Source: an uncultured Bryobacterales bacterium
GTDB taxonomy: Bacteria > Acidobacteriota > Terriglobia > Bryobacterales > UBA6623
Direction of reading: 5' to 3'
DNA length: 64,000 nt
Assembly (NCBI GenBank): GCA_958295955.1
Contig: OY282420.1
Location: 829,899-893,898, forward strand
Shown: positions 1-64,000 of the stretch, one piece after another
Numbering within the stretch: the stretch's first letter is position 1
Layout of the letters: each line of letters begins with the position of its first letter
Made by a program: the position numbers and the translations under genes
Notes under the pieces: generated by a model
The model's input: only the letters and a program-made list of their open reading frames with translations
Told to the model about the DNA's origin: nothing
Database searches by the model: none

Positions 1-209
1 CAGTCGGTGTTCTGGGTGATGTTCTGGCCGACCATGCCGGCGTAGCCTTCGCCGGAGAACGACACGCATTTCAACTTGTCCACGCCCATTTCCCGCGAGA
101 CGGCCTGCAGCACGGGCAAGGGATCGATATAACCCGGCTGTTGCGCGGCGGCTCCAACGGCGAGCGCGAGCGTCGGCAAGAGGATGCGGGCGGTTGGCGG
201 CTTGCGCAT
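1..209 (-). CDS. Secreted protein, N-terminal part only (runs off the window)
   Basis: Manual translation from ATG 209: MRKPPTARILLPTLALAVGAAAQQPGYIDPLPVLQAVSREMGVDKLKCVSFSGEGYAGMVGQN...; signal-peptide-like N-terminus; frame open to the window edge. Confidence 0.7.
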   Translation of the reverse strand, partial: MRKPPTARILLPTLALAVGAAAQQPGYIDPLPVLQAVSREMGVDKLKCVSFSGEGYAGMVGQNITQNTD

Positions 210-253
210 GACGAATAGCTTAATCGTATTGCTCAAACATTGTGCGCACAGCT

Positions 254-808
254 TCACTGGAACATCGAGATGCCGGCGATTCCGGCTGCTCCGGCCTCCA
301 GGCACGAGGGGATGCGCTCGGGGGTAATGCCGCCCAGGGCCAGTACCGGCAGGCCGGCCCGGGCGCAGGCTTCGGCCAGTTTTCTCAGACCGGGGAGCGC
401 AGTCGTTCCGGGCTTGGACCGCGTGGGGAAAACCGGACCGAAAACGGCGAAGTCGGCGTCTTCGAGCGCGGCGCGCTCGGCCTCTTCGGGCGTGTGCGTC
501 GATACGCCCAGCAGGAATCCCGGGGGGGCAACCGCGCGCAAGCGCCGCGGCGGCGGGGCGTCGGAGGTCAAGTGGACGCCGCGGGCGCCTGCGGCCAGAG
601 CCACGTCCAGACGGGTGTTGACCAGAATTGCGGCAGGGTAGTTTTTCGTACGCGCCAGCGCCGCCCGCGCGAGCTCGAGCAGAGCGCGGGGCGGCAGGTC
701 TTTCTCGCGGATTTGGATCCAATCGACGCCGGCGGCGGCGGCGGACTCGATGGCGTCGAGAACATCTCCGCCGCAACTCTTGCGGTCGGTGACGTAGTAG
801 CGCTTCAC
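254..808 (-). CDS. thiE: Thiamine-phosphate synthase (ThiE/TenI family)
   Basis: Motifs IQIREKD, ILVN, GVHL, GVSTH, GPVFPTRSK, LALGGI, GIAGIS; likely GTG start at 808 (VKRYYVTDR). Confidence 0.85.
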   Translation of the reverse strand: MKRYYVTDRKSCGGDVLDAIESAAAAGVDWIQIREKDLPPRALLELARAALARTKNYPAAILVNTRLDVALAAGARGVHLTSDAPPPRRLRAVAPPGFLLGVSTHTPEEAERAALEDADFAVFGPVFPTRSKPGTTALPGLRKLAEACARAGLPVLALGGITPERIPSCLEAGAAGIAGISMFQ

Positions 809-872
809 GCTGCGTCGATTATACGGCGCCCATGCCGGCAGCCCCAAAAACGGGTTGCAGGGCGGCGACGGC

Positions 873-917
873 GCAACCGAACAGAGCGCTCAGGGGCAAC
901 CGAACAGAGCGCTCAGG
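873..917. repeat. Tandem direct repeat, 2 x 22 bp (period 23), each copy containing palindrome GAGCGCTC
   Basis: GCAACCGAACAGAGCGCTCAGG at 873-894 and 896-917, in the divergent thiE/dnaK intergenic region. Confidence 0.9.
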
Positions 918-927
918 CGGCGTACAT

Positions 928-948
928 CTTGACAATCGTTCACTAAAG
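928..948. promoter_or_regulatory. HAIR-like HspR operator
   Basis: CTTGACA-N7-ACTAAAG versus HAIR consensus CTTGAGT-N7-ACTCAAG (11/14, exact 7-nt spacer); overlaps the -35 of the promoter for an operon containing hspR. Confidence 0.7.
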
Positions 949-957
949 TTTGATAAT
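929..957 (+). promoter_or_regulatory. Sigma70-type promoter of the dnaK operon
   Basis: TTGACA (929-934), 17-bp spacer, GATAAT (952-957), about 80 bp upstream of the dnaK ATG. Confidence 0.8.
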
Positions 958-1038
958 GGAAAATAGCTAAAGGATTCGCAGTCGGCAAGCGAATCGAGGC
1001 TTTCGACAAGAGAGCCGGAGAAGAAGTAAGGTGGAAGC

Positions 1039-2976
1039 ATGGGCAAGGTAATCGGTATCGATTTAGGAACCACGAACTCAGTTGTCGCCGTAGTGCAGGC
1101 GGGTCAGCCGACCGTAATCGCCAATCAGGAGGGCAGCCGCACGACGCCGTCGGTGGTGGCCTTCACCAAGAGCGGCGAGCGGCTCGTGGGGCAAGCCGCG
1201 AAACGGCAGGCGGTGACCAACCCGGAGGCCACGATCCATTCGATCAAGCGTTTCATGGGTCGGCGCGCGGACGAAGTCAGCGAAGAAATCAGATTGGCGC
1301 CGTACCACATCGGTCAGAGCGGCGGCGTCGTCAACGTGCAGGTTGGCGGCAAAGGGTATTCCGCGCCCGAAATTTCGGCGATGGTGTTGAGCAAGCTGAA
1401 GGATGCGGCGGAGTCGTACCTGGGCGAGAAGGTGACTCAAGCGGTGATTACCGTGCCCGCGTACTTCAACGATTCCCAGCGCCAGGCAACGAAAGACGCC
1501 GGCAAGATCGCCGGCGTCGAGGTGCTGCGCATCATCAACGAGCCGACCGCCGCGGCCTTGGCCTACGGACTCGACAAGAAAAGCAGCGAGACGATCGCCG
1601 TTTACGATTTCGGCGGCGGGACGTTCGACATCTCGATCCTCGAAGTGGGCGAGGGCGTAGTCGAAGTCAAAGCCACCAACGGCGATACGCATCTCGGCGG
1701 GGACAACATCGACCGGGTCATCATCGAATGGATTATCGACGAGTTCAAGAGGGAGCAGAGGATCGATCTTTCGGGCGACAAGATGGCGCTGCAGCGCCTG
1801 CGCGAAGCCGCGGAGAAGGCCAAGATGGATCTGTCCACCCTGATGGAGTCGGAGATCAACCTGCCGTTCATTACCGCGGACGCGACCGGTCCGAAGCATC
1901 TGCAACTCAACCTGACCCGCGCCCGTCTCGAAACGATGATGGATGCGCTGCTGCGGCGCACGCTCGAACCCTGCAAGAAGGCTTTGACGGATGCGGGACT
2001 GACTCCCGGCGAGATCGACGAAGTCGTGATGGTCGGCGGCTCGACGCGCATTCCCAAAGTGCAGAAACTCGTTCAGGATCTGTTCGGCAAGGAGCCGCAC
2101 AGGGGCGTGAATCCCGATGAGGTCGTGGCTGTCGGCGCGGCCGTGCAGGGCGGCGTCCTGGGCGGCGAGGTCAAGGATGTCCTGCTGCTCGACGTGACGC
2201 CTCTTTCGCTGGGCATCGAAACGCTCGGGGGCGTCTTCACCAAGCTGATCGACCGCAACACGACGATCCCCACGCGCAAATCGGAGACTTTTTCGACTGC
2301 CGCGGACAACCAGACATCGGTAGAGATCAAGGTGTTCCAGGGCGAGCGCTCGATGGCGGCCGACAACCGCTTGCTGGGCGTATTCCAGCTTGTGGGCATT
2401 CCGCCGGGGCCGCGGGGCGTCCCGCAGATCGAGGTCACGTTCGACATCGACGCCAACGGCATCCTGAACGTTTCGGCGAAAGACAAGGCGACCGCCAAGG
2501 AGCAGAAGATTACGATCACCAGCTCGTCGGGTCTCTCGAAAGAAGAAATCGAGAAGATGGCCAAGGACGCCGAGATGCATGCGGCCGAAGACGAGAAACG
2601 CCGCAGCGAGATCGAAACGCGCAACCGCGCCGACGCCATGATCGACTCCACCGAGAAGACGTTGAGCGAGCACCGCGACAAAATCGGCGCCGATGACGCC
2701 AAGAAGGTCGAGGAGGCGCTGGCAGCGGCGAAAGAGGCCGTCAAGAGCGGCGACTCGGCCGCGACCGAGCGGGCGCTCGAGAACCTGACGCAGGCCGGTC
2801 ACAAGCTGGCCGAGGCGATGTATCAATCGCCCGGCGCTGCTTCCGGCGGCGCTTCCGGCGCTCCCGGAGGAGCGGATCCGGGCGCCGCCGGAGCCAACGG
2901 AGCCGCCGGCGCTGCGGACGGCGACGACGTCGTGGACGCCGAGTTCGTGGATGCCGACGACAAATCGAAGTCGTAA
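1039..2976 (+). CDS. dnaK: Molecular chaperone DnaK (Hsp70)
   Basis: [41 protein letters not shown]-terminal VDAEF. Confidence 0.99.
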
Positions 2977-3055
2977 CCCAAGCGCGCCGCTCGGGCGCGG
3001 GCAGCCGGCTGCATAGGAACGGGAGATTGACCGCAGGAAATTCCGAGACGATCCG

Positions 3056-4252
3056 ATGGCCGCCGCGAAACAGCAGGACTACTACCAGACATTGGGACTG
3101 AAGCGCAATGCCAAGCCCGATGAGGTTCGCAAGGCATACCGCCGTCTCGCCCGCAAGTACCACCCGGACGTCAATCCGGGCGACAAGACAGCCGAAGACC
3201 GCTTCAAAGACATTCAAGCCGCTTACGATGTCTTGGGAGACGCGAAGAAACGGCAGATGTTCGACCGTTACGGGTTCTACTCCGACCAGGCATTCGCCGG
3301 CGGCGGACCCGGCGGCGCGGGGCGCTCCCCCGGCGGGGCGGGCGGGTTCCGTCCGGGCGGCTTCGATTTCGACGGCTTCGATTTCTCTGAGTTCGCGCGC
3401 CATGCGGCCGGCGGCGCGGGGCGGCAATCCCGCGGCGGATTCTCCGATCTGTTCGGCAATTTGTTCGGCAGAGGGGCCGCCGCGGGCCACACGGAGACGG
3501 GGCCGAAACCCGGCGAGGACCTGGAATACGCGATCGACATCGATTTTTGGGAGGCCGTCCGGGGCACGACCGCCCGCTTGAGCGTTGCCCGCAATGCGCC
3601 CTGCAGTCGCTGCAACGCGACGGGGTGCGCCGATAGCGGCGGGCCGGCGGCTTGCAGCGAGTGCGGCGGCTCCGGCCATGTCAGCCGGGCGGTCGGCAAT
3701 ATGCGCTTCGATGCGTCTTGCCCGCGCTGCGGAGGCAGCGGGCAGATCCGCAACGCTTGCGCGCATTGCCGCGGCGAGGGGCGGACCGCCGCGACCGAGC
3801 CGGTGGAGGCGCGCATTCCCGCGGGGGCGAAGCAGGGCTCGCGCCTGCGCGTGCAGGGCAAGGGCAACAGCGGGTTGCGCGGCGGCCCTCCCGGAGACCT
3901 CTACATCGTCACCCGCGTCGGCGAGCATCCGTTCTTCAAGCGGGTCGGAGACGACATTCGCATTCAAGTTCCGGTAACGCCGGCGGAGGCGGTGCTCGGC
4001 GCGAAAATCGAAGTGCCGACGATCGAGGGCAGCGCGTTCCTCAAAATCCCGCCCGCAACCAGCTCGGGCAAAGTGTTCCGCGTCCGCGAGCGCGGTGTCT
4101 TGAACCCCGGCGCCAAGCGCCGCGGCGATCAATTCGTCGAGGTGCGCATCGTTGTCCCTGAAATCGCCGGCGAGGGCATCAAAGAGCTCATGCGCCGGTA
4201 TGCCGAGCTCAACCCTGAAAATCCGCGCGAGCCGCTGTTCGAGAAGCGCTGA
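3056..4252 (+). CDS. dnaJ: Chaperone DnaJ
   Basis: J-domain with HPD, G/F-rich region, four CxxCxxxG zinc-finger repeats, C-terminal domain. Confidence 0.95.
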   Translation: MAAAKQQDYYQTLGLKRNAKPDEVRKAYRRLARKYHPDVNPGDKTAEDRFKDIQAAYDVLGDAKKRQMFDRYGFYSDQAFAGGGPGGAGRSPGGAGGFRPGGFDFDGFDFSEFARHAAGGAGRQSRGGFSDLFGNLFGRGAAAGHTETGPKPGEDLEYAIDIDFWEAVRGTTARLSVARNAPCSRCNATGCADSGGPAACSECGGSGHVSRAVGNMRFDASCPRCGGSGQIRNACAHCRGEGRTAATEPVEARIPAGAKQGSRLRVQGKGNSGLRGGPPGDLYIVTRVGEHPFFKRVGDDIRIQVPVTPAEAVLGAKIEVPTIEGSAFLKIPPATSSGKVFRVRERGVLNPGAKRRGDQFVEVRIVVPEIAGEGIKELMRRYAELNPENPREPLFEKR

Positions 4253-4254
4253 CA

Positions 4255-4710
4255 ATGGCCGGACGGCGCAAGACGAAGGCTGCATACACGATTTCGGTCG
4301 TCGCCGAACAGTTCGACGTCCACCCGCAAACCCTGCGCCTGTACGAACGCGAAGGGTTGCTCAAACCCTCGCGGACCGAAGGCAATACGCGCATGTACAC
4401 CGAGGAAGACGTGCAGCAATTGGAGGTCATCCTTGCGTTGACCCGCGACCTCGGCGTCAACCTTGCCGGAGTCGAGATCATCCTCAACATGCGCGCCAAA
4501 ATGGAAGAAATGCAGCGCCAGATGCGTGAGTTCGTCGCTTTTGTAAACGAAAACGCAACGCTGGATCAGGAACCCGACGAGGTCATCTCCAACGCGTTGA
4601 TTCCGCTCAAGACGCGCCTGCCGGTCAGGGCCAAGCCCAAGCAGGCGGGGAAGAAATCAGTCAACCGCGCCGGGCGCAAGATCAAGGTCCAAGCGCAGCC
4701 GGACAAGTAA
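4255..4710 (+). CDS. hspR: Heat-shock repressor HspR (MerR family)
   Basis: YTISVVAE..VHPQTLRLYEREGLLKPSRTEGNTRMY..LGVNLAGV is typical of HspR; directly follows dnaJ. Confidence 0.85.
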   Translation: MAGRRKTKAAYTISVVAEQFDVHPQTLRLYEREGLLKPSRTEGNTRMYTEEDVQQLEVILALTRDLGVNLAGVEIILNMRAKMEEMQRQMREFVAFVNENATLDQEPDEVISNALIPLKTRLPVRAKPKQAGKKSVNRAGRKIKVQAQPDK

Positions 4711-4720
4711 GGGAATTCTT

Positions 4721-6577
4721 ATGGAAAAAGTCCGGGCGGCGCTGCTCCTGGCGGCGCTTGCCGTCTGCGCGCCATTGCAGGCGCAGGACGAGAAAAAGCC
4801 CGCGTCGATCGCAGAGTTGCGAGCGGCCATCGAGGAGGAGCTTCGTGAAGTCGGCTACGGCTCTGCGGGAGTCGCTCTCGTATCGCGAGAGAAAACGATT
4901 TGGGCGGACGGGGTAGGCGCCGCCGATGCCGAGAGCGGGCGCCGTCCCGACGCCAACACCTACTGGCGAGTCGGCTCCATCAGCAAGAGCTTTGTCGGCC
5001 TCGCCGCGCTCATTCTTGAAGAGCGGGGCAAGCTGCGGCTGACCGACCCGGTCGCCGCATTGGCGCCCGAGGTCGCGATACGCAACCGCCGGCGGGACGA
5101 AAACCCGGTGCGTCTCGCACACCTGCTGGAGCACACGGCCGGCCTCGACGACCTGCACTTCAAGGACTATGCCCACAACGACCCGGCGCCGCTCTCGCTG
5201 CGCCAAGGGCTGGAGCATATCCGCGATTCGCTCTATTGCCGTTGGCCGCCGGGTCTGCACTCGTCTTACTCCAACGCCGGTCCGGCGGTTGCGGCGTACA
5301 TCGTGCAGAAAACGGACGGCCGTTCCTACGAGCAATTCGTCGCCGACGAGATTCTCGAGCCGCTGCAGATGACCGGGGCCGGCCTGCTGTTGACCGATGA
5401 AATCAAGGCGGGCCTGGCGCCCGGTTACGACGGCGGCGGCAAACGGGTTCCTTACCGGCACATCGTCGTGCGGCCTTCGGGCGCATTGAACGCAACCCCG
5501 GCGCAAATGGCCAACTTCGTCCGCATGCTGCTCAACCGCGGCGAGCTCGACGGCCGCCGGCTGGTCTCGCCGCAAGCGGTCGAGCGCATGGAACGGCCGC
5601 AAACGACGCTGGCCGCCCGCCTGCCGTTGGACCTCGGCTACGGCTTGGGCAACTTCTCGAAGCCGGCAAACGGGTTTGTCTTTCACGGGCACAACGGAGG
5701 CATGACGGGGTATCTCGCCGAATACGGATACTTGCCCGAGCCGGGGCTCGGTTATTTCGTGACGGTCTCAGTGTCGAGCGGCAGGCTGCTGAGCCGCGTC
5801 CGCAACCTCGTCCGCGAGTACCTCGTCCGCGGCGTCGAAAAACCCGAGCAGCCGAGCAGCGGGGAAATGCCCGCCGATATCGACCGCTGGGCCGGCTATT
5901 ACCGCTCGATCACGCCGCGGAACGAATATGGGCGCTACATAGAGCGTCTCGACGTCGACCGCATCCGCCGCGTGGACGACCGTCTGATCGTCAGTCGCCT
6001 GTTCGCATCCGACATCGAGTTTTATCCCGTTGCCGGCCGGGCGTTCAAGCGCCGCTCGCGGCCGATGACCACTCTGGCGCTCGTGCAAGGCCCGGACGGC
6101 GAGAAGTACGCGCAGGGCGAAAGAGGGAACCGGCGCAAGGTCTCCGCCGCGGTCGTTTGGTTCGAGCGCGCCGCTGTCGGCCTTGTCGCGCTGCTGCTGT
6201 TGAGCGGCCCGGCGTGGGCGCTGGTCTGGGTTCCCCTGAAACTGTTGGGGAAACTCAAAGGCCGTCCGGTCGCGGTGCGCATTTGGCCGCTGACGGCAAT
6301 AGCGGCCCTGCCGGCGGCGGTAGCCGTTCTGGGCGTGGGCGCCGGCGACATCGTCGACCGACTCGGCAAACCGTCGGCGGCGGGGGTCGGTTTCGTGGCG
6401 TTTTCGTGGTTGTTCGCGCTGCTTGCGGCGTGGGGCCTGATCCGCGCTCTGCGCAGCGACCCGCGGCAAGTCGGCCGGTTTGCGCGCGGGCACTCGGCGG
6501 CGGTTGCGTCGGCCTGCCTGATCGCGGCGATCTACTTGTTGTCCTACCGCGCTATCGGTTTTCCGCCATGGCTGTAG
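4721..6577 (+). CDS. Serine hydrolase (beta-lactamase/AmpC-like) with signal peptide and C-terminal TM helices
   Basis: SxxK (GSISKS), LLEHTAG, YSN and HNG motifs; hydrophobic C-terminal ~130 aa. Confidence 0.85.
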   Translation: MEKVRAALLLAALAVCAPLQAQDEKKPASIAELRAAIEEELREVGYGSAGVALVSREKTIWADGVGAADAESGRRPDANTYWRVGSISKSFVGLAALILEERGKLRLTDPVAALAPEVAIRNRRRDENPVRLAHLLEHTAGLDDLHFKDYAHNDPAPLSLRQGLEHIRDSLYCRWPPGLHSSYSNAGPAVAAYIVQKTDGRSYEQFVADEILEPLQMTGAGLLLTDEIKAGLAPGYDGGGKRVPYRHIVVRPSGALNATPAQMANFVRMLLNRGELDGRRLVSPQAVERMERPQTTLAARLPLDLGYGLGNFSKPANGFVFHGHNGGMTGYLAEYGYLPEPGLGYFVTVSVSSGRLLSRVRNLVREYLVRGVEKPEQPSSGEMPADIDRWAGYYRSITPRNEYGRYIERLDVDRIRRVDDRLIVSRLFASDIEFYPVAGRAFKRRSRPMTTLALVQGPDGEKYAQGERGNRRKVSAAVVWFERAAVGLVALLLLSGPAWALVWVPLKLLGKLKGRPVAVRIWPLTAIAALPAAVAVLGVGAGDIVDRLGKPSAAGVGFVAFSWLFALLAAWGLIRALRSDPRQVGRFARGHSAAVASACLIAAIYLLSYRAIGFPPWL

Positions 6578-6579
6578 GT

Positions 6580-6751
6580 TCGAGATTGGGCGTCCGCGGA
6601 ACCGGAACAGGATGTCCTGGAGGAACGACTCGTCGACGCCGCCGTCCGCGGCCGAAGCTCCAAACGGCGCGCGTTTCAAGACCTCCTCCGAGGCACCGTT
6701 ATCGGGATCCAGCCTGATCAGATCTCCGTACGCCTAGGAGTGTTTCTCCAT
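6580..6751 (-). pseudogene. N-terminal relic of a possible NucS/DUF91-like nuclease
   Basis: MEKHS*AYGDLIRLDPDNGASEEVLKRAPFGASAADGGVDESFLQDILFRF, with an in-frame TAG at codon 6 and truncation; family resemblance (ExxLQDxL) by eye only. Confidence 0.35.
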
Positions 6752-6782
6752 GCCGCAAGAATATCGACCGCTCGGCTCCCCA

Positions 6783-8129
6783 TTATATTGGCGACGGTGC
6801 TCTGACGGCGCCCCCAGTGGCCTCCGCGGACCGGGGTCGGCTCTTCTCGGGAAAGAAGTCGCCGTTCCGTTGCACAACATACCTGACGGGCTTGGTCTGC
6901 TTTTCCAGGACGCCTTCCGCAACGAGCCGTTTTATCCAATCTTGGGCTTGACCTTTGGTGACGTCCAGTTCCTCAGCAACTTCCGCGGCGTTTTTGGGTT
7001 TTGTGAGGATGCGGAGAATCAGCGCCCGCACCGTTTCTTGTAATTTTTCGGCGGAACCGGAAGTTGGAGCGCCCGTCGGTTTCCACCGCTCCGGTCGGGC
7101 TTCTTTTTGCCGTCCCGGTTTCTTGGGGTTTTGTTCAACGCGAAACGGCAGACCGCCTTGGGCCGGCACGCTTGGCGCTTGGGAGGCGGCGGCGCGAAAA
7201 GCCGCGGCAAGGCCGGCCGCGTCTTGCGGATTGGGCCACCGCAGGGCTCCCTTTTTCTCCAGAGCGATGAGACCTTCGGAAGCTTCACCGGTCGAACGCA
7301 CATAAACAGGCGTCGCGCGCAATTTTTCCAATTGTTCGATTGAGCCATTCCACGTACCGCCCTTGTTGGGGTCCGCGTTCACCACCAGAGCCGCATCGGC
7401 CAAGCCGTAGATGACCTTGTTCCGCTGCATCGCGTGCCCCGGATGAAACCTCGCTCGCGGGTCGTAGGGCGAGATCAGCGCCAGCCGCCCCTCCCGTATC
7501 CGGTTCCGATGATCCCTGTTCATGCTCGTACTTTCGAGGTCGCCCGCCAGCACGCCAACGACTTTCCCTCCGGTTTCCAGAGCTCCCTTCATGGCCGCCA
7601 GGTCGACGCCCCGCGCCCCGCCGGAGACCACGTTTCTTCGCGCGCCGGCGGCAAGGATCGCAGCGCCGCGCGCGTATTCGAGCAACGACTCATTCGCCTT
7701 GCGCGAGCCGACAATTGCCAAGGCGCCGGGCGTATTCACAATTTCCTGCCGCCCGCAGCCGTAGAGCAAGACTGGGGCATGCTTCTTGAGCCGCTCCTTG
7801 AGCATACGGGGATATGCGTCGTCGGCGCGACTCACTACCCAAATCGCCCGCGTCTGCCAGCGCTCAACGGCTTGGCTGAGCAAAAACCCTCTGCCGAGCA
7901 AAGCCGCGAGGCGCGCCTTGTCGACCGCGGCGCCGCACGCATCCCTCAGTGTGTCCGCGGCAGGTTTCAGTAAATCGGCCGGCTCCGCCTGGTTTTCTTT
8001 CAGGCGTCGGGCCAACCTCTCATATTCTCCGGCTGTGAAGGGTTTGACGTTTTCCTTATTTTTACCCGCAATTAAAGGCGCGGTCAGCAGTAGAATTGCC
8101 TTGGTATTCAGGGAAAGCGTCTCGCTCAT
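6783..8129 (-). CDS. DprA/Smf-domain protein with C-terminal wHTH (RqlI-like)
   Basis: [46 protein letters not shown]; C-terminal HTH ([18 protein letters not shown]); ATG 8129 overlaps the helicase stop (ATGA). Confidence 0.9.
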
Positions 8130-10273
8130 TGTCCGCCCCTTGCCTCGGCCAGCGCCAACGGCCACACTTCGCCCGCCCCGCGCGAGCGAAGCAGCCAAGC
8201 CGCGACGGTGAAGGTCCACCGCGAATCCACCATATCATCAACCAGAAGTACCGGTCCGGCAAGCATATCCTTGTCAACGACCGCCAGCGAACCATCGACA
8301 TTGCGAGCCTGATAGGTACTGTTTGCCATCGTTTTCTGTTCCGGGCGGTTCTCCGTCTTTACGAGTGCCGGCCGGAACGGGAGTTCAAGCGCTTCGGCGA
8401 GGCGCCGAGCGAAATCAGGCGCCAGATCCGGGCGGCGGCACGAGGGAACGGCAGTCACCCATTCGGGAGCAGGGTCGGGATTCCACTCCTGCACCAGTTC
8501 CGTGCAGGCAGTCACCAAGTCGTCGGAAAAACGGTCGTTCCGGTACTTCCCTTGCCGCACCGAACTCCCCCAGCCGGCATCGCCCCAGACGCAGAGCGCC
8601 TTTCCAGGTTGAGCTTGGAGATGAGGATCGATTCGCCCGCAGAGACCGTATTGCGGCAATCCTCCGGAAGACCATTGCAGACGAGGTTCGATCGGCAGGC
8701 TCGTGCGGCGCAAGAAAACGATCGCCTCGCGAATGAGTTCCTGGTCCACGGACGATGGCAAGTTCGGCAAATCCGGCGGCGGATCGCTGCCGGGTTCGCC
8801 GTCCAGCGCCCGGATCAAAAACGCCATGTGGCCGGAAGTCAACTCTACGTATTCCTGCATCTGCTCCTGTTCCGCCTGCCGCAGTTTTGTGAGCCGCCGC
8901 GCCCGTTCCCAGAAGGCATCGTTCAGCGCCGCGGCCGTGAGTTGCCACTTCGCCCCTTGCTTCGCGAGAGGGGCCGGAGACTCCAGGGAAAGCAGTTGGA
9001 GCGTCTTCTGTATCCGGCCGGAGCTGACGTTGACCTTGCTCTCGATCCGGCTCATCGACAGGCCCTCCGGCGCCGCCTCCAAGGCCGCGAGCACTTCTTC
9101 GACCTCCTCGCGTGTCGGGAATGCGCTCCCGACACAGTAGTCGTTGATTTCGGTCTCCTCGCGGCCGCTCAACAACACCCCGTAAGCATGGTCGATCGCG
9201 CGGCCGGCCCGCCCCACCTGCTGGTAATAAGCCATCACGGAGCCCGGGGCTTGGTAGTGAATGACAAAGGCCAGGTCCGGTTTATCGAAGCCCATTCCCA
9301 GCGCAACCGTTGCAACCAGCGCCTTCACCTCATTATTGAGCAAAGCCTGCTCCAACTCCGTCCGGCGGTCGTCTGTCTCGCTTGTGTAGGCTTCTACTAC
9401 GATTTTGCGCGACTTGAGCCATGCAGCCGTCTGATTCGCGTCGCGAACCGTGAGCGAGTAAACGATTCCGCTTCCCGGAAGTTTGGGTATTTGTTCCGCC
9501 AGCCACGCGAGCCGTTCGGCCGTCCCCGGCAAGCGAATGGTTTGCAGCGACAGTGACGGTCTACTGAGATCGCCCCGCGAGATTGCCAGGTTCGGCCCCA
9601 GAATTCCCTTCAAATCGGCCATTACGCGGCTGTTCGCCGTCGCCGTGGTCGCCAGTAGCCGGAGATTCGGCGGCATCTTGGTCCAGCATTTTGTTCATCG
9701 CGGTTCTCGCGTCGCCGTGGTCGCCAGTAGCCGGAGATTCGGCGGCAGCGTTCGGACAATGCGTTCGATCAGTCGATAGTGCGGACGGAAATCGTGGCCC
9801 CAATCGGAGATACAATGCGCTTCGTCGATGACGACCAGCGCGACCCGATCTGCAATCGCGGCCAACACCTCGTTGAGAAAACGCTCGTTTGCCAGCCGTT
9901 CCGGAGAAATGAGCAGGATATCCACCCTGCCGTGCTGAACGGCTTGCTCAACCTCGCTCCATTGTTCCTGGTTGTCGGAGTTGATCGTCTCGGCTCTGAT
10001 TCCCATCCGACTCGCCGCGGCAATCTGATTGCGCATCAGCGCGAGCAGCGGGCTGACAAGCAGCGCAGGCCCCATACCCGCTTCCCGCAGCAGCTTTGTT
10101 GCAATGAAGTAAACGAAGCTTTTGCCCCAACCGGTCTTCTGCACGACCAGTATCCGGTTATTTCCGCTGACGACCTGCCGGATGGCCTCTTCCTGGCCTT
10201 CGCGAAACACCGCGCCGGGCCGTCCGCAGCCCATTCGTAGAAGTTCCAGAGCGCGGGCCGGCTGATACATCAT
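8126..10273 (-). pseudogene. RecQ-like helicase with C-terminal ComF-like PRTase domain (RqlH-like), interrupted by a 72-bp in-frame insertion carrying TGA
   Basis: N-part (9695-10273): QKTGWGKS, SPLLALM, SPER, DEAHCISDWGHDFRP. C-part (8126-9676): ATVALGMGFDKPD, YYQQVGRAGR, PRPP-binding [12 protein letters not shown]. Both ORFs are in the same frame and both contain PPNLRLLATTAT. Confidence 0.88.
9638..9747. repeat. Perfect 38-bp direct repeat flanking a 34-bp unique insert (repeat-spacer-repeat)
   Basis: CGTCGCCGTGGTCGCCAGTAGCCGGAGATTCGGCGGCA at 9638-9675 and 9710-9747; insert TCTTGGTCCAGCATTTTGTTCATCGCGGTTCTCG at 9676-9709. Confidence 0.95.
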
Positions 10274-10311
10274 CGACTTGCTCTGAGTACGCCACGCCTG
10301 GATGCGCGGCG

Positions 10312-10740
10312 TCAGGCCGCGGGCGCGGCGCGGGCATGCCACTCAGCGGACTCTTCGCCCGGCTCGGGCAGGATGCGCCCCGCTTCCATCGTCCACGAGG
10401 CGGGCGCTTCGCTGATGCGGCCGCTGACTGCGCTTGCGGGAACGCCGGCGATCTCGCTGAATTTTTCGAGCAGACCGTCCAGGATGCGCCGCTTGACCTG
10501 GGGATGCCGGCCGGCCCGGTTGCCGCCGGCAATGAAATACGGAGTGTCGTAGCGCATGGCGCCGCTGCCGTGCGAATCGGCAATCTCGCCGCTTCCCGAA
10601 ACTTCCAGAAAAACGACCTGCACGAAGCTGCGGGGCGCAGCGGAAATGCCGCAATGCACGTCGGTAAAGGCAACGGCAATTTCGCGGCGCTGCTCGTAAG
10701 ACAACGAATCCGGCGGAATCAGGCAACGGTAGAACGGCAT
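10312..10740 (-). CDS. Tautomerase-superfamily protein (Pro1; cis-CaaD-like size)
   Basis: Starts M-P; AFTDVHC..APRSFVQVVF, RAGR, EAPASWTMEAGRILPEPGEE. Confidence 0.75.
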   Translation of the reverse strand: MPFYRCLIPPDSLSYEQRREIAVAFTDVHCGISAAPRSFVQVVFLEVSGSGEIADSHGSGAMRYDTPYFIAGGNRAGRHPQVKRRILDGLLEKFSEIAGVPASAVSGRISEAPASWTMEAGRILPEPGEESAEWHARAAPAA

Positions 10741-10784
10741 ATCGATTTCCTTTCTCTTTTGTATTTCCTAATCATTCCGGCGCT

Positions 10785-11117
10785 TCAACCGGTCCAGCCG
10801 CGGTCGCGGGCCGAGACGATCACTTCATCGGCGGCAGCCCCCGTGATGCGCCGCCAGGAACGCTCGAGCGCGTGCAGCAGCCGCCCGCGGGTTTCGCGGC
10901 TGCAGCCGTCGGGGATGCGCCCCCGCACCAGCGAAGTGGTCGAGGGCTCGCCGCCGCGGAATCCGAAGCCTTTGCGCGCCTCCACCCACGACACGCTCAC
11001 CGGGCCGCTCTCCGCCCCCAGCACTTCGCTACAGGCCGCCTCGATGGCTTGGGCGAGGCGCGGACGGAGGCGCTCGCCGACGCATCCTTCCTGGACGGTG
11101 CATTCAAAGTCGATCAT
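10785..11117 (-). CDS. Tautomerase-like small protein lacking Pro1
   Basis: VSWVEA..GF.GGEPSTTSLV..IPDG..RGRLL..W..ITG...EVIV pattern; adjacent to the tautomerase. Confidence 0.5.
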   Translation of the reverse strand: MIDFECTVQEGCVGERLRPRLAQAIEAACSEVLGAESGPVSVSWVEARKGFGFRGGEPSTTSLVRGRIPDGCSRETRGRLLHALERSWRRITGAAADEVIVSARDRGWTG

Positions 11118-11142
11118 GTCTCTCCCGCCCCGCGGCCCCGAT

Positions 11143-12768
11143 TCATTCCCGCTCCGCCAGCCTGATCACGGGCGCCAGCAGGTTGTCCACCGGCGCGAAG
11201 TCATCGGTCAGCGCCAATCCGCCCGAGCGCAGGCGAAGCTTGGCAAGATGCTCCGGCGCAAGCAGCGCGGCGCTGTACCTATCGTAATCCAGGTTTTTCA
11301 AGGGTAACAACTTGGTCGCGCCCACCACCACGAAAGTATCGCGCTCGTCGTCGTCCGACGGCCCGCCCGGCGAGGTGCAAAAGACATAGACGTAGGGGAA
11401 CGACCGCTCCAGCGTATTGATCATCGCCCCCAGAAAGCGCCCCGAGCGGTAAACGTCGATCACGTTCGCCAGGAATGCCGACTCGGCGCTCATCAGGCGG
11501 CGGACTTTTTCATTGAACTCATGGGTCGTCAAATGAAAGGGCGGCGAATAATGGTTGAAGGCGTCGCCGTAAACCAGGTCGAATTTCGCGCTCCGTTCCG
11601 CGCGCCGCCCGCCGCGCGGCAGGCGCAGGAGCAGGTCGTCGACGTGATTGCGGGCGTCGAGATTGAAGATGCGTAACGGGGTGTCGGCTTCGAGGCCGAA
11701 CGACTCGAAAGCGGCGCGCGTTACCGCCGGATCGATTTCGGCGACCTCGGCGTATGCCCGGGGGAAACGACGCGCGTACCAGCGCGGAAACACGAACCCG
11801 CCGCCGCCGAGGAACAGCGCCCGCGCATCGCCTGCGGGGCGCCAGGCGCGGACCGCGGCTTCGGTGACGCCGGCGTAGATGCGCTCGTAGTCGTAGTGCA
11901 ACTCGTCGGGATCGAACATATCGACGTAGGCGTGGATCAGGAAGTCGAGCGTCATCGAGCGCAGTCCCGGCGTGTCGATTTCTTCCTCGACGCGGATGTA
12001 AGAGTACTGCGACTCTTCTTCGAGGAAAACGTACTCGCCGACGTCATGCCGCAGGCCCAGGCGGCCGCCGGCGGTTTTGGCCCACTCGAAGGGCGCCGCC
12101 GCCGCCAGCGCGCAGGCGATCACCACGCCGCACCACAGCCAGGGCAGCAGGCCGGCCGCGCCGTAGAAAATGGCCATCGCCAGCAGCACGGCCGCAACCG
12201 ACAACAACACCGCGATAGTCCCCATATGGGCGATCAGGAAATACCCCGTAAGAAAAGTCCCGACGATGCTGCCGACGGCGCCCCAGGAATAAACGTTGCC
12301 GACGGCGCGGCCGAGGCGGCGGCTCATCCGGATGGCCATCTTGGCCGCCACCGGGCCGATCGTGCCGAGCAGGCACGACGGCAGGAAGAAGACGGCGAAG
12401 ACGTGGCAGGCGATGCGCGCCGCCCAGTCCATTTCGCGCAGCAGAGGCGCGGCGCCCAGGCGGTCGTTCAGCAGCGGGATCAACAGGCAAGTCGCCGAAG
12501 CCATCAGAAACAGCGACGACAACGCCGCCTTGGGCTCGTAGCGGTCGGCGATGCGGCCGCCGGCGTAGTTGCCCGCGGCGATGCCGGCAAGAACGATGCC
12601 GATGACCGAGGTCCAGGTGTAGAGCGAACTGCCGACGTGCCGCGCGATCAGACGGCCGGCGACCAGCTCGACGACCATGATGCAAAGGCTGGAAACGAAA
12701 ACCGTCGCGACGGGGGTCCAACGCTTCCAGCGGGTCGGGTCGGAAACGGCGGGAGTCTCGGCGGACAT
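11143..12768 (-). CDS. Fused membrane domain / spermidine-synthase-like SAM-dependent protein
   Basis: About 7 TM helices (MVVELVAGR..GSSLYTWTSVIG), then LFLGGGG, EIDP, DAR, DAF, LTDDFAPVD. Confidence 0.85.
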   Translation of the reverse strand: MSAETPAVSDPTRWKRWTPVATVFVSSLCIMVVELVAGRLIARHVGSSLYTWTSVIGIVLAGIAAGNYAGGRIADRYEPKAALSSLFLMASATCLLIPLLNDRLGAAPLLREMDWAARIACHVFAVFFLPSCLLGTIGPVAAKMAIRMSRRLGRAVGNVYSWGAVGSIVGTFLTGYFLIAHMGTIAVLLSVAAVLLAMAIFYGAAGLLPWLWCGVVIACALAAAAPFEWAKTAGGRLGLRHDVGEYVFLEEESQYSYIRVEEEIDTPGLRSMTLDFLIHAYVDMFDPDELHYDYERIYAGVTEAAVRAWRPAGDARALFLGGGGFVFPRWYARRFPRAYAEVAEIDPAVTRAAFESFGLEADTPLRIFNLDARNHVDDLLLRLPRGGRRAERSAKFDLVYGDAFNHYSPPFHLTTHEFNEKVRRLMSAESAFLANVIDVYRSGRFLGAMINTLERSFPYVYVFCTSPGGPSDDDERDTFVVVGATKLLPLKNLDYDRYSAALLAPEHLAKLRLRSGGLALTDDFAPVDNLLAPVIRLAERE

Positions 12769-13069
12769 GGACAAAAATAAGGGCGCGGTCGAAGCCGCGA
12801 AGAGATACAGCGTAGCGCACCGGCTACATGCTGACTGTGACGGCGTCTCGGGACGGGCGGAAACCTGAGGTTATGGAGTTTCATTTTTCCGCCGGCCGTC
12901 CGGGTCGGCGCCGCCAGCGCTGCCGATGCTTATCCCCAGCGGCGCCGCCGGAAATCGAATTTCCGGCATTCACCGCTTGCGGGGCGGCTTACCGTTCGTT
13001 TGCGTACGGGTTAGTCGAGGATGCGCAAGACGAATAGCCGCCGGAGCGGCGGCCGGGGCTTTGCCGGCT

Positions 13070-13471
13070 TTATTGCTCTTGGCTGCCGGGCGCCCGGGCT
13101 TTTCGGGCGGCGCGGAACGAGCGGACGCACAACACGAGAAACGCCGCCAAGGCAAGGGCCATGACGGCCTTGGACGACGACGCCAAGGGCTGCTCCGGCG
13201 CGTCTCCGGCGAGCATCGCAAACACTTCAATGACGCCGGCGGCGGTCGCCAGGAACCCGATCAGCGCCAGCGCCGCGGCGGCATGCATCGCGTGCTTGCG
13301 CAGCGGCTCTTTGCGGGCCGCGGCGCCGAGCGCCGCGAAAACAATTCCGAAACCCGCCGGAATCAGAGCGGTCGGAGCGGCCATGCCGCTCGCCGCGTAG
13401 CCGGCGGCGCCGAGAACGATCAGGAGCGCTGCGAGAACGATAGTGACGACAGGCATGGGCATCGCATCCAT
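13070..13471 (-). CDS. Small four-TM membrane protein
   Basis: Four hydrophobic helices; TALIPA, RKHAMH and CVRSF motifs. Confidence 0.75.
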   Translation of the reverse strand: MDAMPMPVVTIVLAALLIVLGAAGYAASGMAAPTALIPAGFGIVFAALGAAARKEPLRKHAMHAAAALALIGFLATAAGVIEVFAMLAGDAPEQPLASSSKAVMALALAAFLVLCVRSFRAARKARAPGSQEQ

Positions 13472-13516
13472 TTTAGCCGCCGCCGGAAACAAGTTCCGCT
13501 GCGGCGGATGTTTCCG

Positions 13517-14491
13517 TCAAGCGGCGCCCGCCGACTGCAGAGCGGTAATCGCGGCGACGTAGTAGATGTCGTCCACGGAACAGCCGCGGGAAAGATCGTT
13601 GGCCGGATTGTTGAGGCCCTGCAGGAACGGCCCCAGCGACTGCGCGCCGCCCAGCCGCTCGGCCAACTTGTAACCGATGTTGGCGGCGTTCAGGTCAGGG
13701 AAGACCAGCACGTTGGCTTTGCCCGCGACCGGGGAGCCGGGCGCCTTCGAGGCTCCGACGGACTCGAGCAGCGCGGCGTCGGCTTGCAGCTCCCCATCTA
13801 TTTTCAATTCGGGAGCGCGCGCCCGCGCGATGCGCAAGGCTTCGATGACTTTGTCGACCAGCGGATGGCCGGCGCTGCCTTTCGTCGAGAACGACAGCAG
13901 CGCCACATGCGGCTCGGCGTTCAACAGTCGGCGGCTGTTCGCCGCCGCGGCGACGGCGATATCGGCCAACTCGGCCGCCGACGGGTCGGGGACGACGGCG
14001 GCGTCGGCAAAGACCATGACGCCGTTCGCGCCGAATTGCGGGTTCGGATGAACCTGCACCATGAAGCTCGATACGAGCTTCGCATCGGGCCGCACCCCGA
14101 CGCATTGAATCAGCGCCCGCAGGGTTTCGGCAGTGGTGTTGCTCGCGCCGCCGACGAGGCCCTCGGCGCCGCCGTCGGCCAGCAGCAGAGCGGCGTAGTA
14201 CAGCGGCCTTTTGGCGGCCGCGGCGGCTTCGACTTCGGTTACGCCTCTGGCGCGGCGGCGTTCATGGTAGATGCGGGCGTAGCGCTGCAGACGGTCGGAA
14301 GCTTGCGGATCGGCGCAACTCACTCCGGGGGCGCACTCCGTGTTTGCGCTGACCAGAATCGGACGGACAACCCGGTCGCGGGCCAGCCGCGCACAGGCTT
14401 CCCGCACCCGCGGGTCGTCGCCCTCGGGGAAGACGATGCGGGCATTGAGCGGACGAGCCCTCTCGACCAAGCTCGACAAGTAAGCCAGCAT
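13517..14491 (-). CDS. pta: Phosphate acetyltransferase
   Basis: [45 protein letters not shown]. Confidence 0.92.
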
Positions 14492-14640
14492 GCATACGAT
14501 CGTAGCGGGTTCGAGCCGCTGCTGTCCGCTGCGCGATCGAACGGTCTTCCCCGCGGCGAAGGGCTGCCGGTTTTCGACTCGCGACCGGCGCGCGCCGGCG
14601 CGGTCCGCTATCCTCGAAAGATCGGACGGACAGCCCTTCC

Positions 14641-15654
14641 ATGCATGTTTTCGAGCTGACGCGCGCCCTGATCGACATCGATTCGGTCACGCCGAACGAA
14701 GAGGAGATCGGCAACTATCTCTTCGACTATCTGCGTCCGCTTGCCGACCGCTACGGCGGCTCGATCGAGAAACAGGAAGTCGAGCCGGGCCGCAACAACG
14801 TCTGGATTCATTGGGGCGCGCCCCAGGTGGTTTTTTCCACCCACATGGACACCGTTCCCCCGTTCATCCCTTCCAGAGAAGACGACGAGTTTATCTGGGG
14901 GCGCGGCGCCTGCGATACGCACGGCATTGCCGCGGCGATGATCAAAGCCGTCGAAGCGCTGCTCGCAGCAGGGGTGCGCGGTCTCGGCCTGCTGCTGGTC
15001 GTCGGCGAAGAGGTCAACGGCCTGGGCGCCCGGCACGCCAACAAGACCCCGCCGCCCGGCGTCCGATATCTGATCAACGGCGAGCCGACGGAAAATCTGC
15101 TGGCGCTCGGCTCCAAAGGAGTCTTGGGGCTCAAGCTCCGCGCCGCCGGCCGCGCCTGCCACTCGGCCTACCCCGAACTCGGCGACTCGGCAACCGAAAA
15201 GTTGCTCGCCAACCTCAACCGCCTGCGTTCGCTGGAGTGGCCGAGCGACGAACTGCTGGGCGAAACCACCGTCAACGTCGGCACGCTCGACGCCGGCCCG
15301 GCAATGAACGTCATCTCCGATTACGCCTCGGCCGCCGTGATGATCCGCGTCGTCGCCGATCTCGAAGAGACCAAGGCGCTGGCGCTGGGCGCGCTCGAAG
15401 GCGTGGAAGTCGAAATCGCCGCGGCCACGCCGCCGCTGCGCATGGAGCAACTCGAAGGGTTCGAGACCTGCGTGGTGAAATATACCACCGACATCCCCAA
15501 GCTCGCCGACTGGGGGCGGCCGCTACTGCTCGGCCCCGGTTCCATCCACCACGCCCACACCCTGGAAGAGCGCATCGGCAAGAGCGAAATCCTGGAAGCC
15601 GTCGCCCTATATACGGATATGGCAAAAAACCTCAAGACCGCGGCGGCTGCGTAG
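14641..15654 (+). CDS. M20 metallo-amidohydrolase (ArgE/DapE-like)
   Basis: THMDTV, GRGACD, GEE, NGEPT, HSAYPE, GPGSI..AHT; upstream of asd. Confidence 0.88.
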
Positions 15655-15737
15655 AGAGCGCCGCCCCGCGCCCCGGAAGCGTAAACGCCGGTCCCGCGCG
15701 CGGGCCGCATTCCCCAAACAAAGCGAAAATGAAAACG

Positions 15738-16793
15738 ATGTCCGAAAAAATCGCAGTCGGCGTGCTCGGAGCGACCGGCACGGTCGGCCAGCAATTCGTC
15801 ACCCAACTGCAGGGACACCCCTGGTTCGATCTCGCCTGGCTGGGAGCGAGCGCCCGCAGCGCGGGCAAGCGCTACGCCGACGCCGCCCATTGGAACCAGG
15901 ACGGCTCCGCGCCCGCATCCGTCGCGGACATGACGGTGCAGGAGGCGAAGCCCGCCGCCGGAGCGCCGCGGCTGATGTTCTCCGCCATGGACGCCTCCGC
16001 CGCCGGCGCAATCGAGCAGGCGTTCGCCCGCGCCGGCCATTTCGTCGTCTCGAATGCGCGCAACCACCGCATGCTGCCCGACGTTCCCCTGCTGGTGCCC
16101 GAGATCAACGCCGATCACCTGGGAATCCTCGCAGCCCAGCGCAAAAACCGCGGCCGGCCGGGAGCGATCGTCACCAACCCCAACTGCTCGACGATCGCAC
16201 TTGCGTTGGGCTTGGCGCCCTTGAAGCGGTTCGGCATCGAAAAGGTCATGGTCACCACCATGCAGGCTATCTCGGGCGCGGGCTATCCGGGTCTGCCGGC
16301 GATGGATATCGTGGCCAACGCGATCCCCTACATTGGCGGCGAAGAAGAAAAAATAGAAGCGGAAACCCAAAAAATCCTGGGAGACTTCGTCGACGGCGAA
16401 ATCCGCCCCCTGCCTGCCGTCGTCAGCGCCCACTGCAATCGAGTCCAAACGATCGACGGCCACCTGGAGTCCGTCTCCGTCGCGCTTGCGCAAAAACCGG
16501 GCGTGGACGCGCTCATCCGGGCATTCCAGGACTTCCGCGGCATCCCGCAGGAAAAGAACCTGCCGACCGCGCCCGCGCGGCCCGTCCACTGGCTGCCTGA
16601 ACTCGACCGCCCGCAGCCGCGGCGCGACGCCATGAGCGAGAACGGCATGGCGGCGAGCGTGGGCCGCGTCCGCGAATGCCCCGTGCTCGACTACAAATTC
16701 GTCGTGCTGGCGCACAACACCATCCGGGGAGCGGCGGGCGCCGCGGTGCTGAACGCCGAGCTACTCCATGCCGAGGGGCTGTTGACGCCCTGA
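15738..16793 (+). CDS. asd: Aspartate-semialdehyde dehydrogenase
   Basis: [37 protein letters not shown]; real start is 15729 or 15738 within the longer ORF. Confidence 0.95.
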
Positions 16794-16938
16794 TCGCGAG
16801 CGGCGCCTCCGATTTGTATCCCCGGCAGGCGGTAAAAATTCCGCAGCCGGATGTAACCGCAGCCCCGGCGGCATACGCCTTTTCAAGAGTCCGCTTTCCC
16901 CAAGCCCCGTGCTTCCAGCTTTCGAAAGGAAATCCCGC

Positions 16939-17472
16939 ATGTCTCGTTCTCTCCGTTTTTCGGCTTTTGCAGCCGCCGCCGTTCTGCTCTCGACGCTGCC
17001 TTTAGCGGCTGCGGGCGGCGCCTACCGCGATGAGGCGCTCGCAGATCTCAAAAACCTCGAAACCAAATTCACCGGTCTCGCCGGCGCGGTAGCCGCCGAC
17101 AAGTTCACCTACCGGCCCGGCGAGGGCGTGCGCTCCGTCAGCGAAGTCTATCTGCACGTTGCGGCAGCCAATTTCGGCCTCAGCCGCGTCTTCGGAACTC
17201 CACCGCCGGAAGGCTTCGATTTCCGCGGAATGGAAAAATCAACGACCGACAAAGCCGAGATCGGCAAGAAATTGGCCGCGTCGTTCGCGCACATGCGCGG
17301 CGCGATTGAGAAGCTGGCGGACGGCGACGAAGAAAAGGCCGTGAAAATGTTCGGACGCGACACCACCATGCGCGGCGCGCTCGCCGGCGCGCTCGGCCAT
17401 CTGCACGAGCATCTGGGCCAGGCCATCGCCTACGCCCGAGTGAACGGGACGACTCCGCCCTGGAACGAGTGA
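16939..17472 (+). CDS. Secreted DinB-family protein
   Basis: Signal peptide; YRPGEGVRSVSEVYLH and HLHEHLGQ..Y.R (DinB His triad). Confidence 0.85.
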   Translation: MSRSLRFSAFAAAAVLLSTLPLAAAGGAYRDEALADLKNLETKFTGLAGAVAADKFTYRPGEGVRSVSEVYLHVAAANFGLSRVFGTPPPEGFDFRGMEKSTTDKAEIGKKLAASFAHMRGAIEKLADGDEEKAVKMFGRDTTMRGALAGALGHLHEHLGQAIAYARVNGTTPPWNE

Positions 17473-17549
17473 CCCCGTTGCCTTCCCGGGCGCGGTTCGC
17501 CGCGCCCGCTCTCCCGGCCCCGCGAACGGCCGCAAAGGAGGATTACCCG

Positions 17550-18314
17550 ATGTTCAAAAGCCTTCTCCCGGTTATAGCCGGCGCGGCGGCCATGCTGTCG
17601 GCGCCTGCCGCCGGCGCCCAAAGCCTGCCGCTCGAATCGGCCGACGGCCTGAGCTTGCACAACGCCATCGTCAAAGCCTCGACCCTGAAAGGCAAGAAAG
17701 GGATCGAGATGACCGCCGACCCGGAGGTCGTCAAGGCAACGGCGGCCAAGCGCAGGAAACTATTGGAAGAAATGCGCGCGCGCGGCGAGCGGCCGTCCGG
17801 CCCGGGAACGTTCGAAAGCCTGCGCACCAATCATCTCGCCATTGTCGACGGGGTTGACTTCAGCAACGGAACGATCGAAGTCGAGGCGGCCGGCTCGCCG
17901 GCGCCCGGCGCCCAAGGCGGCGCGCGCGGCTTCGTGGGCATCGCTTGGCGGCTGCAGGACGACAACCACGCTTACGACTGTTTCTACCTGCGCCCCACCA
18001 ACGGACGCGCCGACGATCAGGAACGCCGCAACCACAGCGCCCAGTACATTTCGCATCCCGATTGGACCTGGTACCGCTTCCGCAGCGAAACTCCGAGCAA
18101 GTACGAAACCTACGTCGATATCGTTCCCGACGAATGGATCCAGGTGAAGATCACGGTCGAAGGCGAAAAGGCCCGCCTCTACGTGAACGGAGCCGAACAG
18201 CCGACGCTGGTCATCAACGACGTCAAATCGGGCGCCGAAGCGAGCGGCAAAGTCGCGCTGTGGATCGAGGGCTCGACCATCGGGCGCTTCCGCAACTTGA
18301 AGATCACGCAGTAA
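17550..18314 (+). CDS. Secreted concanavalin-like/DUF1080-type protein
   Basis: Signal peptide after an AAGGAGG RBS; FSNGTIEV, GFVGIAW, CFYLRPTN, W.QVKITV, LYVNG. Confidence 0.7.
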   Translation: MFKSLLPVIAGAAAMLSAPAAGAQSLPLESADGLSLHNAIVKASTLKGKKGIEMTADPEVVKATAAKRRKLLEEMRARGERPSGPGTFESLRTNHLAIVDGVDFSNGTIEVEAAGSPAPGAQGGARGFVGIAWRLQDDNHAYDCFYLRPTNGRADDQERRNHSAQYISHPDWTWYRFRSETPSKYETYVDIVPDEWIQVKITVEGEKARLYVNGAEQPTLVINDVKSGAEASGKVALWIEGSTIGRFRNLKITQ

Positions 18315-18365
18315 GCGGCGTTTCGGCCTGCCCCGGCAAGGCGACGCAGGGCTATGATAGTGACT

Positions 18366-37259: not shown

Positions 37260-38459
37260 CTATGCGAATCTACGCCGGGACGGCCCCGGCCGTTGCGCCG
37301 CGCCGCGCCGCGCCGCCAGCCCCGCCGCGAAAACCCTCGCCTCGCGATCGATCGCCAACAGATCGGACACGCGCTGCGGCTCTTGAGATGCGCCGTTCGA
37401 CAGTGTCTCGGCGACGATCTCGGCAATAGCCGGAAACGGAATCCGTCCGCGCAAAAAAGCCTCCACGGCTACCTCGTCGGCCGCGTTGAGCAAACACCCG
37501 GACGCCCCGCCGCGGCGGAGCGACTCGTAAGCCAACTCCAGCAACGGAAATTTCCGGCGGTCGGGCGGTTCAAAGTCTAATTTTCGCACAGAGTCCCAGT
37601 CGATGCGTTGGCGCGGGCCGAATTCGCGGTCGGGGTAGGAAAGGGCGTAGCGGATCGGCAGCTTCATGTCCGGCGGACACATTTGCGCGATCACCGAGCC
37701 GTCGCGATATTCGACCAAGGCGTGGATTACCGATTGCGGATGGACAACGACATCGACCTCATCGGGCGAAAAGCCGAACAGATGACAGGCTTCGATCACC
37801 TCGAAACCCTTGTTCATCAGGGTGGCCGAATCTACGGTGATGCGGTTGCCCATCTTCCACGTCGGATGATCGAGGGCCTGGGCGGGCGTTACGCAAGCCA
37901 ACTCGCTTGCCGGGGTATTGCGGAAAGGCCCTCCCGACGCGGTGAGGATCAGCCTTTCGACTTCGCCGCGGCGGCCGGCCCGCAGGCACTGGTGGGCGGC
38001 GTTGTGCTCGCTGTCCACGGGCAGGATCTCGGCGCCGCTGCGCGCGGCCTCGGCCATCATCAATTCGCCGGCAACCACCAGCGCTTCCTTGTTGGCCAAG
38101 GCGACGCGCTTGCCCAAGCGGACGGCTTCGAATGTCGCTTCGAGACCGGCGACGCCGACAGCAGCGGAGACGAGCACGTCATAATCGACGCGGACGGCGG
38201 CAAGATTTCCGGCCGGACCGCAGACGATCCGGGGGCGGTAGCCGTCGATGCCGGACAAGGCGGCGGCCAGATCGGCCCTCGCGGCCTCGTCCGCGACCGA
38301 GACGATATCCGGCCGAAACTCACGCGCCTGCCGCGCCATTTCCGCGACGTTGCGCCCGGCGGCAAGCGCCGCTACCGCAACCGGGCGCTCCATCTCGCGC
38401 AGCACCTGGAGAGTGTTGCGGCCGATCGAGCCGGTCGAACCGAGTAGGGAGACTCTCAT
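37260..38459 (-). CDS. dxr: 1-deoxy-D-xylulose-5-phosphate reductoisomerase
   Basis: LGSTGSIG, LANKE, PVDSEH, TASGGPF, HPTWKMG, NKGFEVIEA. Confidence 0.97.
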   Translation of the reverse strand: MRVSLLGSTGSIGRNTLQVLREMERPVAVAALAAGRNVAEMARQAREFRPDIVSVADEAARADLAAALSGIDGYRPRIVCGPAGNLAAVRVDYDVLVSAAVGVAGLEATFEAVRLGKRVALANKEALVVAGELMMAEAARSGAEILPVDSEHNAAHQCLRAGRRGEVERLILTASGGPFRNTPASELACVTPAQALDHPTWKMGNRITVDSATLMNKGFEVIEACHLFGFSPDEVDVVVHPQSVIHALVEYRDGSVIAQMCPPDMKLPIRYALSYPDREFGPRQRIDWDSVRKLDFEPPDRRKFPLLELAYESLRRGGASGCLLNAADEVAVEAFLRGRIPFPAIAEIVAETLSNGASQEPQRVSDLLAIDREARVFAAGLAARRGAAQRPGPSRRRFA

Positions 38460-38503
38460 CGGCGATAAGACCGTTTCCAACTCATTATGCCTGCCGCCCG
38501 CGG

Positions 38504-39049
38504 CTATTCTTCGTAATCCTCGTCGGCGGCCATCGCTTCCAGCCATTCCGCATCAGTGGAGAGTTGACCGAGGGCTTCGACGATTTTTACCGCGGAGAAC
38601 CCGGCGCGGGCCAGAGAACGGTACAGGCGTCCGAGCTCTTTGCGGTCGTCGATGCGCGCCTCGCCGACAGGCCGGCCCAACTTGCGGCGCAGGAAGCGGC
38701 GGATCAACTCCAACTCGTCCGACTCGGCGTAGGTTTGCTCGACGATTCGCTCCGCGGTCGCGCGCTCGATGCCCCGCCGGCGCAACTCGCCGACAACGCG
38801 GCGGCGGCCCAGCGAATCGTATTCCCGGCGGTAATAGGAATGCGATTCCGCCGTGCGTTCGTCGTCGAGCCAGCCCCGCTCGCGGAGACGCCCGAGCACC
38901 TCGTCCACGGATTCCGGGCGCGCGGCCCGGGAACGCAGCTTGCGCTCCAACTCGGCCGCGGTGTGCGCGCGGCGGCTCAGGGCGCGGACGGCGAATTCAT
39001 AGAGCGCCGCAGGGGCGAGTTTCTTCCCGGCTGCGGCGTCGGGGCGCAT
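38504..39049 (-). CDS. recX: Regulatory protein RecX
   Basis: ALSRRAHT..EL..KL, GWLDD, G.RR...ELRRRGI, L.RAGFS. Confidence 0.88.
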   Translation of the reverse strand: MRPDAAAGKKLAPAALYEFAVRALSRRAHTAAELERKLRSRAARPESVDEVLGRLRERGWLDDERTAESHSYYRREYDSLGRRRVVGELRRRGIERATAERIVEQTYAESDELELIRRFLRRKLGRPVGEARIDDRKELGRLYRSLARAGFSAVKIVEALGQLSTDAEWLEAMAADEDYEE

Positions 39050-39084
39050 AGCTTGATTTTACGTCCACGTCGGAGCGCTACGAT

Positions 39085-40434
39085 ATGGGCATGCTTACAG
39101 CCGTCGGCGCCCGCTTGGCCGCAATGATGTTCATCCAGTTTTTCGTCTGGGGGGCGTGGTACGTGGGCGCTCCGCTCTACCTGGGGAAGATCGGCTTTTC
39201 CGGCGCCGACCTGGGACTGACCTATTCCGTCGGGCCGCTCGCGGCGATCCTCTCGCCGTTTTTCGTCGGCATGATCGCGGACCGCTTCTTCAACACCGAG
39301 AAGATTCTCGGCGCGCTGCACATCCTCGGCGGAGCCTTTATGCTGTTTGCGGCGGGGCTGATGAACCCCGAGGCGCCGGCAAAGCCGTTTACGATCAACA
39401 TGGTTTTCCTGGCGCACACGCTTTGCTACTTCCCCACGCTGGCGTTGACGAACTCGCTGGCGATGCGCCACGTGACGGATTCGCAAAAGGAGTTCCCATT
39501 GATCCGCGTGTTCGGCACGATCGGCTGGATCGTTGCCGGGGTTGCGCTGGCCCGGGTCGGCTGGGGAGACCGCATCGAGATGTTCCACCTGACCGGGATT
39601 GCGGGCATCCTGATGGGCCTCTACTGTTTCTCGCTGCCGCGCACGCCGCCGCCTCTGGCCGGGCAGCAAGTTTCGGCCCGCCGGTTGATCGGCGCCGATG
39701 CGTTCGTGTTGTTCAAGCAGCGGTCGTTCGCGGTTTTCATGGCCGGCTCGTTTCTGGTTTGCATCCCGTTGGCCTTCTATTACCAATTGGCGGCGAAGGC
39801 GGCGCAGCAAGCAGGCATTGCCGACGTGACCCAGGCAATGAGCTACGGGCAGATGTCGGAAATCCTGTTCATGGTTCTGATGCCGCTGTTTTTCAAGCGG
39901 CTGGGCGTGAAATGGATGCTGGCGGTGGGCATGGCGGCATGGGTGCTGCGTTACGCGCTTTTCGCCGTCGGCGCGCCGGATGCCGTCCGCTGGATGATGC
40001 TGGGCGGCATCGTGCTGCACGGGATTTGCTACGACTTCTTTTTCGTCACGGGTCAGATTTATACCGACCAGGCGGCGCCGAAGGAAATCCGCGCCCAGGC
40101 GCAGGGGATGCTGGTGCTGTTCACGCTGGGATTGGGGATGTTGATCGGCGCCCAGGTCGCGGGGATAGTCGAAGAGCGGAACACCCCGCGGGAGTCGCGG
40201 ACTCTGAGCGCCGAGGTGCTCGATCTGGGCGCCCGCATCGCGCGCTTGCAGGAAGCGGGAGGGAGCGCGGAAGAGATCGACGCGTTGCAAGCCGAGCAGA
40301 CGGCGAAATCGACGCGGGCCTTGCAGGCGATCGATTGGCGCTCGCTGTGGACGCTGCCGGCCGTGTTGGCGGGCTTGGTGCTGGCGGTTTTCCTGGCGCT
40401 GTTCCAAGACCGCGGCGCGGCTCGACCGCGGTGA
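39085..40434 (+). CDS. MFS nucleoside:H+ symporter (NupG/XapB-like)
   Basis: MMFIQFFVWGAW, IADRFF, RVFGTIGW, GQMSE, LHGICYDFFF. Confidence 0.9.
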   Translation: MGMLTAVGARLAAMMFIQFFVWGAWYVGAPLYLGKIGFSGADLGLTYSVGPLAAILSPFFVGMIADRFFNTEKILGALHILGGAFMLFAAGLMNPEAPAKPFTINMVFLAHTLCYFPTLALTNSLAMRHVTDSQKEFPLIRVFGTIGWIVAGVALARVGWGDRIEMFHLTGIAGILMGLYCFSLPRTPPPLAGQQVSARRLIGADAFVLFKQRSFAVFMAGSFLVCIPLAFYYQLAAKAAQQAGIADVTQAMSYGQMSEILFMVLMPLFFKRLGVKWMLAVGMAAWVLRYALFAVGAPDAVRWMMLGGIVLHGICYDFFFVTGQIYTDQAAPKEIRAQAQGMLVLFTLGLGMLIGAQVAGIVEERNTPRESRTLSAEVLDLGARIARLQEAGGSAEEIDALQAEQTAKSTRALQAIDWRSLWTLPAVLAGLVLAVFLALFQDRGAARPR

Positions 40435-40468
40435 CGGGAGTCGCAGCGACATCTTATATACTGTTTCA

Positions 40469-40765
40469 GTGGCGATTCGGGGATTCAAGCACGAAGGCTT
40501 GCAGTTGCTTTTCGAGCAGCAGATGGAGTTGAAGCTGCCGGCAAAGCAACTGCGGCGGGTGCGGTATATCCTGACGATTCTGGATGCCGACATCTTTTTC
40601 CTGCCGGCCTCCAGGGGCTATAACTTGCAGCCGCTGAAAGGCGCCCGCAAAGGCGAGTGGGCGGTGAAGGTGTCGGCCGGGCGGCGGGTAACTTTCCGGC
40701 TTGAGGACGGCGGCGCCTACGACGTGGACTTGATCGAACGCCGTAAAAGGGCAGCGAAACTATGA
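40469..40765 (+). CDS. higB: HigB/RelE-family toxin, apparently degenerate
   Basis: IRGFKH.GL..LF, PLKG.RKG.WAVKV, RVTF; lacks the usual C-terminal DYH. Confidence 0.75.
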   Translation: MAIRGFKHEGLQLLFEQQMELKLPAKQLRRVRYILTILDADIFFLPASRGYNLQPLKGARKGEWAVKVSAGRRVTFRLEDGGAYDVDLIERRKRAAKL

Positions 40766-41115
40766 ACGACGGAGTGAGAGAAGACGCGGCGATGCGCGTG
40801 AGCCCGCTGCATCCCGGCGGCGCCATCCACGCGCTGTATATGAAGAGCGCCGACGACCGCGCGGACAATATCAGCTACGTCGAAGCGGCTGCGAGGTTGG
40901 GAGTTTCGCGGGTGACGTTGTCCCGTATCGTCAACGGACACGCAGGGATAACGACCGACGTGGCGTTGAAGCTGGAAGCCGTCGGCTGGGGAACCGCCGA
41001 CGGGTGGTTGCAGATGCAGATCAATTACAACTTGGCGGAAGCCCGCAAGCAGCGGCAACAACCCAAGCCGCGAGTCGAGGATATGCTCTCGGAGTTGGAA
41101 TCGACTGCCGCATGA
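40762..41115 (+). CDS. higA: HigA-family antitoxin (XRE HTH)
   Basis: PLHPG, AA.LGVSRVTLSRIVNG..GIT.DVALKL, WLQMQ.NY.L; overlaps higB. Confidence 0.88.
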   Translation: MNDGVREDAAMRVSPLHPGGAIHALYMKSADDRADNISYVEAAARLGVSRVTLSRIVNGHAGITTDVALKLEAVGWGTADGWLQMQINYNLAEARKQRQQPKPRVEDMLSELESTAA

Positions 41116-41153
41116 GCGCCCCGGCCGCGTGACTTTGTGCGCAGGCCGCTGCG

Positions 41154-42680
41154 TCAGTCCGGCAGCGGGGCCGGCATGCCTTCGATCTTCCAGTCGGGAT
41201 TGAGCAGCACCGACCGGCGCGTGAGCGGGGAGGTGAACGGGTAGCTGTCCCAGATCGCAGAGCCGTTTTGACGCGGGTCGCCGGTTTGCTGCAGATAGGC
41301 GTTGAGCTTCCAGATCAGGTTCTGCTTGACTTGGCTCATCGCCGGGTCGGCGGCGATGTTGTGAAGCTGGTCGGGGTCTTTCTCCATGTCGTAAAGCTCT
41401 TCTCCGGGACGGCGGCCGTAGGCCATGAGGTAGTAGCGCCGCACTGCGGGATCGAGCGCGTGCTCCATGAGGTACGCCTTGGTGACGCCGCGGTCCACGT
41501 CGCCGAAGAAGCCTTGCGGGGGCGCGTTGAAGTCCGGGTCGCCGGCCGGCCAACGGTCGGGCTCGTAGTTGCGGATGTAGGCGTACTTGTGCGTGCGGAT
41601 GGCCCGCATGGGGTAGCCCACGCCGCCGCGGCGGGCGACGGTGTGGCGCTCGAACGCGGTCACGACGAAGTCGCGGGTCTCATCGACAATGCCGGACTTG
41701 CTCGACCGGAGCACCGGCCAGAAGCTGCGGCCCGACATTTCGGGATGAACATCGAGGCCGGCCGCCTGCAGCACGGTCGGCGCGATGTCGGCGAGGCTGA
41801 CAAAGTCGTCGACCTTGCGGCCGCCGGGGATTGTTCCGGGCAAGCGGACCGCCAGCGGAACCTGCGTGCCGCCGTCGTAGAGATTGCACTTGGAGCGCGG
41901 CAGCGGGTTGCCGTGGTCGCTGGTGACGATGACCAGCGTGTTGTCCAACTCGCCGGCCTCCTCGATCGTCCGCAGCGCGCGGCCGAGATGATTGTCGAAG
42001 TGTTCGATCTCCAGGCCGTAGTCGAGAATCTCGCCGCGCACTTCGGGTGCGTCGGGCAGGAACTTGGGCAGGCGGGCGTCCTCGAGTTTTTTGCCGGCCC
42101 GCTTCCAGGCGCCGATGTCGTAGCGCTGGTGGGGCTCGCTCGTGCCCAGCCAGAAGAAGAACGGCTTGTCTTCGTCGCGCTGCGCAAAGAACTCGTCGAA
42201 GTTGGCGGCGTAGTCGACCGGGTTGAGGCCGGGGCGGCGCTGCGCGTCGGGCAGCTTGTGCGTGTCGATTTTCTTGCCGAAGATTTCGCGCTTCCAGCCT
42301 TCCAGTCGGCCGGGACCCCAGGTCTTTCCGGTGGCGCCGAGCTGGTAACCGGCATCTTCGAGCAACAGCGTAAAAACCGTGAACTTGGCGCGCAGGATGC
42401 CCAGCAGAATGCCGCCCTCCTCGACTTCCCAGATGTTGCGCCCGGTCAGGATCGCGCTGCGCGACGGCGCGCACGAAGGGGCCGCGGTGTAGGCGTAGTG
42501 GAACAGCACGCCCTCGCGGGCGATGCGGTCGAATGCCGGCGTGCGGTTCGAGGTGTCGCCGTAAGCGCCGGCATGCATCGCCGACTGGTCGTCGGAGATG
42601 GCGAACAGGATGTTCGGGCGGTCGGATTGGGCGAAGGCGGCCGAAGCGGCCAGCAGCAAGACGAGCGGTAAGTTGCGCAT
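41154..42680 (-). CDS. Sulfatase (sulfamidase-like)
   Basis: SDDQ, CAPSRSAILTG, EPH, TSDHG, RSKCNLYD. Confidence 0.92.
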   Translation of the reverse strand: MRNLPLVLLLAASAAFAQSDRPNILFAISDDQSAMHAGAYGDTSNRTPAFDRIAREGVLFHYAYTAAPSCAPSRSAILTGRNIWEVEEGGILLGILRAKFTVFTLLLEDAGYQLGATGKTWGPGRLEGWKREIFGKKIDTHKLPDAQRRPGLNPVDYAANFDEFFAQRDEDKPFFFWLGTSEPHQRYDIGAWKRAGKKLEDARLPKFLPDAPEVRGEILDYGLEIEHFDNHLGRALRTIEEAGELDNTLVIVTSDHGNPLPRSKCNLYDGGTQVPLAVRLPGTIPGGRKVDDFVSLADIAPTVLQAAGLDVHPEMSGRSFWPVLRSSKSGIVDETRDFVVTAFERHTVARRGGVGYPMRAIRTHKYAYIRNYEPDRWPAGDPDFNAPPQGFFGDVDRGVTKAYLMEHALDPAVRRYYLMAYGRRPGEELYDMEKDPDQLHNIAADPAMSQVKQNLIWKLNAYLQQTGDPRQNGSAIWDSYPFTSPLTRRSVLLNPDWKIEGMPAPLPD

Positions 42681-42743
42681 GAACGGCATTATCGCACCGC
42701 TTGCGCGGGACGGTCCGCTTAGGCGTGAAGCAACGCGGGGCGC

Positions 42744-44177
42744 CTACGCCAGGAGCTTCTGCCGGACGATGCCATGGACGTCGGTGAGCCGGAAGTCCCG
42801 GCCCATGAACTTGTAGGTGAATTTCTCGTGGTCGAAGCCCATCTGATGCAGGATCGTCGCCTGCAGATCGTGGACGTGGACCGGGTCTTCGGTGATATTC
42901 AGGCAGAACTCGTCGGTCGCGCCGTGGACGTACCCGGCCTTCACCCCGCCGCCGGCCAGCCACATGGAATAGGCGCCGGGTTGGTGGTCGCGGCCGGCGT
43001 TGGCCGCTTCCTCGGGCTTGCGGATCTCGACCATCGGCGTGCGTCCGAACTCGCCGCCCCAGACGACGAGCGTTTCATCGAGCAGCCCGAGACGCTTGAG
43101 GTCCGCGACGAGCGCCGCCGTCGGCTGGTCGATCTCTTCCATGCGTTGGGGCAGCTTGCGGTTGAGATAGGTATGGTCGTCCCATGAAGCGTCCATCATC
43201 AGCACGGCGCGCACGCCGCGCTCGACCAGGCGGCGCGCGAGCAGGCAGTTGACGGCGTATTGCCGGCGGTGCTCGTTATCGCTCTCGATGCCGTACATCT
43301 CGATGACGTGCGCGGGTTCGTCGGAGAAATCCATCAACTCCGGCGCTTCCATTTGCATGCGGAAGGCGAGTTCGTAGGCGTTGATGCGCGAGGCGATCTC
43401 TTCGTCGCCGGTTTGCCCGTGATGCATGCGGTTCATGTCGTTCACGAAATCGATGGTTTCGCGCTGCGTTTCACGGTCGATGCCCTCGGGGTTCGACAGA
43501 TAGAGGATCGGGTCGCCCTGGTTGCGGAACAGCGTGCCCTGGTAGTGCGACGGCAGGAAGCCCGATGAAAAATTCGTCGTGCCCCCGGACGTGCCCTTGC
43601 CGGAGGAAAGGACGACGAAGCCGGGCAAGTTCTGCGATTCGCTGCCGAGGCCGTAGAGCAGCCAGGAGCCCAACGTCGGCCGGCCGGGCAGGGGGGAGCC
43701 GGTGAACAGCATCAACTGGCCGGGGTGGTGGTTGAAAGAATCCTGATGCATCGAACGGATCAGGCAGATGTCGTCGGCGATCGCTCCGAGGCGCGGCGCC
43801 AATTCCGAAAGCTCCATGCCGCAGCGGCCGTGCGGCTTGAAGGCGTAGCGGTTGGCCATCACCTTGGCGGTCGGTTTGATAAACGGCAGCTTCAGGTTTT
43901 TGGTGATCGAGGCGGGGAACGAGCGGCCGTCCCACTTCTCGAGCGCGGGTTTGGGGTCGAACAGCTCGTACTGGCTCGGACCGCCTTCCATGAACATGAA
44001 AACGATGTTCTTGGCCTTCGGCGCAAAGTGCGGGGCCTTGGGCGCGAGCGGGTCCGCGGCGGCCGTCAGACCGTCGGCGGACAGCAACTCCGCCAAGGCG
44101 GCCATGCCGATGCCGCCGGCTGTCGATTGCAGAAAACGGCGGCGGGATTCAAGCGCTCGAAACGTTTGCGGCGTCAT
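42744..44177 (-). CDS. DUF1501-family Tat protein
   Basis: SRRRFL, FMEGGPSQ..FDPKP, LLARRLVERGVR, WDDH, GEFGRTP, GRDH, HVHDL.ATIL. Confidence 0.9.
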   Translation of the reverse strand: MTPQTFRALESRRRFLQSTAGGIGMAALAELLSADGLTAAADPLAPKAPHFAPKAKNIVFMFMEGGPSQYELFDPKPALEKWDGRSFPASITKNLKLPFIKPTAKVMANRYAFKPHGRCGMELSELAPRLGAIADDICLIRSMHQDSFNHHPGQLMLFTGSPLPGRPTLGSWLLYGLGSESQNLPGFVVLSSGKGTSGGTTNFSSGFLPSHYQGTLFRNQGDPILYLSNPEGIDRETQRETIDFVNDMNRMHHGQTGDEEIASRINAYELAFRMQMEAPELMDFSDEPAHVIEMYGIESDNEHRRQYAVNCLLARRLVERGVRAVLMMDASWDDHTYLNRKLPQRMEEIDQPTAALVADLKRLGLLDETLVVWGGEFGRTPMVEIRKPEEAANAGRDHQPGAYSMWLAGGGVKAGYVHGATDEFCLNITEDPVHVHDLQATILHQMGFDHEKFTYKFMGRDFRLTDVHGIVRQKLLA

Positions 44178-44296
44178 CGCTGCTCCCCATTGTAGTGGAG
44201 AGTGAATAGTGGAAAACGGGGAGCAAGACCACTGCGCGGAACGGCCGCGGCAACCCGCCCGGGGCAAGCTGGTAAAATTTTGTGCTGCTTGTGGAG

Positions 44297-45301
44297 ATGG
44301 GGTTGGTATTCGAGAATGTCCGCTATGCGCGCCCCGGCGGGGATCTCGAGGTTGCCTGGAACATCCCTTCGGGAGCGTTCGTCGGCCTGGTCGGACCCAA
44401 CGGCTGCGGCGCCGAAGATGTCTTGCGGCTGGCCGGCGGACTCGCCAAGCCGCAAGCGGGGCGCATCGCCTGCCGCGGCGCGAGGCTTGCCGCGGCGTCG
44501 CTGAGCTCGGCGGACCCCGAGGCCGTGCGCCGCTCGATCGCCGCGGCGGTCGAAGATGCCCCGGCGGCGCTGCTGCTCGGGCCTTCGCCGGCGTTGATCG
44601 ACCGCGCCGGTCTCATGGGGCTGCTCGCGGACCTTCACCGGCTGCAGCGCGCCGGAACGACCATCGTGTTCTTTACCCATGACCTCGGTCTGCTGGAGCG
44701 GCACGCCGACGAGGTTGCCGCGTTCGAGGCCGGAAAGATCGTCGACCGCGGCGACCCGCGCAGCGTTCTCGGACGCTACCGCGAACGGGAGCTGCGCCGG
44801 GAGGCCGCGGCGGCTCGCGGCAACGGCATGCAGCCCGTGGAGCGCCGCGGCGACGGCCGCATCCGCGTCGAGTCCGTGCGGCTGACCGACGCGGACGGGA
44901 ACGATGCGGCCTTCATCCGCAGCGGGGCGGCAGCGACGGTCGAAGTGCGCCTGCGGGCGGCGCAAGAGGTTGCCGAAACCGTCGTCGGCATCATGATCCG
45001 CAGCCGCATCGGCGTCACCGTTTACGGCACGAATACCGAGTTGGAAGGCCTCGCGTTGGGCGCGCCGGCGCCCGGCGAGCGCGCCGTGGTCCGCTTTGTC
45101 TTCGACTGTGCTCTCTGTCCGGGGGAATACACGCTGACCGCCGCGTCGCACGAGCCGGACGGCACGGCGCACGATTGGCTGGAAGAAGCGCTTTTCTTTA
45201 CGGTGGAAGACGACCGTTACACTGCGGGAGTGGCCAACCTGCGGGCGCGCGTAACGGTCGAAAAATACCGCAAGACAGGGACGCGGCAAGACATTCCATG
45301 A
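44297..45301 (+). CDS. Degenerate ABC ATPase fused to a Wzt C-terminal carbohydrate-binding domain
   Basis: Walker A reads GPNGCGAE, Walker B reads LLLGP, H-loop THD retained; C-terminal G.G..RV..V.L, VGIMI....G..VYGTNT, LCPGEYTL, HDW. Confidence 0.75.
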   Translation: MGLVFENVRYARPGGDLEVAWNIPSGAFVGLVGPNGCGAEDVLRLAGGLAKPQAGRIACRGARLAAASLSSADPEAVRRSIAAAVEDAPAALLLGPSPALIDRAGLMGLLADLHRLQRAGTTIVFFTHDLGLLERHADEVAAFEAGKIVDRGDPRSVLGRYRERELRREAAAARGNGMQPVERRGDGRIRVESVRLTDADGNDAAFIRSGAAATVEVRLRAAQEVAETVVGIMIRSRIGVTVYGTNTELEGLALGAPAPGERAVVRFVFDCALCPGEYTLTAASHEPDGTAHDWLEEALFFTVEDDRYTAGVANLRARVTVEKYRKTGTRQDIP

Positions 45302-45332
45302 GCGTGTGTTACCGTCGAGAACGGGCCGCCCG

Positions 45333-46271
45333 ATGCCTGTAGTTCCCGCAGTCGAAGTCTCGAACGTCGTCTTTCGCTACGGCGACGCCGTTGCGCTCGA
45401 CGGCGTGGGGTTTACCGTCCGTCCGGGGGAGATTTTCGGACTGCTGGGGCCGAACGGCGGCGGCAAGACGACGCTGTTCCGCATACTCTCGACGCTGCTG
45501 GCCCCCGGCAGCGGCGCGGCGCGGATTTTCGGTTGGGACGTTACCAAAGAAGCCCTCAAGGTGCGCGGGCAAATCGGCGTCGTTTTCCAGAATCAGAGCC
45601 TCGACAGACGGTTGAGCGTCGTGGAGAACCTCGTGCATCAGGGCCGTCTGCACGGACTTCGCGGCGCGGCTCTGACGCGGCGCATCGACGAAGCGCTGGA
45701 CAAGGTGCGCCTCGGCGAGCGGCGCGGCGAGCGCATCGAAACGCTTTCCGGCGGCCTGCGGCGGCGTGTCGAGCTTGCCAAGAGTCTGCTGCACCGCCCC
45801 CGCCTGCTGCTGCTCGACGAGCCGGGCACAGGGATCGATCCGGGCATGCGCCGCGAGTTCTGGAAACACATCGAAGACCTCAGAAGCGTCGAGGGGGTAA
45901 CCGTGCTGCTGACCACGCACTTGCTCGATGAAGCCGACAACTGCGATCGGCTGGCGATTCTCGACCGGGGGAAGCTCATCGGCGAGGGCGCGCCCTCCGC
46001 GCTCAAAGACGAAATCGGCGATGAGGTCGTTTCCCTCGTAGCCTCCGAGCCGCGCGGCCTGGCGGAACGGTTGCGCCGCGAATTTTCGATTGAAGCGTAC
46101 GTGGCGGCCGGCGCGGTGCGATTCGAGCACCCCGAGGGGTCGAAATGGGCCGCCCGCATCATGGAAGAATTCGGCCCGCGCATCGAGTCGGCGACCGTCT
46201 CGCGGCCCAGCCTCGCGGACGTGTTCATTCGCAAGACCGGGCACGGATTCAACGGAGGACAAGCGGTTTGA
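45333..46271 (+). CDS. ABC transporter ATP-binding protein (DrrA/ABC-2 type)
   Basis: GPNGGGKTT, LSGG, LLLDEP, TTH. Confidence 0.93.
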   Translation: MPVVPAVEVSNVVFRYGDAVALDGVGFTVRPGEIFGLLGPNGGGKTTLFRILSTLLAPGSGAARIFGWDVTKEALKVRGQIGVVFQNQSLDRRLSVVENLVHQGRLHGLRGAALTRRIDEALDKVRLGERRGERIETLSGGLRRRVELAKSLLHRPRLLLLDEPGTGIDPGMRREFWKHIEDLRSVEGVTVLLTTHLLDEADNCDRLAILDRGKLIGEGAPSALKDEIGDEVVSLVASEPRGLAERLRREFSIEAYVAAGAVRFEHPEGSKWAARIMEEFGPRIESATVSRPSLADVFIRKTGHGFNGGQAV

Positions 46272-46987
46272 GCCCGCCGGCCGTGCATGTTCTGGCGGTC
46301 GCCGCGCATCCCGACGACGTTGAGCAGACCTGCGGCGGGACGCTGATCCGCATGGCCGAAAAGGGCTACCGCACGGCGATTCTCGACTTGACCGCCGGCG
46401 AGGCGGGCACGCGCGGCAGCAGCGAAGAACGCGCCGCGGAAGCCGCGCAGGCCGCCGCCATCATGCTGGTTGCCGAGCGCCGCAACGCCGGACTGCCGGA
46501 TGCCCGCCTGGAAAACACTTTCGCAGCCAAGCTGAGGATCGCCGCCGAGATACGCGAGTTGCGCCCGCAAGTCGTGATTCTTCCCTATTGGCAGGCGCGC
46601 CACCCGGACCACTACCGCTGCTCGGAATTGGGCTACGAGGCTTGCTTTCTGGCCGGCCTGCGCAAGCTCGAGATCGAGGGCGAGCCGCACCGCCCGCGGA
46701 AGATACTTTATGCGTCGATCTATGCGGATGTGAAGCCCAGCTTCGTGGTGGATATCTCGGCGCAGTTCGAAAGGCGGCTGCAGGCGCTGCTCCGTTACCG
46801 CTCGCAGTACGCCGACCGCGCCGGCGAGTCCGGCTTGTTTCCGCGCGAGGAAGAGGTTGCCGAGCGCATCCGCGCCGCGGCCCGCGCCTACGGCATGGCG
46901 ATCGATGCGCGCTACGGCGAGCCTTTCGTCGTCAAGGAGACGATGAGCGTGGACGACATCGCGCGCCTGGATGTCAAGAGCATTTGA
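46268..46987 (+). CDS. bshB1: PIG-L/LmbE deacetylase, BshB1-like
   Basis: AHPDDVE..CGG, DLTAGEAGTRG, RHPDH, VVDIS, SQ; TTG start overlaps the upstream stop. Confidence 0.8.
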   Translation: MSPPAVHVLAVAAHPDDVEQTCGGTLIRMAEKGYRTAILDLTAGEAGTRGSSEERAAEAAQAAAIMLVAERRNAGLPDARLENTFAAKLRIAAEIRELRPQVVILPYWQARHPDHYRCSELGYEACFLAGLRKLEIEGEPHRPRKILYASIYADVKPSFVVDISAQFERRLQALLRYRSQYADRAGESGLFPREEEVAERIRAAARAYGMAIDARYGEPFVVKETMSVDDIARLDVKSI

Positions 46988-46993
46988 GGCCGT

Positions 46994-47881
46994 TCATTGC
47001 GCGGCAGGCGTTGCCGCAGCGTAATCGGCGTCGATGAACTCGACCGGCATGGTCGCTCGAATTTCTTCCAGCTTCGCCTGGATTTTGGAACCCTCCAGCT
47101 TGCGCAGAATGTCGGACAACGCTTCCTCGTAGGGTTTCATCCGGATTTCGTTGACCTTGAAGATGTAGAATTTCCCGCCGTCCTTGACGGCTTGGGAAAC
47201 CTCGCCTTCCTGCAGCGCAAAGACGGCTTCCTTCAGTGCGGCCGGCAGTTGACCGTCCCGGCTCAGCCAGCCGATCTCGCCGCCTTCCTCGGCGGAGAGC
47301 TTGTCGTCGGAGTGTTCTTTGGCCAGGGCTGCGAAGTCGGCGCCGGCGCGTATTGCCGACAACAGCTTTTCGGCCTTGTCCCCGGCATCCTGCTCGCTCA
47401 CCGGAGCGCGCCCGGCGCGCTCGGCCAACTCGGGCAGCGGATCGTACTCGATATGGATCGCCGATACGTTGGACTCGCTGTAATCCCCGGCGTGGTCTTC
47501 GTAATACTTTTTCTTTTCTTCGTTGGTAATCGACAGGGCCGCGTTGATCCGGCTCAGATGGCTCTGCGCGAGGAAGTTCAGGCGCAGGAACGCGAACTGC
47601 GATTTGTAAGGCTCTTGCTCCAGCAGGCCGGATTGCTCGGATGCGTTGGAAAGCGCCAGAAGATTCGCATAGGTATCGACGAATGCCTTGTTGCCCATGT
47701 GCATGACGTTCCGGCGGAACTGCTCGGGCAGGGTGTTGCGAATCCTGTCGAGCTGCTCGGCGGTGTAGCCTTTGCCGCCGATCTTGACAACGATCTCGGC
47801 GTCCGCATCCTGGCCGAATAGGGCAACGGACGCCGGAGCGAGCGACAAACACAGTGCAAGGGGGGGAATAAAAAATTTCAC
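46994..47881 (-). CDS. PpiC/parvulin-type peptidyl-prolyl isomerase
   Basis: Signal peptide; GADFAALAKEHSDD..SA..GG.IGW, GEVS. Confidence 0.85.
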   Translation of the reverse strand: MKFFIPPLALCLSLAPASVALFGQDADAEIVVKIGGKGYTAEQLDRIRNTLPEQFRRNVMHMGNKAFVDTYANLLALSNASEQSGLLEQEPYKSQFAFLRLNFLAQSHLSRINAALSITNEEKKKYYEDHAGDYSESNVSAIHIEYDPLPELAERAGRAPVSEQDAGDKAEKLLSAIRAGADFAALAKEHSDDKLSAEEGGEIGWLSRDGQLPAALKEAVFALQEGEVSQAVKDGGKFYIFKVNEIRMKPYEEALSDILRKLEGSKIQAKLEEIRATMPVEFIDADYAAATPAAQ

Positions 47882-47966
47882 GGATCGAATCTCCAGAATC
47901 AGGTTTCGTTCGGCGGCCTGCGGCAAGAGACGACGAGCGGCGGCGCGGCTGTAAGCGTTTCGCAGC

Positions 47967-48947
47967 TTAAATGGCGTTTGGATAGTACCCTTCGCGCGCC
48001 TGGACCTTGAGTCCCTTTTGCCGGGCGCGTAATTTGATTTTACGAAATCCTGCAATGGACGGGTCGCGTTTCGGCGAGTAGCCGATGCTGTACTGATTGC
48101 GCATCTCCTCGTTGATTTTGTCGAAGATGCCGCTCAGCGTGTTGCGCCTGGTGACTTCGAAGAGGCTTCCGCCGGTATCGCGCGAGATGCGGCGCAGGGC
48201 GCCGGATACGCCGACGCCCTGGCCGTAACGCATATAAAAGGCGCGGTCGAAATAGCGGATCGAGAAGATCACGACATCGGCGCGGTGCGCGGCTTCGATT
48301 GCCTGGTCGAGCTTCATCTTGCTGCCGGAATCGTTGCCGTCGGAAATGATGACCAGCGCCTTGCGGCCGACCTGCCCCCGGAACATTTCGTCGCAGGCGA
48401 GGTAAATCGCGTCGTAGAGGGCCGTGCCGACCGCTCCGCTCGAACCGGTCGGGCCGGGATGCAGGCCGCGCACCGAGCTTTCGACGCGCAACTCGTCGAG
48501 TCCGCGCGAGAGCAACTTGCGGGAATCGGTATAGTCTTGCAGCAACTCGACGTTCGAGTCGAAGCTCATCAGAAAAGCGAGGTCTTCGTTTTCGCGCAGG
48601 ACGGCTTCGAAGAAACGGTACGAGGCGTGCCGCTGGTCTTCGATCAAACGCTCCTGGCTGACGCTGGTATCGACCAACAGGCCGATCGTGATGGGCAGGT
48701 CGGTTTGCCGCGCGAAGTAGGAGACGTCCTGGCGCGCGCCGTCTTCTTCGAGAATGAAGTCGTCTTTGGTCAGGCTGTTGACCAGACGGCCTTTGCCGTC
48801 CCTGACGGTGGCCAGCAGGTTGACGACCTTGACGTCGAGAGAAAAGGTAGGGCTATCGAAAGGCTCGCCGCCGGCCGCGCGATCTTGCGCAGCGAGCGGA
48901 ACCGCCGCAGCGGCGGACGCAAGCAACAACGCAAGCAGACGGTTCAT
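47967..48947 (-). CDS. Acidobacteria-type VWA domain protein
   Basis: VNLLATVRD..G..V..L.K.DF...EDG, MIDAS DTSVS, GTALYDAI, ISDG.D, TGG, QYSIGY.P. Confidence 0.88.
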   Translation of the reverse strand: MNRLLALLLASAAAAVPLAAQDRAAGGEPFDSPTFSLDVKVVNLLATVRDGKGRLVNSLTKDDFILEEDGARQDVSYFARQTDLPITIGLLVDTSVSQERLIEDQRHASYRFFEAVLRENEDLAFLMSFDSNVELLQDYTDSRKLLSRGLDELRVESSVRGLHPGPTGSSGAVGTALYDAIYLACDEMFRGQVGRKALVIISDGNDSGSKMKLDQAIEAAHRADVVIFSIRYFDRAFYMRYGQGVGVSGALRRISRDTGGSLFEVTRRNTLSGIFDKINEEMRNQYSIGYSPKRDPSIAGFRKIKLRARQKGLKVQAREGYYPNAI

Positions 48948-49066
48948 CTCTTTGGAAAGACGCTCCGCTTCCGAAGCGGGTTTCCGCAAGACCGATTCTA
49001 ACAGGGGGCCCGAACGGCCTGCGCCGCGCGGGCGGTTGCTACACTGCGGAGCAAAACGAACGATCG

Positions 49067-49189
49067 GCAATCCGGAGTTTCAACGGCAGCCGCCATGCGG
49101 ACGAAGCTTTGTTCGGGAAAGAACTTGTCGATCGGATTCCTGTTCTTGGCGAGGAATGGCGCGCTCCGTTGAAGAGCAGATCGTTTTAA
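49067..49189 (+). pseudogene. C-terminal relic of a convergent gene (possibly the cognate restriction endonuclease)
   Basis: AIRSFNGSRHADEALFGKELVDRIPVLGEEWRAPLKSRSF*; no start; its stop overlaps the MTase stop (TTAA). Confidence 0.25.
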
Positions 49190-50133
49190 GCCGCGTAGGT
49201 GAGCAGTAAGCGATCCGAGACGCGTTCTTGCTCCAGCGTCTGCCCATCCATCTGGAAACGCCGCAGCATCGACCGGCCGCAGTCGATGAAAACCTCCCGT
49301 TCGAACAAACCTTGCGGCAGGGGCAGATCGACCTTGCGCTTGCCGGATTTCTTCGTTCCGTCGATGCTCAAAGCTACATAGACCCCCCTGGACTTGCAGT
49401 CCTCGATGACCCGAAAAAGGTCGAGCAAGTCGAAGGACTGGGCGCCGTAGAGAATGGCCTGGGTATTGCTGTACGGAGGATCGCAATAGATCAGATCGCC
49501 GGGCTTTGCCCTTGCCATGGCTTCTTCGTATTCCAGCAGCAAGAACTGCGTTCCGGCGGTTCGCAGCTTCCACTCGTCCACTCGTTTGGAGAAGCTTTTG
49601 GGGTGAATCGGATCGTGAATCCCGCACGGCGTGGACATGCGCCCGTCAGCCTGCCTGAATCGCACGACGCCTCCGTAACACGACCTGCACAGGAAGAGAA
49701 GGTCGGCTCCGTTCGGATTCGTGTTGTAGGCGGCCTTGATCTTCTCGTACTGCGCGACCTTCTCTCCGTCCTGCAGGAAAAGCCAGCGGTCGGCATACCA
49801 AAGCTTCAGCAACTCGGGATCGGCGGAGAGGGTTTGCCAAATCTCGATGAGGGGATGGAAGCAGTCGGAGGCTATGCCGCGTTGCGGGGCCAGGGTGGCG
49901 AGCACGGCGCCGCTGCCGACAAAGGGCTCCCGGTAGGCGCCGATCTTCGCCGGAAAGAAAGAGGCAATCCGATGGGCGAACCGCTGCTTGTTGCCGATCC
50001 ATTTGAGCAGTCCCGTTTTGAACGGGGCGACCGCGCGCAGGGCGCTGAATGCAAGTTGCCGGCGGACGGCCGTAGCGGCCCACTCGGTTTTTACGGCCGT
50101 CGGTTCGGCGCCGGGCCTGGAAGCATCCATCAA
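49186..50133 (-). CDS. Dam-family (D12 class) DNA adenine methyltransferase, orphan
   Basis: LLKWIGNK, EPFVGSGAV, YCDPPY. Confidence 0.9.
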   Translation of the reverse strand: MMDASRPGAEPTAVKTEWAATAVRRQLAFSALRAVAPFKTGLLKWIGNKQRFAHRIASFFPAKIGAYREPFVGSGAVLATLAPQRGIASDCFHPLIEIWQTLSADPELLKLWYADRWLFLQDGEKVAQYEKIKAAYNTNPNGADLLFLCRSCYGGVVRFRQADGRMSTPCGIHDPIHPKSFSKRVDEWKLRTAGTQFLLLEYEEAMARAKPGDLIYCDPPYSNTQAILYGAQSFDLLDLFRVIEDCKSRGVYVALSIDGTKKSGKRKVDLPLPQGLFEREVFIDCGRSMLRRFQMDGQTLEQERVSDRLLLTYAA

Positions 50134-50248
50134 GGCATTCTTTGGGGCGCCGCGCAGGTTTCGAAGCGATGGACTGTCAATTGGTAATCAAAGCCTCCGC
50201 GGAGCGCGCCCGGCGCGCCGCGCGGCGGTTGGTACACTTTGGAGCGGC

Positions 50249-51673
50249 ATGAAGAAAATTCCGTGGCTGTTGGCGGTTTTGGCGGCGCCGGCGATTCCCG
50301 CTCCCGCCGCGCTGCAAAAGCCGAACATCGTTCTTATCGTAAGCGACGACCAGGGCTGGAACGACGTCGGCTATCACGGCTCCGAAGCCCCGACGCCCAA
50401 TATCGACCGCATTGCCCGCGAGGGAGTCGAGCTCGACCGCTTCTACGGAACGCCGATCTGCACTCCGACTCGCGCGGGCCTGATGACCGGCCGCTACCCC
50501 ATTCGGTTCGGCTTGCAGCGGGTAACGGTGAAAAGTTGGGGCAAGCGGGCTGTCCCCGAGAACGAAGTTCTGCTGCCCGAAGCTCTGGCCGAGGCCGGCT
50601 ACAAGACGCGGGCCATGGTCGGCAAGTGGCACTTGGGTTGGGCGCGGCGGGCGCACCACCCGATGAGCCGGGGCTTTACCTCGTTCTACGGGCTGGGCGG
50701 CGGCTCGGTCGGTTACTTCACTCTGGGGCGACGCGGCATTCGGGACTGGCATCGCGACTGGGAAGAAAGCCCCGACAAGGGCTACGCGACCACGCTGCTC
50801 GGGCAGGAAGCCGCAAGGATTATCGAGCAGGCGAAGCCGGACGAGCCGTTCTTTCTCTACGCGGCGTTCAATGCGGTGCATACTCCGAACGATTATCTGC
50901 CGGAGCAGTACGCGCGGTTTGCGCATATAGCGGATGAGAAACGCCGGCAACGCCTGGCGATGGTTGCTTCTCTCGACGCCGAGATCGGCCGCATCCTGAA
51001 CGCCCTCGACCGCAAGGGACTGACCGACGACACGCTCGTGTGGTTCCTGTGCGACAACGGCGGCAACATTCCCGGCGGCGCCTCGAACCTGCCCCTGCGC
51101 GACGGCAAATGGGCAGTGTACGAAGGCGGCATCCGGCTTGCCTCGGCGCTGCGCTGGCCCAACGGCCTCGACGGCGGGCGCAAGCTGATCGAGCCGGTCG
51201 GCTATATCGACGTGTTCCCGACGCTGATGCGCGTCGCGGGCGCCTCCGGGCATGGCGGGCAGCCGTTCGACGGCGAGGACGCCTGGGACGTGATTCGCGG
51301 CGAGAAAACCCGCGGCGACTGGTTTTTTCATTCGTATTTCCAGGGGCAGCGCATCCCGCAGAACAGCGAGCCCGGGCGAAAAGTCATGTTCGAGCGCAAC
51401 GCCGTCAACAGCAGGCGCTGGAAACTCGTCCGCCTCGGGCCGGATATGCGGAAAACAGCCAACCCGCGAACCGACGCCACGCTGGAGTTGTACCGCATCG
51501 ACGAGGATATCTCCGAGCGCCGCAACCTCGCCCGGCAGCATCCCTACATCGTCGAAGACCTGCTGCGGCGGATGACGGCGTTCCGACAGACGCAGAAAAA
51601 GCGCCTGGACGCAGTAACGATCCAACCCGGCCCCGACTGGAAACCGACCAGCTTCGCCATCCCGCAAGAGTAA
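50249..51673 (+). CDS. Sulfatase (arylsulfatase B-like)
   Basis: SDDQGWND, CTPTRAGLMTGRYP, GKWHLG, NAVHTP, DNGG. Confidence 0.93.
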   Translation: MKKIPWLLAVLAAPAIPAPAALQKPNIVLIVSDDQGWNDVGYHGSEAPTPNIDRIAREGVELDRFYGTPICTPTRAGLMTGRYPIRFGLQRVTVKSWGKRAVPENEVLLPEALAEAGYKTRAMVGKWHLGWARRAHHPMSRGFTSFYGLGGGSVGYFTLGRRGIRDWHRDWEESPDKGYATTLLGQEAARIIEQAKPDEPFFLYAAFNAVHTPNDYLPEQYARFAHIADEKRRQRLAMVASLDAEIGRILNALDRKGLTDDTLVWFLCDNGGNIPGGASNLPLRDGKWAVYEGGIRLASALRWPNGLDGGRKLIEPVGYIDVFPTLMRVAGASGHGGQPFDGEDAWDVIRGEKTRGDWFFHSYFQGQRIPQNSEPGRKVMFERNAVNSRRWKLVRLGPDMRKTANPRTDATLELYRIDEDISERRNLARQHPYIVEDLLRRMTAFRQTQKKRLDAVTIQPGPDWKPTSFAIPQE

Positions 51674-51753
51674 GGCCCGCGCGGCGTAACGCAGACGCTG
51701 CATCCGGAAACAAAAGTTGGGGAATCCATACTTGACAAACGGAGGATCGGTGA

Positions 51754-51903
51754 ATGACTGAGAGCAGACGTTCCGAAAACCCGGTTTTCGCGGTCGGCTT
51801 CAGGCACGACGGCGCGCTTGAAACTTCACCCGACGGCGCGAATCTCGGCGTGACCCTCCCGCCGCTGCCCGCGGCGCTCGCCTACGCTCTCAAGATCGGC
51901 TGA
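51754..51903 (+). pseudogene. 49-aa ORF resembling the extreme C-terminus of GH29 alpha-L-fucosidases
   Basis: MTESRRSENPVFAVGFRHDGALETSPDGANLGVTLPPLPAALAYALKIG*; GGAGG RBS and TTGACA upstream. Confidence 0.45.
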
Positions 51904-51908
51904 CGCAG

Positions 51909-53795
51909 ATGCGCTCGCTCACGCTTTTCGCCCTACTTGGCGTTTCCGTTTCTCCCTCTTTGGCTGCCGAGCGGCCGAATATCCTCTGGATCGTCTTCGA
52001 GGACATCAGCCCCGATATCGGCGCCTACGGCGACAAGTACGCCGCAACGCCGCATCTGGACCGCTTGGCAAGGGAGAGCGTGCGCTACACGCGCGCCTTC
52101 TCCAACGGCGGCGCCTGCGCCCCCGCCCGCTCGACGCTCATTACCGGAGTCTATCCGCCCTCGATCGGCACGCACCACATGCGCTCGCGCGGCGTTCCCC
52201 CCGCGCACATCCGCGGTTTCACCGAATGGCTGCGCGAAGCCGGCTATTACACGTCCAACCATGCGAAGACCGACTACAACTGGGATCCTCCGCAATCGAC
52301 CTGGGACGTTATCGGCGCCGACTGGCGCGAAGACGGTTGGCGCAAGCGCGGCGAGAAGCCCTTTTTCACGGTAGTGAACATCACCGACACGCACTCCAGC
52401 CAGATTTATCACCCTTGGTACGGCTGGCCGGCGCGCCGCGCCGCGCTTGCGGAAAGCCAACGCCACGACCCCGACCGCGCGGAAGTCCCGCCGTATTACC
52501 CTGACACGCCCGAGGCGAGGGGAGCGTTTGCGCGCTACGCCGACAACATCAGCTTCGCCGACGGCATCGTGGGGGACGTGCTCGATCAACTGGAAAACGA
52601 CGGTCTGGCGGACGACACGATCGTTTTCTACTATTCCGACCACGGCCGCGGCATGCCGCGCAGCAAGTCGTTCCTGTTCGAGTCCTCGACGCACGTGCCG
52701 CTGCTGATTCGATTCCCCGAGAAGTTTCAGGCGTTGGCGCCCGCGGAACCCGGCGGCGTTGTCGAGCGCATGGCGGCTTTCGTCGATTTCGCGCCGACGG
52801 TGCTGAGCCTGGCCGGCATCGAACCGCCGCGGCATTTCCACGGCAGAGCCTTCCTGGGCAAGTACGCGGGCGAGGCCGCGCAATACGTCTTCGGCTACCG
52901 CGACCGCATGGACGAGCGCTACGAGTTCATCCGCTCGGTGCGCGGGCGGCGCTTCAAATACATCCGCAACTACTTTCCGCATCTGCCGTGGTTCCACAAG
53001 CAGACGCGGCTTTACCCCAGCACCCACCCGGTGGCGGCCTCCTGGCATCGGCTTGCCCGCGCGGGCGAATTGACCGGCGCAGCGCGGATTTACATGGCCG
53101 CAACGAAACCGCGCGAGCAGTTGTTCGATCTCGAGAACGACCCGCACGAGCTGCGCAACCTGGCCGGGGATCCGCAATACGAAGACAAGCTCAAGGAACT
53201 GCGCGGGGCGCACCGCGAGTGGGTCGTCGCAAAACGCGACTTGGGCTTTCTGCCGGAATCCGACATGTGGCTGCGTTTCGGCGGCGCCGCGGCGGCGGCT
53301 GCGGCGGCCGACCGGCAAGCGTATCCAATCGAACGCATTCTCGAAACCGCCGACTGGGTAGGCGGCGGTTCCGAATTTGTCGGGCGGCAGCAGGACCGTC
53401 TCGCGGATGACGACCCCACGGTACGCTTCTGGGCGGCGCTGGGGCTGCTCGCCGCGGGCGGCCGAGCGCGGCCCGCCGCAACGGACCTGAGAGCGCGTCT
53501 CTACGACGATTCCGCGGCAGTCTCCACCGTCGCGGCTCAAGCGCTTTGCGCTCTCGGCGAGTGCGCGGCGGCTCTGCCTCTGCTGCTCGAGCAGGTGAAG
53601 AACGCCGACGAGTGGACAGCCTTGCGCGCCGCCAATGCAATCCACCAGCTTGGCGGCAAGGCCGCGCCGCTGCACGCGGAACTGCGCGCCATGCATGCCG
53701 TCGCGGCCAAGCTCGAAGCACGGGACTTTTTTCGGGAAGCGCCGTACGTCCAGTGGGTTCTGCGGGCGCTGTTCCGCGATGCGCAAGCGAACTGA
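51909..53795 (+). CDS. Sulfatase with C-terminal HEAT-like repeats
   Basis: EDIS, CAPARSTLITG, KTDYN, SDHG, RDRMDERY; L.DDDPTVRFWAALGL repeats. Confidence 0.92.
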   Translation: MRSLTLFALLGVSVSPSLAAERPNILWIVFEDISPDIGAYGDKYAATPHLDRLARESVRYTRAFSNGGACAPARSTLITGVYPPSIGTHHMRSRGVPPAHIRGFTEWLREAGYYTSNHAKTDYNWDPPQSTWDVIGADWREDGWRKRGEKPFFTVVNITDTHSSQIYHPWYGWPARRAALAESQRHDPDRAEVPPYYPDTPEARGAFARYADNISFADGIVGDVLDQLENDGLADDTIVFYYSDHGRGMPRSKSFLFESSTHVPLLIRFPEKFQALAPAEPGGVVERMAAFVDFAPTVLSLAGIEPPRHFHGRAFLGKYAGEAAQYVFGYRDRMDERYEFIRSVRGRRFKYIRNYFPHLPWFHKQTRLYPSTHPVAASWHRLARAGELTGAARIYMAATKPREQLFDLENDPHELRNLAGDPQYEDKLKELRGAHREWVVAKRDLGFLPESDMWLRFGGAAAAAAAADRQAYPIERILETADWVGGGSEFVGRQQDRLADDDPTVRFWAALGLLAAGGRARPAATDLRARLYDDSAAVSTVAAQALCALGECAAALPLLLEQVKNADEWTALRAANAIHQLGGKAAPLHAELRAMHAVAAKLEARDFFREAPYVQWVLRALFRDAQAN

Positions 53796-53944
53796 ACGGC
53801 GCGCATTGTCATTGGCCGGGTGCGGCGGGGGCGTGCGGTCCTTTCTGTCCCGCTCCTCCGACGTCTTCGCCCTCGGCGATCAAATCCGCCAACAGCGCGG
53901 CAATTTCGTCTGCGCCGCCGGAAGTTTCTGCTAAAGTTTGAGCC

Positions 53945-56422
53945 ATGCGGATACTGCAAACCTGTCTTCTCGCCGTCGCGCTCTGCCCGATCCCGCAGGC
54001 GGCGGCGCAAAACGCGGAGCTTCTTGCCGATGTCGCCATGGCCGGCGCCGAGACGCGCGAGGACGATCTGCCGGTGATCGCCGCGGCGCCGGACGGCTCG
54101 CTGTGGTTCGTCTGGATGTGCTACTCCGACCGGCGCGACGAGATCGCCGTCCGCCGCCGGGTAAACGGCGTCTGGGGCAACTTGCAATACGTGCCCAACA
54201 CCAGCGGAGACGTGTGGCTGCCGCAAGCGGGCGTGGACAGCGCCGGGCGGTTATGGGTCGTCTGGTCGCAGATGCAAGACGGCAACTGGGACATCTACGC
54301 CCGAAGCTACGACCCGAGCGAAGAAGCCTGGGGGCGGATGGTCCGCCTGACCGACCATGACCTGCCCGACATCAATCCGCGGCTGGCCGACGACGGCAAG
54401 GGGCGGCTGGCGCTGGTCTGGCAGGGGTTCCGCGGGAAGCACGCGAACATTTACCTGAAAACCTACTCCGCCGGCAACGGCTGGTCGCCGGACGTGCAGA
54501 TTACGGGACGCCCCGCCAACGAGTGGGAGCCTGCGGCCGCGTTCGACTCGAAAGGAACGATCTGGGTAGCCTACGACAGCTACAAAAACGGCAACTACGA
54601 TGTCTATCTGACGGGGGTCCGCAACGGGAAAATCACCGTGCCCGAGTTGGCCGTCGCCGCAACCGGGCGCTTCGAATCGCGGGCGACCGTGGCGGTCGAC
54701 GCCGCCGACCGCGTCTGGGTCGCTTGGGAAGCCGGGGGCGCCAACTGGGGCAAGGACACCGGCTACAACATCCGCGACCGGCAGCCCGGCGTGCGTCTCG
54801 GCGACGTTCGCGAGGCGCGCATCGCAGCCTACGCCAACGGACGCCTGCAATCTCCCGTCGAACCGCTTCAAAACGCTTTTTCGGCCGGCGAAGGCAAGCC
54901 GAAGTGGACCTACCAGCCGCACGTCTTCAGCGACAAGGGCGGCAACGTCCTCGTGGCCGCCAAGCGACTGCTTCGCGTAACCCGCCAGGGAGCCGGCACC
55001 CGCGGTTACTGGGAATACCTGCTGACGCGCTACGAGGGCGGCAAATGGCGCGAGGCTCAGCCCTTTCCGCACAGCTTCGGACGTTCGAGCACCCGCATCG
55101 ACGCGGCGAACGCCGCCGACGGCAGCATCTGGTTCGCCTGGCCGACCGACAACCGCACGACGGCCTACGCGCACCGCCCGATTCTGGGCGAAGCGTGGGC
55201 CGGCCGGCTCGAACCGCTCGACGCAGCCCCGGCGCCGGAACTGACGGCTTTCGCCAACGAGGAAGTCGAAGTCAAAGCCTGGCATCCGAACGAAGCGGCC
55301 GACCTCGACGCCATCCGCGGCTACCGCACCACGGTTCACGGCCGCCCGGTGCAAATCGTCCGCGGCGACTTTCACCGCCATACCGAATTGAGTTGGGACG
55401 GCGGCGGCGGATACGACGGCTCATTGCAGGATTTCTACCGCTACATGATCGACGCCGCGGCCATGGATTTCGGGGCGTCCACCGATCACCAGGGCGGCGC
55501 CTACGACTACTGGTGGTGGTACTCGCAGAAGATGACCGACATGCACCACTTGCCGGGGGCGTACACCTCGGTCTTCGGCTACGAGCGCAGCGCCCACCAG
55601 CCCGACGGCCACCGCAACATATTCTTTGCCGACCGCGCGGGCGAAGTCGTCCCGTTCTACATGCGCAACGATGCGCGCTACGCGCTGGGCAAGAACCCGA
55701 TAGGGGACATACCGGGCGTCGGCTCGCAAAACCTCGTCCGCGACGATACCAAGCATTTGTACGAGGCCGTCCGCCGCATGGGCGGCATCGCGATCTCGCA
55801 CACCTCCGGCACGCGCATGGGCACCGATTGGCGGGACAACGATCCGGAGATCGAGCCGGTCGTCGAGATCATGCAGGGCGCCCGCACGAATTACGAATAC
55901 GTCGGGGCGCCGCTGTCGGCCAAAAGCGGCGAGCCGGCCGACGCTCCCGGCGGCTACGAGCCGGTCGGCATGGTGCGCAACGCCTGGAACAAGGGTTATC
56001 GGCTGGGGGTCACGGCGAGCTCCGACCACGGCTCGACGCATTATTCCTACACGATGGCGTATGTTGACCGCACGACGCGCCAGGGCATCCTCGACGCCAT
56101 GCGGCGCAGGCACACCTACGGCGCAACCGACAACATTCTGTTGGACGCGCGCATGGGCGATCACTTCATGGGCGATGAGTTCCGCACCGCCGTACCCTTG
56201 CCGCTGAAAATAAGAGTGCGCGGCACGGTTGACGTGGAGAAGGTCGTTATCATGCGCGGCGACCGGACCCTGCACGTCCAGACGCCGGGCGCGCAGGAAG
56301 TCATGTTCGAGTATCTCGACCGCAGCGCGCGCCGCGGCATGGGCTTGCAGTATTACTATGTCCGCGTCGAACAATCCGACGGCAACGTTGCCTGGGGCAG
56401 CCCCTTCTGGGTGAATTATTAA
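53945..56422 (+). CDS. Secreted beta-propeller + PHP-type (DUF3604/CehA-like) metallohydrolase
   Basis: Repeated D..G.LW.VW blades; GDFHRHT, TDH, GYE, GHRN, SHT, SSDH, YYYVRVEQ.DG..AW.SP.W. Confidence 0.8.
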   Translation: MRILQTCLLAVALCPIPQAAAQNAELLADVAMAGAETREDDLPVIAAAPDGSLWFVWMCYSDRRDEIAVRRRVNGVWGNLQYVPNTSGDVWLPQAGVDSAGRLWVVWSQMQDGNWDIYARSYDPSEEAWGRMVRLTDHDLPDINPRLADDGKGRLALVWQGFRGKHANIYLKTYSAGNGWSPDVQITGRPANEWEPAAAFDSKGTIWVAYDSYKNGNYDVYLTGVRNGKITVPELAVAATGRFESRATVAVDAADRVWVAWEAGGANWGKDTGYNIRDRQPGVRLGDVREARIAAYANGRLQSPVEPLQNAFSAGEGKPKWTYQPHVFSDKGGNVLVAAKRLLRVTRQGAGTRGYWEYLLTRYEGGKWREAQPFPHSFGRSSTRIDAANAADGSIWFAWPTDNRTTAYAHRPILGEAWAGRLEPLDAAPAPELTAFANEEVEVKAWHPNEAADLDAIRGYRTTVHGRPVQIVRGDFHRHTELSWDGGGGYDGSLQDFYRYMIDAAAMDFGASTDHQGGAYDYWWWYSQKMTDMHHLPGAYTSVFGYERSAHQPDGHRNIFFADRAGEVVPFYMRNDARYALGKNPIGDIPGVGSQNLVRDDTKHLYEAVRRMGGIAISHTSGTRMGTDWRDNDPEIEPVVEIMQGARTNYEYVGAPLSAKSGEPADAPGGYEPVGMVRNAWNKGYRLGVTASSDHGSTHYSYTMAYVDRTTRQGILDAMRRRHTYGATDNILLDARMGDHFMGDEFRTAVPLPLKIRVRGTVDVEKVVIMRGDRTLHVQTPGAQEVMFEYLDRSARRGMGLQYYYVRVEQSDGNVAWGSPFWVNY

Positions 56423-56456
56423 CCCGCCGCGCCGCAGCCGGTAAACTAACCGACCG

Positions 56457-59057
56457 ATGGCAGCCCCTTGCCCACGGCTTTTTCTGATCGACACGTTCGG
56501 CCTGATTTTCCGCGCTTTCTACGGCCGCGCGCGCTCTGCATTGCCTTCGATGCAAACCGCCGCGGGCCTGCCGACCGAAGCGGTGTACGTCTTCGCCAAC
56601 ATGATCAACAGGCTCATCGGCGAGCACAGGCCGGAGTACATCGCGGCCGTGTGGGAGGGCCGCGGCCCTACCTTTCGCGACGAGATATTCCCTGAGTACA
56701 AGGCCAACCGCCAAGAGACGCCCGAAGATCTCTTGAAGCAGTTGCCCTACATCGAACGGCTGCTCGATGCGCTCAACGTGCCGACGCCGGCCGAAGACGG
56801 CTACGAAGCCGACGACACCATCGGCTCGCTCGCCAAGCAGGCGTCCGCGCGCGGCATCGAGGCGCTCATCGTCAGCTCGGACAAGGATCTGATGCAACTC
56901 GTCGGGCCGAACGTACGCGTGATGAACCCGATGAAAAACGATGCCGTTTACGACGAGGCCGGCGTCGAGGAGTTCATGGGCGTCAAGCCGCCGCAGGTCG
57001 CCGACCTGCTGGCGCTGAAGGGCGACTCGGTCGATAACATTCCCGGCGCTCCGGGCATCGGCGACAAGGGCGCCCGCCAACTGATTGCCGACTACGGCAG
57101 CGTGGAAAACGCCATCGCTCATGCCGCAGAAGTCAAACGCAAGACCTACCGCGAAAGTCTGCAGAACAACGCCTCGCAAATCGAGCTCAGCAAGAAACTC
57201 GCAACCATCGCGACCGACGGCAAGCTGCGGCTCGACCTCGACGCGCTGGCGCTGCGCGAGCCCGACCGCGCGAAGCTCGGCGATTTCTACCGCGAGGTCG
57301 AATTTCGGAGTTTGCTCAGCAAGCTCGAAGGCTCGCCGGCGGCGGATCCCGCGGCCGAAACGATCGAGCGCCACCCGGAATCGGCCGCGGATCTCGAGAG
57401 TTGGCTGGAAGAGGCCGGCGGCCCCGTCGCGGTATATGCGGACACGCGGTCAGCCGGCGGCCCGTACGACGGCGGCATCGCCTTCGCGTCGAAGCGCGGG
57501 GAAGCATGTTTGTTGCCGGCGGAAGCGATTTCCACCGCCAAAACGTTCCTCGAGGACGAACGCCCGAAGATCGTCCACGACTGGAAATCGACGATTCACG
57601 CGCTCGACAGGCACGGCATCGGCCTCGCCGGCGTAACGGACGACACGATGACGGCGGCGTTTCTCGTCGATTCGAGCCGCACCGACTATTCCTTGGCCAA
57701 GACCGTCGGCCGCCGCCTGGGGGTCCCTTTCGACGAGAGTCCGCCGCGAGCGGTCGGATTCGTCCGTGAACTCAGCGAGTTGTTGCAGCCCGAGCTCGAC
57801 CGTCTGCATCTGCGCGAGATCTACGGCACGATGGAACTGCCGCTCGCGCCGGTTCTCGCGCGCATGGAGTCCGCCGGCGTCCTGCTCGACAAGGCCGCGC
57901 TGGGGGAACTGTCGCGCGATCTGGGCGGCAAAGTCGCCGAGCTCGAAAGAGAGATTCACGAGTTGGCCGGCAGGCCCTTCAACATCGGCTCTCCCAAGCA
58001 ACTGGCGGAGGTTCTTTTCTCCGATCTGGGGCTGCCCATACCCGGCAAGCGCGGCAAGAGCGGGACGCCGTCCACCGCATTGGAAGTGCTCGAAAGCCTG
58101 GCGGACAAGCACCCCATTGCCGTCAAGATGCTCGATTACCGGCAGTTCACCAAGCTGAAAAGCACCTACGTCGATGCGCTGCCCGAAGCGGTCAACGCGG
58201 CGACCGGCCGGCTGCACACGACCTTCAACCCGACGGGCTCGGCGACCGGCCGGTTGTCCTCGTCGAACCCGAACCTGCAAAATATCCCCGTGCGCACGGA
58301 GTACGGCCGGCGCATCCGCGCCGCGTTCGTCGCCGGCCCCGGCCGGCAGTTGGTCGCCGCCGATTATTCGCAGATCGAGTTACGCGTGCTGGCGCATCTG
58401 TGCGCCGACAAAACCCTTACCGATGCGTTCCGGCGCGGCGAAGACATCCACACCCGCACCGCCGCCGAGGTGTTCGGCATCGCGCCGCTGCTGGTCGGGC
58501 CCGACGAGCGCCGCAAGGCCAAGGCGGTGAACTTCGGCATCATCTACGGCCTTAGTCCGTTCGGGCTGGCCAAGCAACTGGGCATCCCCCAGCGCGAGGC
58601 CCGCGAATACATCGACCGCTACTTCGAGCGCTATGCCGCGGTCAAGAAATTCGTCGACAAGACCATCGAAGCCGCGCGCAAGACCGGGTTCAGTAAAACG
58701 ATGTTCGGACGCCTCCGGCCGATAGGCGATCTCGACAGCCGCAATCCGAGCGCCCGCGGCGCTGCCGAGAGAATCGCGGTCAACTCGCCCATTCAGGGCG
58801 CCGCCGCCGATTTGATCAAGTTGGCCATGCTGCGCGTGGACGAGCGCTTGCGCCGCGAACGCCTGCAAGCCCGCATGTTGCTGCAAGTACACGACGAACT
58901 GCTGTTCGAAGCCCCGGAGAACGAAGTCGAGACGATCGGCAACCTGGCCAAGGAGGAAATGGAAGGCGTGGCCGAGCTCAACGCGCCGTTGATCGCGGAT
59001 ATCAAGGCCGGGCCGAACTGGCGCGATATGGCGCGTGTGGGTTCGCGCCGTTCGTGA
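56457..59057 (+). CDS. polA: DNA polymerase I
   Basis: 5'-3' exonuclease (YKANR, EADD, DKD, GDSVDNIPG); TGRLSSSNPNLQNIP, DYSQIELR, KAVNFGIIYG, QVHDEL. Confidence 0.98.
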   Translation: MAAPCPRLFLIDTFGLIFRAFYGRARSALPSMQTAAGLPTEAVYVFANMINRLIGEHRPEYIAAVWEGRGPTFRDEIFPEYKANRQETPEDLLKQLPYIERLLDALNVPTPAEDGYEADDTIGSLAKQASARGIEALIVSSDKDLMQLVGPNVRVMNPMKNDAVYDEAGVEEFMGVKPPQVADLLALKGDSVDNIPGAPGIGDKGARQLIADYGSVENAIAHAAEVKRKTYRESLQNNASQIELSKKLATIATDGKLRLDLDALALREPDRAKLGDFYREVEFRSLLSKLEGSPAADPAAETIERHPESAADLESWLEEAGGPVAVYADTRSAGGPYDGGIAFASKRGEACLLPAEAISTAKTFLEDERPKIVHDWKSTIHALDRHGIGLAGVTDDTMTAAFLVDSSRTDYSLAKTVGRRLGVPFDESPPRAVGFVRELSELLQPELDRLHLREIYGTMELPLAPVLARMESAGVLLDKAALGELSRDLGGKVAELEREIHELAGRPFNIGSPKQLAEVLFSDLGLPIPGKRGKSGTPSTALEVLESLADKHPIAVKMLDYRQFTKLKSTYVDALPEAVNAATGRLHTTFNPTGSATGRLSSSNPNLQNIPVRTEYGRRIRAAFVAGPGRQLVAADYSQIELRVLAHLCADKTLTDAFRRGEDIHTRTAAEVFGIAPLLVGPDERRKAKAVNFGIIYGLSPFGLAKQLGIPQREAREYIDRYFERYAAVKKFVDKTIEAARKTGFSKTMFGRLRPIGDLDSRNPSARGAAERIAVNSPIQGAAADLIKLAMLRVDERLRRERLQARMLLQVHDELLFEAPENEVETIGNLAKEEMEGVAELNAPLIADIKAGPNWRDMARVGSRRS

Positions 59058-60021
59058 GCGCCTCGGCGCTGCTGCGCTGCATGAACTCCCAGGAGCTTTT
59101 CACGGCCTCTTCAAGCGTCCGCTCGGCCCGCCAGCCAAGCCGCCGGTTGGCGAGAGTCGGGTCGGATACGCGAACCGCCGCATCCCCGTCTCTGCGCGGG
59201 CCTATCACGGTCGGAATCCGGCAGCCCGTCACGCGCTCGGCCGCGGCGATCACTTCCTTGACCGAATAACCGCGGCCGACGCCGAGATTGTACTGCCCGG
59301 CCAATTCCGCGGGAGCGTCCAAAGAAACGATGTGGGCATTCACCAAGTCTTTGACATGGATATAGTCTCGAACGGCAGCGCCGTCGGCCGTCGGATAGTC
59401 GTCGCCGTGAATGACCACGGATTCGCGTTTGCCCACCACGGCTTCGAGCACCGAAGGGATCAGGTGGGTCTTCGGCTCGCGGCGCTCGCCGCGGCCGCCG
59501 TCGGCTCCGCAGACGTTGAAATAACGAAAGACAAAGGCTTCCATGCGATGGACCTTGCGGTACCACTCCAACGCCTGCTCGAACATCAGCTTGGATTCGC
59601 CGTAGGGATTGGCCGGCTTGAGACGGCTGGTTTCCGTGAGCGGTTCGTATGCCGCGTCGTCGTAAATCGCGGCGGTGGACGAAAAGACGAAGCGCCGTAC
59701 GCCGGCGGACTGCGCCGCATGCAGGAGGTTGAGGCCGCCGACAACGTTATTGTCGAAATAGATTGCCGGGTTGCGCATCGATTCCGCGACAAGGATGTAG
59801 CTTGCAAAGTGCAGCACCGCTTCGATAGGCAACTCGGCGAACGTGCGTTTGAGCGCCGCGGAGTCGATGAGGTCCGCCTCGCGAAAAAGCGCGCCCTCCG
59901 GGACCGCGTCGCGGTACCCGCGGGACAAGTTGTCGTAAACGCATACTTCCCTGCCCTGACGGACAAGCGCGGCAGCCGTGACCGAACCGATATACCCGGC
60001 GCCCCCCGTTACCAGAATCAT
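59002..60021 (-). CDS. galE: UDP-glucose 4-epimerase
   Basis: TGGAGYIGS, FSSTAA, YGESK, RYFN, RDYIHV. Confidence 0.93.
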   Translation of the reverse strand: MILVTGGAGYIGSVTAAALVRQGREVCVYDNLSRGYRDAVPEGALFREADLIDSAALKRTFAELPIEAVLHFASYILVAESMRNPAIYFDNNVVGGLNLLHAAQSAGVRRFVFSSTAAIYDDAAYEPLTETSRLKPANPYGESKLMFEQALEWYRKVHRMEAFVFRYFNVCGADGGRGERREPKTHLIPSVLEAVVGKRESVVIHGDDYPTADGAAVRDYIHVKDLVNAHIVSLDAPAELAGQYNLGVGRGYSVKEVIAAAERVTGCRIPTVIGPRRDGDAAVRVSDPTLANRRLGWRAERTLEEAVKSSWEFMQRSSAEALTNGANPHAPYRASSARP

Positions 60022-60114
60022 CCCCTCATCCCCTGGAGCTTCACTGATTAGGTTACCTTACCCACTTTACTATAGCGCGGCGAGGCCGCTGCGCAGGACG
60101 GCGGAGAGCGCAGG

Positions 60115-61560
60115 TCAGATATGCCACTCGATCGTGTCCCCATTGAAGCGGGTCTCGACCTTTCGCGCTCCCTCCCTGGGCGGCGCCTTATCCTCGGCCC
60201 AGTCGTCGAACGCCTGCTTCATTTCCCGCACCCGTTGCGGATGCTCGGCCGCAAGGTCTTTCGCTTCGCCGGGGTCTTTCTCGACATCGTAGAGCCGCGT
60301 CAGGTTCGTCTCCGACAGCAACAGCTTCCACGGGCCTTGGCGCGCCGCGCGGTTGGGACCCGAGCGCCAAAAGAGGCATTCATGGGGAAGCCCCTGTTTT
60401 TCGCCTGCGACGTAGGGTAAAAGGTTTACGCCGTCCAGCCGATACCCGCTGAGATCTTCCGCGCCCGCCGCCGCCAGCACGGTAGGAAAGATGTCCAGAG
60501 AGCTAACGGGCGGCCGGTACTTCCCGCCGCCTTCGAGCCGCTCTTTCCATTGCATGACGTAGGGCACGCGGATGCCGCCTTCGTACAGATTGCGCTTGTG
60601 GCCGATGAACGGCTTGTTGCGCTTGCCGTCCACGTCGCTGGATTTCGCCGCGCCGTTGTCGCTGATGAAAATGACCAGCGTGTTTTGCTCGAGGCCGTGC
60701 TCCCGCAGCTTGGCGAGGACGGCGCCGACCCAATCGTCAAGCGCGCCGATCATCGCCGAGTAGATGCGCAACGTTTCGTTTTCGACGTGCGGGAATCGCT
60801 GGTAGTACTTGTCGATCGTTTGAATCGGGCCGTGCGGGGCATGGAACGCCAGATAGAGAAAGAACGGCTCGTCTTTGTGGCGCTCGATGAAGTCCACGCC
60901 CGCGCCGCCCAACGTGTCAGTCAAGTACCGATCCATCGGGATGCGCTCGCGTCCGCGGAAAAGCGCGCGGGGCCGGTCGGAAGCGTCGGGTTCTCCCGTA
61001 TCCTCGTAACCCGGAGCGATGCGCGCGTGGGGCCAGGCAGGATCGACAAAGCGCGAGCCGGAGGGCATTCCCAGGAAAGAATCGAAGCCGCGGTCGAGCG
61101 GATGATGCCCGCGGTCCATGCCCAACTGCCATTTCCCGACGGCCCCCGTTGCATAACCCAACGGCTTCAACGCGCTTGCAATCGTCGTTTCGCTGACCGG
61201 CAGCATCTTGCGGGGCGCTCCGATCGGGCCTACGGTCTGGGAATTGAGCTCTTTCCCCCAACGCTGTTGATAGCGCCCGGTCATCAGCCCCGGACGCGAC
61301 GGGTTGCAGACCGGCGCGGTCACGTAGCCGGAAGTAAACCCGATTCCGTTCGCGGCGATCGAGTCGATATGCGGCGTCGGGATGTCGCCGCCGTACCACG
61401 AGACGCTGCCGTAACCGAGATCGTCGGCAAAGAGGATCACGATATTGGGCTTGCCGGTCTCGGCTGCGCAGGCCGCAAGGCCCATTGAGAGACAAGCAGC
61501 GGCCCAGAGGAGCCGCCTCCGGGCTTGCGGCGCAAACTTGTTCCCCGTCGCTGCGAACAT
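60115..61560 (-). CDS. Sulfatase
   Basis: ADDLGYG, CNPSRPGLMTGRY, GKWQLG, SDNG, LYEGGIRVP. Confidence 0.92.
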   Translation of the reverse strand: MFAATGNKFAPQARRRLLWAAACLSMGLAACAAETGKPNIVILFADDLGYGSVSWYGGDIPTPHIDSIAANGIGFTSGYVTAPVCNPSRPGLMTGRYQQRWGKELNSQTVGPIGAPRKMLPVSETTIASALKPLGYATGAVGKWQLGMDRGHHPLDRGFDSFLGMPSGSRFVDPAWPHARIAPGYEDTGEPDASDRPRALFRGRERIPMDRYLTDTLGGAGVDFIERHKDEPFFLYLAFHAPHGPIQTIDKYYQRFPHVENETLRIYSAMIGALDDWVGAVLAKLREHGLEQNTLVIFISDNGAAKSSDVDGKRNKPFIGHKRNLYEGGIRVPYVMQWKERLEGGGKYRPPVSSLDIFPTVLAAAGAEDLSGYRLDGVNLLPYVAGEKQGLPHECLFWRSGPNRAARQGPWKLLLSETNLTRLYDVEKDPGEAKDLAAEHPQRVREMKQAFDDWAEDKAPPREGARKVETRFNGDTIEWHI

Positions 61561-61585
61561 CGCTGACCTCCCGCGCGGCTTCAGT

Positions 61586-61616
61586 ATATCCCGGCCATCG
61601 CGTCAAGCCGGGATAT
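61586..61616. repeat. 10-bp inverted repeat (operator or hairpin) upstream of the sulfatase
   Basis: ATATCCCGGC-N11-GCCGGGATAT. Confidence 0.6.
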
Positions 61617-61719
61617 CGCGGATGACATGCCCGTGAACGTCGGGCAGTCCCTCGCGGCTATCGACGCGCAGACCGGCGATCGGCGCCTGCGCCTCCCGCG
61701 GGACTTTCATCCCAAACCG

Positions 61720-64000
61720 TCATCGCGGTTGCTCGCCGCCGACCCAGGTCGGCGACGACCACGCCCGCGCGCCGTCAAGCTGCTCCACCCTGACGTAATA
61801 ATAATCCCCGTGCGTCGCCTTGCCGGTGTCCACGAACTCGAAATCGTAGTCCAGGGGCTGTTCTTCGCCGATGAGCTGCAGGACGATCTTGTCGGGGTCG
61901 CTGCCGAACGGCGTCGGCTTGACGACATGCCCCGCGGCAAGCTCGCCCAGCTTCACGGTTAGCGTTTGGCCGGGAATCGTCATCAGCGGGCGTATCGGGA
62001 TCGGCGCTTTGCAGCATTCCTCGGCTTCGTCCAGACGGATCGCGATTTCGGTCGCGGGGCTCGCGCCGGCGAGCTCCAGCATCAGCGTGTCCGCGCGGCC
62101 GCGGGTCCGAGTCAGAAACTTCACGACGTTGCCCGCGGCGGAGGCGAATTCCCGGTGCAGGTTGTCGAAGTTGAGCGCGCGCAGACTCGTCAGCTTGGCG
62201 TTCGCGACGCGCAATTCGCCCTTCCAGAGGCGGTAGGGCCGCGGATTGTCGCGGAAGAAAGGCTCGGACGACGACTCGAAGCCAATGACCACGCGGCTCT
62301 TGCTTTGCAGGGTCGTCTGCGACGGACGCTTGACGTAAACCACCTCGCCGTTCTTCACGACCGCGGCCTCCGTGATGGGCGCCGTGCCCATTACCCGCGC
62401 CCGAATGCGGCGTTGCGTCGTGAACGGAATGCGCTTGCCCATGCCCGCGCCGTTCATTTCCATGTCGATCAGGATGCGCTGCGCCGACGTCACGGCGTAA
62501 GACCGCCGCTCCTTGAGCGCGTCGAAGATCGCGTCGGTCGTCTTCTCCGGCGCCATTACCGCCGCCAACCCCCCGAATTGCTGCAACGGCGTCGAGGCGC
62601 TGGAGGCGGAGACCGAACTGTAGCCGGGTTTCGACCGATGATCGTCCGAAGCGGCGATAAAGCCGATCTGCCGGCCGTTCCTGAGGTAGTAGTTCCCAAA
62701 CCACTCGAACGTGCCGTGCATCGACATGATCTCGACCAGGTTTTCGATATCGGGATCGTTGCGGCGCCAATCCCCCGCCTGGTGCGCATGCGGGATGGCG
62801 ATCACGTCGCGGGAGGCGTAACGGGCGCGCAAGCCCTGATAAAGAGACGACAAATCGGGGGCGATTTGCTTGCCCACGCGGGCGCTCTTCGAAGAACGGA
62901 AAAATACGTTGTGATGGCCGCCTTGCGCGCGGGGCACGGACCATTCGTAGCCGAGAAAGGCGATAAACCGACCCGGCTGCGTGTAGCGCTCGACCGCGCG
63001 CTGCATCGCCCTCCACTCGGCGTCGTCGAGCCACGAGTCGTGCTCGGAAATACCCATGAAGTCCAGGCGGGCGTCGTCGCGGCCGTAGCGGTACGACCCG
63101 TCGAGCGAGCCCTGGCCCTCAGCCATCGCCGTGTGCGTGTGCGTTTCCCCCCAGAACACGCGGTAGGGAGGATTCTTGCGCACCCAGACCGGATTGCTGC
63201 GGCCGCCGATCTTGCCGTCGGCGGATCGCACTTCGTAGCGAAACACCCCTTCGCGGTCGAGCGCGAGACCCTCGAGAACGTTGAGCGCCGGTTCGCCGGC
63301 CGCCAAAGTCCTCACCTGTTTTCCGTTGACCGTAACCGCCGCCACAGGCGCGCCTCCGGTAGCGCGGTTGTATATCTTGTCTTCCCAACGGATCGAGACA
63401 TCGAATTTCTCTCCGGGCTCGACCACGGAAGGGGCGACGACGCTGACGCCGCTCGCCGCGCCTCCCGCGACCCGAAAGCCGGGCCAGGCGGGCGTCAAAA
63501 AATTTCCGCTGCCGTCAAGGTCGATATACAGCGGCAGCAATACCTGATCGCTCTCGAACGACTGCTGCCGCCAGCCTTTCGATCCGCCGGAGCGGTCTCC
63601 GTAAACGACGGTCACCGTGTCGCCCGGGTCGAGCCGGCCTTCCGCAACCTTGAAAGACGGCAAGTCAGCGGGACTGCGGAAACCTCCGTGCATGCCGGAC
63701 CAGGAAGTCACCGTCTCGATCAGGCGGACATGCGGATTCGACGTCTTGGCCGAGACGTAATGATCCGCGCCGGGGTCGCTGCCCTGCAGCCTCCCGGCGT
63801 CGCTCTGGAGTTGACGCGCAACCATAATCGTCCCGCCCTGCTTGACCGGCCGCGCACCGACGGCGTAGGTCTGCTCGATGGTCCGCCACGATCCCGCCGC
63901 GACCGGCTCGTCGATCTTGAGCGTTACTTTGCCCAAGGCGCGCGGTTCTTCGTCCTTGAGCGCAAACTCGTAGCCGAAGCGGTCGATGTCCCGCAGGACG
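61720..64000 (-). CDS. DUF3604/PHP-type metallohydrolase, 5' end outside the window
   Basis: WGETHTHT, SEHD, GYEWS, GHHNV, PHAH, EIMSMHG, ASDDH, YYYVRVEQ.DG..AWSSP.W; frame open to 63999. Confidence 0.85.
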   Translation of the reverse strand, partial: VLRDIDRFGYEFALKDEEPRALGKVTLKIDEPVAAGSWRTIEQTYAVGARPVKQGGTIMVARQLQSDAGRLQGSDPGADHYVSAKTSNPHVRLIETVTSWSGMHGGFRSPADLPSFKVAEGRLDPGDTVTVVYGDRSGGSKGWRQQSFESDQVLLPLYIDLDGSGNFLTPAWPGFRVAGGAASGVSVVAPSVVEPGEKFDVSIRWEDKIYNRATGGAPVAAVTVNGKQVRTLAAGEPALNVLEGLALDREGVFRYEVRSADGKIGGRSNPVWVRKNPPYRVFWGETHTHTAMAEGQGSLDGSYRYGRDDARLDFMGISEHDSWLDDAEWRAMQRAVERYTQPGRFIAFLGYEWSVPRAQGGHHNVFFRSSKSARVGKQIAPDLSSLYQGLRARYASRDVIAIPHAHQAGDWRRNDPDIENLVEIMSMHGTFEWFGNYYLRNGRQIGFIAASDDHRSKPGYSSVSASSASTPLQQFGGLAAVMAPEKTTDAIFDALKERRSYAVTSAQRILIDMEMNGAGMGKRIPFTTQRRIRARVMGTAPITEAAVVKNGEVVYVKRPSQTTLQSKSRVVIGFESSSEPFFRDNPRPYRLWKGELRVANAKLTSLRALNFDNLHREFASAAGNVVKFLTRTRGRADTLMLELAGASPATEIAIRLDEAEECCKAPIPIRPLMTIPGQTLTVKLGELAAGHVVKPTPFGSDPDKIVLQLIGEEQPLDYDFEFVDTGKATHGDYYYVRVEQLDGARAWSSPTWVGGEQPR

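Follow-up and report, generated by a model that had tools for sequence, protein, structure and literature searches.

The 72 extra bases in psyrT, a gene in the 64,000-nt stretch of DNA analysed here (the window), are quite probably the footprint of one off-target spacer integration by the Cas4-Cas1-Cas2 adaptation module of the host's own CRISPR systems. The original prediction had read this site as an off-target Cas1-Cas2 acquisition, and the reading gains support from the geometry of the scar, the empty sites in relatives, a genome-wide family of scars and the matching dimensions of the resident arrays.

In the window, a 38-nt target is present in two direct copies (9638-9675 and 9710-9747) at a spacing of 72 nt, and a 34-nt insert (9676-9709) locates between them. 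The copies are 100% identical, both by reading and in a repeat search of the window, as expected for the predicted perfect 38-bp duplication around a 34-bp insert. Copy 1 codes for helicase motif III (PPNLRLLATTAT) on the minus strand and is single in congeners. The net gain of 72 nt keeps the reading frame of psyrT, and the minus-strand translation across the scar runs ...TLPPNLRLLATTAT-REPR*TKCWTKM-PPNLRLLATTAT-ANSRV.... Its stop codon is a TGA at 9695-9697 within the insert, in agreement with the predicted in-frame addition of a TGA. The in-frame ATG proposed at 9676 is also seen; it is newly formed at the insert junction (9676-9674), with the last base of the insert as its first letter. 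We take the insert as 34-35 nt, and the maximal duplication of 38 nt as 37 nt plus one chance base, or 38 nt. The insert has a GC content of 0.50, occurs once in the 4.58-Mb genome and is absent from congeners. It has neither an adjacent nor any other genomic source in that genome, and the claim that it is unrelated to the neighbouring DNA stands. The hairpin GCCGG-AGAT-TCGGC pointed out in the duplicated segment is present in the sequence, and we saw no sign that it is relevant.

On the basis of profile matches, the scar-bearing gene is assigned to PsyrT, which in the PsyrTA (RqlHI) defence pair is the toxin, a RecQ-like helicase-PRTase. The N-terminal fragment (9695..10342, minus strand) covers RecQ-like helicase domain 1 with motifs I-III and stops at the insert TGA; it matches Pfam DEAD at 85 bits and PADLOC PsyrT at 297.6 bits (profile 2-188 of 689). 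The C-terminal fragment (8126..9676, minus strand), open from the junction ATG, contains the duplicated motif III, the Pfam domain Helicase_C and a PRTase-like tail, and matches PADLOC PsyrT at 605.7 bits (profile 175-686 of 689). Downstream of psyrT, the uninterrupted psyrA (6783..8219, minus strand) encodes a DprA-like antitoxin, which matches PADLOC PsyrA at 415.8 bits (profile 3-396 of 398) and NCBIfam DprA at 92.5 bits, the latter under that model's cut-off of 191. The annotated GTG start of psyrA is probably too far upstream. PADLOC and NCBIfam (RecQ-family and DprA matches) both place a RecQ-like helicase-PRTase toxin beside a DprA-like antitoxin at this locus, and the 'toxic helicase' of the original prediction is a homologue of the toxin PsyrT by PADLOC.

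The locus shares with PsyrTA / RqlHI, as described in two sources (bioRxiv 10.1101/2022.05.11.491447, PMC4670107), the gene order psyrT then psyrA, a toxin in which a PRTase-like tail follows a RecQ-like helicase, and a DprA-like antitoxin. In contrast to those systems, the toxin gene here is broken by a 72-nt scar with a stop codon, and its frame is interrupted inside the insert. The integration would have placed this stop exactly between the two RecA-like helicase domains of PsyrT, leaving psyrA untouched. The split psyrT is presumably non-functional, and the scar allele probably survives because loss of the toxin costs little. The toxicity of RqlH is assigned to the PRTase domain in PMC4670107. 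Here this domain lies in the downstream psyrT fragment, which could still be made from the new ATG.

The ancestral empty site with one copy of the 38-mer was found in three congeners (G005, G002 and G006), in which psyrT is uninterrupted and carries no insert. In contigs from four of four public runs (one sample), position 9637 is joined straight to 9710 at a depth of 6.7-27, and the 34-nt insert is found in none of them. Each flank of these contigs shows a single-letter difference from the window, and they therefore come from a different, near-identical strain. An un-inserted psyrT allele therefore exists in a near-identical strain. The contigs of the four runs leave 9654-9704 uncovered, but contigs drop minority variants and the scar allele may still occur in the sample. 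Runs X1-X4 and X9, in which almost none of the searched words occur, did not enter this comparison. The scar allele itself is seen in one assembly alone, the public-run contigs showing only the un-inserted allele. The empty sites in congeners and in these contigs indicate that the psyrT scar is recent and polymorphic.

Isolated direct repeats were collected genome-wide at periods of 40-130 nt. Under a strict threshold (at least 31 of 36 matches), half of the isolated repeats (16 of 32) fall at periods 71-73, six fall at 81-84, and each other period holds zero to two; a relaxed threshold gives 22 at periods 71-73. Neither threshold reveals a peak at period 61 or 66, which would correspond to the I-E-like and II-C-like arrays of the genome. 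Because isolated repeats cluster at periods 71-73, the repeat-insert-repeat in psyrT is more than chance. Curation yielded 25 scars including the psyrT one, so that about 24 more of the same size are present in the genome, as the original prediction had suggested looking for. Their duplications are 35-39 nt long (35 nt in one, 36 in eight, 37 in 11, 38 in four and 39 in one), and their inserts 33-37 or 44-47 nt; a period of 71-73 nt with a 35-39-nt duplication is found at 19 loci. The repeats are perfect in 13 of the 25, and some of the others have diverged. More than half of the inserts (14 of 25), that of psyrT among them, are unrelated unique sequence. Scar periods are divisible by three in 17 of the 25 cases, and calls of coding versus non-coding are unreliable here because of the long spurious open frames in a GC-rich genome.

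Comparison with congeners reveals different ages among these scars. At C1:3853540, a single 37-mer is present in G002, G004 and G005, and at C1:4359949 a single copy is present in G006; both are empty sites. On the other hand, the scar at C1:641358, whose two copies differ at five positions, occurs in G000, G002 and G005 and, diverged, in G004, whereas G006 lacks exactly its 72 nt. This scar is older and common to three or four species of the genus, and its sharing among several genomes indicates that such scars are real in independent assemblies. We notice that the sequence neighbouring the scar at C1:3349728 is not conserved in congeners, which makes an empty-site comparison there uninformative, and that at C1:1247469 the comparison goes no further than a difference in length of about 73 nt.

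The genome contains two arrays with a repeat-plus-spacer period near 72 nt. Array A1 has 24 repeats of 37 nt, with spacers of 34 (8), 35 (9), 36 (2), 37 (3) and 38 (1) nt, and adjoins a full type I-C set (Cas3, Cas5c, Cas8c, Cas7c, Cas4, Cas1c at 411.6 bits, and Cas2). Array A2 has 285 repeats of 36 nt, with spacers of 35 (51), 36 (143), 37 (59), 38 (25), 39 (4), 40 (1) and 26 (1) nt, and adjoins a type I-G set that includes a Cas4g/Cas1g fusion (742.5 bits). Genome-wide, profiles match four Cas1 (one weakly, at 22.8 bits) and three Cas2. The cas1/cas2 genes and the array of about 72 bp per unit that the original prediction called for are thus both at hand, the former with Cas4 in the I-C and I-G sets, the latter twice (37 + 34-38 and 36 + 35-40). 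The psyrT duplication fits the host repeat lengths (37 in A1, 36 in A2), and the insert, unrelated to its flanks, fits the host spacer lengths (34-38 in A1, mostly 35-38 in A2). Both systems, with 37-nt and 36-nt repeats, also occur in congeners G002, G004 and G005; the 36-nt one is present in G006, and no Cas1 match was found in G001 and G003. The long open frame at C1:3679640-3681790, considered as an RT-Cas1, is the Cas4g/Cas1g fusion; by coordinates, the Cas2 match there lies in another frame, and we do not propose a Cas2-Cas4-Cas1 fusion.

We propose that Cas1-Cas2, together with Cas4, would attack the two psyrT strands about 37 bp apart, as they do at either end of a CRISPR repeat. This target would receive a prespacer of about 35 bp, and gap repair would then copy the 37-38-bp target to both sides. 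We infer such an integrase as the author of the scar, and type I-C appears slightly favoured over I-G as its source because 37 + 35 needs one chance base match and 36 + 36 needs two. The site is no functional array: it holds two copies only, within a coding gene, and these are unlike the repeats of arrays A1-A4. The term 'neo-array' used in the original prediction therefore goes too far for a single repeat-spacer unit that shows no growth. Even the three-repeat unit at C1:1649559 contains the same spacer twice, and no scar has grown past one spacer.

The origin of the insert was searched widely. The 34-mer has no match better than E 0.8 among phages and plasmids and no exact one in IMG/VR, metagenome contigs or genome contigs; 300 other genomes of the order hold none with up to three mismatches, and the longest match to the genome's own CRISPR spacers is 10 nt. 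The protospacer and PAM anticipated for the psyrT insert were accordingly found in none of the genome, phages, plasmids, IMG/VR, contigs or 300 genomes. The inserts of C1:771645, 3566064 and 1661238 have no exact match in IMG/VR. Only the insert of the scar at C1:3805009 has a genomic source, C1:2179324-2179358 (34/35), beside which no TTC is found. As for the targets, their resemblance to the leader-repeat junction is not significantly above control for A1 (mean matches 18.67 vs 17.92, sd 2.33) or A2 (18.25 vs 17.59), and a leader-like or repeat-like target motif was rejected on this ground; reading 11 oriented target sites by eye revealed no motif.

The other 11 of the 25 inserts all derive from repeated modules of this same genome, as pieces of a single family of 10-nt tandem-repeat blocks. 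They share end motifs, starting near CGCT.AAT and ending with CGCATA(G), and six of them, at 44-47 nt, exceed every A1 or A2 spacer. The same family includes the trailer-end spacer of A1, so array and scars share a source. A 132-nt member of the module family lies between 50-nt direct repeats at C1:2031130, and two inverted modules bound an 8.7-kb defence island, with no transposase seen between them. Nine module-bearing loci give no Rfam match at E 0.1 or better. With up to three mismatches allowed, the 26-nt block pattern is missing from 60 other genomes of the family, and metagenome and genome contigs contain no exact copy of it. A reverse-transcriptase origin of these inserts was rejected as the genome has no RVT_1 match, and DUF29 genes were rejected as module partners since just two of the copies, those at C1:1185611 and 1187272, are in the DUF29 cluster (11 DUF29 matches).

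These blocks bear directly on a rival explanation, in which some integrase or transposase distinct from Cas1-Cas2 cuts with a stagger of about 37 bp and pastes in short DNA, maybe in connection with the modules. The common end motifs, the six inserts outside the array spacer range, the directly repeated flanks of the 132-nt member and the inverted pair around the defence island speak for such an enzyme. We nevertheless consider it improbable: a sequence-specific element would not be expected to leave 14 of 25 inserts unrelated and unique, the duplication lengths fit the 37- and 36-nt CRISPR repeats, a block-family member is a regular spacer in A1, and the inverted modules enclose no visible transposase in a genome that has no RVT_1. 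An ordinary IS or transposon is rejected by an insert of only 34 nt, a duplication of 38 nt and the lack of inverted repeats. IS, transposons and casposons also insert at staggered cuts and duplicate their target directly, and these duplications measure 2-15 bp. Unlike such elements, the insert here codes for nothing and has no terminal inverted repeats, the repeat search finding no inverted pairs in 9000-10400.

A replication or repair error that needs no dedicated integrase, such as template switching or filler DNA at a staggered break, is very improbable in our view. Break filler can be of unknown origin, which would suit an insert whose source was not found, yet such errors would not yield a fixed 35-39-nt duplication with a 71-73-nt period at 19 loci; by reading, the insert ends share no microhomology with the flanks, and the insert is not copied from nearby DNA. 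There is still less reason to suspect an artefact of assembly or sequencing, that is, a scar not in the organism's DNA. Such an artefact would account for the 72 nt and the insert being missing from the contigs of all four public runs (one sample), and for the lack of any exact copy of the 34-mer in metagenome or genome contigs. However, those contigs represent a different strain, by one letter per flank, and drop minority variants. Moreover, 24 other scars have the same geometry, some of them diverged and one common to independent assemblies of other species, and no artefact is known to us that would surround unique DNA with a perfectly duplicated 38-nt target.

Off-target integration by the host's adaptation module has a known counterpart in non-canonical spacer integration, which gives 'neo-CRISPR' units (Nivala, Shipman, Church 2018, via PMC7054753, PMC6698737, bioRxiv 10.1101/148544). 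According to these sources, the reported example is E. coli made to over-produce Cas1-Cas2, the evidence from two other species being circumstantial only. As in those units, a non-CRISPR target is duplicated at repeat length around a spacer-length insert in a genome with Cas1-Cas2. Unlike those in E. coli, the scars here are natural, number about 25 in one genome and are tied to Cas4-containing types I-C and I-G; one is common to several species and one lies in a toxin gene. Canonical I-C or I-G acquisition at the leader end likewise gives a 36-37-bp duplication and 34-37-nt inserts. It differs from the psyrT event, whose site has no leader, repeat resemblance or PAM evidence and falls within a coding gene, with the nearest cas1c about 220 kb away.

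Most of what is known of off-target integration comes from E. coli that over-produces Cas1-Cas2. The genome analysed here is a natural, testable case with about 25 scars, whose ages range from one common to several species to one still polymorphic. The scars also supply material on the target and prespacer preferences of the I-C and I-G integrases without experiment. Given how often 10-nt-repeat inserts recur, one may ask whether the integrase is preferentially supplied with some self DNA. The blocks could be a non-autonomous micro-element mobilised by Cas4-Cas1-Cas2, or the related I-C trailer spacer could trigger self-primed adaptation that harvests them; such self-spacers would then persist at ectopic sites alone, locations from which they cannot guide interference. 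Tentatively, and with more doubt than confidence, we speculate that this lineage records the CRISPR integrase as a long-running mutagen of its own chromosome, adding 24 codons in frame, knocking out a defence toxin and pasting self-encoded 10-nt-repeat blocks in about half of its events. The visible effects are a split defence toxin gene and in-frame 24-codon additions in several genes; with off-target integration as their probable cause, insertional mutation and variation in protein length would have a measurable source in the CRISPR adaptation machinery.

In psyrT, a 38-nt segment (9638-9675) recurs identically at 9710-9747, and the two copies enclose a 34-nt insert (9676-9709) without similarity to its surroundings. 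The sequence and a repeat search agree with the original prediction, which described a perfect 38-bp duplication around an unrelated 34-bp insert. We refer to such a direct duplication of the target (~37 nt) around a short insert as a scar. The 72 added bases preserve the frame of the long minus-strand gene and introduce a TGA at 9695-9697. An in-frame ATG at 9676 consists of the last insert base and the first two bases of the downstream 38-mer copy on the minus strand; both codons had been predicted and are present. As the TGA lies inside the insert and the ATG is new, the gene is split into open frames of 215 and 516 codons. Upstream of this ATG, only a weak GGA can be read by eye. Elsewhere in the 4.58-Mb, three-contig genome (G000), the 34-mer and the 38-mer have no second site, the best other matches being 15 and 16 nt. 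The helicase scar is not a functional CRISPR array.

Both fragments match a RecQ-family helicase in NCBIfam, with the Pfam domain DEAD on the upstream fragment and Helicase_C on the downstream one. The PADLOC profile PsyrT matches the upstream fragment with 297.6 bits (profile positions 2-188 of 689) and the downstream fragment with 605.7 bits (positions 175-686 of 689), and the overlap of the two matches is the duplicated PPNLRLLATTAT. The gene that follows on that strand, psyrA (6783-8219), matches PADLOC PsyrA with 415.8 bits (positions 3-396 of 398). PsyrTA, or RqlHI, is described as an anti-phage toxin-antitoxin pair with a DprA-like antitoxin and a PRTase domain on the toxin (bioRxiv 10.1101/2022.05.11.491447), and RqlH as a RecQ-like helicase with a toxicity located in the PRTase domain and restrained by RqlI (PMC4670107). 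Given this identity and the published toxicity, the earlier label 'toxic helicase' fits in kind. Helicase motif III lies on one side of the break and the second RecA-like domain on the other. The downstream open frame holds the PRTase-bearing part and may be translated from the new ATG.

In the congeneric genomes G005, G002 and G006 (85-91% identity), psyrT runs across the site without gap or stop; the 38-mer is single-copy in each and the insert is absent. In Logan contigs from four public runs of one sample, 9637 is joined straight to 9710 by a single contig in each run, which skips 72 nt (depth 6.7-27), with 38 letters fitting either side. With one differing letter per flank, these contigs indicate that a near-identical strain with an intact psyrT exists. 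None of the contigs of the same four runs carries the insert; as minority variants are lost from contigs, the allele could still be present in that sample. Support for the scar allele comes from this assembly alone. Judged against the empty sites, the helicase scar is an insertion, and a recent one.

The original prediction proposed a search for other scars of this size, and we retain 25 loci in G000, including the helicase scar. They were hand-curated from two whole-genome scans for isolated direct repeats, after removal of eight candidates whose copies differ at 7-8 positions and of four in tandem protein repeats. With at least 31 of 36 matches and periods of 40-130, periods 71-73 hold 16 of 32 repeats and periods 81-84 hold 6, every other period having 0-2. 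With at least 28 of 36 matches and periods of 50-110, 22 repeats fall at 71-73 and 7 at 80-84; other periods have 0-1, except for some multiples of three (6 at period 63, 3 at 75, and 2 each at 66 and 102). The duplications of the 25 scars measure 35 (1), 36 (8), 37 (11), 38 (4) or 39 (1) nt, and the periods are 71 (3), 72 (14), 73 (2) and 81-84 (6). The repeats are perfect in 13 scars and carry 1-5 mismatches in the remainder.

Scars are located, among other positions, at C1:740501, C1:760596 and C1:771645 (coordinates on contig C1 of G000). Two pairs lie close together, C1:3853540 with 3855224 (1.7 kb apart) and C1:760596 with 771645 (11 kb apart), and about 100 kb of C1 (740-840 kb) holds four scars, the helicase scar included. 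The pairs and the cluster are possibly local hot regions. A unit of three 36-nt repeats at C1:1649559-1649738 (period 72), in which one 36-nt tandem-unit spacer occurs twice, resembles a scar that later underwent duplication of its repeat-spacer unit.

Relatives also display empty sites for other scars: where G000 has the scar at C1:3853540 (duplication of 37 nt, insert of 47 nt), G002, G004 and G005 have just one 37-mer, and G006 has one copy at the site of C1:4359949. At the 72-nt scar C1:641358-641465, the two copies differ at 5 positions. Both copies and the insert are also found in G002 and G005, with a diverged form in G004, and G006 has a gap of exactly 72 nt. Since this scar is common to congeners, scar-making goes back to before these species split, and such scars are found in independent assemblies.

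Cas1 and Cas2, together with an array whose repeat plus spacer spans about 72 nt, had been named as what the genome should contain, and G000 carries them. It has four Cas1 matches, three Cas2 matches and four arrays. A1 (C1:1062237-1063932) comprises 24 repeats of 37 nt and spacers of 34-38 nt, with a period of mostly 71-72, beside type I-C genes (Cas3, Cas5c, Cas8c, Cas7c, Cas4, Cas1c, Cas2). A2 (C1:3681974-3702521), beside type I-G genes that include a Cas4g/Cas1g fusion, comprises 285 identical 36-nt repeats and spacers of mostly 35-38 nt, with a period of mostly 71-73. We read A3 (C1:557746-560077; 36 repeats of 36 nt, spacers of 28-31 nt, period ~66, a Cas1/Cas2 pair nearby) as a candidate II-C-like type and A4 (C1:2024684-2025385; 12 repeats of 29 nt, spacers of 32-33 nt, period ~61, a weak Cas1 match nearby) as a candidate I-E-like type; neither whole-genome scan has a peak at period 61 or 66. 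As in G000, an I-C system with a 37-nt repeat and an I-G system with a 36-nt repeat occur in G002, G004 and G005. G006 carries the I-G type, and the Cas1 search found no match in G001 and G003. Within A2, two spacers occur a second time as a block (3701147/3701289 and 3701218/3701360), and several spacers have partial matches on the chromosome around 3.72-3.74 Mb.

With a mean GC of 0.646, the 14 unique inserts are similar to the spacers of A1 (0.652) and A2 (0.605) and to the genome (0.644). One of them, at C1:3805009, has a 34/35 match in the same genome at C1:2179324-2179358; TTC, the type I-C PAM, is absent beside that source. For the helicase insert, the best match among the 352 CRISPR spacers of G000 is 10 nt and the best E-value against phages and plasmids is 0.8. 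There is no exact match in IMG/VR, metagenome contigs or genome contigs, and none with up to 3 mismatches in 300 other genomes of the order. The protospacer and PAM that the original prediction suggested looking for were thus found in none of these sets.

The other 11 inserts consist of 10-nt tandem units, with TTCGCGTTCC, GGGTTCAGTC and GGGATTAAGT as the unit types (C1:63223, 522426, 760596, 1649559, 2660965, 3032826, 3349728, 3853540, 4025186, 4297863, 4322355). In many of them the sequence begins near CGCT.AAT, with CGCATA(G) as its end. By length they form a group of five at 33-36 nt and a group of six at 44-47 nt, which exceeds the spacer range of A1 and A2; the flanking duplications are 36-39 nt. 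The inserts at C1:3349728 and C1:3853540 are identical over 46 nt. These inserts are 93-97% identical to blocks within a repeated ~135-nt module of G000, as for C1:522426 with C1:3263782-3263816 (34/35) and C1:3032826 with C1:3652763-3652806 (41/44). On the module profile (137 positions), matched inserts fall within 27-81, mostly 40-81. Module copies lie at C1:2031179-2031315 (flanked by 50-nt perfect direct repeats), 1187272-1187408, 1185611-1185745, 3652722-3652866, 1299113-1299249 and 3263717-3263856, plus weaker copies. In each module, a 10-nt tandem block precedes ~65 conserved nt that contain two 18-nt direct repeats and end in CCTCGCGCA; an Rfam search of the module gave no match. Two inverted modules (C1:3644098 and C1:3652866) enclose 8.7 kb encoding a Dcm-type methylase, an MmeI-like enzyme, an AbiV-like HEPN protein and a Schlafen/AlbA_2 protein, with a Vsr gene immediately beyond; the stretch may be a mobile defence island that lacks a recognisable transposase. 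Two other module copies lie among DUF29 genes. At C1:1185023-1189024, five DUF29 matches on one strand, of which three or more are full length, are interleaved with modules; six further matches occur elsewhere, and one of these (C1:3665244-3665903) lies a short distance upstream of the type I-G cas genes. At C1:3891706-3891850, a 5-nt unit (CCCGA/GACCC) is repeated over 145 nt.

The trailer-end spacer of A1 (C1:1063859-1063895), the oldest of that array, lies beside the degenerate final repeat and is itself a block of the tandem-unit family; its best match elsewhere is 30/37, in register with the CGC/ATAG boundary. One A2 spacer has a 25-nt match adjoining two module copies. These spacers tie the tandem-unit inserts to the CRISPR machinery and not to a separate transposon. 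Self-primed adaptation or breaks at modules may have supplied the module DNA. A reverse-transcriptase route is unlikely, because the genome has no RVT_1 match.

Off-target integration by Cas4-Cas1-Cas2 is the best-supported account of the scars, and we consider it probable. Counting against it, the target sites do not resemble the leader-repeat junction, neither a protospacer nor a PAM was found for the helicase insert, and its allele is supported by this assembly only. An integrase other than Cas1-Cas2, tied to the repeat modules, is an improbable source, given that 14 of the 25 inserts are unique and unrelated to one another. Repair errors or template switching would have to produce a duplication length and period that stay fixed over 19 short-period loci, and we give them a somewhat smaller chance. 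An assembly artefact seems the least probable origin, as there are 24 further scars, one of them common to independent assemblies. For off-target integration at psyrT, the number of chance end matches needed, together with how often each spacer length occurs in the arrays, would mildly favor the I-C module over I-G.

The helicase scar is an event of a kind already known. Papers citing Nivala, Shipman and Church (2018) describe off-target integration in E. coli over-producing Cas1-Cas2, and the other evidence they mention is circumstantial only, from two further species (PMC7054753, PMC6698737, bioRxiv 10.1101/148544). Compared with the E. coli case as described there, the kind of event is alike, whereas the scars of G000 are natural, number about 25 with widely varying ages, involve type I-C and I-G systems, and in one instance interrupt the PsyrT toxin gene.
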